Part shown: piece after piece, positions 1-64,000 of the stretch
Layout of the letters: every line of letters begins with the position of its first letter
How positions within the stretch are numbered: the stretch's first letter is position 1
Origin: Azolla caroliniana
Lineage: Eukaryota > Plantae > Polypodiophyta
Direction of reading: 5' to 3'
Length of the DNA: 64,000 nt
Assembly: GCA_043228905.1 (NCBI GenBank)
Contig: JBHGNT010000013.1
Coordinates: forward strand, 10,292,001 to 10,356,000
Notes under the pieces: model-generated
Told to the model about the DNA's origin: nothing
What the model saw: only the letters and a program-made list of their open reading frames with translations
Databases searched by the model: none
Made by a program: the position numbers and the translations under genes

Positions 1-800
1 ATTTCCTTCATTAGTATTAAGAAAAGCATTGAAGGGATACAAAAATGTAAAAACAGAGAGTATTATATACAAAAGAAATGGTTAGGGCAAGGACCATGGG
101 TGATGATATTTCCATAACGGTCATTGAGAAGAGATTGAGAACAAAGGCAACTTCCTCCATAATTGCAGTAATTTTTTTCTTTTTCTTCAGAACAACCTCT
201 GAAGAGCTTGGCATATTGTTATATTGCCCCAACACAACCGTCAACAAGCTCCCCCAAAATTCCGGCAATATATCTGAGAGAAGAGGAATTATGGACTCAT
301 GTCGTCTTTTAAAACGATACTTCCATAATATACATAATGTAAATGTAGATATGATTTTCCATACATGGGTTGCACGCATTTGTTTGCGAGGTTGTTGAAA
401 AGGGGAGACTGGAATGGAGAACCTCCCATACTGCTGATCGCCAAGAGAAGAGGCAACCCGCATTAATTGTCAGGAATAAAGAGAGAACTTTATTCCATAC
501 TTGTTGGGCTAGTGAGCATGACCAAAGAGCATGCTTGGTAGTTTCTTGCATGTCACCACAATAACAACATTGTCTAAGACTAGTTTCCACATCTCATTTC
601 AATGACTGACCTACTAGTAGTGTTGCATGTAGTAAAAGCCATCTAAAGAGATTATATTTGGTTGGTCCCTTGAAAAGACCAAATCCATTTCCAATATGCT
701 TTCAAATGAATGCTTGAAACACCCCACTTATTCCAGTGCTTTTGAGTTGAAGGAGTTGGAATATTCTTAGACATGAGTAAGGTTCTGCAAAATTTCACAT
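1..800 (-). mobile_element. 5'-truncated L1-type LINE, 3' portion (zf-RVT region and 3' UTR), interrupting the Gypsy RT
   Basis: Minus-strand WKWIWSF...CCYCGDMQETTKHALWSCSLAQQVW is the CxxC-x8-H-x4-C zinc finger of the LINE ORF2 C-terminus. The Gypsy RT reading (MDPTKVQTILEWQPP) breaks at about 800. Confidence 0.75.
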
Positions 801-3800
801 GGGGGTTGCCATTCCAATATTGTTTGGACTTTTGTTGGGTCCATGAAAATACCCTTGGATGAAATAGTGTATCCCAAAAATTTGACTTGTTTGAAGTCAA
901 AACTTCATTTCTCAAGTTTGGCATAAAGACCATACTTTCTTAGGCGTTCAAGTACTTTCCGCACATGTATATCACACTCCTCCTGTGTTTTAGAGTAAAT
1001 CAATAGATCATCTAGGTAGATGATGAGAAAGATATCCAAGAAATCCCGGAAAATATCATTTTCCATATGTTGAAATACTACGGGTGCATTTGTTAGCCCG
1101 AAAGGCATGACTGTATACTCGAAATGACCATACTGAGTACAAAATGCAGTTTCCACTCATCTCTCGGTTGAATTTGAACAAGATTATATGCACCCCTTAG
1201 ATCAATTTTGGTAAAATGCTTTGCCCCACCAATGCGCTCTAAAAGACCAGAGATTAAAGGTAAAGCATTCCTACTCCTTATGGTGACTTTATTTAAGCTT
1301 TGATAGTCCACGACCAAATGAAGGGAGCCGTCCTTTTTCTTCACAAAAAAGATAGGAGCAGTAGCTGGAGACTTTGAATGTCGAATAAACCCATGTACAA
1401 GATTCTCCTCGATGTATTCTCGAAGAACCTCAAGCTCAGTTGGTGAAAAATTGTAAATTGGACCCCATAGTGGTTCTTTTCCTGGTTGGAGGTCAATAGG
1501 ACAGTCATACGACTGATACTTTGGAAGAACACTAACTTTGACTTTGTCGAAAACATCAACATAGTCTTGATATTTTTTGGGAATTTCGATGTCTGAATTC
1601 CCTTGAGTGGCACTAGAAGGTGTCACTGATACTGCACATAAGAAAAGGTCCTCCTTGCCTCCCACTTGGCACAATTGTTGCAATGTGATGGTTGAAATTT
1701 GATGAAAAGGAGATGGTGCATTGGTAGAATCATATTCTTTAAGAGAATAATCCTGAGTTCAATCCTTGGCAATGATATTTTCTTCTGAAGGGCACTAAAT
1801 TTCTCACTTCCTCCAATTGATTCTGGGGTTATGTAGCTTGTGTTAGGAATCGACGCTTTCAAAACCTTCACCTCTCGGCCACAACTGAGGAAACACGAAT
1901 CAATGCAGCAGAAAATCGAAAACACAGAGATAGACTCGAATGCACAGGGTTTAGCGTGGAAAACCCTAGACGGGAAAAACCACAGGAGTGCAAGACTCCA
2001 ACTATCACTATACGCAGGGAATGTACAATGGCGAGCTGCAAGGCGACGACCTTGAGCTCGCTGTCCTCGCCACAGGCGGCGGTATTACACAGAGGCGTCG
2101 ACCTCTTCCTTTCTCTCTCTCACTCTCTCTCTCTCGGCTGCTCTCACTTCGCTCCCTCTAAGTGGAAAACAGAAAAATGAGCAACAACAACAAAACTGTT
2201 TGCCCTAAGTCATATTTATACACATATGACTTTCGGGCTATTTACAAATATAGCCTCAAGGGCCCTTGGCAAACATATTCACAAATATGTCCCCGCATCC
2301 GGATCTCTCTCCGGGTACATTCGTCATCCGGCTCCGTAGCCGGGGTCTTCATCATCCGGATCCGGAACCGGGTCTTCATTCCCGATTCCCGGACATCCGA
2401 CCATCCCATCCGGAGGGACCGTAATCCCAACAGCTTGAACCATGGCAAACCAAGGACAATTGGATGCTCAAGTCTACTAATTATGTTAAAGGAAACTACA
2501 CATCCTAAATCACCTAAGAGTATGTGTATTGGCTCAGACTCTTCGAATATCTTCCCAGAAGCTATGGGACATCCATCAATCACTACTACGGAAACTGGAC
2601 AAGGAGGTGTATGCAAGGATATTTGGTGTTTTTGGGCAAAATCTCTATCCATGAAACAAGATTTGGCTCCAATATCTAAGAGGGCTTGGACCTGAAGTTG
2701 ACAACCTGGTTTCCTAACTTGTACTTGGGATGAGAAGACTCTACTAACATGCTTGGAAGAAATGGAACCACACTAGGCTGTACATATTTAGGGTTGTCCA
2801 ACCAAATGACACCTATTTTGGACGAACTTATTCGTTTGACCCCTCTTCTAATTGGCTTAGGACTTCAAACTTATTGGAAAAGGGTGGATTATTCATAATA
2901 TTAGATTCACTAACTGCTTCTAAAATGTTGGACTCATTTTTATTGTCATAGTGAATTTGATTTACCTAACGTCTCGGCCTCCAGGAGCGATGAATGGCTA
3001 TATGTCCTGGACCTCCGCAATATAAGCACAAACGGTTTGCTTCTCTTCGTCCAACAACAATCCTCATTGTTGAGTCATATCGATCTCCATGGGTGTAGGA
3101 CTATCCATTGGGACTGGACTACATGTTTGCCTTGGAGTTGGAGCTGGGCTATATTTTTGCATTGGAGACGATTCCACCATTACTGATGCATTAGTTGGTG
3201 TGAATCTTGATCTTGTTATTTATTGTTGTTGCTCACGTCGACGCTCAAAAAGGCGATTATCACACCGTATTGCTCGATTAATAGCTTTTGTAAGTGACCT
3301 TGGATCCTTAGGGAAGGTAAGAAGTCAAATCACTACAAAGGCCAGAATGGAATTGCTCCATTAGGGCTTCTTCATCCCAAGGAATATCACTTGTGATGAG
3401 ATGGAAATTGGTTGCATATGTCGATGTTGGCCTATCACCTTGACGTAGTGTACGAATCTTGTTGATTGTTGTTCTCGCCCCATCAGTATCTTCGAAGCAA
3501 GCCTTAAATTCTTTGATAAATTCTTCGAAATTATTCAATAGAGGAGAATGTGTCTCTAGCAATGGCGCAAACCACAACAACGCTATGTCAGTCAATAAGG
3601 TGCCCACTAACCTAACTCGTGATGCATCTGTCAGATAATGCGTAGGATGCATTTGAATCACCAACCACACTTGATTCAAGAAACCTTTGAAATGCGTCCT
3701 CGAACCATCAAATTTAGGTGGGAGGCTGATTTTGGGCTCTGTGATAAGTCCTTGACCTTCGACCCTTTGTTGTTGTAACACTACGATTGTCAACTCTAGC

Positions 3801-3990
3801 TGTTGAAACCGTCACATGAACTCCTCTTATTGTTATTGCTTCTCTATAGTAACCTTTTGTAGATCCCCAACTAGATGTTGATTCTCTACTTCAAGAGATG
3901 TGAACTTGTATTTAAGATTCTCCATTTCTGCAACAAGGATGAGATATTCTTCTGAGTTGATGGCGGCCATGGTTTCGTGATGGTTATAGA
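801..3990 (-). mobile_element. Degenerate Ty3/Gypsy chromovirus-type internal region: gag (about 2980-3970), protease (2433-2700), RT (801-1840)
   Basis: gag PKISLPPKFDGSR and knuckle CLYCGGPGH; protease ALLDIGA; [39 protein letters not shown]. Stops and frameshifts are present. Confidence 0.92.
1841..2432. mobile_element. Solo LTR (592 bp) inserted in Gypsy pol
   Basis: Ends TGTTAGGAAT...ATCCCAACA with a perfect 5-bp TSD GCTTG (1836-1840, 2433-2437). Removing it restores LGLPWFKL-HNPRINWR. Confidence 0.93.
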
Positions 3991-3995
3991 GGAGG

Positions 3996-4047
<52 letters not shown>

Positions 4048-4371
4048 GAGGAAAAAACGCAAGAGTGGAGAAGGGAAGAAGAAGCGAATTTGTTTTTATT
4101 GCTGCGCTCTCTATCGGTAACGGAATTGAGCACAAAGACAAGCGTTGGAAAGCCCTCGAGTAGAGCTTCGCAATGAGATATAGCAAGTTGAATTTGGCAG
4201 TTTGTACGAGAAGCAACGATAGCAATAAGGAATCTTGTGTTGTCGGCATCCACATACTCAAAACTCATTGTGGGTCTTCGATTGCTTTCAAAATCTTCGA
4301 CCTCTTCAATCAGGTGAGTTCTGATTTTCTCTCTTGTTCATGGAAAATTGTTTTTATCCCGGATCAATATA

Positions 4372-5814
4372 ATGATGGACATAAACATGAATTCCTCACT
4401 AATTGTGGGGGATATTGATATGGAAACAATCGATCCAAAAAAGAGTAATGTGATAGTTGAATGTAATCGTGAAAGGGAAGACATTGGAAGCTCTAAGAGG
4501 TTTAAGGGAATTGAAGAAATTAATGAGAAAAAATTAACATATGCCGAAATAATACATGTAGATGAAGTTGACAAGGATCACTGTAATTGGGATAATTTAT
4601 GGGGAATTGCCAATACCTTATTGTCGGATATTGTGGAAGAAAATGAAAATGCAGCGAAAGAATGCATTGAAGAGGATGTGCATGATGTCGAAGTTGATGC
4701 TAAGGCAGTTTTGCAATCATTTGATGTATTCTATGATCGTGCTGTTATATTATTTTTTACCGACAAACTCCCATATGTTAATTGGATTAAACAATGGTTG
4801 AACACAATCGTGTCACCAAATTGTGTTGAAAATATATATGCGGGACCACGAGGGTTGCATCGAAGTGCATTGTTGGGTAAAGTTCCTGTGTTTTTTGATA
4901 AACGATTGGTGCATGTTATGCAATGGTCCCCCGTAGTGGACTATCATGCTTTGTTAAAACAAGAATGTCCTGTTTGGGTTACAGTGGATTGTAAGCATGC
5001 TTTTTTATGGCCACTTTTACCAGAGTTGATGAGTCAAATGGGTAAAGTGTTGGTATCTCCACATACAAATGCTACAAATAAGTGCAGATTTTGTGTGTTA
5101 TGGGATACAAGTCACAAGAGGCCAGGATGGGTGCGTATGAATGCTCCTGGTATGAGACGTCTTTGTTTTAAATTGAAGTGGGAGACATTTGCAGGTCATT
5201 GTTTTGGATGTGGTGAATGGGGTCACTTTATGGCGGAATGCCACGGTCATTGTCCTTCAACTATAGAGGTTCCTATTGAAGGGAATGATAAGGAAGGAGT
5301 TGGGAGAGATGTTGGTGTGTTAGATTTTGTGGATGAAGGAACATCACCTAGAGCAGGTTATAAAGAGGTCTCACTTCAAGGTTTGGGCCCTAAGAATAAG
5401 GGAATTGAATCTATGGATATGGAAAAACAAAGTTTAGTGGTTAAAGATAAGGGGAAAAAACCGTTGGATAGAGCTAGTAGTAATGTTGTTGACAAAGATT
5501 GGCATGAGGTTAAGGGCAAGTCAAAAGGGAAATCAATGAATATGCAGCGTAGTAGCTTGCCCACTACTCGTATGACTACTTGGCAAGGTAATTCAGGAAC
5601 TAGGGAGGGCCCTCGAAAAGTTCCTTGGCAACGACAATCTAGGGATAAGGGATTACCCCTTCACCTTCAATTTGATTCATTGGGACGAGTTGTAAATTCA
5701 TCGAATTCTCGAGGTTTTCGTCAAGCGGGAGGACCTAAAAAAAACATTTCGATAGACAACCCTAAGGATGTGGTGCATATAAAAATCCATATGCAGCATT
5801 GGAGCATGCTTTGA
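4372..5814 (+). CDS. LINE ORF1 (nucleic-acid-binding protein with CCHC knuckle)
   Basis: Long open frame with CFGCGEWGHFMAEC, directly upstream of ORF2. Confidence 0.8.
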   Translation: MMDINMNSSLIVGDIDMETIDPKKSNVIVECNREREDIGSSKRFKGIEEINEKKLTYAEIIHVDEVDKDHCNWDNLWGIANTLLSDIVEENENAAKECIEEDVHDVEVDAKAVLQSFDVFYDRAVILFFTDKLPYVNWIKQWLNTIVSPNCVENIYAGPRGLHRSALLGKVPVFFDKRLVHVMQWSPVVDYHALLKQECPVWVTVDCKHAFLWPLLPELMSQMGKVLVSPHTNATNKCRFCVLWDTSHKRPGWVRMNAPGMRRLCFKLKWETFAGHCFGCGEWGHFMAECHGHCPSTIEVPIEGNDKEGVGRDVGVLDFVDEGTSPRAGYKEVSLQGLGPKNKGIESMDMEKQSLVVKDKGKKPLDRASSNVVDKDWHEVKGKSKGKSMNMQRSSLPTTRMTTWQGNSGTREGPRKVPWQRQSRDKGLPLHLQFDSLGRVVNSSNSRGFRQAGGPKKNISIDNPKDVVHIKIHMQHWSML

Positions 5815-5874
5815 CTAGTTTCATGACATCGGTTGCTCTAAAGGAGCAAGTGCTCCCATAACATTGTTGATTGA

Positions 5875-8800
5875 ATGAAAGTGGTAACATGGAATGTGAG
5901 AGGGGCATGTTCTCCTCATAAGAAGTATATACTATGGGAAATTTTGTTAAGTAGAGAATGGGATGTAGTATGTACAGTTGAGCATAAGTGTCATGAGTTA
6001 GCAGGATCCACAGTGCATTTGCATGGATATTCATCATTTTATGCAGGACATCTTAATAATCATTATTCAGGTGTGGTATTAATCGTGAGGGATAAGTATT
6101 ATCCTCAAGTGGTGCATAATGATCCTTATGGTCGGTTTTTGGTTCTAGAAATCATTTTTTTTGGCGAGGTTGTGTGGGTGGTTGGGATTTATGCCCCTAA
6201 CCAAGCCACTCAATGTATTGCATTATGGGGTTCACTCCTTCAAACCCTATCTATTGGACGTCCAGGATTACTTATGGGCGATTTTAACATATGTGTTAAT
6301 GCATTTCAATCCACATCTGAACATTCAATCATGGATGATCCTAAGCAACTTGCTTGGGACTCATTGGGTATGGAGGTTCTGAAGTTGGATGTTTGGACAT
6401 GGTTGCAAGGGAATGATCCAGGTTTTACCTTCCAATCTGCTCAACATAGACAAACATGGAGTCGGTTAGATAGAATGTATGTGATGCATGAGGATTCTTT
6501 TTTACCAACATCACTTCGAATGAACGTTCTACAAGATGTTGGAACTTAAGATCACTTTCCTATTTGCTTGGAGGTGTGTAATCATGCTATTGACATGTAT
6601 AAATCTTTACTTCGAAAGCCTCCACTATGCTTTAACTCTTCTCTTTTGCTTCAACCTCACTTCGATTCTCTCATGGAGCAAATTTTGGTAAATTTTTCTC
6701 AACAAGTGAATCTTAAAGGAGTTAAAGCATGGGATATCACATTACAAAACATTAACATCATTCATCGTATGTATGGAGTAACCAATGCTCAATGAAGAAG
6801 AGGTCTTATTCGACAATTCTCACAAGTTCTCTCTAGGTGTAATGCATTATTGATACATACACCATTAGATGATGAGCTTTTGGATATTCAGAGTCAATTG
6901 TATGTTATTATTTCTCAGTTGCAATGCCAAAGTTATCGTTATGCTAAGATGCGACAACTCAGGGAAGGACTCATTGATAATCAATGTCAATCTCATTTGT
7001 TTTTCCAAGCATTACATCCTACTTATGTTCGATCTAATGTGGTACATGTGAAGCAAGGGGATGAATTGATAGTGAATCCTACAACAATAATTGACATATG
7101 TCTTCATTACTTTAAGGAGTTGATTGGTCCGCAATTGTTAATGATAGATGAGGTGAGTAGAGCACGTCATGAGTTTTATGATGTGGTTGGATGTATTGTG
7201 CATGATCTCATTAGTCATGAATTAGATGCGGATTTCACTGAGGATGAGGTGGATGTAGTTTTAAGGCATCTTCCTAGTGGTAAGAGCCCTGGTTGGGATG
7301 GCTTGACAAATGAAGTTTTTAAGAGATATTCCAACATTTTAAAGGGGCCCTTGACTTTGATGTTTCAACAGTCTTGGGATTCTGGTTGTATGCCTCAAGC
7401 TTGGAAGATTGGTCTAATTAAACTAGTTCCAAAGGTGACATCTCTTGAGTCATTTCATCAATGGAGACCTATTTCTTTGATGGGGGGGTTGTACAAGATA
7501 TTTACGAAGGTCTTGGCAAATGGATTACAAAAGTATTTGCCAAAGTTGATACACCCCGCCCAATATGGTTTTATTGCAGGTAGAAATATATTGCATAATG
7601 TGTTGAATGTTCAAATGGCCATGGATTATGCTCGGAACACTCATCAAGAATTGATTATGGTGCAATTAGATTTGGAGAAAGCTTATGATCATGTTAATTG
7701 GTCTTTTGTTTCTGGGTTAATGCATACAATGGGCTTTGGACCTCGTATATCTCGCCTCATATTTTTATTAGGACAAGTTGCAGTGTCTCAAGTAATGCTT
7801 AATGGGGGAGTTACATTAGATATTGCCCTCACAAGATCCGTTCGTCAAGGATGCCCTCTTAGCCCATTGTTGTTTGCTATTGTTACTCATCCTTTGTTAG
7901 TGATGCTATCAAGACTTGCAATAAATGGTGACATTGTGGGTTTACACCTTCCGTCCGGAGGGCAAATAGTAGCACAAGCTTTGGCGGATGATTCTTTCAT
8001 GTTTTTACAAGCCTCACGGGAGAATCTTGAGAAGGGGATGCTTGTATGGAATTAGTTTGCATTGGCTTCCGGATTACATATTAATTGGAGGAAGTCTAGT
8101 CTCATATCATGCACTGAAAGGGATTTGGAATGTTTAGGATGGCAAGGATCCGTGGTGAAGAAAGGCTCTATTTTTCGACACTTGGGCTATCCATTAGGAA
8201 TGAATGTTACAAATGGTCAATTGATTGAATGGATGTCTAGTAAGTTGAGGGATAAGTTCATGTATTGGAAGTCACAATCTTGGCCATTTCATGTTCGCTT
8301 GAAGGTTGTACAATGTATTATGGAACCCATGATATTATATTACTTGCCATTATTGCCATGGACAAAGAAGGCGTTGAATTCTGTTTTGCAACCTCTTCGA
8401 TATTTGTTTTGAAGAAGAGGGATAAGATGGGAATCACATGGATTTCTTGGAATCATCTTGCAACCCCTAAGCGATTGGGGGGGGGGGGTTGGAATATTGA
8501 ACTTATCTATGCATATGATGGCTCGTAGATTTTCATTATTACAAGATATGTGTTCAAACTCACAACCATGGATATCTATTGTTCGATATTTCATTGAGAA
8601 CAAGGGTTTAACACATGGGAGGACAACGATTAAGGCTTCATGGTGGCAATTACTGAATGGATGTATTTCACTTAGGATTCCGGGTTCTTCATGTGTTCAA
8701 CACTTAGTTACCTCATGGCAAGAAGCACTATTGTAATGTGTATGGAAACCATCATCTAGTAGAGAGCATTGTAACTCTTTGCAAAAAGAGTTACTTGTGT

Positions 8801-9704
8801 CTTCTCGGTTATTATGTTGGCTAGGAAAGGAGAGATTGTGTTCTCAATTTAATCGTTTGTTTCGTTTGGGGGTCAAAGAGGTGGGAGATATAGTTGAGGT
8901 TCCATCTCAAAGAATTTTGGAGTTTACTGAAGCACAACAATTATTATGCATCCCGCCTAATTATGGGTTTATTTGGCAACAACTACAAAATATTGCATTG
9001 ATGCAAGGTCCCTTACCTCTACAAACAGGAGAACAACTGTGGATTGATTGGAGTTTAAGGGGTCAAACACCATTGTTACAAGTGACTACTAATCTTTTAT
9101 ATCATTGTTCCATTGAGTCTCTTGGATGGTTATCATCTAAAGCTGAAGACGAATGGAAAATACACAAATCTGATCATGGGTGGTGGCAAATCTTACAACG
9201 TAGTTGGGATTCTAAATTGCCACTTGTTGCAAAGGTATTCATTTGGAGAGTTTTGATCGGAGGATTGCCTTTGGGATTTGCTTTAAAGCGTCGTGGACTA
9301 GCAATGGGTACCTGCTTCTTTTGCACAGTTCAGATAGAAGATTGTACTCATCGATTTATACAATGTCCAATTGCTTGTCAAATTTGGAGTTACATTTCTC
9401 AAAATTGGCAAGTTTTATCACGGAGTTATTTGACACCTAGACAATGGGTGTTTGCACAACTTACATGTTGTAGGTTTTAGAGTTAGGGTTAGGGTTAAGG
9501 ATGATGATGGTTAATGATGACGAAGATAGACATGGTGAAATAGCAAAGATGATGAAGAGTATGATGGTGAGAGAGATTGACATGAAGATGTTGAGAATTA
9601 TTGAGAAGCATTGCGGGGTAAGGATGACATTGATGAGCATTGCGGGGTGGGGGGTGGTGCCTAGAATGGCTCCACCCCCCTCCCAAGGGGGTTCAACGTT
9701 GAGG

Positions 9705-9761
<57 letters not shown>

Positions 9762-10300
9762 AAAGAGAGATAGAGAGAAATGTTCATTCATCCTTCATTC
9801 ATTCCCCATAAGGGGGTTAAATAGTACAAAAGGGGGTAGATACAAAGGGGTGTAAGCCCCCTAGAGCATTCATATTGGACACTCACTCACACCTCATCGT
9901 ATCCCTCCACATGCACACACATGTGCATGTGTTCACATACATATCGACTCACAATTACATTTATGTTCCCTACACATATACATCATCATGATAATATTCG
10001 ACCCTCGCTCATCACACTTGACTCTCCGTACAGCTCGTACGGGGTAACATTACACACGCTGACCCAAAATCAGAGATGGAGATTGTTTTCCTATTTCTGA
10101 GATATTGGGGATTGTGTCATAATTGGAACATGCGCAACGCTTTTGTATTCGATGGTAGACATGGAGTGAAAGCATATCTACGAAAGTTGAAGGGAGTACT
10201 AATGTGGCAATTTTCTTTATTGGAACAAGTGGAAATTCTTTCCTCGGTGGAGTGTTCGTCTTGCTTATTGGCAATTCAACATGTTCCACTACCCATGTAG
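5875..10300 (+). pseudogene. LINE ORF2 (APE endonuclease, reverse transcriptase, zf-RVT), with premature stops
   Basis: EN motifs TWNVRG, IYAPN, MGDFN, SRLDR. RT motifs KSPGWDG, WRPISL, LDLEKAYD, RQGCPLSP, ADD. CFFC...HRFIQC zinc finger. The reading continues in frame after removal of the 9466-10049 insert. Confidence 0.92.
9466..10049. mobile_element. Solo LTR (584 bp) inserted in LINE ORF2
   Basis: Ends TGTT...AACA with a perfect TSD TTACA (9461-9465, 10050-10054). Excision gives in-frame FAQLT-HADPKSEMEIVF. Confidence 0.93.
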
Positions 10301-10394
10301 TGTAGTGTGGTTAGTGTGTGACCATACTCCATTGTCACACATATTGTAAGTAGTGTTTTTCACACACATTTATTAATATAATTGTGTGTTTTCA

Positions 10395-10456
<62 letters not shown>

Positions 10457-10465
10457 GAATCAAAT

Positions 10466-10897
10466 TGTTAGAACCAAAAATAAAAGATAGAGTGATGGAA
10501 GAAGGATATAAGAGAACAAGAGAAGAAAGGAACGAAATGCTAAGAGAAGAATGGGTGCATTAAGATAGAAAAAGAAAGAGAATGGATACAAGATATGTAA
10601 TGAGAGCTGAAGACTAGTGTTGATTCAAATTGATTTGAGAATACATGTATGCCCCTATTTATAGGTTCCTATAGAATAACTTATAGATTTCTATAATGTT
10701 AGACTAGAATGTTCGAGGACATTCTAGAACATTCTTGAATGATCCAGGGTTTTTACAATAATGGATGTAATATAAAAAGTAGCTTTTATCCTCTTATGTG
10801 GCAATAACCTATCTTAATGGTTGAGGTTTTCAATCATGGATTACAAGGTCCTAGGTTCAAGTTCGGGTGACGCCATAATGGTCATGTGTTCATGACA
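10466..10897 (-). mobile_element. 5' LTR of the Gypsy element at 801-3990 (same family as 14212-14655 and 15920-16210)
   Basis: TG...CA ends and clear similarity to the 14212 LTR. On the minus strand it is followed by a PBS-position motif (10452-10463), then (TC)n and the gag ATG once the LINE is removed. Confidence 0.85.
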
Positions 10898-11775
10898 CAT
10901 GAAAGCTCAAAGCTTCATACGTAACTTCCTCTACGGTGGAAAAATCAGGTCTCGTGTAGTGGCCAAGGTGGCATGGGATGTTTTGATTAGGCCCATGGTT
11001 GGCTTTAATAGATCCCTTGATGCAATCTCAAGCTTTCCTGACAAAGTTTGTGGTTAGATGACCGTTGTTAGGGACAGAGGCCTGTAAGGGTATGCTACTT
11101 AATCAACTAATGCAATTATCTCCCAAGACGGGAGGAAATTGGTTGTTGTCACGGACACACCAACCGTGAACTCGAACGGAGCATGAATAATGGGGCTACG
11201 AGAGTGGAACTTAAGAAGCTAGGAATGACACAAGAGCATGAAGACAGAGATGAAGAAGGAGACAAATGGAATGAAACGAGAGTACTAGATTGATGTGTCT
11301 ATGACTAGTGTTGAATCCCTTGAAAGGGGGACCAAGGAGGTTACAAGTATTTATACGGTGAGCTAAAGTACATGCATTAGAATATTATAGAGAATATTTT
11401 GGAGAATATTCTAGAACCTTCTAGTTCTAGAACTTTCTATAAACTCCTAGAACTTGAATAGATAATCTACGAAGATATACATAACATGACCATGTATTTG
11501 GATGTGCTGGTTACAAAATAACACTTGACTATAATACAAGAGGTTAAGAGTTTGAATCTTGACATAAGTGTTGTCATGTCTATGACAGTTGCCTTCTTTG
11601 AAATGGATATTCTTGACCGATGCACAAACACCGAGACAAAATCAGACATCCAATAGATTTCTCTTGGGAATAGTCAAAGCATGGTATGCAATCAAGATTT
11701 TCTTACACAAACAGATGCTTGACACATGGGATGGTTGGATGAATCAACTGCAATTGGCTAATTCTCTTGACACGG
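10898..11775 (+). mobile_element. Decayed LINE ORF2 post-RT fragment
   Basis: IRNFLYGGK...AKVAWDVLIRP...LIDPLMQSQAFLTK resembles the L1 region C-terminal to RT. Confidence 0.55.
11147..11587 (-). mobile_element. Solo LTR (441 bp), related to 26370-26919
   Basis: TGTCA...TGACA ends and TSD GTTGT/GTTGC. 11275-11350 is the reverse complement of about 26680-26755. Confidence 0.8.
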
Positions 11776-11779
11776 TATA

Positions 11780-13380
11780 GTTGAAGAGCTAGTCGGATAC
11801 ACAGATGCCGACTGGACCGGTGATGCATCGAATTGCCGATCCACCTCTGGTTTCATGTTTTCTCTTGGTAGTGCGGCTGTTGCGTGGAGTAGCAAAAAGT
11901 AGCCAATAGTGGCTTTGTCGAGCACTGAGGCTAAATACCGGGGCGCTACCATTGCCATCTAGCTTTGACGACTGGTTCGAGACCTCCGGATTGAGGTGCC
12001 GACCCCGATCCTAACCTACTGCAACAACGTAAGGAGCATACAGCTCACCAATAATCCCGTATTCCATTCTCGGACAAAGCACATAGAAGTGCATTATCAC
12101 TTTGTGCGTGAGCGGGACTTGAGCGGTGAAGTTGAACTTCGGTATGTTTACATGGATCGGCAAGCTGCCGATATCTTCACCAAGCCACTCGGATCGGACA
12201 AGTTGCAACATTTTTCGGAGATGCTCGGCATTCAGCATCTCGATGTGCCACTTTGAGGGGGAGAACATGAATGGGAATGGATGGCACCGGACAAGGAGCC
12301 AAAGAGGAAGAAAGAACCAAGGGGGGGAGATGAGCAGATAAAGGAAGTTGATCCAATCAAAGGAGTCGGCACATCCGAACAATTCGGAGCAAGTGGCGGA
12401 GGCGATAGAGTCAAGAAGGACATAGCCAATCGAAAGCAGGCCAAGACCCGAACGTGGTCCGATGTGGTGAAGGGCCTAAAAATGGAAGACAAGTTGGAGA
12501 CTATCAACTTGGACAAGAGCCGAAACGAATAGGAGGTAACCGATTCCTACAAGACCTGGAACGAATCGGAGGAAGCCGATTTGGTTCAAGATTCAAAGGA
12601 GCCAGAGCAACTAAAGGCCAAGCAGATGAGAAGGCAACAAAAGTCAACACTGAAACGGAGGAACCAATGGGTCGACAAGCATCAATGTCGTAACAACGAA
12701 GGAGCTAAGATGGGCATGTTGAGCAGACAAGCCGATCGAGGAGGTAGGCGTGTGCGGAACCAGAAGGGTTGCGGGAAATGGGACCGGACCGGACGAGGAG
12801 TGCGAGCAAGGTGGAATGATGCTAGAAGGATCCGGATGGAAGGACAGACTACTATAGACACTAACACCATGATCCGACCTCAAGTTGAGTTTGAGGGGAA
12901 GTGTTGATCAAGCAAGCTCAACCGGATCCAGATCGGCTGGATAAGCCTGAGTTGGATCGGTCTCCGGACCGAAGAACCGGATGATATCTGGATGATATTT
13001 GGAACCATGAGCCGTATCGGAGAGACGGATGGGGGAGCCGGATTCAAATGTGAACCAGAAGGCTAGTAGTAGCCTATACGCGTCTAGACTACTAGGTAGT
13101 CAGAGTCCTCGTAGTTAGTGTCAACCGCTCGTATGAGCATTGAAGTACATGGTGCTTCTGTCAGTCCTCCAAGGACTTGTATAAATAGTGTTGTCAAGCA
13201 TATTGTATGTACAGAGTGATATACAGAGTGTTATTACTTTTTGAATAGAGTTTACGTTTTGCTCTCTCTGTGTCTCTCCCTCGCATATTCTCTGTGTTAA
13301 GCTTCCATTGAACCTTTCTCTCTATTGTTGCTATCCGGTAGAGCCGGTTTGTAATACGCTTCCGCACGTTCACATTCACA
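11780..13380 (+). mobile_element. Ty1/Copia 3' fragment: RNase H, 3' spacer, PPT (12891-12901), 3' LTR (12902 to about 13380)
   Basis: GYTDADW...SWSSKK-type motifs, RTKHIEVHYHFVRE, ADIFTKPL. TTGAGGGGAAG followed by TGTTGA. The LTR resembles 27489-27910. Confidence 0.88.
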
Positions 13381-13509
13381 TTCTTCTCGAACGTCGGCAT
13401 AGAACACAACACAGGCGGATGGGCTAGATCAAGCTACCAACCTCGCTCTGATATTATGTAAAGAATTGATGGTGATTCTTGTGCAGCGGATTAGGCTAGA
13501 GATGTGTGT

Positions 13510-13596
<87 letters not shown>

Positions 13597-13600
<4 letters not shown>

Positions 13601-16600
13601 ATTATCTTCTTCGGAGGTCAAATATGACCTATGAGACCAAAAATATTACAATTCACGTGATACGTGTGAAGGTGAGTAGCGACTCTCGATGTTCAAGAAC
13701 TTTACCAATGAATGTTGCAATCGAGAGTGCACATCATGGTTGTGAGAGAAATTCGTGCAAGGATTGGGATCGATTGAATAGATATGGAAAGCATGGTCGA
13801 ATATGATCAAAGGCAGAGCATTGTATCAAAGTGTGATACTCAGACTCTCGAACTTGTTTAGGGCAAAGTGTGCATAGTCGGCCACTCTCATCACTTGTGC
13901 CCCAACGCCCTATCTCACATCTCAATGCATGCGAGCTAAGTCGCATGGAAGCAATGGTTCGAATGGCAGATATCGGGATGGGTTCTAACATGTATCGATG
14001 TGTATAGCTTCCCCGTTCTGCAAAGAATATGGTTTTGTAGTTAGGTGCAACATTTGTAGTATAATGTGTGAAGCGTGAGCCACCACATTTGTCCCATGTC
14101 ATGATACATTGGCATTGCAAAAATGCCTCATTTACAAAGGAATCTAGTGACGCATCATGAAGCAAGTGTCTTGCATCCCATCTACCAAACCATTTTTCTA
14201 AATCTTGCATTTGTCAGAACCAAGAATAAAAGATAGAGTGATGGAAGAAGGATATTAGAGAACACGAGAAGAAAGGAACCAAATACTAAGAGAAGAATGG
14301 ATGTATAAGATAGAGAAAGAAAGAGAATGGATACAAGATATATAATGAGAGCTAAAGACTTGTGTTGATTCAAATTGATTTGAGAATACATGTATGCCCT
14401 TATTTATAAGTTCCTATAGAATAGCTTAGAGATTTCTAGAATGTTCTAGAATGTTCTAGACCTAGAATGCTCTAGGACATTCTAGAACATTCTAGAATAA
14501 TCTAGAGTTTTTACAATAATCAATGTAATACAAGAAGTAGCTTTTATTGTTTCATATAACAATAAGCTATCGTAATGGTTGAGGTTTTCAAGTATGGATT
14601 ACAAGGTTCGAGGTTCAAGTCCGGGTGACGCCATAATGGTCATGTGTTCATGACACTATCCCTCCTTTGAGAACGCCGAGTGGAAGTCGGCGTTAACATT
14701 GTTGGGCTGGGCTTGTTTGGATAGTGACTATGGAAGTCGTTGACCAGAGCTACAACATTACAAACATTATCGATGGGTTCCCAAGTGCGATCACTCGGTG
14801 GATAACCAAGCCAATCAACTAGATAATAAAGCTTATTGCGCACAATCTTAGAATCGAGAATAGTAGCTACCTCTTATTCGGGGCCGTCCACAAGTTGTAC
14901 AGAAGGCGGTGGTGGCACGACACGATTAGGAATTAAAGAGGTGCGGCAAGGTTCCAAAAGAGAGCTATGAAAGACAGGGTGAAGCCGCATATGTGCAGGA
15001 AGGTTAAGACGAAATGTTGCATCATTAATCATCATTAATCTGCGCCGTGATGACAAAAGGACCTAAGCGTTGATAGTCAAGCTTAGCACACGGTCGGGTA
15101 GTCTTGATGTGACGACGAAGCAACCATACACGGTCACCAACCTTAAACGGAGACTTAAGACGATGTCGATCGGCATTGGTCTTATGGTGTGCTTGCGCTT
15201 TCTGAAGATGTGACGATAACTCGAACTGGATTTGTTGTATTCGGTGGAGGTGATGCGCCGCACTAGGGTTTCGTGACACTTCAGGAAGATCCAGTATACA
15301 CCATCGAGGGTGGTTGCCGGTGTAGGCAAAGAAAGGTGTAACTTTGGTAGAAGAGTGGAACGTGTTGTTGTATGCAAACTCGGCAAGATGTAAAATATTA
15401 CTCCAATCATCTTGTTGATAACTAATGAAACATCAAAGATATTGCTCGAGCGTTTGATTTGTGCGCTCTGTTTGTCCGTCAGTTTGTGGATGATAAGCCG
15501 AAGAGAGTTTGCAAGAGATTTTGAGGCCTGCCCATAGGTGCTTCTAAAAGTGTGAGATAAATTGAGGACCTCGATCGCTAATAATATCATTCGAGAGACC
15601 ATGATGGCGAAACACTTCACGCATAATGAAATCTGCAGTTTCTTCACTATTGATGGTCTTTACACATGGTACAAAATGTGCCATCTTGGTGAACCGATCC
15701 ACTACTGTTAAAATAGTATCAAAGCCTTCGGAAGGTGGCAGTCTATTTCCATGGATTTCATTACGGATCAGCTTTAGCTCTCATTATATATCTTGTATCC
15801 ATTCTCTTTCTTTCTCTATCTTATACATCCATTCTTCTCTTATTATTTGGTTCCTTTCTTCTCATGCTCTCTAATATCCTTCTTCCATCACTCTATCTTT
15901 TATCCTTGGTTCTAACAGTTTGATTCGAATTGATTTGAGAATACATGTATGCCCTTATTTATAGGTTCCTATAGAATAGCTTAGAGATTTCTAGAATGTT
16001 CTAGAATGTTCTAGACCTAGAATGCTCTAGGACATTCTAGAACATTCTATAATAATCTAGAGTTTTTACAATAATCAATGTAATACAAGAAGTAGCTTTT
16101 ATTGTTTTATATAACAATAAGCTATCTTAATGGTTGAGGTTTTCAAGTATGGATTACAAGGTTCGAGGTTCAAGTCCAAGTGATGCCATAATGGTCATGT
16201 GTTCATGACAGCATCCAATCGAAACACAAAATTTTGCTTTTATGCGTCTTTTGGATCTTTTTGCTTGCTTCCCATGCAATTCTAAGAAGTTGATGTGAGG
16301 GGCTTTTTTGAACCTTAAGCATGTATTCAACAACCCTCTCCATGGTCATGATCTAAATGGGAAATGATCCCGTCTCAAGGAGGAGGAGGGTGTAGGGTGT
16401 TTGCTTCTTAACTTGTAGAAACTTTGTAAGAAAATGTTTTTGGACATTTTCAAACTCTTTCCACGTAGATTTAGGGATGCTACCGCCCCATACTTCCATC
16501 CCATAGAGAAGAACCGGGGTCACCAAAGTGTCAAAAAGATATTTCTTGAGGACCCAACACTTAATATCTCCAAGATTGCATGTGTTCTCAAATGCATAAT

Positions 16601-17367
16601 ATGCTCACTTACCTGCCTCTAAGCGGCATGTAGCACATTCATTCCATTTATGATTTGAAGGAACTTTAAGGCCAAGATATTTGAAGCTTTCCACACATTC
16701 AAGTGGCTCATTGTTGTACATAATGCATGGTTTATCTCTTTTTTGACTCTTCACAAGCATAATCTTTGTTTTAGAGCTATTGACACTTAATCTAGTATGC
16801 ATGCAAAAAATTTCCAATGCCTTCATAAGCTTTTGTGCATCTCCTGAAGTATTTGCAAAAAGCACTACATCATCCGCATATAACAAAAGCATAATCACAA
16901 CATTCCCAATGGCAACTTCTTCAACACATTCTTCCTTTATAAACTTGGTAACCATTTCTTCTAATTCATCAATGCATAGACCAAATAACGTTGGTGAGAG
17001 TGGGCATCCTTGCTTAACACCAATAGTGCTATTGAAAAAATCTGAAAGTCTATCTCTCATACGCACACAACATATAACCTTCTCATATATTTGGGAAATT
17101 GCAAGCATATATACACTTGGCACCTCAAGTTCTTCCATCCGCCTCCAAGGATGCTCACGAGGTACCATATCAAAAGCTTTCTTGAAGTCTACAAAGCAAC
17201 AATATAAACTTGTACCTCTAAGACGACTTTCCTCCATTAATACTTGAAGAGTGAGAAGATGATCAATGGTGCTATGGTGTTTTCGAAAACCAGCTTGTCC
17301 ATAAACTCTCTTACCATTTTTTTCTGCCCATACACTTATCTTTGATTCCATTTTTTTCTGCCCATAC
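13597..17367 (-). mobile_element. 5'-truncated RTE-clade LINE flanked by (GA)n
   Basis: QAGFRKHHSTIDH, FVDFKKAFD, GVKQGCPLSPTLF, LLYADD, FKYLG. C-terminal RLSSHALRCEIGRW...CTLC...EYHTLIQC. Confidence 0.88.
14212..16210 (-). mobile_element. Internally deleted and rearranged chromovirus (integrase C-half plus chromodomain, two LTRs) inserted in the RTE
   Basis: 3' LTR 14212-14655 with PPT GGAGGGATAG. Chromodomain YYLVDWLGYPPSDRTWEP and GPF motif. TSD GCATT/GCATC. The host frame rejoins as WMQDLEKWF. Confidence 0.9.
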
Positions 17368-17377
17368 TCCAAGAGTG

Positions 17378-17421
<44 letters not shown>

Positions 17422-18825
17422 GAGAGAAACACAAGATAGATAGAAAAATACTCAAGAAGATTGTATATTACAAAGGAGATTAACCGACATATTACAAAGT
17501 AGGAGAATAGTGCTTTATATAGTCACTCTCTCTCTTCATTAATCATTGAAGCTCATGAGTCATGGGGAATGTGGAAACTCATTAGTTATGTGTAATAGAA
17601 TATGATTCTATGATACATAGTTAATGTGTAAAGGGTAGTGGTGTGACTTTTGATCTTTGAGTGTTCATACACACTCAAGGGTGTGTTCACACACTAGGCT
17701 AGGTTGAGCTTGATTCTCAACAAAGATCAATTAATTACTTGATGTTATGAAAGAGTAATTACGAGCACTGCTCAACTAATAGTAGTTGGAATACTAAGGT
17801 TTATGTATAGGTTCTCTCTTTCAATTACATTCTTCCCTAGTCCTTATATAGAGGTACACAATGTTTTCATGCCATACTATGTTGTCCATTGTCTCACTCT
17901 ACTATGTTAAAGGCATGTCACCCGCTTTATCGTAATCATGCCTTATGACCATAAAGTGGTCAAATACAACCCATGTTCTTGATTGCTAGTATATTATACA
18001 ACTTGTATTTAATAGTTGTAAACCTAATTTATTGCATTGGTATTCAGACCTTGGCCCCTTTATAATTATGGGTGACCAAGTCACATTGTGCATTTACAAC
18101 ATTCGCTAGATTGTCGACGTTATCCTTGGCGAAGCCATGATTAAGCTTTGATCTAACATCCATAATGTTTTTCATGTACACAACATTGATCCCCCCCCCC
18201 CATCCAATTACATTCACTTGCAATGGTGAACTATGCTTACACCATGTGATAAAGGAAACAATACCACCTTATGACCTTGGCGTGGGGTATAACTTTGGCC
18301 AAGATTAAGATATATGCTTGGTGTTACATAGCTTGTTGCAACACAAATAGTTTGGTTCAAACTTCTATGCGAATGTTCTATGAATATATTCTCCCTCTAC
18401 GATCAAGTGTTGATTTAAACTTGGTATAAGGTTTGTTGATTATTGTTTATTATACTTAGCTAAATAATTGATTAGTTATTTATCATTGCATAATCATGCC
18501 CCATCTTTCTTACTACATTAGCTTTGATAAACCTTGTGTTTTGTACTTTCTCTAATCCACTTACCTTAGTGGATATATTTGATTCTCGGTAGAACAACCT
18601 ATAATTCTTCATAACATACACATACAACATAAATAAACATGATGTAAATACACATGTGCATGCACAAAACATACTTGCATTTGTTAAGCACTTGCTTGAT
18701 AGCTCATAAGAAAAATTAAGAGTTGGAAGTACACAAACTCCTCGCACACTTCAAGTAAAACCTAGATAAGGTTAGATTATACAAATGGATATAAAAGTAA
18801 TATATGAACCTTTCTAGCTTCTCAA

Positions 18826-19580
18826 TGTCAAGGAATGGATTGTAGATTTACGAGAAAGATAGAATTGAATGATGTATAGAACAAAAAACAACAAAACACA
18901 GAGAATACACGATACACAATATTTACATGGAATCCTTAAAACAAGGGGAAAACCATGAGCAACAGATCTACACTATACAGTATAGATACAAGAGGGAAAA
19001 CATATTACAAGGACTCTGTAGCATCAGAGTATTAACCACTTAGGGTTTTGCAAGAGTGTCACTCACACTCTCGTTCTCTCGCGTCTGTTCCTATTCTATG
19101 TTGCACTCGCTCTGCTCTACACTCTATTCCACTTTTGCGTCAACAACCACACAAGAGTTTGCCTTAGCTCCACATATTTATAGGAGGAATAAGTTATTAT
19201 TTTTATTATTCAATAATAACATTTAATCGGCCGACTGGTCGACTCGACTGTCAGACCCACAAGTTGACAGTCTAGTTGATTGGACTAGGCAACTCCTATG
19301 TCAACTATCTAGTCGGTCCAACTCGTAGGCCTTGTCATCAACCATCCGGTCGGCTTGACTAGTCAACCTTGTCGTCGATCATCTGGTCGACCTATTCCTC
19401 ACTTGGTTCATCCAACCAATATAGTTGACTACCACAATTGACTCTCCATCGTCTTTAGTCCGTTGACTCACTAATCAATCTAATTGACTATTCTGTTGAC
19501 CCAACCAGTTGGCTCCAATTCGATCGCCGATTCTCCCAATGGATAACCGACATCTCCCATTGGGGGACATTATCCTGACA
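18826..19580. mobile_element. Solo LTR (755 bp) about 1 kb upstream of the AGC kinase
   Basis: TGTCAAGG...CCTGACA ends and TSD CTCAA/CTCCA. It shares the TGGAA...GGGAAAAACCA motif and terminal region with 1841-2432. Confidence 0.75.
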
Positions 19581-19666
19581 CTCCAAGGTGCATAGTTGTA
19601 AAAGATCTATAAGGCCATTCATCATTCTCTCCTTTAGAGCTAAAGGTTACGCATCTCAATTGCTAC

Positions 19667-19896
19667 ATTGATTAGTAAAGTTATTTGATATTGAGACTAG
19701 CTCTCTCTCTCTCTGTCTCTCTGTCTCTCTCTGTCTATCGTCTCTCTATCGTAATTAGCTTACCCTAGTGGTAAGTTGTTACACTACAAGCATTGATTAA
19801 TAAAGTTATTTGATATTGAGACTAGATCTCACTTGCTCTTTCTTTGCTTTTAATGTAACTAGATTACTCTAATGGTAAGTTGTTATACTACAAGCA
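19667..19896. repeat. About 125-bp tandem duplication
   Basis: ATTGATTA.TAAAGTTATTTGATATTGAGACTAG...GGTAAGTTGTTA.ACTACAAGCA occurs twice. Confidence 0.8.
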
Positions 19897-20609
19897 CAAC
19901 ACATTGGGTTCAAAACACAACTGTCTCACCTCTAAGGTATTGCTTCATAAATACCTTTTAATTCACTAGATGCCATTATGGAATGTAAGGGTTGAACACA
20001 TGACCTCCTGGTCTCCTTTTATAAAACTTTACTAAGTACGAACCGTAACCCAAGTAAACCATAAAAAGAATTTTCTCTAATGCTAGTTGAAAAGCTCATG
20101 GAGAATTTTTGGTCTTTGCGTGTCTCCTCGAACAATGTTTTGTTTAGTATCAACAAAAGGGAAACACAAGGAAGTATCAACGGTGTCGTATCCCCGCTTT
20201 ACTATTCTGGTGCGTAGTAGTAATAGTACAATAGTAGTTTACCATGGAAACGATGGAGTCTCCACATCAACTTGTCCGCCTTATAATTCACGCAGGCAGA
20301 GCCCAATGGAAATTGATGAGACCAGCGAAACATCATTATCGTGGATTTCTCGAATGTTTCCACGTGTATGTGTTTTGTCCGGACAGGTGTGAAACAGCCT
20401 GCTCCATAAGGGGAACCGTTTGCAACTGTCATGGAATGGAGCTTTCTTTCCTTCTGGCGATGGCGGATGCTGTGGACGACGACAGGATTTGGATTTTGAG
20501 GAGAAGGAAGAAGACGACGCAAATAAGGAATGCATGGACGTAGACAGACAGCTATTTACAGAGAGATTCACACAGAGATTCACACAGAGAGATTCACAGA
20601 GATTGAAAA

Positions 20610-23182
20610 ATGGATCCTTTAGAGCATCTAAGTCCTCAGGATTTCGTACCCATCAAAGCACTGGGGCACGGCGACATAGGGTCTGTGTTCCTCGTGGAGC
20701 TGGGGAAGAACAACAAGAGGTACGCGATGAAGGTGATCCATAAGGAAGTTCTGAGACGCAAGGGTGAGAAACGGGCTGTCACCGAGAAGAAGGTGCTCTT
20801 GTCCGTTTCGCACCCATTGCTACCCACACTCCACGCCCATTTCCAGTCAGAGAATCATGTGTTCTTCCTCATGGATTTCTGCAGTGGCGGTGACCTCAAT
20901 GTACTCAGACAGAAGCAACCCTCGAAAATGTTCTCAGGATCTGCCACCAGGTAGATTGGGTGGGTGGGTGGTTTCTTGCACATTAACTCAATATTTGTGT
21001 TTTTGCCTTTCAAATTAATGAGAGAAATAGACTCGATTATGGACGTCCAAAGGAGACCGATTGCAATCTATGAGAGATGACTATGATGATATATGAGAGA
21101 TGTTCCATATACGAGACTGCCACATCAATACGACAATCATACAGAATATCATAAAAAGTATCATGTAATGCACCCTCACATAGGATTGCAGTAGTCTCTA
21201 TCTCACCTGAGTTTAGTTTCTTTAAGAGAGGGAAACAATATGGAATTTATTATTTCGTCTACATGAGTATTAGTCCATGAGATTGATCATACAACACCTC
21301 CATTATAAAAAGGACAATCTATTGCATCCTCCAATATGATCAAATTAGAATTAATTTGATTGACATCTAGAATTTCTGCTATAGAAGGAGATGTTATTCT
21401 TGGTGTCATATGTCTCGTACTATTTTCCTCACAATATATTTGTGGAATGATAGGATTCCATTGTGAGTCGAATTTCATTGAATGACTAAATTGGGTTCTC
21501 TTTAACTATCCAGGATACAAGTTTATCACAATTTGTACAATTAGGCGAAGATATTATGTGTATCCTTATAGTTATTTGGTTTACTTGGAGGCAGCTATAT
21601 CTTCTTGAATATGTATGTGTCATCTGTTGGTTTTGAAGCATTCCTAGATGCTTCAGGAGGTTTCAATGGGAATGGGGAATAAAAGTTTTTGAGAGGATGT
21701 AGCATAGCATTATTCCTGCTTTCATTTTTCAATCAGAAAACAGATCAATAAATTTGTTTCGAGCAAAATAGTTAAATGAAAGGAGAGCTAAACTTGCACT
21801 GTAAAATGCGAGGGAGTTGGTCACGAGTATCCCCAAACGATGGGTCTCTTGTACATTCTTTTGTTCTTTGTGAATGTGTTTCTTTTTATATTTTTTCTTA
21901 GTGTGCCTGAAATTTCCTTGATTTTGCTCATGACCTGAGTCTTGGGCATGTTTTTGTCATTATAGATGTTTCAATTGTTTTAAAAAACTTTAACAGTGTG
22001 CAATGCTTTGTAACTAAGCTACTTCTTATTGGAAAGAGTTTGCATTGCCTATAGAGTATGAATCTTAAAAGTTGTTCACATTATTCTTGCAGGTTCTATG
22101 CTGCAGAAGTTGTGATAGCATTAGAATACCTTCATAGCCAGGGAATCATCTATAGGGATTTGAAACCTGAAAATATATTGATTCAAAGCAATGGACATAT
22201 CATGCTATCTGACTTTGATCTTTCACTGATTGTGGAAAAGAAAGACATCACTGTGCCGCCACAGAAGCACAAGCGATCGTTTGCAGCCATTTTTTCATGT
22301 TTTGCTCCGATTTCTCAGGCAATACAGGATATACAAGAAGAACAACAAGAAGAGAACTATCGAAATGGTCAAACAATGGATTCTGTTTTACGTCAGCAGG
22401 TTGAAAAGGCTGAAAAAAGTTCTTTACCATTTTATAAATGGTCTAGAAAGGCAGCAAAGGCCGAAGAAGATGAGGGTTGTAGCTCTCTTTGCCACTCCTA
22501 TTCTTTTGTTGGCACGGAAGAATATGTTGCCCCGGAGGTGTTGTGGGGAAAAGGGCATGGATTTTCAGTGGATTGGTGGACATTAGGTATCTTGATTTAT
22601 GAGATGGTCTATGGCAAGACACCTTTCAAAGGTCCCAATAGAAAAGAGACATTTTATAACATTTTGTGCAAAGAACCTGAGTTTAATTCTCCGTCTCCCA
22701 TGAATGATTTGATAAGGAAACTGCTTGTGAAAGATCCAAGGTTAAGGCTGGGTTCTTTTCATGGGGCGAAGGAGATTAAAAACCATCCATATTTCAAAGG
22801 AACTTCATGGAAGCACATGCAGCGGGTTGCTACTAGACCACCTTTTGTCCCTCCTGTGGACATAGATGTAGATGAACTGCTTGTTAATGATGAACACTCG
22901 CCATCTTCTAGGGGCAATCAGTTACTTTTTAATGTCAATGAAACTGCCACAAAGGGTAAGTGCAAAAAGGCTTGTACTTCGAGGAGTGATGGAAAGGAGA
23001 ACTTTCGCAACATAACCAACTCTTTAAATCATAATATCAACACACAATCAGAGAATACCAAACCATGTATGCCTCTACAAAAAGGAAACAATGGTTGTGG
23101 CAAGGAACAAATTGCAAACTTCCAGCAGAAGGATAGAATGTTCCAAAAGAAAGAGTCACAGACAAGGACAGAAACCCAATAG
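20610..23182 (+). CDS. AGCVIII Ser/Thr kinase, AGC2 (OXI1/UNICORN)-like; exons 20610-20950 and 22093-23182, 476 aa
   Basis: GHGDIGSV, YAMKV, YRDLKPEN, DFDLS with a VII-VIII insertion, SFVGTEEYVAPE, VDWW. A GT-AG intron joins ATR/FYAAEV in frame. Confidence 0.93.
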
Positions 23183-24299
23183 CTTATTTAGAATGAGAAT
23201 ACTACTTGCTTCTCAAGCTGTTTGTAGTCCTTTTTGGTCACCATAGTATAATGTGTTTATTCAAGTTTTACCATAATCTTCCGGCTTCAATAAACTCTTT
23301 TAGACTTGTATAATGTATTGTCAGATAATACAGCAAGAGTCATGGAACATTTTTGTATGTTATAACCATCATGGAAGATTTCGTATAATTTTGTTTCACT
23401 TGTTCAAGCTACATCATGTGTTGTCATGCATTTGGTGTACCATGAAGAAATGCCTCGAAATAAATATATTTGTAGATTTCTCTTGAAATATAATGAGGGA
23501 GTTTTGCATCATCATAGATATTGAGTACATTGATGATTCTGATCATGACCTTGTTGAATTGAAATCTTGCCTTTGGAAGCGGTTTTTGTACGATTTTTTG
23601 TTTGTTGCGCACTGAAATTCTTGGTGACAGTCCATCTTAATTATTGATCAGTAATCAAATGAAAAGGAGGAACAAGCATAGTAGTTTTGGACCAAAAACA
23701 AGCTCTGAATGGCTAGAAACCATTAGAAACGGTTGTAAAGATGCATGGCTTTCTACCACTTTCTTGACTGGAAAATTCATGATCGCACGATGTCAAGTAG
23801 TAACACAAATGTTCCCCATCAAGTATCAGAGAGGGCAGGGAAAGTCTACATGTTTACAGCTATTACAGCAGGTTTTGGGTCTTTGCTTACGTAGAGAGAT
23901 CTTTAGATGCTATATTAAGTAAGTGCATGTCCCATGGTAGAGAAATGTGACATGAAATCGTCCATGAAGGCCTTCATGGAGTAACTTAGGCACTCATAAA
24001 AACATGCATATCCTAAACACCATCCACTGGAATAATGTTGCCAAGTGCATCCCAGAAGCAGCAAATCATCAAAGTTACCATTAACACTCCATTTTGTTAT
24101 AAACGTGGTTCCGTATTTGATCCTATGCAGGTATTTTCATTTGGTCAGAAATGGAGTGACAATCATGGCCATGATAAGTTTCTGGTAATTCTCCCAGACC
24201 CACTATTCCAGGTGAAATGCAGGTGGGCTGTGTACAAATACGTGATTTGCCATGTATGGTTGAGCTAGCTCTTCTGTGTGTGTCCCACAGCAGAAGGAG

Positions 24300-24427
24300 A
24301 AAAAATTGGGTTAAGATCCTACCCCCGGAGGGGTAAGGATAGCCTTAACGTGTTGAATTGGAAAGCCCGAAGGCTTTTCCCGTCCTTATCGAGGGAGATG
24401 CTAACCTGCTCTCCTTCCATCGAACAC
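24300..24427 (-). ncRNA. U6atac: U6atac minor-spliceosome snRNA
   Basis: Minus strand GTGTTCGATGGAAGGAGAGCAGGTTAGCATCTCC...GACGGG...GCCTTCGGGC...GTTAAGGCT...GGATCTTAACCCAATTTTTT. It has the AAGGAGA box, AGC triad, ISL, UUCG stem, 3' stem and T6 terminator, matching plant and human U6atac as I recall them. Confidence 0.93.
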
Positions 24428-24450
24428 AAATAAATTGCTTCAATCATTTG

Positions 24451-24494
24451 TTATATATGTATCAAAAAAAGATAGCTTCCTTTGTATGTGGGAT
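24451..24494 (-). promoter_or_regulatory. Plant Pol III snRNA promoter: USE (ATCCCACATAC, 24484-24494) and TATA (TATATAA, 24451-24457)
   Basis: The USE matches RTCCCACATCG at 9/11. TATA is at about -30. The USE-TATA gap of about 26 bp is the short, Pol III-type spacing. Confidence 0.85.
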
Positions 24495-25740
24495 ATTTAA
24501 GACTTTGCTTGAATTCTCACAGCCTTTGGCAACTTAAAACTTGTCGCATGTCCCTTCTTTTTTTTGTCTACCAATTGTAGCAAAGCGCACCCACCCATTT
24601 TGGTCGTAATTAGCACTCTCCTCATACTACCACCATCATCAATGTTGGAATCCATTTGTCCCGCAATACCAAACCAATGTCCAACCCCGTGCTCCTCTAA
24701 ATTTCACTCACCCTAAGAAATCCCATGTCACCACCACATCGATCGTAAGATACGGAGGTATCTGAAAACGAAGAAGAATCTGTCTTTCATGAGGAGATAA
24801 GAGTGGTATACATGAAATCGTTGAAACCCCAAAAGTGACCATGTCATATGTGAAGTCATTATTATTGTGGAAGGTATATATAGTAGAGATAAAAAAACAT
24901 CACTATAATAGGAACAATATAGCTCTTATCAAATATAACCTTCCATATGAATTATTCGAAAACATTATAGGGCATCCATATCGCCAAAATGGGTAAAGTT
25001 CTAGAGTGATGATATCACCAAAATGGGTCAATTTCTTGGAGCATTCATAATTTGGGGAGAACACTTGGCTATGAGCATGGCACATACAATGCCCCTAAGA
25101 GACGCAAATGCGTTGTTTTCCAAAAACATTGAATGTTACATTGAATGAGTTATAAGCCAATGGCCATTTGTGTTATGCATACTTTGGACCATCCTCAAAA
25201 TTAATTTTTAAATTCTGGCCCATTACTCAAAAATAGGAAAGTGCAAATTGTTATTATTGCTTTTGTGTTGAAGGGTTGTTATTATGAAATCTACTGAAAA
25301 ACAATAGATACATTAGCATTTATGTGTGAATTTCGTGTGAACATATATGATTTCTATGTGACATTTCCTCATGTTTTTGAGTTACACAAAACAAGCGTAC
25401 AATGTCCAACTATGCTTTAGACATGAAGTATACAACTCAAAAGCTTACAATAGTCCCAAATTTCGACAAAACCAAAACTCAGAGTTGGGACGAGTTCAAG
25501 ACAACTCCAAAACTTAGCGAGGGCAAGAGAGAGCTACCACACTCGAGCAAAAATCCTTTTCAGAAACCCCCCTTGTCCCGCAACAATTGCATTCATTAAC
25601 AGTCGCCCTATTGCATCTGGAGATAGTTGAAGAATCTGAGCCAATTCGAGTAATCCTTGGCAGCTTGGTTTATGTGATTTCCATCAATATAATTAGTAGT
25701 CATGAGCGTCCATTTTCCCTTGGTTTACCTTGGTTTGAAC

Positions 25741-26112
25741 TAACAGTTGGTTGGAACTGAACCGAACCATGAAACTGCGGCTTAACGGTTTAAATGGTTT
25801 GGTTCGGTTTCAACAGTTAGAAACCGCGGTTTAACGGGTTTTTTAAAATTTTAAAAAAATTGTTTTTAAACAATCTTTTCATTTTCAGGCAATATTCTCA
25901 CATTTTAGGAAAATCTTTAGAAATTTGAAATTTTTTTTAAAAATTTTGACCTAACTTGAAAACTGAAACCAAACCACAAAACCGCGGTTTTAACAGTTTA
26001 AATTTTTTTTAATGGTTCGGTTTAACGGGTTCGGGGTTCGGTTCGGTTAGGTTCAGGTTTCAAAAAATTTAACGGTTCAGTTTCAAACCGAACTATTGCC
26101 GATTGATTGTTA
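25741..26112. mobile_element. Non-autonomous hAT-like DNA transposon (MITE, 372 bp)
   Basis: Perfect 8-bp TSD GTTTGAAC (25733-25740, 26113-26120). Imperfect TIR TAACAGTTGGTTGG / CCGATTGATTGTTA. AACCG/CGGTT subterminal repeats. Confidence 0.85.
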
Positions 26113-26369
26113 GTTTGAACTTTTTAATATTGACATTGATTGGAGAAAATAAGTAATCAATGATTTCCAACAAGAACCTAACGCAAACTTCCATGTTGCT
26201 ATCAACCGACATTCAAAGCCTTACCAAATCTCGACCATCTCTCTACAAAGGTTACAAGAAGACGAATGCAAAATGGAATTTTTGTATTTGCAGTGACGAC
26301 AACTCCACCTTCTAGTTCACAAGGCTCGGATTTCCTCCTCCCTATGAAGTACCTGGAATTCAAAGACAT

Positions 26370-26919
26370 TGTCATGATCTAGCCAACTCATAAGTAGAGG
26401 GTTGATAAAAAGGAGGTCCATCCATAGTTATAAAATATATAAACTTTATGATAAATAAATAAAAGAAGGTACATCCATTTGTAGTGAATGACAAAGCGAG
26501 ACTGGCCACAACCGGCTAGCAAACTATATGAGAAAGACAAGAAACGAAAACAACGATAAAAAAAACAAACACAAGATTTAACGTGGAAATCCCTAAATGG
26601 GAAAAACCATGAGATATTCTAGAGATATTCAATCTTGGAAATTGTATAAATACTTGTAACATCCTTGGAAATTGTATAAATACTTATAACATCCTTGGTC
26701 CCTTTCAAGGGATTCAACACTAGTCATTGACACATCAATCTAGTATTCTCGTTTCACCTCATCTTTGTCTCCTTGATCTTTACTTCTGTCTTCATGTCCT
26801 CATGTCACTCACAACATCTACAGTTCCTAGCCATGTCACATTTGGCTCCAAGTTTATCCGTCGCTCATAGCCCCATCATTTGTGCTCCGTCTTAGTCCGC
26901 ACTTGGTGTGTCTGTGACA
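26370..26919 (+). mobile_element. LTR, possibly chimeric, with a 30-bp tandem duplication of the TATA region
   Basis: TGTCA...TGACA ends; 3' half similar to the 11147 LTR; TTGGAAATTGTATAAATACTT.TAACATCC occurs twice. No TSD seen. Confidence 0.6.
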
Positions 26920-27488
26920 CTTCACTTATTGGTTCTTCTTCTTCTTCTTAGGACTATATTTTTACCTCTTCTTCGTGTATTTAGGGTTCTTTGCCTTCAT
27001 CATCATCATCTTCTTCTTCTTCTTAAGTGTACCATCATTTACCTCGACTCCTACGTTCACATCATCGTCTTCCGTTCGTGCCGACTCCGTATGTTCATGT
27101 TAACTCCTTTGTTCACTACATCACCCACGTTCATGTTACTTCCTACATTCGTGTTGTCACCACGCAAGGAGAACAAAGAAGCGGTAAAAAGAATCTTCTC
27201 ACTTGGCAAACGTCTTCTCCAATTTAGGTTCCCCGCAGTACACATGTTTTTATGTAACAACATCAGATTCAATAAAGGTAAAACTAATACTCTCTAGAGC
27301 ACCACCCCTATTATTGTCCTATCGATCTACAACGCGGGCAAGAGCCACAATGGGTAAACAAGCACTTGGCAAATGAATTCATTCGACATTCTAAAAGCGC
27401 TACTAGTTCACCCATATTCTTTGTCAAGAAGAAAGATGGGTCTCTACGACTATTCATGGACTATCGAGGTTTAAACAAAATTACGGTT

Positions 27489-27910
27489 TGTAAAAGAATA
27501 CGATTGTGGAAGCTAAGACAAAACCGTCTCTTCCGGATAGCTAAAGAATATAGACACAGGTTTAATGGAAACCTTACACGGGAGAGACAGAGAGAGCAGA
27601 ACAATAAACTCAATTACAAAATAATAACGCTCTGTGTACATACAATGTCCTACATAACACTTTTTATACAAGTTCTTAAAAGGATTGACAAGTACTTCAA
27701 TGCTCATACAAGCGATTAACACTGACTCCCAAAAATATGCCTACGTACTAGGCTAGATTCATAGGCCTCTAACGACCTACCGGTTAAAATCCGATCCGGC
27801 TCCTGGTTCCGGATACTATCTGGACACCGATCTAGTTCTTCGTTCCGGACTCCAATATGGCTCTGGCTTATTCAACCGATCCGGATCTAGTTGAGCTTGT
27901 CCGTTCAACA
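27489..27910 (-). mobile_element. Copia-type solo LTR (422 bp) inserted in Gypsy RT
   Basis: TG...CA ends with a perfect TSD CGGTT. The host frame [15 protein letters not shown] rejoins. Confidence 0.92.
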
Positions 27911-28369
27911 CGGTTCAAAACATATATACTCTACCCTTGATATCGAATTTATTGGAGTATCTTAGCAGAACCAAAATTTTCACAAAGGTAGACCTTCGAG
28001 GTATTGATAACCTTGTTCGAATACCCCTAGGAGATGAATGGAAGACAACATTCCACACTTGATATAGATATTTCGGGTACACGGTTATGCCTTTTAGTCT
28101 CATGAATGCGCCCACAGTTTTTCAACACATGACAAATGATATTTTTCGCGATTTCCTGGATACATTCGTCTTAGTATATCTTGATGAAATCTTGATATAC
28201 TCCAAGACTCAAAGAAGAGCATGACATAGACGTCCACCAAGTTCTCCAACGCTTGCGGGAATATAGGCGCTATGGCGCTATGCCAAACTTGAGAAATGTA
28301 GCTTTGATCGTAACTAGGTGGATTTTTTGAGGGTATATCTATGGATCCATACAAGGTTTAGATCATGCC

Positions 28370-31300
28370 TAAAAAGATTACAGACATGTTTGCAGAAGGA
28401 ATGAATGTAATCTCAAATGTGGAGATGTGGCATAAAAGAATCGATCACAGAAGTATGCAAACCTTGGAAAATATGTTGAGGAAAAATGCAGTGGTTGGAC
28501 TGCCTAAGTTAAAAGACTGTGAGATGAACAAAAGATGTTAAGCATGCCAATATGGAAAGCAAAACATGTTACCTTTCCCTCATGAAAGACATGTAAGCAA
28601 AAAAAATTTGGATTTGGTACATACAGATGTATGGGGACCAACAAAAAATGCATCAATTGGTGGTTGTAGGTTTTATGTAACATTTATTGATGGTTGCTCA
28701 AGGAAAACATGGGTTTACTTCATGAAAGAGAAAAGTGAAGTATTTGATTGCTTTCGTAAGTTTAAATGCATGGTAGAAAAGCAGGCTGGAACTAGAATAA
28801 AATGTTTAAGAACTGATGGATGAGAATACTTCTCAAATGAATTTTCTAATTTTCTATGCAATCAAGGAATAAGGAGACAATTCACATGTCAATATACTCC
28901 ACAACAAAATGGAGTGGCTAAGAGAAAAAATAGAACTTTGGTGAACATAGCAAGAGCCTTGATAACAAAAAAAAATATGTCATTGTATTACTGGGCAGAA
29001 GTTGTAAACACAACAAACTTTATTCTAAATAGATGTATAACATCTAGAGTACATGAAGTAACTCCTGAAAAATGTTTCTATGGAAGGAAACCTAGTTTAG
29101 GACACTTAAAAGTGTTTGGATGCCTTGCCTATGTTCATGTACCTGCTGAAGTAAAACGTAAGCTTGATCCAAAAGTTGAAAAATGTGTTCTTGTTGGATA
29201 TTCAGAGGAGCAAAAAGGGTATAGATGCTGCTATAACCCGTTCACAAAAAAGATTGTAGTGAGTCGTGATGTAATATTTGATGAGTTGGGCAGCTGGTAC
29301 ATCTCAAAAGAAAATGTAGAAACTGATGAAGACAATGAAAGTGAAGACAGGAACAAATCTGAAAATGGAAGTGATAACCATGGAAATGGAAACAATGTTG
29401 GACAACAAAGTTCAACATCAATAGAATGTACTGGACCATCTAAAAAATCTGGTAGTAAATCTGAATCAAATGCTTAAAGTGGGAGGAATGCAAGACAAAA
29501 AAAATATTATAAAAAGGGGAAAACAAAAGATGCCAGAATATGAAATGTTTGATGAAGGATCTAGAAACATGGAAGATGTAGATTCAGATACATCATTGGA
29601 TGATGAGTTGGGTATACGAGCCTTGAAAATCCCTGGTATTGAAAAGGCAATGAAAGATGCAAATCGTAAACTGAGAAGATTAGATAGAGAGAAAAAGTTT
29701 GTTGAAAGATTTGGTTATGATACATACATGGCTATGCATTATGCATATATGTCTAAAGTGGTACAGATTCTTGATCAAAATAGTTTTGATGAAGCAAAAT
29801 CTGATAATAAATGGGTGAATGTAATGCAAGAAGAAATAGATGCCTTGGCTGAAAATAAAACATGGGATTTAGTAAAGTTACCAAAAGGAAAAAATGTTGT
29901 AGGTTGCAAATGGGTCTACAAAACAAAGCATGATTCTAATGGGAATGTAAGTAGACATAAAGCAAGACTTGTGGCAAAGGGATATGCCCAAATGCAAGGA
30001 ATTGATTATGATGAAACATTTGCACCAGTTGCAAAAATGTCCACCTTGAGGACACTACTTGTTGTAAGTGCAGCCAAAGGAAAACTTGGAAGAGGAAGTA
30101 TACATGTGTCAACCACCAGGATTTGAAGATAAGAAGCATCCAGAATATGTTTGTAAGCTGAAAACGGCTCTCTATGGACTGAAACAAGCACCAAGAACAT
30201 GGCATAGGGAACTTTCAAAATCTCTGGAAAAAATTGCTTTCAAAATGTCAAAGGTTGATCCATCATTATATGTAAAAAGGATAAATCATTGCATTGTTGT
30301 GATTTTGATTTATGTAGATGATTTAATCATCGAAGGTGATTCTATGGATGAAATAAATAAGCTGAAGAAAAATCTGGAAATGCAATTTTATATGAAGGAT
30401 TTGGGAGAGGTGAGATACTTTCTTGGTATTGAGATGATTAGATATAAAAGTGGTATATATATGTTGCAAAAACAGTATGCAACAACTATGTTGAAGAAGT
30501 ATGGTATGCTTGGATGCAAACCTATTGATGTACCATTGGATAAGAACTACAAATTGAGGGCTGATTTGGGAGCCAAAATAGAATATGTAAACATGTACAG
30601 ATCTATGGTGGGCAGCCTCATATATTTGACCATAACAAGACCTAATTTGAGTTATGATGGTGGATTAGTCAGCCAGTTTATGCAATAGCCAACAAAGCCA
30701 CATTTGGACTGCATTAGAAGAATCTTGAGGTATGTAAAAGCTACTCAGAACTATGGACTGTTTTACAAGTCTGATCTGGACATAAAGCTAGAAGGATATA
30801 CAAATGTTGATTGGGTTGGAAGCCAAACTGATAGAAGATCCTCAAGTGGATATATGTTTACATTGGGAAGTGCAACTATTTCATGGAGTAGCAAGAAACA
30901 AGCTATTGTTGCATTATCAAGTATTGAAGCTGAATATAGAGGAGCTACAATAGCTACTTGTGAAGAGGTATGGATCAACATTCAGCTTGCAAAAAACCTA
31001 GTGTTCCATTCAAGAACAAAGCACATTGAAGTGAATTATCACTTTGTTAGAGAAAAAGTGATTGATGGAGAAGTGGATCTGTTGTATGTAAGCACAAATC
31101 AGCAAGTTGCTGACATTCTTACGAAGGGATTGAGTATGGAAAAAACATACACAGTTCGGGGACATGATGGGAGTTATAAGCATTGGTATGGTAGCGGAAA
31201 AGCATGAAGGAAAGAAGACTGAAGATGACCTCAAGAAAGGATAAGTTGAGCTTGAGGGGGAATGTTGAGAAACAAGCTCAACAAAAGCATGTGATGCTTA

Positions 31301-31574
31301 TTGGGCCTTTAGGTGAAACAACTATTTAGCTACTCAAAGCTATTTAGCTATTCACAACTAATTAGATAGTCACAGCTAATTAGATGCATATGTAAGTCAC
31401 TTATATACTTAGGTAAAAAAGTACGAGAGAGAGGAGGAAGTAGAAGAGTGAAAGAGAAGAAAAAACAGAAAACAAACGAGAGAGGTTTCTCTGCATGTAA
31501 TGAAATAAGCTTTTGGGTTGCTACAGAGGTAAGTCTCCTTCCCCCTTCCTTTTCTGTCTTGACCACACTAAACA
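28370..31574 (+). mobile_element. Ty1/Copia, 5'-truncated: integrase, RT, RNase H, PPT, 3' LTR from 31263 (end approximate)
   Basis: DLVHTDVWGP, TPQQNG, KARLVAKGY, LYGLKQAPR, IYVDDL, SWSSKKQ, RTKHIEV. TTGAGGGGGAA followed by TGTTGA. Confidence 0.9.
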
Positions 31575-33036
31575 ATCCAACACATCACAATCCTATGTGC
31601 ACAAAGAAGAGCCAGAGTGCCTTCGTAACATGAGCCTCGTCTCTACATCCCTCATGCCCTACAACAAACGTATCTCCAATTTCATCACGAGCACCCATTG
31701 TCGGGCCATCTGGGTTTCCACAAGGTTCTCGAAAAATTATGCCTCAAGTATTACTGGCCCAACAAGCGACACTCTGTCTCTACCTACATCAAACGACGTG
31801 CTTTGTGTCAACACATCAAACCTGCAGGCAAGCTAGCTGGAACGCTCTAACCCATCACCGTCACATCACCTTTTGCATTGGTCAGATGGGATTTCATGGG
31901 ACCTTTTCCCGAAACCTCGAGGAGCAACATGTATATCTTGGTCATAACAGAATACCTCACCAAGTGGGCTGAAACCGTTGCCATCCCCGAGGTCACTACG
32001 CCAACAATTACCTCCCAACTCTTGCAGAAGGTAATTTTTCAGCATGGTTACCCTGTCCAACTCTTATCTTATCAGGGCCGCCAGTTCCATGGCGATGTCC
32101 TTAATGTTGTCGCAACTCAACTAGGTGTCCAACAAGTGTTTACGTCCCCATACCATCTGCAAACAAATGGCCTCACCGAACACCTCAACAAGACCCTCAA
32201 GTAGGAGATTTCCGCTTATATCGATCCACAAAAGTTGGGATCAAATCTTGCCTTTTGTCACCCATGCCTACAATACAACACGGATCAACCCTTTTCGAGC
32301 ACTCTATGGGTGTGACCCCCAACTCCCACCAGAATCATCCATTGACGTCCATTCCAAACCTGCCAACATGGATAATGCCACTAGGGGGCTCTATCTCCAA
32401 CAAATTCTCCCCTCCTTCGACAAGCCAACTCCTGAAATCTGAAAGTCGCGCAACAATGTTAGAAGCGGCGCAATCTCAACGAATCCCTCATGCACCGATG
32501 GATCGGCCCGTTCACCGTAGTTCGCGCCATCAAATCCACTACTTACTTGCTTTGACGTGATTCCAACGGCCGATTCACCTCTGCCCATGTTGCCCGTATC
32601 AAGCCCTATACTACCCCAAGCTTATCTTCTCGTACCCCTCCTTTCCCCATGTCATAAAACTCCTTGTTTTTCTCAGGGGGGAAATGTGATGTCCCTTTCA
32701 TGCGAGTGCATGCCTCTTAACACACCACCCTTTTAGCACACCCTTTTAGCACACCATTGGTTTTAGCCCACCCTTTTAGCACACCCTTTTGGGACGCATG
32801 TAGTTAGTCCAGCCCAAAATGGGTACCTTTGTATCTTCTATAAAATTGAACGATAAGTAAGAAGCTAGGCAAGCTGGTTTGGTTTCCTTTTATGTGCATT
32901 TCACAATAAATTGTATTATCAACAACTTGTTCCATTTATCATCTCTCATCAAATCAGTGATGTCTCTTTCCGCCTTGATTTGCCTCCACATATGCATCTA
33001 CACTAGTATTTCGTGTGTCATTTTTGGAACCTTACA
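31575..33036 (+). mobile_element. Ty3/Gypsy integrase remnant, PPT and LTR (32685-33036)
   Basis: WDFMGPFP...EYLTKWAE...SPYHLQTNGLTE. AGGGGGGAAA followed by TGTGA...TTACA. Confidence 0.78.
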
Positions 33037-33728
33037 TTTGTAACTCCATTCCAGATTGGGTTGTTCCACCCTTACCTCTGAATCAATTTGTTGATGGCTC
33101 GGAATTTGAAGTCATAAGGTGTTTTGGACTCCAAGATAGTATGTAACAAGCTTATTATCTTGTGAATTCGTTAAGGTATACACCTAAGGATCGCACTTGG
33201 CAGCCGACGGAGAACCTTGATAATGCCTCTGAGTTGATAGCTGAATTTCATTGCCAATATCCAAATAAGTCGAGTATTAATTCATGCATTATGACTCGTG
33301 GAACTCATCTTCGAATGAAGGGGATGGTGTTATGAGTAAACAAAATCCTATGAGCTTTAGGGTGACTTGAACCCATAACCTCCTAAGAGAGAACACTTAA
33401 ACTTTAGTCATTAGGTTATTCATATTATACATAATACAAAAATAATCTACTTTATTATAACTTTGACATTGTGACCCTAATAATCCAAAGGGTGCCATGA
33501 CCCTACAATATCCCAAGCGTATCATGACCCTACAAATAAATATCCAAGGGGCACATGCTACTAGTATATAAACAAGACATATTGTATTGTTAGAACCATT
33601 CCGGTTCAACGCCAATCTTTGGTGAATATTATAGTTGTCACTCTTGTATATTTTCCTCTTATAATAAAATATAACCATTTTCTCTCTTTCTTTTTCTCTC
33701 TCCTTTCAATCAAGCTTGGGCCCTAACA
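33037..33728 (+). mobile_element. Chromovirus 3' end: chromodomain relic, PPT, LTR (33328-33728)
   Basis: VLDSKIV.NK.YYLV...DRTWQPTENLDNA parallels the chromodomain at 14640-14880. GAAGGGGATGG followed by TGTTA...TAACA. Confidence 0.8.
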
Positions 33729-33729
33729 T

Positions 33730-34140
33730 TTATGATCATTGTAAACAATGACTTAGTGGGGAGAACTGTCTAAGAGATGTCGTCGTCGTTCGAATGAGTT
33801 TATAATGGCGAGAAGCTCTTTGTCATAAAACTCTTATTGACCTTTGTGGCTTCAAATTTGCATGAATGGGAAGCAACTGGGTGTAACTTCCCATCATCTC
33901 CAATCTATAACAATACTCTTTCTAGTGCAAAATTCAAACACATTCGCTTTGATGACAAAGGGCATTTCTAGACCAACAAGAACTAGAATAGGGGCAGAAG
34001 TAAATGGTCACTTTAGGTTATCAAAGCCTAGCCTACACAATGATTACATGTGAACGACTTGTTCTTTCGTGTAAACTCTATAAGAGGCATCATGATATTT
34101 GAATAATTCTTGATCAATTTGCCAAAAAAATCGCATCCCA
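33730..34140 (-). mobile_element. Highly decayed Gypsy RNase H fragment
   Basis: Minus-strand TSAPIL...DDGKLHPVASHSCKFEA...ELLAI parallels 62358-63077. Confidence 0.6.
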
Positions 34141-34679
34141 AGAAACATTGTGTTTAAAGAATAAGTTTTACAATATTTTTATGATAAACTATAAGAGGAA
34201 AATAAATCACATTAGAGGAAAGCGAATTAGAGTCACACCTAATCACATAAAGAGAAAGCAAACTCTACCCTTAGAAAAAGGGAAATAAGAGAAAAACATC
34301 CAACTTCAATGGTCTCTAGACCCTAATTCACACCCATGGACCTTCAATTCTCCCTAGACCCAAATTTGGATGTAGATACCTTCAATTGTCCCTAAGTCCT
34401 TTGTTCATACCTAGGTGTCCCCCCTCATTTTGCCCTAGGTTCTTCTTTCAAGCCTAAGGCATTCACATTGGGCGACATTAGTTCAGCCATGGCAAAGCCC
34501 AAAATAGAGGATGGGGCATGGGAAAATAGTAGAAAAGCTAACCGGAAAAGAAGAAGAATTCGTAGAATTTGGGCAGCTATTCCTATTTTGTTGGATGCAG
34601 GTGATGATGTAAAGTGGAATTGCGTTCCACCTCGTTGGTTGTTTCCACCACCAGCGTCGTTCTTAGTGCATACAACATG

Positions 34680-35565
34680 GCAAGGATGACTGAGGATGTT
34701 GACGGTCGAAGCAAAAGTTCATGAGGGCAGTTCATTCATTTTGTTTGTTGTCGCTACAGGAATTGGTGAAAATGGCAAGAGGGTTGTTGTGGAAGCAAAT
34801 TTAGGTATTATAATTTCTAGAACGATGAATGAAGACGGCAACGGAGGCAAATATAAATTTTCATTATGGTCTGAGGAATGTATATATACAGAATTTGAGT
34901 GATGAATGGCAAGATGGTTGTAGTGGAAAATGAAGCTAATCTATTTTGAAAGGATGAGTGAAGATGGTTGCAGAGGTGGAATCAAGGTTTCATGAGAGGT
35001 TGAGGAGAGTGGCTTCATTCTGGTTTTTGTAGGTACAGGACTCGGGCGCTAAATAGCAGGATGTTTGTAGTGGAAAATGAAGCTAATTTAATTTTGGAAG
35101 GATGAGTGAAGATGGTGGTGGAGGTAGAAGCAAGATTTCATGAGGGTTTGAGGAGAGTGGATTCATTTTGGTTTTTTGTAGGTACAGGACTCGGGTGATC
35201 AATGGCAACAGGATTTTCATGCAAAATGGAGAGAGAGTTGATGTGGATGTTTTCGAAGCATTTTTAGTTATTTTCAGTTTTTAGAATGATGAGTGAAGAT
35301 GGTGGCGGAGGTAGATGCAAGGTTTTATGAGGGTGAGGAGAGTGGATTAATTCTGTTTTCTGTAGGTACAGGAAATTGTTGAAAATAGAGAGATACACGA
35401 CTCGAGCAGAGACTGGCAAGATGGAGGAATTTCAAGGAAAATGGAGAGATGGCTAATGTGGAAATATTTGAAGCACATTTTTTGTTTTTAGTTTATACAA
35501 CGATGAGCGAAGATGGTGGCGGAGGCAGAAGCAAATTTTAGTGAGGGTCTGAGGAGAGTGGATTT
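34680..35565 (+). repeat. Degenerate tandem array, about 6 units of 130-210 bp
   Basis: Recurrent GATGAGTGAAGATGG...AGCAA...GAGGAGAGTGGATT...GTAGGTACAGGA, with units starting near 34685, 34823, 34953, 35101, 35289 and 35502. Confidence 0.8.
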
Positions 35566-35588
35566 TAGTAGAGAACTAGTATTTTCAT

Positions 35589-36017
<429 letters not shown>

Positions 36018-36179
36018 CACAAACACCACTTTTCGTCCCTTATAATAATCAAAAGAGATGATTTGTCCATGGATGTGAATATCACAGTTTTCTGCATGCA
36101 TTTTGAAAGCTTGTGGGTGCATTAGATCCACAAACAAGGGCGAGGAGATACATTTCAATGCTAAGAGGAAAGAGGTTTT

Positions 36180-36525
36180 CTGAAAAAGCCAACTTGTTGG
36201 AAATGCACTAGTAGATATGATGTGAAAAGCGTTGGAAATGTGGCATGAGCAAAAGGCAGTGTTTGACAAAATTCCTATAGGTGATACATTGACATGGAAT
36301 ACATTGTTTACAGGTTATGTGCACTAGGAGCTTCAAGAGCAGACTCTTAATGCTTTTGAGCTGATGCAACAGAAGAGAATCTCTCTTCTAATTCTGTCAC
36401 ATTGCAGGATATGGCCAAGTTGGAGGAACTGAAAGTGTTGTCGCTATATTTGACCAGATGAGAAGAAATGGAGTTTTAGCAAATCCAGTTGGAAATGCTT
36501 GCAGTCATATAGCCATGGTAGATAA
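36180..36525 (+). pseudogene. Decayed PLS-class PPR fragment
   Basis: VGNALVDM, AKAVFDKIP...TWNTLFTGY, FELMQ, FDQMRRNGV...NACSH. Stops and frameshifts are present. Confidence 0.7.
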
Positions 36526-38109
36526 AAAATATATTGTGAATCCATGGTGATGAGCGTTTATTTATATGTTGATTAGCATGCGAGAATGGAAGAAGATGGA
36601 TGAACATTGGGTCTTAGCCAATGATCACATGAGATGGGAAAAAGAGTCATGTATGTGTGTCCACCGCTCTTTGTAGTCTTCTACTTTGAGTCTCTGAGTT
36701 TTTTATTGGCCTATCATGGCCACAACTTTTATGATGTTGTCAGTCTAATCATCTTCTCAGGTATGTAGAATTTATACTAATGAAGAATATTGTTTTGGAA
36801 AAAAGAAGAAGTAGAAAAGCAAAGGGAAAAGACAGAAGGGTAGCATGTGCTTCTTTTATGCTCATTGAGAAGAGAAAGAAAGGATAAGGAAGGAGTAGCT
36901 CTCAGCTACTCCATGAAAGAAAAAATGTAATACATAATTAAACTATTTCCCAAAGAACATCCAACCCTCTACAAAAAATTATAAAATTGTTGCGTACACA
37001 TTTGAATACATACAATCACATACAAACAATTGCGTATTAAACAAACATACACAATTTATATATTCAGACACGGACTACACATACACACATCTATGCTCAC
37101 ATAGATAAATAATTATACACACACTTGCACATATTAAAACAAGTGATCGCACATACATGTAAAGTACGAGTGCACATATACCATTCATTGCACACATAAT
37201 ATTACATACTTATACACACAATGAATGTGATCTCACACTAATAAAAGCACACACATAGGTGCATCCACGCAATTATTCATACACATGTATACAAGCAAGT
37301 CATTACAAATTCGTATACAATTGCATATTCCAACAAAAGAATTCACCAAGTCAAATCATGGTACAACTTGAAAAAGGTCAAAGAGATGCCATCAGATTTA
37401 ATGTTGGAAAACTGAACAAACACACCTAATGGTTTGTATTTGGCATGGGCTGGGTCAAAATGGTGATGTGGTCTTGTCAGAAAAACTGTCAATATTGTTG
37501 ATTTCATCTATGTATGTTGGCATGCCACTTGAGTACCCTCTAATCTCCAAATCTTGTGAATACACAACTACGAGATAAAATTGTTAGTCTCCTTGGAGAA
37601 ATGCAATTCTCCTTCAGTGGCGCAAAATCTCTTATTGTCCAACATTCGCTCTTAAACACAAGGGGGAGAAAGAATCAATTAGGACACTCAACCAATTACA
37701 CAAATATAGTACTATGGCTACTTAAAGAATATTTATTACATTTATTATGGCCTTCCGACTATCTACACACTAGTGAGACAGCCAACACCAAGTGTGTGTG
37801 CAATCTTCACATAATTGAGACAAGGTCTACGTGTATAATTCATTTAATATCAATATTCTTTATTGAAAACTTTGTTTTGCCAAGTGGTTATCAAGTTTGA
37901 CTTATTTTTATAGGCAAATCAATGCTCTCATATATCATAAATTATAAATCATTTATCAAACATTTTAAATCTGAAATCCTAAATTGAGTTTCACATGAAT
38001 GTTACTAACAAAGTCAAGGTTTTATAACCAAGGATTGAAATTGAAAATAATAATGTCAATTCCTCGTACAGGGTAATCGATCTTTTTTTCTTTTTGTTGA
38101 TAAAACGCC

Positions 38110-38290
38110 AAAGGATCCAAGGTTATTGTTCCGTGAATGAACACAATAAATAGTCCATTCTCGATGGGGAATCGAAACCAAAGATGATAACTTTTTATGA
38201 CACATCGAAGGATCCAAGGATAATTTTCCCATGAATGAATGCAACAACTAGTCCATTTTCGATGTTGAATCGAAAGCAAAGATAATGAGG
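38110..38290. repeat. About 98-bp diverged tandem duplication upstream of PSY
   Basis: AAGGATCCAAGG...TGAATGAA...TAGTCCATT.TCGATG..GAATCGAAA.CAAAGAT occurs twice. Confidence 0.7.
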
Positions 38291-39071
38291 GTTGTGAATG
38301 CAAACCTGTTTGATTAGGCTCGTAAATTGTCACCATCAAGTATAACCCATTTGTTACAATCAAGCTCTTTAACATGCTAGAGTGAAGGAAATCGGAACAC
38401 ACTTTGAGAGTTTATTAGATGAAAGAGTCTTCCGTCCTCGTACAAACCACGCAAAAAGGAAGATCCATATTAATTTATTTCATCTCCTTATTGGCGGCCA
38501 TTCAACACTTTCTCTATGTGCTGTTGTGCATAAAACGAGTGGAAGCAAATGGTTCTTCTATTACAACATGTACATGTTTCCCAAGCAGGAGGGCACTTAC
38601 TAGCCTAGTGTTCCTCATGTGGACTCGATGCAAAAGGGGCATTCTGGGGTCTTGGAACAAGCACGACATCTTGTTTTTTCACATTGGTACTAAAAAGTGC
38701 GAGGAGGCGTGTGGATGTGTGTGTGTCCTGGGAGGGACCCAGAGAAGAAGAAGAAGAAGAAGAAGGAAAGTGCAAAGTGCAAAGTGCAAGAGAGGTTTTC
38801 TTCAAACCAACAACACACACACAACTTAGAAGAGGAAGAGGAAGAGGAGAAGATGAGATGTGTGTGTGTGTGTGTGTGTGGATTGACATATGGGGGGGTG
38901 GAGGGGCTCAAATTAGACTAGAAAAACAGGAAGAAAAAAGAGGAGATCCTAAAACCTGAGCTGTGTGAGAAGAAGGAGAATTGGAAGAAGCAAACCACAA
39001 ACTTCTCATCCATCCATTCTTCCCATCTCTCTCTCTCTCTGTTTCTGTGTCTTTCACATCTCTGTTTCACC

Positions 39072-41813
39072 ATGCCAACCTCCATTGCCTTTGGTCTTGC
39101 CATGACCCCTCCTCATCCAGACCATTCATCAGACATGGAGAGCTTTGCCAATCTTCGTCCTAGATTCTCTACAACCACCTTGCCCTGTTCCATGCATTAT
39201 ACTCCCAATCAAACCAAACGGACAAGGAATCTGCTTCAATGGAAGGCCAATTTGAGCCTAGAAGGAGATCAAAGAATCTCTTATAGATCCTCAGAGGAGA
39301 GAGTCTATGATGTTGTTCTGAAGCAAGCTGCTCTCATGGCAAAGAGAGCTACAGAGACCACTTCTACTACGTCTTCTTCTTCTTCTTCTTCTTCTTCTTC
39401 TTCTGGCATAAGCAGTCCTAACAAGGAAAGGATAACAGGTTGGGAAGAGTCTGGCTTAGGCTCTCTCTCTGACATTTCGGCTCAAGTTCTCGATGATGCA
39501 TACACCCGATGTGGTGAGGTTTGTGCCGAATACGCCAAAACATTCTACCTTGGTGAGTACACACACGCCAATTGTTAATCATTATATCTTCCTTTACATG
39601 ATCCTTTTGAAATTTGGGTATTTAATCTGTAGACGTATATTGGATCCTATTGAATCCTCTATTTTTGTGGTTAAATAGTTCCCAACCTTTGTGGCTATAT
39701 GTGGTTTTGTATTGTGATTTATGGTGGATTTCCAAGGGAGTGATGTTCATCTTTTATGTGAAATATTAGGGACAATGCTTATGACGCCTGAGCGGCAACG
39801 CGCTATCTGGGCCATCTATGGTAAGCTACTTTCTCCATGTCTCAAAATTTATACTCTGGACGAAGCGAGGTTGAGGGCTATGCTGAGTGATATGGGTTTG
39901 GGTATCACAAATGTTTTGCATGTAGGAAAGAGCCCAAAGTCGCCTGCCCATGTTTGGCTAGGACCAAGGTCCCCCCTCTGCCTCTTACCATGCTTGTACC
40001 TTGGAAAGTAGAAGTTGACCTTGAAAGAGAGATGAACCATGAACTTACCACAGAGAGAGGAACCTCTAAATGCCAAAAGAAGATAGAAAGTGTTGCACAA
40101 ACTAGGTCTCTAACTCTACTTATACCATTAACCAACTCTAGGACCATGTTGCCTTCCAAACTTCCTTGTGGGTGATTTACATTTTTGGATATATGTTCAT
40201 TATTATGTTGCAATTTTATATATATATATCTACCTGAGAAAGTCAGCTCATTGTTTGTCCATGACTTTTTCTTTATTTTGTTATTTCTGTAGTTTGGTGT
40301 AGGAGAACCGATGAGCTTGTTGATGGACCAAATGCAGCCCATATAACTCCGGCCGCTCTCGATCGATGGGAGAAAAGATTGGAGGATATTTTCAATGCAA
40401 AGCCGTACGACATGCTAGATGCTGCCCTTGCAGATGCAGTCCAAAAGTTCCCAGTGGACATCCAGGTCAGTGTCACATATGCATACAAGTATACATATCC
40501 ATATGTAAAGATTGCATTTTTATCTCGTGCAGTCTTATTATATATATATATACACAGAAACACACATTAGGATCATGATCATGAGCTCAAATATTTGTTG
40601 TAGCCTTTCCGCGACATGATTGAGGGCATGCGTATGGATCTTGTAAAAGCAAGATACGAGAATTTCAATGAGCTCTACATGTATTGCTACTACGTTGCGG
40701 GAACTGTAGGCTTGATGAGTGTTCCTGTGATGGGTATAGACCCTGAATGCAAAGCCACCACTGAAAGTGTCTACAATTCTGCCCTAGCTTTGGGAATTGC
40801 TAACCAACTAACCAATATCCTTCGAGATGTTGGAGAAGAGTAAGTCAGATCCTCTCTCACCATTTAGCTTTAAAGAGAACATGGAAATGAAATCTTTAAA
40901 GAGATCACAGAAACGAAAGTTATTGGGAAATTTTTGAAATGCCATTGGTTTTTCAGGAAATAATCCTAAACAAAGGTCATTTCAAGTTTATCACTTGTGT
41001 TCATGTTAGAAGGAAGATTTATATCTCATTCTCTTGTGCTTTTTCAGTGCTCAGCGTGGACGGATCTATCTCCCCAGGGATGAACTAGCACAATTTGGAC
41101 TTGGTGAAGAAGACATCTTTGCCGGCCAAGTTACTGATAAATGGAGATCTTTTATGAAAGATCAAATCAAGAGAGCTCGTGTGTTTTTTGATGAAGCTGA
41201 GAAAGGTGTCGTTGAACTCGATAAAGACAGCAGATGGCCGGTGTGTTATTTGTTTAAGCTAAAGAAATCAAGTATATGAAAACTTACAAGTTGTCATTTA
41301 TCTTATTGGAATTTTGATAAAATAAATGAAGTGAGCATATGAATATAAAACTCAGAATGTAAGCTAGAGAGAGAGAGAGAGAGAATAAATGGTAGACCCA
41401 AAACCCATGGGAGAAATCAATTCTTGACAGAAAGGTATGAACAGTTGAATAGATTTGAACTTTGTTGAGTGTGTAGATTACCTAAGCGGTAATCTATTTC
41501 AAAGCACTACACTAACTTCATTTTCTAGGCCACATTTTGTTATTACTGACTGTTACCTTTATCCCATTGAATAAACTTTTATGTGAAAATAATTGCTTTT
41601 GAATGTGCCTCACTGAGAAAATCTTACTTTCAGGTATGGGCCTCTTTGATTTTGTACCGACAAATTTTGGATTCGATTGAGGCGAATGATTATAACAACT
41701 TCACTAAGCGAGCTTATGTGGGTAAATGGAAAAAGATCCTTACATTGCCAGTTGCTTATGGACGAGCCTTGGTATATCCATCAATGGCTTCAATGCAAGT
41801 AGTCAGAAGTTGA
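39072..41813 (+). CDS. PSY: Phytoene synthase; exons 39072-39552, 39770-39820, 40293-40465, 40604-40839, 41048-41240, 41634-41813 (437 aa)
   Basis: [67 protein letters not shown]. All introns are GT-AG. Internal exon sizes 51/173/236/193 match the conserved PSY structure. Confidence 0.97.
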
Positions 41814-42768
41814 AAAGCCTTGATATAGGTGAGAAAAATCTCTAAAAATATAGGGATACTCTTCATGTATTATGATGATTCTCTAAGGCAAGCATCATGA
41901 AGTCATGTTTGATTGGCCTTTAAAGATTTTGAAATATATAATACATCAAAGGTCTGATCCTCATGTGTCATACATCCTTGTATTGAGCTTTCCATCATTT
42001 TTTGCCTTTACTATTTTGTAAAAGCTTTTGTTTTTTCGCATCTACTATTTTTGGCACCTTCCACCATATTTGGGGCTATTTTGGGAATCTGGTTTGGATC
42101 TTTTGGAACTCCGGTTATTCATTCTGAGCCAGTGGTTGTGACATATTGTATTTCGTCCAATTCCTCTTGTACATATTCAGATTCTTCCCAATTTGTTTTT
42201 GCGAACGTTTTGTCCCATGTTGAAAGTGATTACTCAATAATCATACCATTTCATTGTAGACATGTTTAAAAAATCTACATGTCTTTGTAATATGAAATAT
42301 TTACATATTGCATGATGATGATTGGTGTCCAAGTGTTTGGATTTAGATTGACCTTGGTTAGGTTTTTCCAAGTCCAAGATTGAGTTGCATATCTCAGGTT
42401 TCAAAGATCTGGATGATCAATAAAAAGTCAAAATGTGAAAGAAATATGAAGATCATTTTTCAACACTCAGTAAGAGATTAGAAGAATCATATTTGAAGAT
42501 CCAAGCATCACAAACTTTGGATTCTGGCTGAAAATTAATTTATCAAAACATTATATTGCAGCAGTGGAAATATAAATAATTTCGCAGGTATCCTAAGGCA
42601 CTTCTACGAACACCCTCTCATCAACAAAAGTGTAAATGATTATCTTTCATGAAAGTTTTATATGTTTTTTATATGCATAAACTGAAAGCTCAAATAGTAG
42701 ATGCAAAAGATGAGGAATGATCATAAGTTGCTTTATTGAACTCTTCACAATTCGCCATGATATTTTTG

Positions 42769-44395
42769 GAAGCTCTTAATGTGAGGACTGATGATCTTCT
42801 GAATGAGGAATATGAATTTAAAATGGAAGCTCGTAATGTGAGGACTAAGGATATTCTGAATGAGGAATATGAATTTAAAAAACTGACTGTTTGAGACAAG
42901 AAGTGCATGCATGCAAAGTGAATTCGGGGTTGAGTTCAAACAAAACATTATTAACAAAATATGATGTGATGCAATATCGTTTATCAGCAAACTTAGTGAG
43001 GGCAGAGCAGTGTAGGGCGGAGCAGTGTTTACATAAACATTAAAACAGTAAGCATCTCTTCTTTTTTCATTTACAAAACGAATTTTCAGTTAGGGCTGTA
43101 TATATTTTCTCTATAGAAGTTCTTTGATTATTTACTCTGAGCAAAAGAGAGCTTCAGACATTAAACGAAGAAACTGGTTCTATATCAAATGGACAATCTG
43201 AAATCACATGTCAAAACAATTGGAATGGCATTGATTTTTGGGTCTACCACCATTAAAAACACATGAAAGAGACATGTGCCTGTGTGACAATATTATTGAT
43301 GCTAACATCCTCAAGGAGAAAATGTGAATGTTTTGAGTCAAGAGAGCATATGACAAAATGAAAATGAAAATCAGACCATGAGCTCCATGATTGATGTACA
43401 AGGTTGATGGGAAATGTAGTATTGGCATTCTTAAAACTATTTATTTGGATTGTTTTTATATGGTAGTGACGTGTTGTTATTGTGCATGATTGTTTACCAA
43501 CATCTCCACTCATGTCGATATATATGGACATTAGATGAAGTGTAAGTGCCAAGACCGGTGTTGTCGTTAAATTGTCAAAGGTTAGTAATAATAGCAAAGG
43601 ATTGTACACAGATGACTAAGGATCTCCTAAATGAGGAAGATGAATTTTTAAAAATATATGTTTGAGACAAGTATAGGCAAAACATTGAAAGATGCATCAT
43701 TAGATTGGAAGTTTAGTTCAAACAAATATTACTAGCAAAATACAATATGGTGCATGTCTTTTATCAAATTCAACTATGGATTAGTGAGTTTTGACATAAC
43801 AAACACAAAGGGACTTTCCCATAAAAACAATAACAAATATGCATCCCTTCTTTATTTATTTACAAAAGACCTTTCCAAAGATGGCCGTATATATTTTCTC
43901 TAGAAAAGTTCTATGAATATTTACTCTGAGCAAAAGAGCACCACCACGTAGACATTAATGGAAGAAACTAGCTCTATATCAAAAGGACAACCTATAATCA
44001 TGTCCAGCAATTGGAGTGTCATTGTTTTTGTGTCAATGATCATTAAAACACATGGAAGAGAGATGTTCCTCCCTATATGACAATATTAATAATGATGCTA
44101 AAATCTTCAAAATGCAGAAAACGGCAATGTTTATGTTAATCTAGAGTGTATGATAAAATGAAAATCAAACGAGAGTTTGGACTGTAGCAGGCTCCATGAT
44201 TGATGTAGAAGGTCGATGGGAAAATGTGGTATTCACATTTTGAAACTTTGTTTGGATTGTTTTACGTGGTGTTGACATGCAATGTTATTGTGCATGATTG
44301 TTTGCCAATATCATCACTAAATTTGATATACATGGTCCTTAGGTGAAGTCTTTAGTGCAAAAACCTGAGTTTTAGTTGCTAAACTGTAAAGATCG
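42769..44395. repeat. Diverged tandem duplication of about 770 bp (about 42840-43610 and 43610-44395), preceded by a 57-bp repeat
   Basis: Colinear anchors in both units: TGTTTGAGACAAG, AGTTCAAACAAA, TTTACTCTGAGCAAAAGAG, GCTCCATGATTGATGTA, TGTTATTGTGCATGATTGTTT. Confidence 0.8.
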
Positions 44396-45416
44396 TCTAC
44401 ATGGAAGTTTTTTTATTTTACTAGGAATGCAAATATAGTCATAGAAAAGAATACACAGAGATCAAACAAGTGCTTATCTTATTTTGGGAAAAACATATAA
44501 CTGTCATGTGGAGTGCAGTGTTTCACCCGATCACCATCAACTTCTTTCCCTGGAACTCCTAATTAATAAGCGTTTGTTTATTAATTAATCTTCTTGCTAA
44601 AAATTATAATCAACTTCTTATTTTAAGATTTCATAATATCCTGAAATAGCCATCTTAGTTATCTTTGCATTTCAAGCATCGACTTTTAACATCCACGAAA
44701 CATGAGCTAGTAGGCCTATGATATCATTTATCATTTGGTGATCTTGGTATATGCTGGTTAAATCGGGCCCGTTATAAGAAGCAGCATCGTGGGCATCATA
44801 TGTTCGTTCCTCTGTAGTTTGTTGTGTCTTCTGAGAGGAAGAAGAGGCAACTAATGGACAGATACATGCATGAATACAAGTTGCACGACTGAGGCAGACA
44901 CCTGATCATTAAATAGAAGGATGGGAGAATTGGCAAAGTGTTAATATTTATGTGGACCTACTAGCCTAGTTCTGTTAAGCCAGTGCACTTCAAATATCCC
45001 ATGAATGGTATATACTTTTAAAATTACCTGAGCTAATATCCACCTAGTTAGCTTCGTACATTGCTGAAACGCAAAAGTATTAAATGAAGAGGAAAGCAAT
45101 GAACTGAAATATCAAAATCTACTTTCCTATATTCATAATCATATATAGCCCATGACAATATGTCCATTTTTAAGACAATGAAAGAGCTTCTAGGTTCTGG
45201 TTAGGGTCAAGTAAACAACAATTTGGATGCCCATCCAGTTTTATGATGCTTTTAATGATGAAAATTTCAAGGAAATGTATCAAAACAGTTCAGGAGAACT
45301 TTAACGATAAAACCAGTTCCAAACTCTCAAAGATTGATTGTCTCAAGAAGCCATAATGTTTTGCAATAAACAAGCTATACGCCTTAAAATTACTGGAAAA
45401 GAAAGGCATATTGAAT

Positions 45417-47810
45417 TCAGCTTACAGAGATCTTTGTGGGAGTATCACGAGAACCAACATCTGATGACCGATCGGATTCCGCCTCCGCTTCAGACTCAGC
45501 CTCAGCTTCAGCAGTATTTGATTTAGTATCTTCAACATCATCAGAAGCACTATCTTCATCGGTTTTACGATTTGAGGCATATGCATTATTGGGTCTTGGT
45601 TTCATACTTCTCATAAATGAATCAAGAACCTGTAGTAAGTCTTCTTGCATTGCTTTCTTTCTCCCCCCGAAGTACTTTAATTTCTTCCGAATGTTTGCAA
45701 TTGTATTGATATCATATTGCCTGTTGGCATTTCGCAAGATGACTGAGACTTCATCAAACATGTCTTGTGTGGGTTTAATTCCAGCTCCCCTCATCTGTTC
45801 ATATAGTTTCAGGGCCATTTTCTGATCTTTTGCTCTAGAATAAGCTGCCATTATAGCCTTATACTCAAGAGGGCTATGACTTCTCCCCGACTCCGGAATT
45901 TTACAGAAGAATTCATACGCACTGGGTAGTTTTTCAGCCAGATCAAGACAAGTTATTAATTCAGCATTTGTGATAGAATCAGGATGAAACCCTGCTTCCT
46001 GCATCTCTTGTAGAATATCCATAGCTCTCTTGCCTTGACGATCCCTCGCAAAGGCTTGTATTAATGGGGAATAAGACGCTGCATTTGGCTCCAAATGTGC
46101 TTCGCGAATTCGAACAAACATCTCTTCAGCTCGTGTTATATCACGAGCTAGAACATAATGTCTAATCATCATATTAAACATTGGAACAGTAAACTTGATC
46201 CCATCTCTTTGCATCTCTTCAAACAATTCATCCACCAAGGAAGCTGTCCTTTCGATAGACAATCTAGACTTCAAAATTCTCTGAATCATGACCATACAGC
46301 TGTATACGTCATGTTTAAAACCAGCTCTATTTTTCACCCAATGGAAAAAAGGCCAGGAAGTATCCAGATTCCTGAGCCTCCTGAGTACCTCTAATACAAG
46401 GGAACTTCGCCATTGCACATTTGCTTCTTCCAATACTGTTTCTACTTCAGCATTCCAAGTATGAAGAGCTTGCGCAAATGCATTAATATCAAAACCCACA
46501 TGTGGGCTAGTTGCATCTCTCCATTCACCCATCAGAGAATCTAAGATATCCTCTGACATACCACTACCTGACTCCTCAGTTGTTTGCCCTTCTTCATTAA
46601 CACTAATCTCACTGTTATCCTCGTGCCAAATTTCTCCCTTTAAAACAGCTGCTTGCTCTGTTTTGCCTGCTACTTCAAAAGCTTTTATCACAGGAATAAG
46701 CCTCTTACTAGGTCTATGAAATCGCTCTCTCATTTCATTGAGAAACTCTTCCACTTTCTCAAGGTTTTCTTCTTTTAGGTATCCATTAATAATGAACTCA
46801 TACGCAACCCTACCAGGTACTACATATAGCTTTTGCATTATCTCTAAGATTTTTACAGCAGCTCGGAGCCTTCCTGCATCAGCAAGATGTTGTATTAACA
46901 GCGTATATAGACGCCCATTTGGTAGACATTCTTCAGTGAGCATCGTCTCATACACAAGAGGTATTTTAGTAAATCTCTTCGACCTTATAAGATAGTCAAG
47001 ATAGGCAGTATATATGCCTAAAGATGGTTTCTTTCCTTCAAGCTTCAGTTTCCTCCATTGATAAACAACAGTAGAAGAATCCACAACTCTTGCAGACCAA
47101 TGCATTATACAACCGATAATTACCGGTGTGATAGTAAGTCCATCCTTTTGCATCTCGGCAAAGAGTTCATGCATTTCAGACATATGCCCACCCTTCCCAA
47201 GAGTATTCAGCATGACACCATAGGTGAATTCTGTATGCTTGAACCCAGCTTGGCCTTTGAGCCAATTGAAAAAACCTAAAGAAACATTGAGAGGGAAGCA
47301 TACTCTGAGGACCTGAGTGACGAGCTGAGAGTCATACTGAATCAATAGAGCTTCCAACGCTCCTGTAGTTTCTTCATTCCAATCCCCCTTTTTCAAAATA
47401 GCCACAATACTCTCGACCAATTTAGCTCTTTCAAAAACAAGAGAAATCCCAACCTCTGAAGGAATCTTCTCCTTTCTCTCTTTCTTTGGTTTCCCTTGAA
47501 CTTCAGCCGTTTCAACTTCTTCAGTTATAGTTTCCGAAATGTTTTTGACATCATCTAGACCTGCTTCTGCCTCTACATGATGAACGTCATTCTCCAAAGC
47601 TACCGAAAGCCGTCTAAAATGAAAAGATTCGCAGCAGTCTGGAACATAGCATTTATCAGAGAGCCTCTCCTTGAATGGCCTATTTCTTGTTAATTCTGAT
47701 CCATTGAGAAATCCATTATTACATCTCACAGACCATGTCGAAACAAACCTAGCTCGCCCAGAAGCTCCCAATAAGCTCCTTAAAATCAAGCCATATCGCA
47801 GGTGTCCCAT
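45417..47810 (-). CDS. P-class pentatricopeptide repeat protein (797 aa), probably mitochondrial
   Basis: Intact ORF with 35-aa PPR repeats (e.g. FNMMIRHYVLARDITRAEEMFVRIREAHLEPNAAS) and an Arg/Ser-rich presequence. Putative 5' UTR intron 47811-47971. Confidence 0.93.
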   Translation of the reverse strand: MGHLRYGLILRSLLGASGRARFVSTWSVRCNNGFLNGSELTRNRPFKERLSDKCYVPDCCESFHFRRLSVALENDVHHVEAEAGLDDVKNISETITEEVETAEVQGKPKKERKEKIPSEVGISLVFERAKLVESIVAILKKGDWNEETTGALEALLIQYDSQLVTQVLRVCFPLNVSLGFFNWLKGQAGFKHTEFTYGVMLNTLGKGGHMSEMHELFAEMQKDGLTITPVIIGCIMHWSARVVDSSTVVYQWRKLKLEGKKPSLGIYTAYLDYLIRSKRFTKIPLVYETMLTEECLPNGRLYTLLIQHLADAGRLRAAVKILEIMQKLYVVPGRVAYEFIINGYLKEENLEKVEEFLNEMRERFHRPSKRLIPVIKAFEVAGKTEQAAVLKGEIWHEDNSEISVNEEGQTTEESGSGMSEDILDSLMGEWRDATSPHVGFDINAFAQALHTWNAEVETVLEEANVQWRSSLVLEVLRRLRNLDTSWPFFHWVKNRAGFKHDVYSCMVMIQRILKSRLSIERTASLVDELFEEMQRDGIKFTVPMFNMMIRHYVLARDITRAEEMFVRIREAHLEPNAASYSPLIQAFARDRQGKRAMDILQEMQEAGFHPDSITNAELITCLDLAEKLPSAYEFFCKIPESGRSHSPLEYKAIMAAYSRAKDQKMALKLYEQMRGAGIKPTQDMFDEVSVILRNANRQYDINTIANIRKKLKYFGGRKKAMQEDLLQVLDSFMRSMKPRPNNAYASNRKTDEDSASDDVEDTKSNTAEAEAESEAEAESDRSSDVGSRDTPTKISVS

Positions 47811-47849
47811 CTAAACCAATCGTTTCGTTAACAACATCAGACAACGCCT

Positions 47850-48195
47850 AAACCCTAATTATCGAATGGGCACGCATAGAGATAAAAAACAAAATCATAC
47901 ACAACAAAAGGCAAAGCGAATCACGAAGCAGAAAACAGTGCAGAGTAAGGAAAAGGAGTAATGCAGCTTACCTCTTCAATCAAGCAGTATATAAAAGAAT
48001 ACGGGCGAGTTTGAAAGACCCTCTACGCAGAGAGCGCCTCCGCCTCCGACATCGACATCGCCATCGCCAGAAGAGGAAGCAGAGAAATTAGAGTGCAGTA
48101 TGTATGTACATACAGAACAGAACAGAACAGAACAGAACAGAGGGGGGTCTGTCTCTGTTCAGGTGAACCCTAAACCCAAACCCAAACCCAAACCC
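47850..48195. promoter_or_regulatory. Telo-box-like motifs in the PPR leader and promoter
   Basis: AAACCCTAA at 47850-47858; AACCCTAA followed by (AAACCC)n at 48166-48195. Confidence 0.5.
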
Positions 48196-48869
48196 AGAAG
48201 AGATACAAATATAAATATGTATAAATAAAATACTTCCTTTGTTAATCTTCTTCACTGGCCTGCCTCACTACTACTACTTACTACTTAGTTTAACTAGAAA
48301 AACAAAAACAAGAGAATCTTCGTGTCTCTTGTCTCTCTATCTTTGTGTCTCTTCTCTCCGTCTTGTTCCGTTGCCTCTTAATGAACCGCTTACTAAATCC
48401 ACCTCTCATCCATCGCTAGCATAACTCGAAGGGATGTTGTTAAAGAGGCATTACGCGATTATTAACACATTATGTATATGCCTACACACGCCTTTCCTTT
48501 CCTCTCTTGAGGCATCGATCATAGATGCCCCGTCCCTCAACTCCTACACCCTCCTCCTCCCTCTCCATCTCATCCACTCATTGTCATTAAGGACATATTC
48601 CCCCTTGCGACTTTGTGTATCTACTAGGCATCGTTAACAAGTTTTGTCCTAAGGAGGCAAAAGGCCAAAAAGAATAACATCAGAAAGGACATAATCCATA
48701 ATGCCCTTGGGTATTATGGACTGAAGTGCCCAATTTTACTCTTGTTTGCTTGCCTTTGACACAATCAATGCTCATTGAATTCTAACTTCCAGGTTTGCAT
48801 TCCTTTCAATAATCCTTGATTTGATAACATTTTCAAGGATTTGTCACCAGCATGTCCCAAGCACATACG

Positions 48870-49088
48870 CCAAAGTCCAGTCAAAACATGAGTCTCGATG
48901 GAAGCCGTTACTTTGTAACCTTCATCGACGACTTCACTCGGCACACGTGGGTATGCACGATCGCGAAGAAGAGCGAAGTCTTCGCATGTTTCCTGAAGGT
49001 GAAGAGCCTTGCGGAAAGGGAAACAGGGCGTAAGATCAAATGCCTACGGTCCAATGGCGGGAAGGAGTACTTCTCCGACCAGTTCACC
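48870..49088 (+). mobile_element. Inverted copy of the Copia integrase core
   Basis: SRYFVTFIDDFTRHTWVCTIAKKSEVF...GGKEYFSDQFT is highly similar to 57305-57510 on the opposite strand. Confidence 0.88.
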
Positions 49089-49114
49089 CAGCTGCTGAGG
49101 ACTTCAACCCTTGT

Positions 49115-52100
49115 GCTTTGATACCATGTAAAAGAATATGTGTGCGGAAGCATGTGCATAAACACAGAGTACATAGTTCGGTAAACGCAGAAAACACAGA
49201 GATGGAGAGGGAGAGGGAGAGAGAGAGAGAGAGAGAGACAGAGAGCAGACACACAACTCTATTCAAAATAATTCTTTGTCTGTACATCCTTTGTGCTCAG
49301 TGAGCACATTTTATACAAGCCCTGACAATTGGGCTGACACAAATACTGACAGTACTTGACTACTCATAAATGAGCCGACTACACACACTCCCAAATTTAT
49401 TCCTTACGAGGAATAACTTCCTAACGGCCTCTCAGTTTACGCACCGCTACGGCCTATTGTGCGCACGGTTTTACGCACCGAATGTTGAGCTTGTCTCTCA
49501 ACACTCCCCCTCAAGCTCAACTTGAGGTTCCGTCCGCTCTTCCAGATCTACGCTCCTGTTGCTTCTGGCTTCACGCCTCACTCGCGCTCCTCGACCCGTT
49601 TGATTCCGCGTGCTTCGACCATTCCGGTCGACTTGTCTGCTCGTTCGACCCTTCTCAGCTCCCTTGCTGTCACGGTGTTGGTGCGTCCTTCGCTGCCCTT
49701 TTCTCCGCTTGGCCCTCAATCGATTCATAATAACCGAATCGAACATTTCGATTGAATCGAATGTTTCCGATTCAATTCAGCTTTCATCCGAATTGGCTAT
49801 CTCCAATTCGTCTTGAGTCTTCATGCCTTTGACAACTTCTGACCACGTCTTCGTCTTGGCCTTATCTCCCCCTGATTCAGCTATCTTCGACTCTTTCCTA
49901 CAATTACGGCCCTTGCTTCTTTCTTCAGCTTCTTTAGCTGGTTCGAAATTGAATTCTTCGTCTGATTCCTCATCACGGTCTCTTCCGTCGTGATGAACAT
50001 CTCCGCTCATTTCACGCTCTTGTTCTTTTTCTTCCTTTCTCCCCCTCAAGTTCGGCGTGTCGAGATTATGCAACCGTAGCTCACCCGAGAAATGCCGCAA
50101 CTTGTCGAGACCAAGAGGCTTGGTGAAGATGTCGGCAACCTGCCGATCCGTCGGAACATACGCTAGTTCGACTTCACTTGAAAGGACCCGCTCACGGACA
50201 AAATGGTAGTGCACCTCAATGTGTTTGGTCCGGGCGTGAAATACAGGGTTCTTTGCAAGGTGGATATTGTTGAGGTTGTCGCAATAGATCGTCGTCGGAT
50301 CGGACACATCTACATGCAGATCTCGTAATAGTCGTTTCAGCCAAATGACTTCGCACGTATCGACAGTCGCCCCTCCATATTCGGCCTCCGTGCTCGACAA
50401 TGCCATTGTTGGCTGCTTTTTGCTGCTCCACGCGATCGCCACACTTCCTAGTGAGAATGCGCATCCAAATGTGGATCTATGATCGTGGGCATTTTTGGCC
50501 CAATCAGCATCCGTGTAGCCAACTAACTGTGCGGCTACGCCTGCTCGATATAGTAATGCCATGTCTTTCGTGCCGCTTACATATTGCAATATCCTTTGCA
50601 CGCACTGAAAGTGTTCGGCCGTAGGTTGCGACATAAATTGACTGATTAAGCCGACTGGGTAGTCAAGATCCGGCCGAGTAATCGTCAAATAGATGAGGCT
50701 TCTAACAATTTGTCAAAACCGTGTTGGGTCGCACGCATTTCCCAAATCTTGGCGAAGCTTTACATTTCTGTCTAGAGGGGTCGAGATGGGCTTACAATTT
50801 GCCATCCCAAACTTGAAGAGCATATTCAGCATGTAATGACGTTGGCTGATCAATATGCCTTTGGGGGTATGGATCACTTCGATCCTGAGGAAGTAATGAA
50901 GGTCTCCAAGATTCTTCATTTCAAATGATGCCGCAAGTTGAGACTTTACACGATGGATTTCGTTCAGGTCGGCACCGGCGATGATTAAACCATCAACATA
51001 TAACAGAAGGCTTACCGGGCCGTGTTGACCTTGCTGAACAAATAATGAAGAGTCAGACTTTGATGTCGAAAACCCCATCTTACGCAACCGTTGCGTAATC
51101 TTTGCGTTCAAAGCTCGCAGGGCTTGCTTGAGTTCGTAACGTGACTTCTTCAGTCGGCAAACTGCCAAAGTGTTCTGTTCGGATAGAAATCTGGGGGGTT
51201 GTGCCATGTACACCTGTTCCTCAAGATTGCCATGCAGGAACGCGTTCTTTACATCCATTTGATGTAAATGCCACCCCTTCGCCGCTGTTACGACTAGCAG
51301 GACACACACGGTAGTCATCTTCGCGACCAGCGCGAAGGTCTCATCGTAATCCACGTCGTGCTTCTGCGCGTAGCCTTTCGCAACTAATCGGGCCTTATAT
51401 TGGTTGAAAGAGATGTCCGCGTTGTATGTGACCTTGTACACCCACCTACATCCAATTGGCTTCACACCCTTTGGTGCGTCAACCAGGTCCCACGTCTCAT
51501 TCTACGTTAAAGCGCGCATCTCTTCCTCCATTGAGGCACACCAATTTGCGTCTTTCGCCGCTTCTTCGTAGCTCTCCGGCTCACGCACTTCCGCCACTCA
51601 CGTCATGTGCGCATAATGGTGTGCCATGTATTCATTATACGCGTATCTGTTCACGGGGTTCTTCAGGCGGGTAGATTGGCGTAATTCGTGATTACCTGAT
51701 TTCACGACCTTTTCGGCCGATTTTGACCTCTTCCGCGTAGGTTCCCTTACGATCAGCTCGATGTTAGATTTGGTCTGAACTAACTCGGCACTGCCGAAAT
51801 CGTACTCCGGCATTTTCTTCTTGCCCTTCTCCTTGTGTGTTAACCGTCTCCTCGATTCTTTACGCGGGGACATCACGATCAAGTCTCCACTACTCGCCGT
51901 CTCTTCAATATGTTGGCCATTTTAGCCCAACCCCTCATTTGGCCCACTTAGCCGAAATGAGATCAGACTCTCTCTCAGAGCTCCGATTTCCTCATCATGC
52001 AGAGGCATCTCAACCTCGCTGACTTCTTCCTCAGAATTTGGAATGGAGCTGTGAGGTATTGGAGGCAAAGGCAAGTACCACGAAGCGGATTCGTCGAACA

Positions 52101-55100
52101 TGACATCTTGACTTACGCGTACTTCCTTTGTTCAGGGGATATAGCATTTATACCCCTTCTGTTCGTCTAAGTAGCCGACTAAGATGCACTTCCTCCTCTT
52201 CACCTTCAGCACGTGTACATACGTGATGCTGTTGAAAATCCTCAAGTGTGCCAAGTTTGACTTCTTCCCAAAATACAATTCATGTGGCAACACTCCTCCA
52301 TTAGCAGAAGTTCAATTCTGTAAGTAGACAGCCGTCCTCACGGCTTCAGCCCAGTAGAATTTCGGCATGTGCTTCTCTTCAAGCATTGCCCTGGCCGCTT
52401 CTTCGATTGTCTGATTCTTCCGCTCGGCTATGCCGTTCTGCTCCGGCGTATATCTACACGAGAATTCACGTTTTCGTGAAGATTCTGGGCCATGGTGAGA
52501 AACCGGGGAATATCAGAAGAATCGGCGGGGTGCAGCATGCGCACTCACCCTTGTACAAATGGTGTAGGTGATAGGGGTGCCTTTATGGCGCCGAGTAGGA
52601 GTTAAGTCGAGACAGAGAATCCCATGTAAATCAAGATTTATCCCACATTGTAACGCATCCCTCTCCTTATTCTATAAAAGGAAGGGAGGGTCCCTTGTAA
52701 AGGGGTTGCCCGTTTTGAATTAGGAGGGTATATCGTTAGATTTAGGGTAGTTCTTGGTCTTCATCTTTCTCTTATTCCCTTAGGGTTTGTACTTTGGTCT
52801 TTCACCCTACTTCGTTTTAGAGTTTCATCTTGGTAGCTTTCTTCTTCTCCTTTGTGTCTGTTTAGGGTTGAGTCCGGTGAAGAGCTTGTATGTTCAATGG
52901 GGCTTGATTCTGCTCGGTCTCCTATGCAAGACCCTGCTCGGCGCGACGAGCCCGAGAGCTCCCCGATCGGCGGCTTGGCAGCAGACGGTTGTTGTAACCT
53001 AACCTACCTTGGTCTGGATCGAAGCCGGAGTTGTATCTGGCCCTTGTAATTATATATGAAAAAGGTTGTGCATATTTGTAATTCTGTTGGTGTCAAGTGC
53101 GTTTCTTCCCCTTTGTTTTCTGTACATAAAGGCATGAGTTAGGACGGTGTTTCATGCGTGCATGCGTGCTCTCTCTCTCTCTACCCATCTCGCCCTCTTT
53201 TCTGTTCAGTAGCCTCATGTACCCAAACCGGTAACGATCCGGTTTTGTGCTACTCTGGTGCAGCCGGTCACGGAGGGTGTCAGTCTTCCGGTACCCTCTA
53301 CTCCCTAGTCCAAGACCCCCACGGTCCCGCCTTGGATCCTACACATATTCGCGGAATATCACGACATCTTTGGTGAACCTGACGTGAAAGTCGGGAAGAG
53401 AGGACGGAGTCGGAAGACAATGACTTCGCGGAGATGATGGCCAAAGTGGTGTTGGAGTTCAGACGAGTGGTGGTGAGGTGAGAAGTAGCACAACAAGTTG
53501 TTGAGCGAGTGGTCGAAAGAGTCGACCGTTTCAATGGTGACAAAGTCTCATTCTACTTGGAAGCCTACAACGCAGAAATGGAGGTGTGAAGCGTAGACGA
53601 GACGTTGAGGTTGGAGTTCTTCTATCGGGTCATTGTCGTTCGTATGCACGCGGAAGTAAAGAAGCTTCGAGAAGCTCACAGTTCGTGGGAGGCCTTCGAA
53701 GAGGCACTCCTACAGGCATATGAAGGACAACGGAAGAGCCAACAATGACGCGGCTTCGACCAGTGGGTTGTGTCGGCGAAGACCCACCGGGGCGCAATGA
53801 AGGCGTTTCGGGAGTTCGAAGGGCGGCTTGCTCGGCTCCCGGAGCGGGAACAAAGTGTGGTGGGGGCGGACAAAGTTCTGTTGTTCATTAGGTCGATCGA
53901 CCAAGCGGAACGGGAGGCCTTCGGGATTGAGCTCGAAGACGATGACGGAGGGAATGGCCTTATCGAGGACTGGTTGGAAGTCGAACGAGTATGCCGATGG
54001 TTGGACGAGGAGCAGTCCGCGAAAGGCAAAAGCAAGATAACGCACAATGACGTGTCATCATGGCAGGAAGCGGGCACGCAACAAGAAGGATCGGCGAAGC
54101 TCGATGTCGAAGCCTTGGTCTAGGAAGCATACGAGGCTTTGAAGGTGATGGTTGAAGAAGAAGAGAGATTCGGCATGCGGATGGATTCCGAAGACTCAGA
54201 GCTAGTCGGCCTTCTGAACAAGGCGGACATGACCCAGGCAAAGGCCGAGGAATGGTACAAGGGTACCATGGGAGAGGGTGTGGAGGGAGACGCCCTCTCC
54301 ACTTGCGGAGAAAGATTGGCCGAGGAGGAGGTCGGGAGTGAAGAAGAGCCCTCCACTCGAATTCCGGGGACTCCGTCAATCGAGCCTATGTGCCGACATA
54401 AGACCGGAGAGATGAAAGGCGCCACCGAGGAGTCCTAGCATGATGCCAACGAAGATGGATGGGAAATGGCTTGCGAGGAGGTCAAGGACGGGGCCGCGAC
54501 AGAGAAAGAGGAAATGAGAGCCGGCGTCGAGTGGAGCGGAATCAGAAGTCGACCCGACTGGGGATCGAACTGGTTCGCATTCCGATTTGGTTGGAGCACG
54601 ATCCGGATGTGGATCATTTGACCGAAACCGGCTCGAGACACAGAAGACAAGGGAGAGACAGTAGAGCCGATCGACAGGGGTTGGGTTCGGTATGAAGGTG
54701 CCGAGACAAGAGAGGGTGTGGGACGAGCCGCCCTCTTTTACATGGGGAGAAAGACCGACCAGGAGAAGGTCGGGAATCGGGAAGAAGATTCGGTATGAAG
54801 GTGCCGAGACAGGAGAGGGTGTGGGACGAGCCGCCCTCTTTTACATGGGGAGAAAGACCGACCAGGAGAAGTTCGGGAATCGTGTTTGATATTTTACAAG
54901 ATCAGTAAACAACGTCGTCAATTGGGAGTAATTACTAAGGGATTTTTGCAAAAACCAGACAAAACCAAGGAATGATCGAGAGTACAGAACGAGTCCGGCG
55001 GGATCGGCATCGGACTTGAGACTTCGGACATTGGCGAATCAAGCCCAAGCGGGGCTTGATCGATCATAGAGCGCATGCTTTCCACCGACACCACTAAAAG

Positions 55101-58100
55101 GGTCGGTGGCCTGGGAAAAGTCGTCGGGAGTCGTTACGAAATCGGTATCCCCACATCTTGACCAGAGATTTCGGCAGTTCGGTTGGCGTGGCAACGTGAG
55201 ACCAAAAGAGAAGGGAGATGGTGGGGAAGCGCAAGGAAGGGGATCGACGATGGCGGGGAGAAACGAAAGAGGCGGTTGACTGAAGTATGGGTCCTCCGTA
55301 CTCGTTCCCGAGACTTAGGTGGTTGTGTCCAAGAACCAACGGAAGACCTAAGAGACGGAAAGTGGTGGCGAGGACGCGGAGGTCACGACCAATACAACCG
55401 ATTCGGAAGCGAAGAACGAAGACCAGTCCTATGGGTCACCTCACACCGGGCTAGAGACTTCGGCGGTTGGTATCGGATCCGACGTAAGACCAAGATACTA
55501 ACGGTGGCGGCAGGAGAATGGGACCTGGCAATGCGGAGTGACGGACGAGCCCGGATGGGAACCGGGCGGAGCGGACTTCCGGATAACGGATCCGGAAGGG
55601 AGGAAGAGGCAGGCCTATGGGGAGGCCGGAACACGGTTCATCGGTACCACGGGAGAGGGCGCGGAGCGGAGCAAGCCACCCTCTCAACATGCGGAGAAGG
55701 ATGACCTGAGATAGGGTCAGGAAAGACGAGAGGCCCAAGGAGGATCCTCCACACCGGGCTAGAGACTTCGGCAATCGGCAATAGAGTCGGCATAAGACCA
55801 AGGGTTTGATGGTGACGGCGAGGGGACGAGGGCAAAGGCAGCGATAGGACGGTCCTATGGGGTCCTCACACCGATCCGGAGACACTGGCAGTTCAAGCCG
55901 ACATGGCAACGTGAGACCGAGTGAGAAGGATGGTGGCGGCAGGAAACAGGAACCAGCGATACAACAGGAGAGATCGAGCAGGCATGGCGGTATCAGGGCC
56001 GGCATTGTGGCCACTAACCCAAATCAGGCCTTCCGGCAAGAATAGGAACCAACCCGGCCAGAAGACAACGCGGAAGACAGTCCTATGGGGTCCTCACACC
56101 GATCCAGAGACATCCGCAATTCAAGCTGACGTGGCAACATGAGACCGAGTGAGAAGGATGGTGGCGGCAGGAAACGGGAACCGGTGATGCGAGAAGTGCG
56201 GATGGGCGATCCTACGACAATCCTCACACCATTCCAGAGACTACGGCAATCGGCCCAAGAGCCGGCGTGAGACCTAGAGAGAAGGACAGTGGCGGTAGGT
56301 GAACGAGATCCTACAAAGCAAGGGCCGAAAAAGAGTGGAAAGAGGTATCAGGCCGACGACGCGGCCACGAACCGGATATGGAGCCGACCGACAGAGTCGG
56401 TAGGACAAAGATCGGGCGTGCTCGGTATACGGGTTGGAGACCCAACAAATCGGAGGCCCAAGAAGGATCCTTCACACCTATCTAGAGACCCCGACAGTTC
56501 GGCCAACGTGGCAACCTGAGACCGATGGTAATGGAAGGTGGCGGCAAGGGGAAGAAGGCGGCAACAACAGAAGCACTGAATAACCGAGACGACGTGAAGC
56601 CATCACGGGTCCTCCTCGGACGGAGGACACTGTGTATCCAAAGGAACGAGAAGTGTGCATGCGGTCGAAAGAAGGGCCAATGGGGAAGCACGCACACTAT
56701 GGGGTCGCAGTGAATGACCTATCGACGGGGCGAACGAGCCTACGGAGAGGCAAGCATGGAGAAGGAACCTGAGCTGACAGTTCGGACCGGCAAGGCCAAC
56801 ACGGCAACCGGAATGTGGATTACTGAAGACCGGTTCCTCACTGGTCGGAATCTCTCACCCTTCTCCAAAATTGGCACGTACCAGTGGACGTGCGGTTTGG
56901 TGGGGGCGGACGTTGTGAAGATTCCGGGCCATGGTGAGAAACCGGGGAATATCGGAAGAATCAGCGAGGTGGAGCATGTGCACTCACCCTTGTACAAATG
57001 GTGTAGGTGATAGGGGTGCCTTTATGGCGCCGAGTAGGAGTTAAGTCAAGATAGAGAATCCCATGTAAATCAGGATTTATCCCACATTGTAACGCATCCC
57101 TCTCCTTATTCTATAAAAAGAAGGAAGGGTCCCTTGTAAAGGGGTTGCCTATTTTGAGTTAGGAGGGTATATCGTTAGATTTAGGGTAGTTCTTGGTCTT
57201 CATCTTTCTCTTATTCCCTTAGGGTTTGTACTTTGGTCTTTCACCTTACACATACTCGCGGAATATGGTGACCACGTCGAATTCCCTCCTTCTGTAGATA
57301 ACATGTGAACTGGTCGGAGAAGTACTCCTTCCCGCCATCGGACCATAGGCCTTTGATCTTACGCCCTATTTCCCTTTCCACAAGGCTCTTCACCTTCTGG
57401 AAACATGCGAAGACTTCGCTCTTCTTCGCGATCGTGCATACCCACGTGTGCTTAGTGAAGTCGTCGATGAAGGTTACAAAGTAACGGCTTCCACCGAGAC
57501 TCAGATTTTGTGCTAGACCCCACACATCCGAATGGATCAAATCCAGCGGATTTCGACTACAATTACACTCATTGGGGAATGGAAGTCGGTGTTGTTTTCC
57601 CATCTGGCAGGCTTCGCAGACTTGGCCATTCCGGCCCCGAAATTTCGGCAAGCCGAAAACAATGTTCTTCGTTTGCATTTCACGAAGCCACGGGAAGTTA
57701 ATGTGGCCGAATCGCTTATCCCATAGATCAATGTTCGACTCGACCTTATGCCCTTTCGCAAACATAGCGGCGCCCACATTGTTGGTTTCGAGGATAAACA
57801 TCCTCCCTTCACAACGCCCTTGTGTGATTATCTTGCCTTCCTCTTCTATGAAGCAACCAAGATGCGTGAATCGAACTTGCATACCTTGGTCGACGATCTA
57901 TCCGACCGACACAAGGTTCTTGGTTATTGTTGGGACGTGCAACACGTTCATGACTTTCCCTTTCTGCTTGACATGGCTGAGGGGAACTTCACCGACGTGT
58001 TCGATGGTATGCGGAGTGTCGTCTCCAGTTTCGACCACTCCTTGTTTTTCCGGTCTCTCCAAGTACGAGAACCATTCCTTGTGACTCGTCATATGATTTG

Positions 58101-59195
58101 ATGCTCCGGAATCAACATACCATACCTTGCTCGATTTTGAGGTATTCACGGCCATCGAATTAGCCTAGTGCTTCATTACGAAGGTAGGGCCCGATCCATT
58201 CTCGGCTCGTTCGGAGCCCTCAACGTAGTGTGACTTTTGACGCCTTCCCGTGTCTCTTCTGCTCGATCCAGCTTTGTCCGAATCAGCTTGTTTCTTCCAA
58301 CACTCGCTCTCCCTATGGCCTTTGTTCCCACAACACCAACATTCCGTCGCGGCCTTCTCTTGCCGACTGTCGGCGCCACCAGGACTCCCCCTGTTTCCGG
58401 AGGATTCAGAATTGCTTCCGACATTTCGATTTTGCCGTCCATTCTGCTCTTTCGGACGCCTCCATTATGCGCCGATCCTGCTCGTCCGCCAAGACCACGA
58501 GGCTATCTCCCTTCGTGTACAACATCTTGCCGTCAGCGTGCGTACTCGTCGACGCACCCGCATGATTTTCCTCCACGAGCAACATTGACTGAAGCTCGAA
58601 GAACGAAGGCGTATTTTCCCTTCTACAGACCACCGTTCGGAATGCTCCGAACTTTGATGCTAGCCCACCAAGACAAACCTGCACCATTTCATCTTCCTCA
58701 ACGTTCACGTTGACGGAGGCGAGAGAATCGCAGATTCCTTTGATCTTGGAGGTGTAATCAGCCACCGACATATCTCGTTGTCAAACATTGCTCAACTCCT
58801 GAGTTGAATCTTCCTGGTTGAGATTCGCCCACGCGTCCTTTGGCGTCTTCACATCTCGAATATAGCTCAATAGCTAGTCGCTCACATAGGATGCAAAGCA
58901 GTAGAGAACTCTGCTTGCCGCTTGTTCTCAAGCCGAAAAATCCTTGTGTGTCGATTCGGGTGGTGTATCATTAGCTCCTTCGACATAACTCCAGTAGCCA
59001 TGACCAAGCAGGTACTGGTGCGTCTTGTACGACCAATATGCGTAGTTGCTCCTGTCGAGCTTCTCAGTCGGTAGTGAGCTTCCCATTCCTTTGTCCATGT
59101 TGATGTCTTATTATTTTTTCCAAAAAAAAAAACGAAGAACAACTTCAACTCTGTTTTGTCGCAAGCTTTTCTGTCAGCTGCAGAGGATACTTTCA
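49115..59195 (-). mobile_element. Near-complete Ty1/Copia: leader, gag (ATG about 59098), PR, IN, RT, RH, PPT, LTR 49127-49503, then a PBS at 49115-49126
   Basis: EKLDRSNY, CWCCGNKGHRESEC, WYVDSGASNHM, DLIHSDVWG, KARLVAKGY, QMDVKNAFL, GYTDADW. Multiple stops. Confidence 0.93.
52472..57272 (+). mobile_element. Nested non-autonomous LTR element (LTRs 52472-53366 and 56911-57272), gag-like relic, no pol, tRNA-Trp-like PBS
   Basis: TSD CACGT (52467-52471, 57273-57277); the host frame GIRR-EFSCRYTPEQNG rejoins. PBS TGGTGAACCTGACGTGAA at 53371-53388, PPT GGTGGGGGCGGA, internal 103-bp tandem repeat at 54686-54882. Confidence 0.88.
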
Positions 59196-60560
59196 AAGAT
59201 CCCACAGAAATAAGATTCTTTGTCAAGGTTTGTACACATATGACATCATTTAGCATTCCGAATGGTCCATCATCATTCTTCGGACAAAACAAGCCTTTAC
59301 CATACGTTCCACTAGGAATGTCATTTGCAGTGTACACAACTCCACCTTCTAGCTCTTTAAAATCAAAGAATCGGTCACGATTTGGACACATATGATAGCT
59401 AAGCATTGGAATGGCTAGTTGATGGCGCGATAACCAGTGAAAAGTTTGATTACTATATTTGAACTTGCAATAGCCACTGATTTTCATTTTTGCTCTTAGT
59501 TTTCAACTTTGGACAATCTTTCTTCCGGTGAACTTTTTCTCTACAAAAGGCACGTTCATCTTTGCTTGGTCGAGATTTTGATCTCCACTTATTCTCTCTA
59601 CTTCTTCTTTCAGCGACATATCATCACCAATGCTTCTACTGCTGCTTCACTAAACCTTTCAACTTTTCTTTCTGACGTAGTTCATGACTATATGATGCAA
59701 CAATTACTTCATTGAAAGTTACTTCAATATTTCCATTAAGTAGAGTAGTTTCAAGGAACTCCAACTCGTAAGGAAACAATCCTAACAACATTAACATCAA
59801 ATCTTCATCTTCAAAAGTCACGTCCAAATTCAACAAATCAGGCACCAGATATTTAAAATTGGTAATGTGTTCATTCTTCATGGTATCAAAAACATAACTT
59901 AAATGAAACTATCTTTTCTTCATATGCAACTTATTTTCACTATTCTTTTTCAAGAATTTCTCCTCCAATGCCTCCCATAATTTAATTGTAGAAGTTTCTT
60001 TACTAAATGTATACTTCTACTCTCTGGAAAGACATGATCAAATTGTACCACATGCAAATCGGTTGGTGGTCTTCCATTCTTTATCATCAACTCCTTTTGT
60101 TTTTTCTTCCTCATTGGCAATATCTAGGTCCTGTTGAAAGAAGGCATCTAGAAGCTCCCTTTGCCACATACCAAAATGACCTATTCCACAAAACATTTCC
60201 ACTGCAATTCTCATATTTGTCATTCCATCTTTTGACAAAATGTACAGGGTGGAAGTTGTCGATTTAGTCATTGTGGATATAATTTTTCTTTTTGCCATAA
60301 CTTCTATATAATAGCCACTAGATGTGAAATACCAATAAGCCTAAGAAAATGTTTTTGTTGTGGAAGATCAGACTAAGCTGCAACCATTGAGCATAATATG
60401 AAACCTTCGGCTTTGATACCAATTGTTGCGAAAGCGCTAAAGTTATTAAATAAAAGTTGAAAAAATATGAAAATAAAAAACACCATAAATATAACAAGGT
60501 TTGACTAATTTTGCCTCTGTCCTCGAACACTACCAAATTTAATATTGCTTTAAGAAATAT
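59196..60560 (-). mobile_element. Second Copia lineage (Tnt1/Tork-like): U5, tRNA-Met PBS (60410-60421), gag and protease relic
   Basis: GCTTTGATACCA; GHFGMWQRELLDAFFQQDLDIA; SYHMCPNRDRF...LTKNLISVGSL. Confidence 0.8.
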
Positions 60561-61610
60561 TACAAAAGAAAAAGAAATAAGACCTAACTATTATATATGA
60601 GTTTGGAATGGGATCATAAAACCTAAGAGAGGGGAGTTCTATTTATAATACAAGACCTCTCCCCTCTAAGTATGTGTCATAGGACTTATCTTCTATGACA
60701 CTTAGTTTATGATACAAGGAGGTGGGATGTTCACACACTTGGGTATTCCTAAGTTGTGTTCCCACACTAGGGAAGTTGAGTTTGATTCTCAACACACCCC
60801 TCAAACCCAACTTCCGATCGTCGAATAGTTGGTTCGAACTAGTCTTTGGCTTCGGCTACAAACAATCGGCTCACTCCTGTGTTCATTCTGCTCCGTTCGA
60901 CATCGTGTCAGACAACTCCTTATCCTCACTACCCCTCAAGCGCGGCCGGTTAGCAGTCGAAAGGTCTAGGTTCATTGTGAACTGTTGTAACTTGTCGGAT
61001 CCTAGGGCCTTCGTGAAGATGCCAACCGCTTGTAGATTTGTACTGATGTATTGTAGTTTGACATCTCCGACTAGGACACACTCTCGAATGAAGTGATATT
61101 GCACCTGAATGTGCTTGGTCCGAGCATGAAAGATTGGGTTCTTAGCCAAATGAATATTGCTCACGTTGTCGCAATAAAAAATAATCGGATCTATGATGGG
61201 AACGTCAGATCCTTCAAGATTCATTTAAGCCAAACAACTTCACGTGCGGCAACTATTGCACCCCAATATTTGACCTTTGTGCTCGATAGTGCGACTGTCG
61301 GCTCAGCTGCTTGTTGCTACTCCATGATATGGCTCCGTTGTCGATGGAGAAGACGAACCGACTGTTTCTTCATCGTTTGTCGGCTTTGTAGTCGGCCCAG
61401 TCGGTATCGGTGTACCCTTCGAGTCGAACCAGTGTGACCGATTTGTAGAGGATGCTGAAATGCATCGTCCCACTTACATACCTAAGTACTCGCTTAGCGT
61501 AGTCTAGATGAATATTGCGCGGTGTTTGCATGAATTGGCTAAGGAGCCCGATTGGATAACTGAGGTCGGGTCGGGTAATGGTGAGATAGGTAAGACTTCA
61601 GACTAGGTGT
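60424..61610 (-). mobile_element. Copia RT/RNase H end, PPT and LTR (60424-60794)
   Basis: YLTITRPDLSY, ARTKHIQVQYHFIRE. TTGAGGGGTG followed by TGTTGAGAATC. Confidence 0.82.
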
Positions 61611-61679
61611 CAATAGTGGTCAGTATTGAGTCAACTCATGCTCCTCTGTACTGGAATCAACATCCAACTTCAGATTTCG

Positions 61680-64000
61680 ATCAAGAATCGCATTGAACCC
61701 CTTAGAGACTGGAAGATCTGTGATGAAGTCGAGAGCAATGGATTGCCACGGCTTGCTTGGAATTGGTAATGGTTCTAATAAACCATATGGATGATGCCTT
61801 GGCATTTTCGCTCTGCAGCATGTATCACAAGTCCGAACAAAATCTTCGACAAATTGTCACATACGGGGCCACCAGAATGATCATTGTACTAAATCTAATG
61901 TTTAAGTACTATCGAAATGCCCAGCTGTATATGTGTCATGACAGTTTTGTACTACTCGAAGGCGGCAAGAACCATTAGGAACATACAAAAGTTCTTTAAA
62001 GAAGAGTAATCCATTGTGGTATTTGAATTGCCGATAGTCCGTACCTGGTGGTTGCTATAGTGAACACGACGCTCGAGAGGGATCAATTTGTGCTAGTATA
62101 GCTTGGGTGAAATCATCTGTCTTCAAGTCCGCACTTATGATATTGATAACATGGGAATCCATGGGCATGCCAAAAACCTGTGTTGCTTGCAGTCGTGCCG
62201 GTCCCAAGATTACTTTCTTTTGGTGGCTCGCCGGGACGCGGTGTTAGATACGGACACCGTGATAATGCATCTGCCTTCCCTTGGTGCTTCCCCAGACGAT
62301 ATGTAATTTTGAAGTCGAAACGCGTGAGGAAGTGGGCCCACCGAGCTTGATGTCGATTTAACACACGAGCATCCTGAAAGTAGGCCCAAGGTTTTTATGG
62401 TCACTGAATACGATGACTTGATGAGAGGATCCCTCTAAAAAATGCCTCCATTGCATAAACGAGTCCACTATTGCCAATAGCTCCTTATCATGAATTTCGT
62501 AATTGATTTCGGCAGCGTCAAACTTGCGTGAGTGAAAAGCCACAGGATGTAGCTTCTCATCATGACCCCGTTGTGACAAAATGCTCCCCAATGCGAAATC
62601 TGATGCGTCAGCTTCGATAATGAATGGTTGTTCTAGATCGACATGAGCTAGAATTGGAGTCGATGTAAATGCCTTATTAAGATTCTCGAAAGCCATATCT
62701 GCTTCTTTAGACCAAACGAACGATTGTCCCTTCCTGCTAAGCTGTGGGAGAGGCAAAACGAGCTTTGAGTAATCTTGTATAAACTTCCGGTAAAAATTGG
62801 CAAAGCCTAAAAAGCATTGCACATCCCGCACCGAGCGCGGAGCCTGCCATTCCACCACCGTCTTGACCTTAGCTGGGTCCATGGAGATGCCTTCTGATGA
62901 AATGACATAGCCGAGAAATTCGACATGGTTGCACCCGAAACTACATTTTTCTAGCTTTGCGTAAATACCATGTTCTCGAAGTCGTTTTAGTAGTAACAGT
63001 ACATGAGAATCATGCTCTTCTTCGGTCTTTGAATAAACCAGTAGATCATCCAAGTAGATGATCAGACACACATCCAAGAGATCTCAGAATATATCATTTG
63101 CCATGTGTTGGAAGACTGTTGGCACATTAGTGAGGCCGAACGGCATGACCGTATACTCGAAGTGCCCATATCTAGTGTGGAACGCGGTCTTCCATTCATC
63201 TCTTGGTCGGATCCGTACGAGGTTATAGCCCCCCCGTAAGTTGATCTTTGTGAAGAACCTGGCACCATTGATCCGTTCTAAAAGACTTGAGATAAGGGGA
63301 AGTGCATACTTATTGCGGATTGTAACTTTATTCAAGCCACGGTAATATACCACCAGACGAAGTGAGCCATCCTTTTTCTTGACGAAGAAAATGGGTGCGC
63401 CGGCTAGAGATTTCGAATGTCGAATGAATCCATTCTCCAAATTCTCCTCTATATAGGCTCGAAGGACTTCTAGCTCGGTTGGTGACAAATTGTAGATCAG
63501 TCCCCATGGTGGCTCTTTCCCTAGTTGTAAATCGATGGGGCAATCATATGGTCGATGGTGAGGAAGCGTATTGGCTCGTACTTTATCGAATACATCGGCA
63601 TAATGATGATACTTCTTTGGAAGCTGAATGGTGGACTCCTTTTTAATGGTGTCGGAGGGTTTGAGTGATATTGCAAAGAGAAACATTTCTTCCTTGCGTC
63701 CTTCTTCCCGCAACTGATGTAGTGAAATGGTGGCAATTTTCTGAGTAGATCCTTGGGTTTGTCGACACCGGATTTCTCTTGTTCTCCAATCTATGTCTGG
63801 GTTATGTAACTCGAACCATGGTAATCCCAAAACAATGGGATGTTCTGGGATACTAATAATGTTAAATGATACTACACATGCTAAGTTATCTAGGACAATA
63901 TTAACGGGTTCTGACTCTTCTAAGATATTTCCGGAAGCAATGAGACGACCATCAATGACGACTACAGAGGCTGGACACAGGAGTTTTCTAAGAGATATCT
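61680..64000 (-). mobile_element. Chromovirus-type pol (protease end, RT, RNase H, partial integrase), same family as 801-3990
   Basis: [65 protein letters not shown]. Confidence 0.93.

Follow-up and report, generated by a model that had tools for sequence, protein, structure and literature searches.

Long terminal repeats (LTRs) of coding Gypsy retrotransposons in the genome of Azolla caroliniana (523 Mb, about 22 chromosome-sized contigs) carry a tRNA-derived module of an A-box and a B-box, which runs antisense to the element and is a real, conserved, and lineage-restricted feature, apparently undescribed in its present form. The module was examined from a window of 64,000 nucleotides, which is the whole stretch of DNA analysed here, and the five copies of this window sit where a preliminary description had placed them. 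Our preferred reading, to which we give a probability of a little under one half, is that the module would be bound as DNA by TFIIIC and would act as a boundary keeping the Pol II promoter of the element open.

Modules of the window and the elements that carry them

Three of the five modules belong to LTR family A, in which the A- and B-boxes start at 10810 and 10854, 14568 and 14612, and 16123 and 16167, respectively; the boxes are 44 nt apart, and AAGGT precedes the B-box in all three. The first lies in a family A 5′ LTR (10466..10897, minus strand), whose primer-binding site occupies 10452–10465. The second lies in a family A 3′ LTR bounded by TG...CA (14212..14655, minus strand), where the A-box (14568..14578) and the B-box (14612..14622, its end 33 nt short of the LTR's 5′ edge) were located on the plus strand by sequence and matrix score, together with an AGGT block (14604..14607, plus strand) that corresponds to tRNA positions 44–47 and is not scored by the matrix. 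On the minus strand, this LTR contains a TATA-like box (14400..14409) approximately 160 nt inside the A-box and a likely R start complementary to the family A primer-binding site (14365..14376), both recognized by sequence, and it is adjoined by a polypurine tract (14656..14669) and a remnant of an integrase C-terminus with a chromodomain (14670..15432). The purine tract and the primer site fix the orientation of the LTR, so that the module is antisense and located at the U3 end. The third module is part of a folded-back LTR (15772..16210), in which a minus-strand U3 meets an inverted U5 at the complement of R and primer-binding site. The fourth (A-box 33408–33418, B-box 33363–33373, minus strand) is contained in a decayed family B 3′ LTR (33328..33728, plus strand) that follows a chromodomain and a purine tract, with a distance of 45 nt from 33418 to 33373. 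For these four, the coordinates agree with the preliminary description. The fifth is a decayed copy in a family C solo LTR (11147..11587, minus strand, flanks gttgt/gttgc), for which a weaker module had been claimed; such a module is present, but its true A-box starts at 11499, with a decayed B-box at 11549–11559 and a spacing of 50, and the stretch quoted earlier from 11524 is the equivalent of an anticodon arm.

The score matrix for the two boxes was built from 26 tRNA genes of the same genome. It gave 21.3, 25.6, and 27.3 bits for the family A copies of the window, and 14.2 and 12.4 bits for the copies of families B and C, respectively; the opposite strand reached only −7 to +3 bits at the five modules, and the 99th percentile of 3000 random 130-nt genome windows was 13.7 bits. 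Copies reaching 15 bits numbered 30/30 in family A, 21/27 in family B, and 17/30 in family C. Over 464 kb, 34 matches of at least 21 bits were obtained, nine of which were real tRNA genes, versus 2–4 in dinucleotide shuffles. ARAGORN and Rfam called no tRNA in the window, modules included. A gene for the U6atac minor-spliceosome snRNA was also observed there (24300–24427, minus strand, 87.7 bits).

A first look at the genome gave 1215 candidate family A LTRs, the best 40 of which were 97–100% alike. A full family A copy measures 5.8 kb, encodes gag, protease, RT, RNase H, and integrase, and has an end of the chromodomain type. A tRNA primer site is absent, and the bases that follow the 5′ LTR are complementary to the likely R start over 12 nt (an exact match in copy L032, whose TATA box is at LTR position 247); a self-complementary primer site of 11–12 nt was found in five of the six Tcn1-like elements checked. 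Family A is a gag-pol-chromodomain Gypsy family, termed Tcn1-like here because its chromodomain and self-priming agree with published accounts of Tcn1. In the second carrier group, the primer site corresponds to the tRNA-Trp of the genome, and one member of the group (L338) possesses pol without a chromodomain. Long pol frames were found in the carriers L229, L255, and L338, and the coding carriers are gag-pol elements of 5–7 kb that retain a TATA box. In both groups, the module belongs to the LTR and is copied with it, facing away from the TATA-like box, which lies 110–250 nt downstream of the A-box. The A-to-B spacing is mostly 43–45 nt across carriers, and the distance from the B-box to the LTR edge is 5–40 nt in Tcn1-like and 66–613 nt in Trp-primed LTRs.

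Several further features of these LTRs were observed. Fold-back LTRs of families A and C (window 15772–16210; L096:1900–1990) join exactly at the complement of primer site and R start, as if the template had been switched at the self-priming duplex. The 5-nt flanks of the window element 14212–16210 nearly match (gcatt/gcatc). The family A U3 (14427–14504; 15982–16059) contains a palindromic array of TTCTAGAA units, which forms a long hairpin with a sub-threshold match to MIR4378 and which we take to resemble heat-shock elements. At the very start of the LTR, a short inverted repeat has the B-box as its loop in family F and in one Met-primed family (L175 and family F, LTR positions 1–23; L347, L288, L106, and L230), and in family E2 only (L192, LTR positions 13–88), the whole module lies inside an inverted repeat of 11–12 nt. 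Among Trp-primed LTRs, an abundant 3.6-kb element with the module (L342, L281–L295) has a single 591-aa frame without a Pfam match, and an extra sense tRNA-like module occurs downstream of the TATA box in L339, L338, L341, and L040. Two Trp-primed types possess two antisense modules and one sense module past the TATA box, so that modules point away from this box on both sides.

Conservation of the boxes and loss of the tRNA fold

The cross-family comparison was made on 25 LTR types, which remained from 28 chosen after exclusion of two below 15 bits and one that was misregistered. The B-box bases at tRNA positions 53–56, 58, and 61 were invariant in 25/25 types, position 57 was A or G, and position 59 was free, an invariance that is partly circular because types below 15 bits had been excluded. 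No such circularity applies to the AGGT block (positions 44–47), since it is unscored by the matrix; its A, G, G, and T occurred in 22, 21, 25, and 24 of the 25 modules versus 13, 11, 15, and 17 of 22 tRNAs, making it steadier in the modules than in the genome's tRNAs, with the reservation that counts across LTR types are not independent events because the types are related. The preliminary description had placed AGGT before the B-box and GCCA after it; the former is kept across families, but the latter is not conserved in position. Between families, the boxes, AGGT, and spacing stay while the spacer and all other LTR sequence change, and the sequence shared by the inner LTRs of 11 types was limited to patches of 30–84 nt.

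The acceptor pairing of the modules was 0.28–0.52, compared with 0.36–0.40 in shuffles and 0.85–1.0 in tRNAs, and the anticodon stem showed 3.64 of 5 pairs, which is below the 95th percentile of the null (3.68); the cloverleaf of a tRNA gene with its acceptor and anticodon stems was not found in the modules. The D stem was barely over its null (2.84 versus a 95th percentile of 2.76), and three pairs are left of the T stem, in which 52–62 and 51–63 covary weakly (P = 0.02–0.04, by a statistic that ignores relatedness). No single tRNA isotype fits the modules when they are compared with the genome's incomplete tRNA set, the best matches being scattered over Arg, Lys, Asn, His, Gln, Met, Ser, Cys, and others. 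As judged from sequence, the retention of the boxes with loss of the tRNA fold fits the pattern of a DNA-binding site and not that of a tRNA, and such an element could be read by TFIIIC.

The same boxes could constitute an active antisense Pol III promoter, the RNA of which is the functional product. This explanation, by which a transcript from the 3′ LTR would extend back across the purine tract to the end of the integrase and modulate expression or silencing of the element, is the main alternative and is considered unlikely but not negligible. Its A- and B-boxes are complete and in tRNA spacing, the DNA upstream is rich in A+T (79% from −45 to −16, where a TFIIIB site is expected), and CAA occurs 5–15 nt before the A-box in 8/25 types, which is borderline against a null mean of 4.3 (P = 0.05). 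However, neither a fold nor a terminator is conserved: 16/19 Tcn1-like representatives lack T4 from the B-box to the LTR edge, and in nine copies the first T4 appeared 0–410 nt past the B-box or beyond the examined stretch. The terminator objection weighs less in the non-chromoviruses, where 5/6 modules have T4 at 5–52 nt from the B-box. In family F, each 5′ LTR would produce a different RNA because the B-box is just 5 nt from the LTR edge. The lack of T4 inside the LTR for most Tcn1-like modules leans to a binding site.

The weak covariation over the 3-bp T stem would speak for a quite unlikely role of the module in genomic RNA, namely as a 3′ tRNA-binding site for the D and T arms that aids dimerisation or strand transfer. 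The bipartite primer site of Ty3, as described in the accessible text of its report (PMC5371799), likewise includes a U3 sequence antisense to tRNA arms, in the same position and polarity as the module, but that sequence matches Ty3's own primer tRNA. A tRNA primer site is absent from the Tcn1-like carriers, the primer site of which mostly pairs with their own LTR, the Trp-primed carriers match the tRNA-Trp of the genome exactly over 6–7 nt at most, the best matches spread over many tRNAs, and there is free variation at position 59 and in the T-stem flanks. A Ty3-like role thus fails, given that a carrier either primes itself or shares no more than 7 nt with its primer tRNA. HIV-1 reportedly has a tRNA-Lys3-like sequence in U3 that matches its own primer tRNA.

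Within families, the boxes are conserved no better than the inner LTR (0.91–0.92 versus 0.89–0.91 in family B), and the case for conservation would rest on the cross-family comparison. The absence of such an excess, together with the several lineages that have no module or worn versions of it, favors the reading that an antisense SINE or a tRNA was captured long ago and that the module is its neutral remnant, passed on with the LTR. We regard this as improbable, in that the boxes, AGGT, and spacing outlast the spacer and the remaining LTR in lineages far apart on the tree.

Distribution among LTR families and their relatives

LTRs were gathered from 3′ junctions regardless of the module and then clustered. 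A median of at least 15 bits was obtained for 7/9 Tcn1-like clusters, and the remaining two kept a B-box-like stretch with a poor A-box. The module was found in 0/5 Met-primed chromovirus clusters, and 0/19 Copia clusters had one of their own; the single Copia cluster that scored (1/19) was rejected, as its match was a nested Tcn1-like LTR piece. A primer-site survey, in which some negatives are possibly truncated, found the module in 6/17 Trp-primed and 0/4 Arg-primed LTR types. A count of 5/5 non-chromovirus types was discarded as biased, since three of them had been found through the module. One Met-primed family has a weaker module at the LTR start (17–18 bits, spacing about 50, without AGGT), and two of the three Met-primer copies with matches of at least 19 bits trace to adjoining Tcn1-like LTRs.

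Abundance was estimated from 35 stretches of 10 kb (350 kb) picked by round coordinates. They contained 28 matches of at least 21 bits, of which nine were tRNA-Ala genes, 15 lay in known LTRs (14 antisense and one sense), one was in a nested LTR piece, one was an unassigned AGGT-bearing module, and two were likewise unassigned, GC-rich and without AGGT. Extrapolation of 16–17 matches per 350 kb gives a total near 24,000 modules (sampling range roughly 13,000–39,000), a rough figure because the stretches were mostly mid-chromosome. No free SINE with the module was recognized among the 19 non-tRNA matches in these 350 kb, and the module was part of the LTR in 30/30 family A copies. A TSD-flanked, tRNA-derived SINE present in some copies only was thus rejected, and the earlier view of a tRNA-derived, conserved antisense module integral to the LTR was borne out by these copies and by the cross-family comparison. 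A 24-bit module with AGGT at L043:3105 had no match among the other loci collected. Nuclear tRNA genes were observed in single-isotype tandem arrays of Ala, Arg, Lys, Ile, and Trp (L219, L263, L141, L158, C8:17.80 Mb, and C16:5.0 Mb), and in a single case (L265), the LTR end of a Met-primed chromovirus lay within a tRNA-Lys array.

The preliminary description had also proposed a targeting signal. TFIIIC near the cDNA end might tether the integration complex, or the modules might be landing pads for other elements; a B-box 5–40 nt from the U3 end, as in the Tcn1-like families, would suit the former, but that of the non-chromoviruses is 66–613 nt from the end. Moreover, a module or tRNA was found in only 4/385 insertion flanks, at four different distances, and ARAGORN called two in 174 LTR loci, one of them doubtful. 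Targeting of either kind is hence very improbable, and that proposal was not borne out in these flanks.

Relatives were sought in metagenomes, where the best 80 of 350 relatives corresponded to 76 loci, ten of which were left unscored. Among these best 80, one accession series had the module in 28/34 scorable LTRs and includes LTR types absent from the set of the present genome. In a second series, 0/32 Tcn1 LTRs among the best 80 of 350 scored in the first 160 nt, and two isolated matches of 16–17 bits were all that appeared within 700 nt; its integrases are 52–57% identical, and its 32 LTRs make up two or three families. No relative was found on viral contigs. An RT tree was constructed from 43 rows of loci of the present analysis, leaving out three planned rows without RT. 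The module-less clade was sister to the carriers E and F (95/88) with the other carriers outside, a placement suggesting that the module was lost there or spread among families sharing a host. Three Trp-primed carrier types are placed at a great distance from the chromoviruses (about 3.6 changes per site); module carriers are found on either side of a very long RT branch, and the module thereby reaches a distant Gypsy lineage, where it is often well inside U3. Its presence in both Gypsy groups requires convergence or U3 exchange. The module possibly originated from an over-copied primer tRNA, since its polarity is the same as that of the primer site, or from an antisense SINE insertion.

A candidate TFIIIC boundary and its nearest counterparts

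In the boundary reading, the B-box would be bound by TFIIIC, and the backward orientation would put the TFIIIB site inside the LTR, between the element edge and the TATA box. The bound complex could stop the spreading of heterochromatin and read-through from flanking DNA, and a Pol III transcript, if any, would be an outward run-off by-product. This role is favored because the module, which points outward, separates the TATA box from flanking DNA and has the TFIIIB position inside the LTR. TFIIIC reads the B-box base-specifically, and the invariant bases of the module resemble this readout as far as it is laid out in the accessible text (PMC11811891). In the accessible parts of two papers (PMC12409998; PMC4228148), TFIIIC sites of yeasts are described as heterochromatin barriers and as blocks to Pol II read-through, and yeasts and animals are the organisms in which a barrier role is known; no plant test of it was found in the literature searched. 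These tDNA and ETC barriers are B-box sites that act via bound TFIIIC, and the module is a candidate site of this type, its invariant B-box contact bases being those expected of one. Both are host loci in yeasts and animals, and the ETC (extra-TFIIIC) sites are without TFIIIB and Pol III, whereas the module keeps the A-box and its spacing and travels with a retrotransposon.

Several points stand against a boundary. That the A-box is intact and the spacing fixed points to a full promoter rather than a B-box-only site, the T-stem covariation could reflect an RNA hairpin, and the boxes show no excess conservation within families. Moreover, the Met-primed chromoviruses, 11/17 Trp-primed types, and a nested Tcn1 clade thrive without the module, and in the 3′ LTR the same complex might impede the transcript of the element itself.

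The nearest known counterparts are TRIMs, miniature retrotransposons with terminal repeats. According to the accessible text of Kojima 2024 (PMC10886601), Helenus (TRIMp3) comprises non-coding TRIMs of 311–1263 bp, with one family in a lycophyte, and is the tRNA-based counterpart of Cassandra. Like the modules here, its LTRs have tRNA-like A- and B-boxes without a functional tRNA fold or a priming role. Its boxes are sense in the LTR sequences of the supplement, whereas the present modules were antisense in 14/15 LTR-assigned matches, and Helenus is short and non-coding, whereas the carriers are coding (gag and pol in the 5.8-kb family A). That text expects the autonomous partners of Helenus to rely on Pol II promoters and to have LTRs other than these. 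It also mentions further Repbase LTRs with tRNA similarity, TRIMs alone being analysed, and tRNA-like LTRs may thus have been noticed elsewhere without description. Cassandra TRIMs likewise have Pol III boxes conserved within plant LTRs (10.1101/2023.07.14.548913, as far as accessible), but these are derived from 5S, belong to non-autonomous elements, are described as never at LTR termini, and drive the element's RNA (PMC10886601). The Tcn1 chromovirus clade shares with family A and its relatives the chromodomain, the self-priming site, and the two-ORF layout, and Pol III boxes in the LTR are not mentioned in the searched text of its two reports (PMC6317226; PMC2864245). The literature searched, with sparse coverage of subscription journals and Repbase reports, contained no antisense A- and B-boxes in coding plant LTR elements.

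We propose tentatively that two distant Gypsy lineages of one plant lineage adopted a portable TFIIIC/Pol III insulator against silencing, by convergence or by U3 swap. If this is true, the genome would contain some 20,000 or more TFIIIC sites, far above typical tRNA gene counts, and some LTRs would bracket their own TATA box with modules at both sides. The capture of Pol III promoters would extend from miniature non-coding to coding elements, in the opposite orientation. The finding addresses the open question of how plant retrotransposons remain transcribable within heterochromatin, for which a defined 55-nt module and its one-base knockout make a cis-acting answer testable. Tens of thousands of candidate TFIIIC sites could shape the chromatin of this plant and would allow barriers of the TFIIIC type to be tested in plants in a natural setting.
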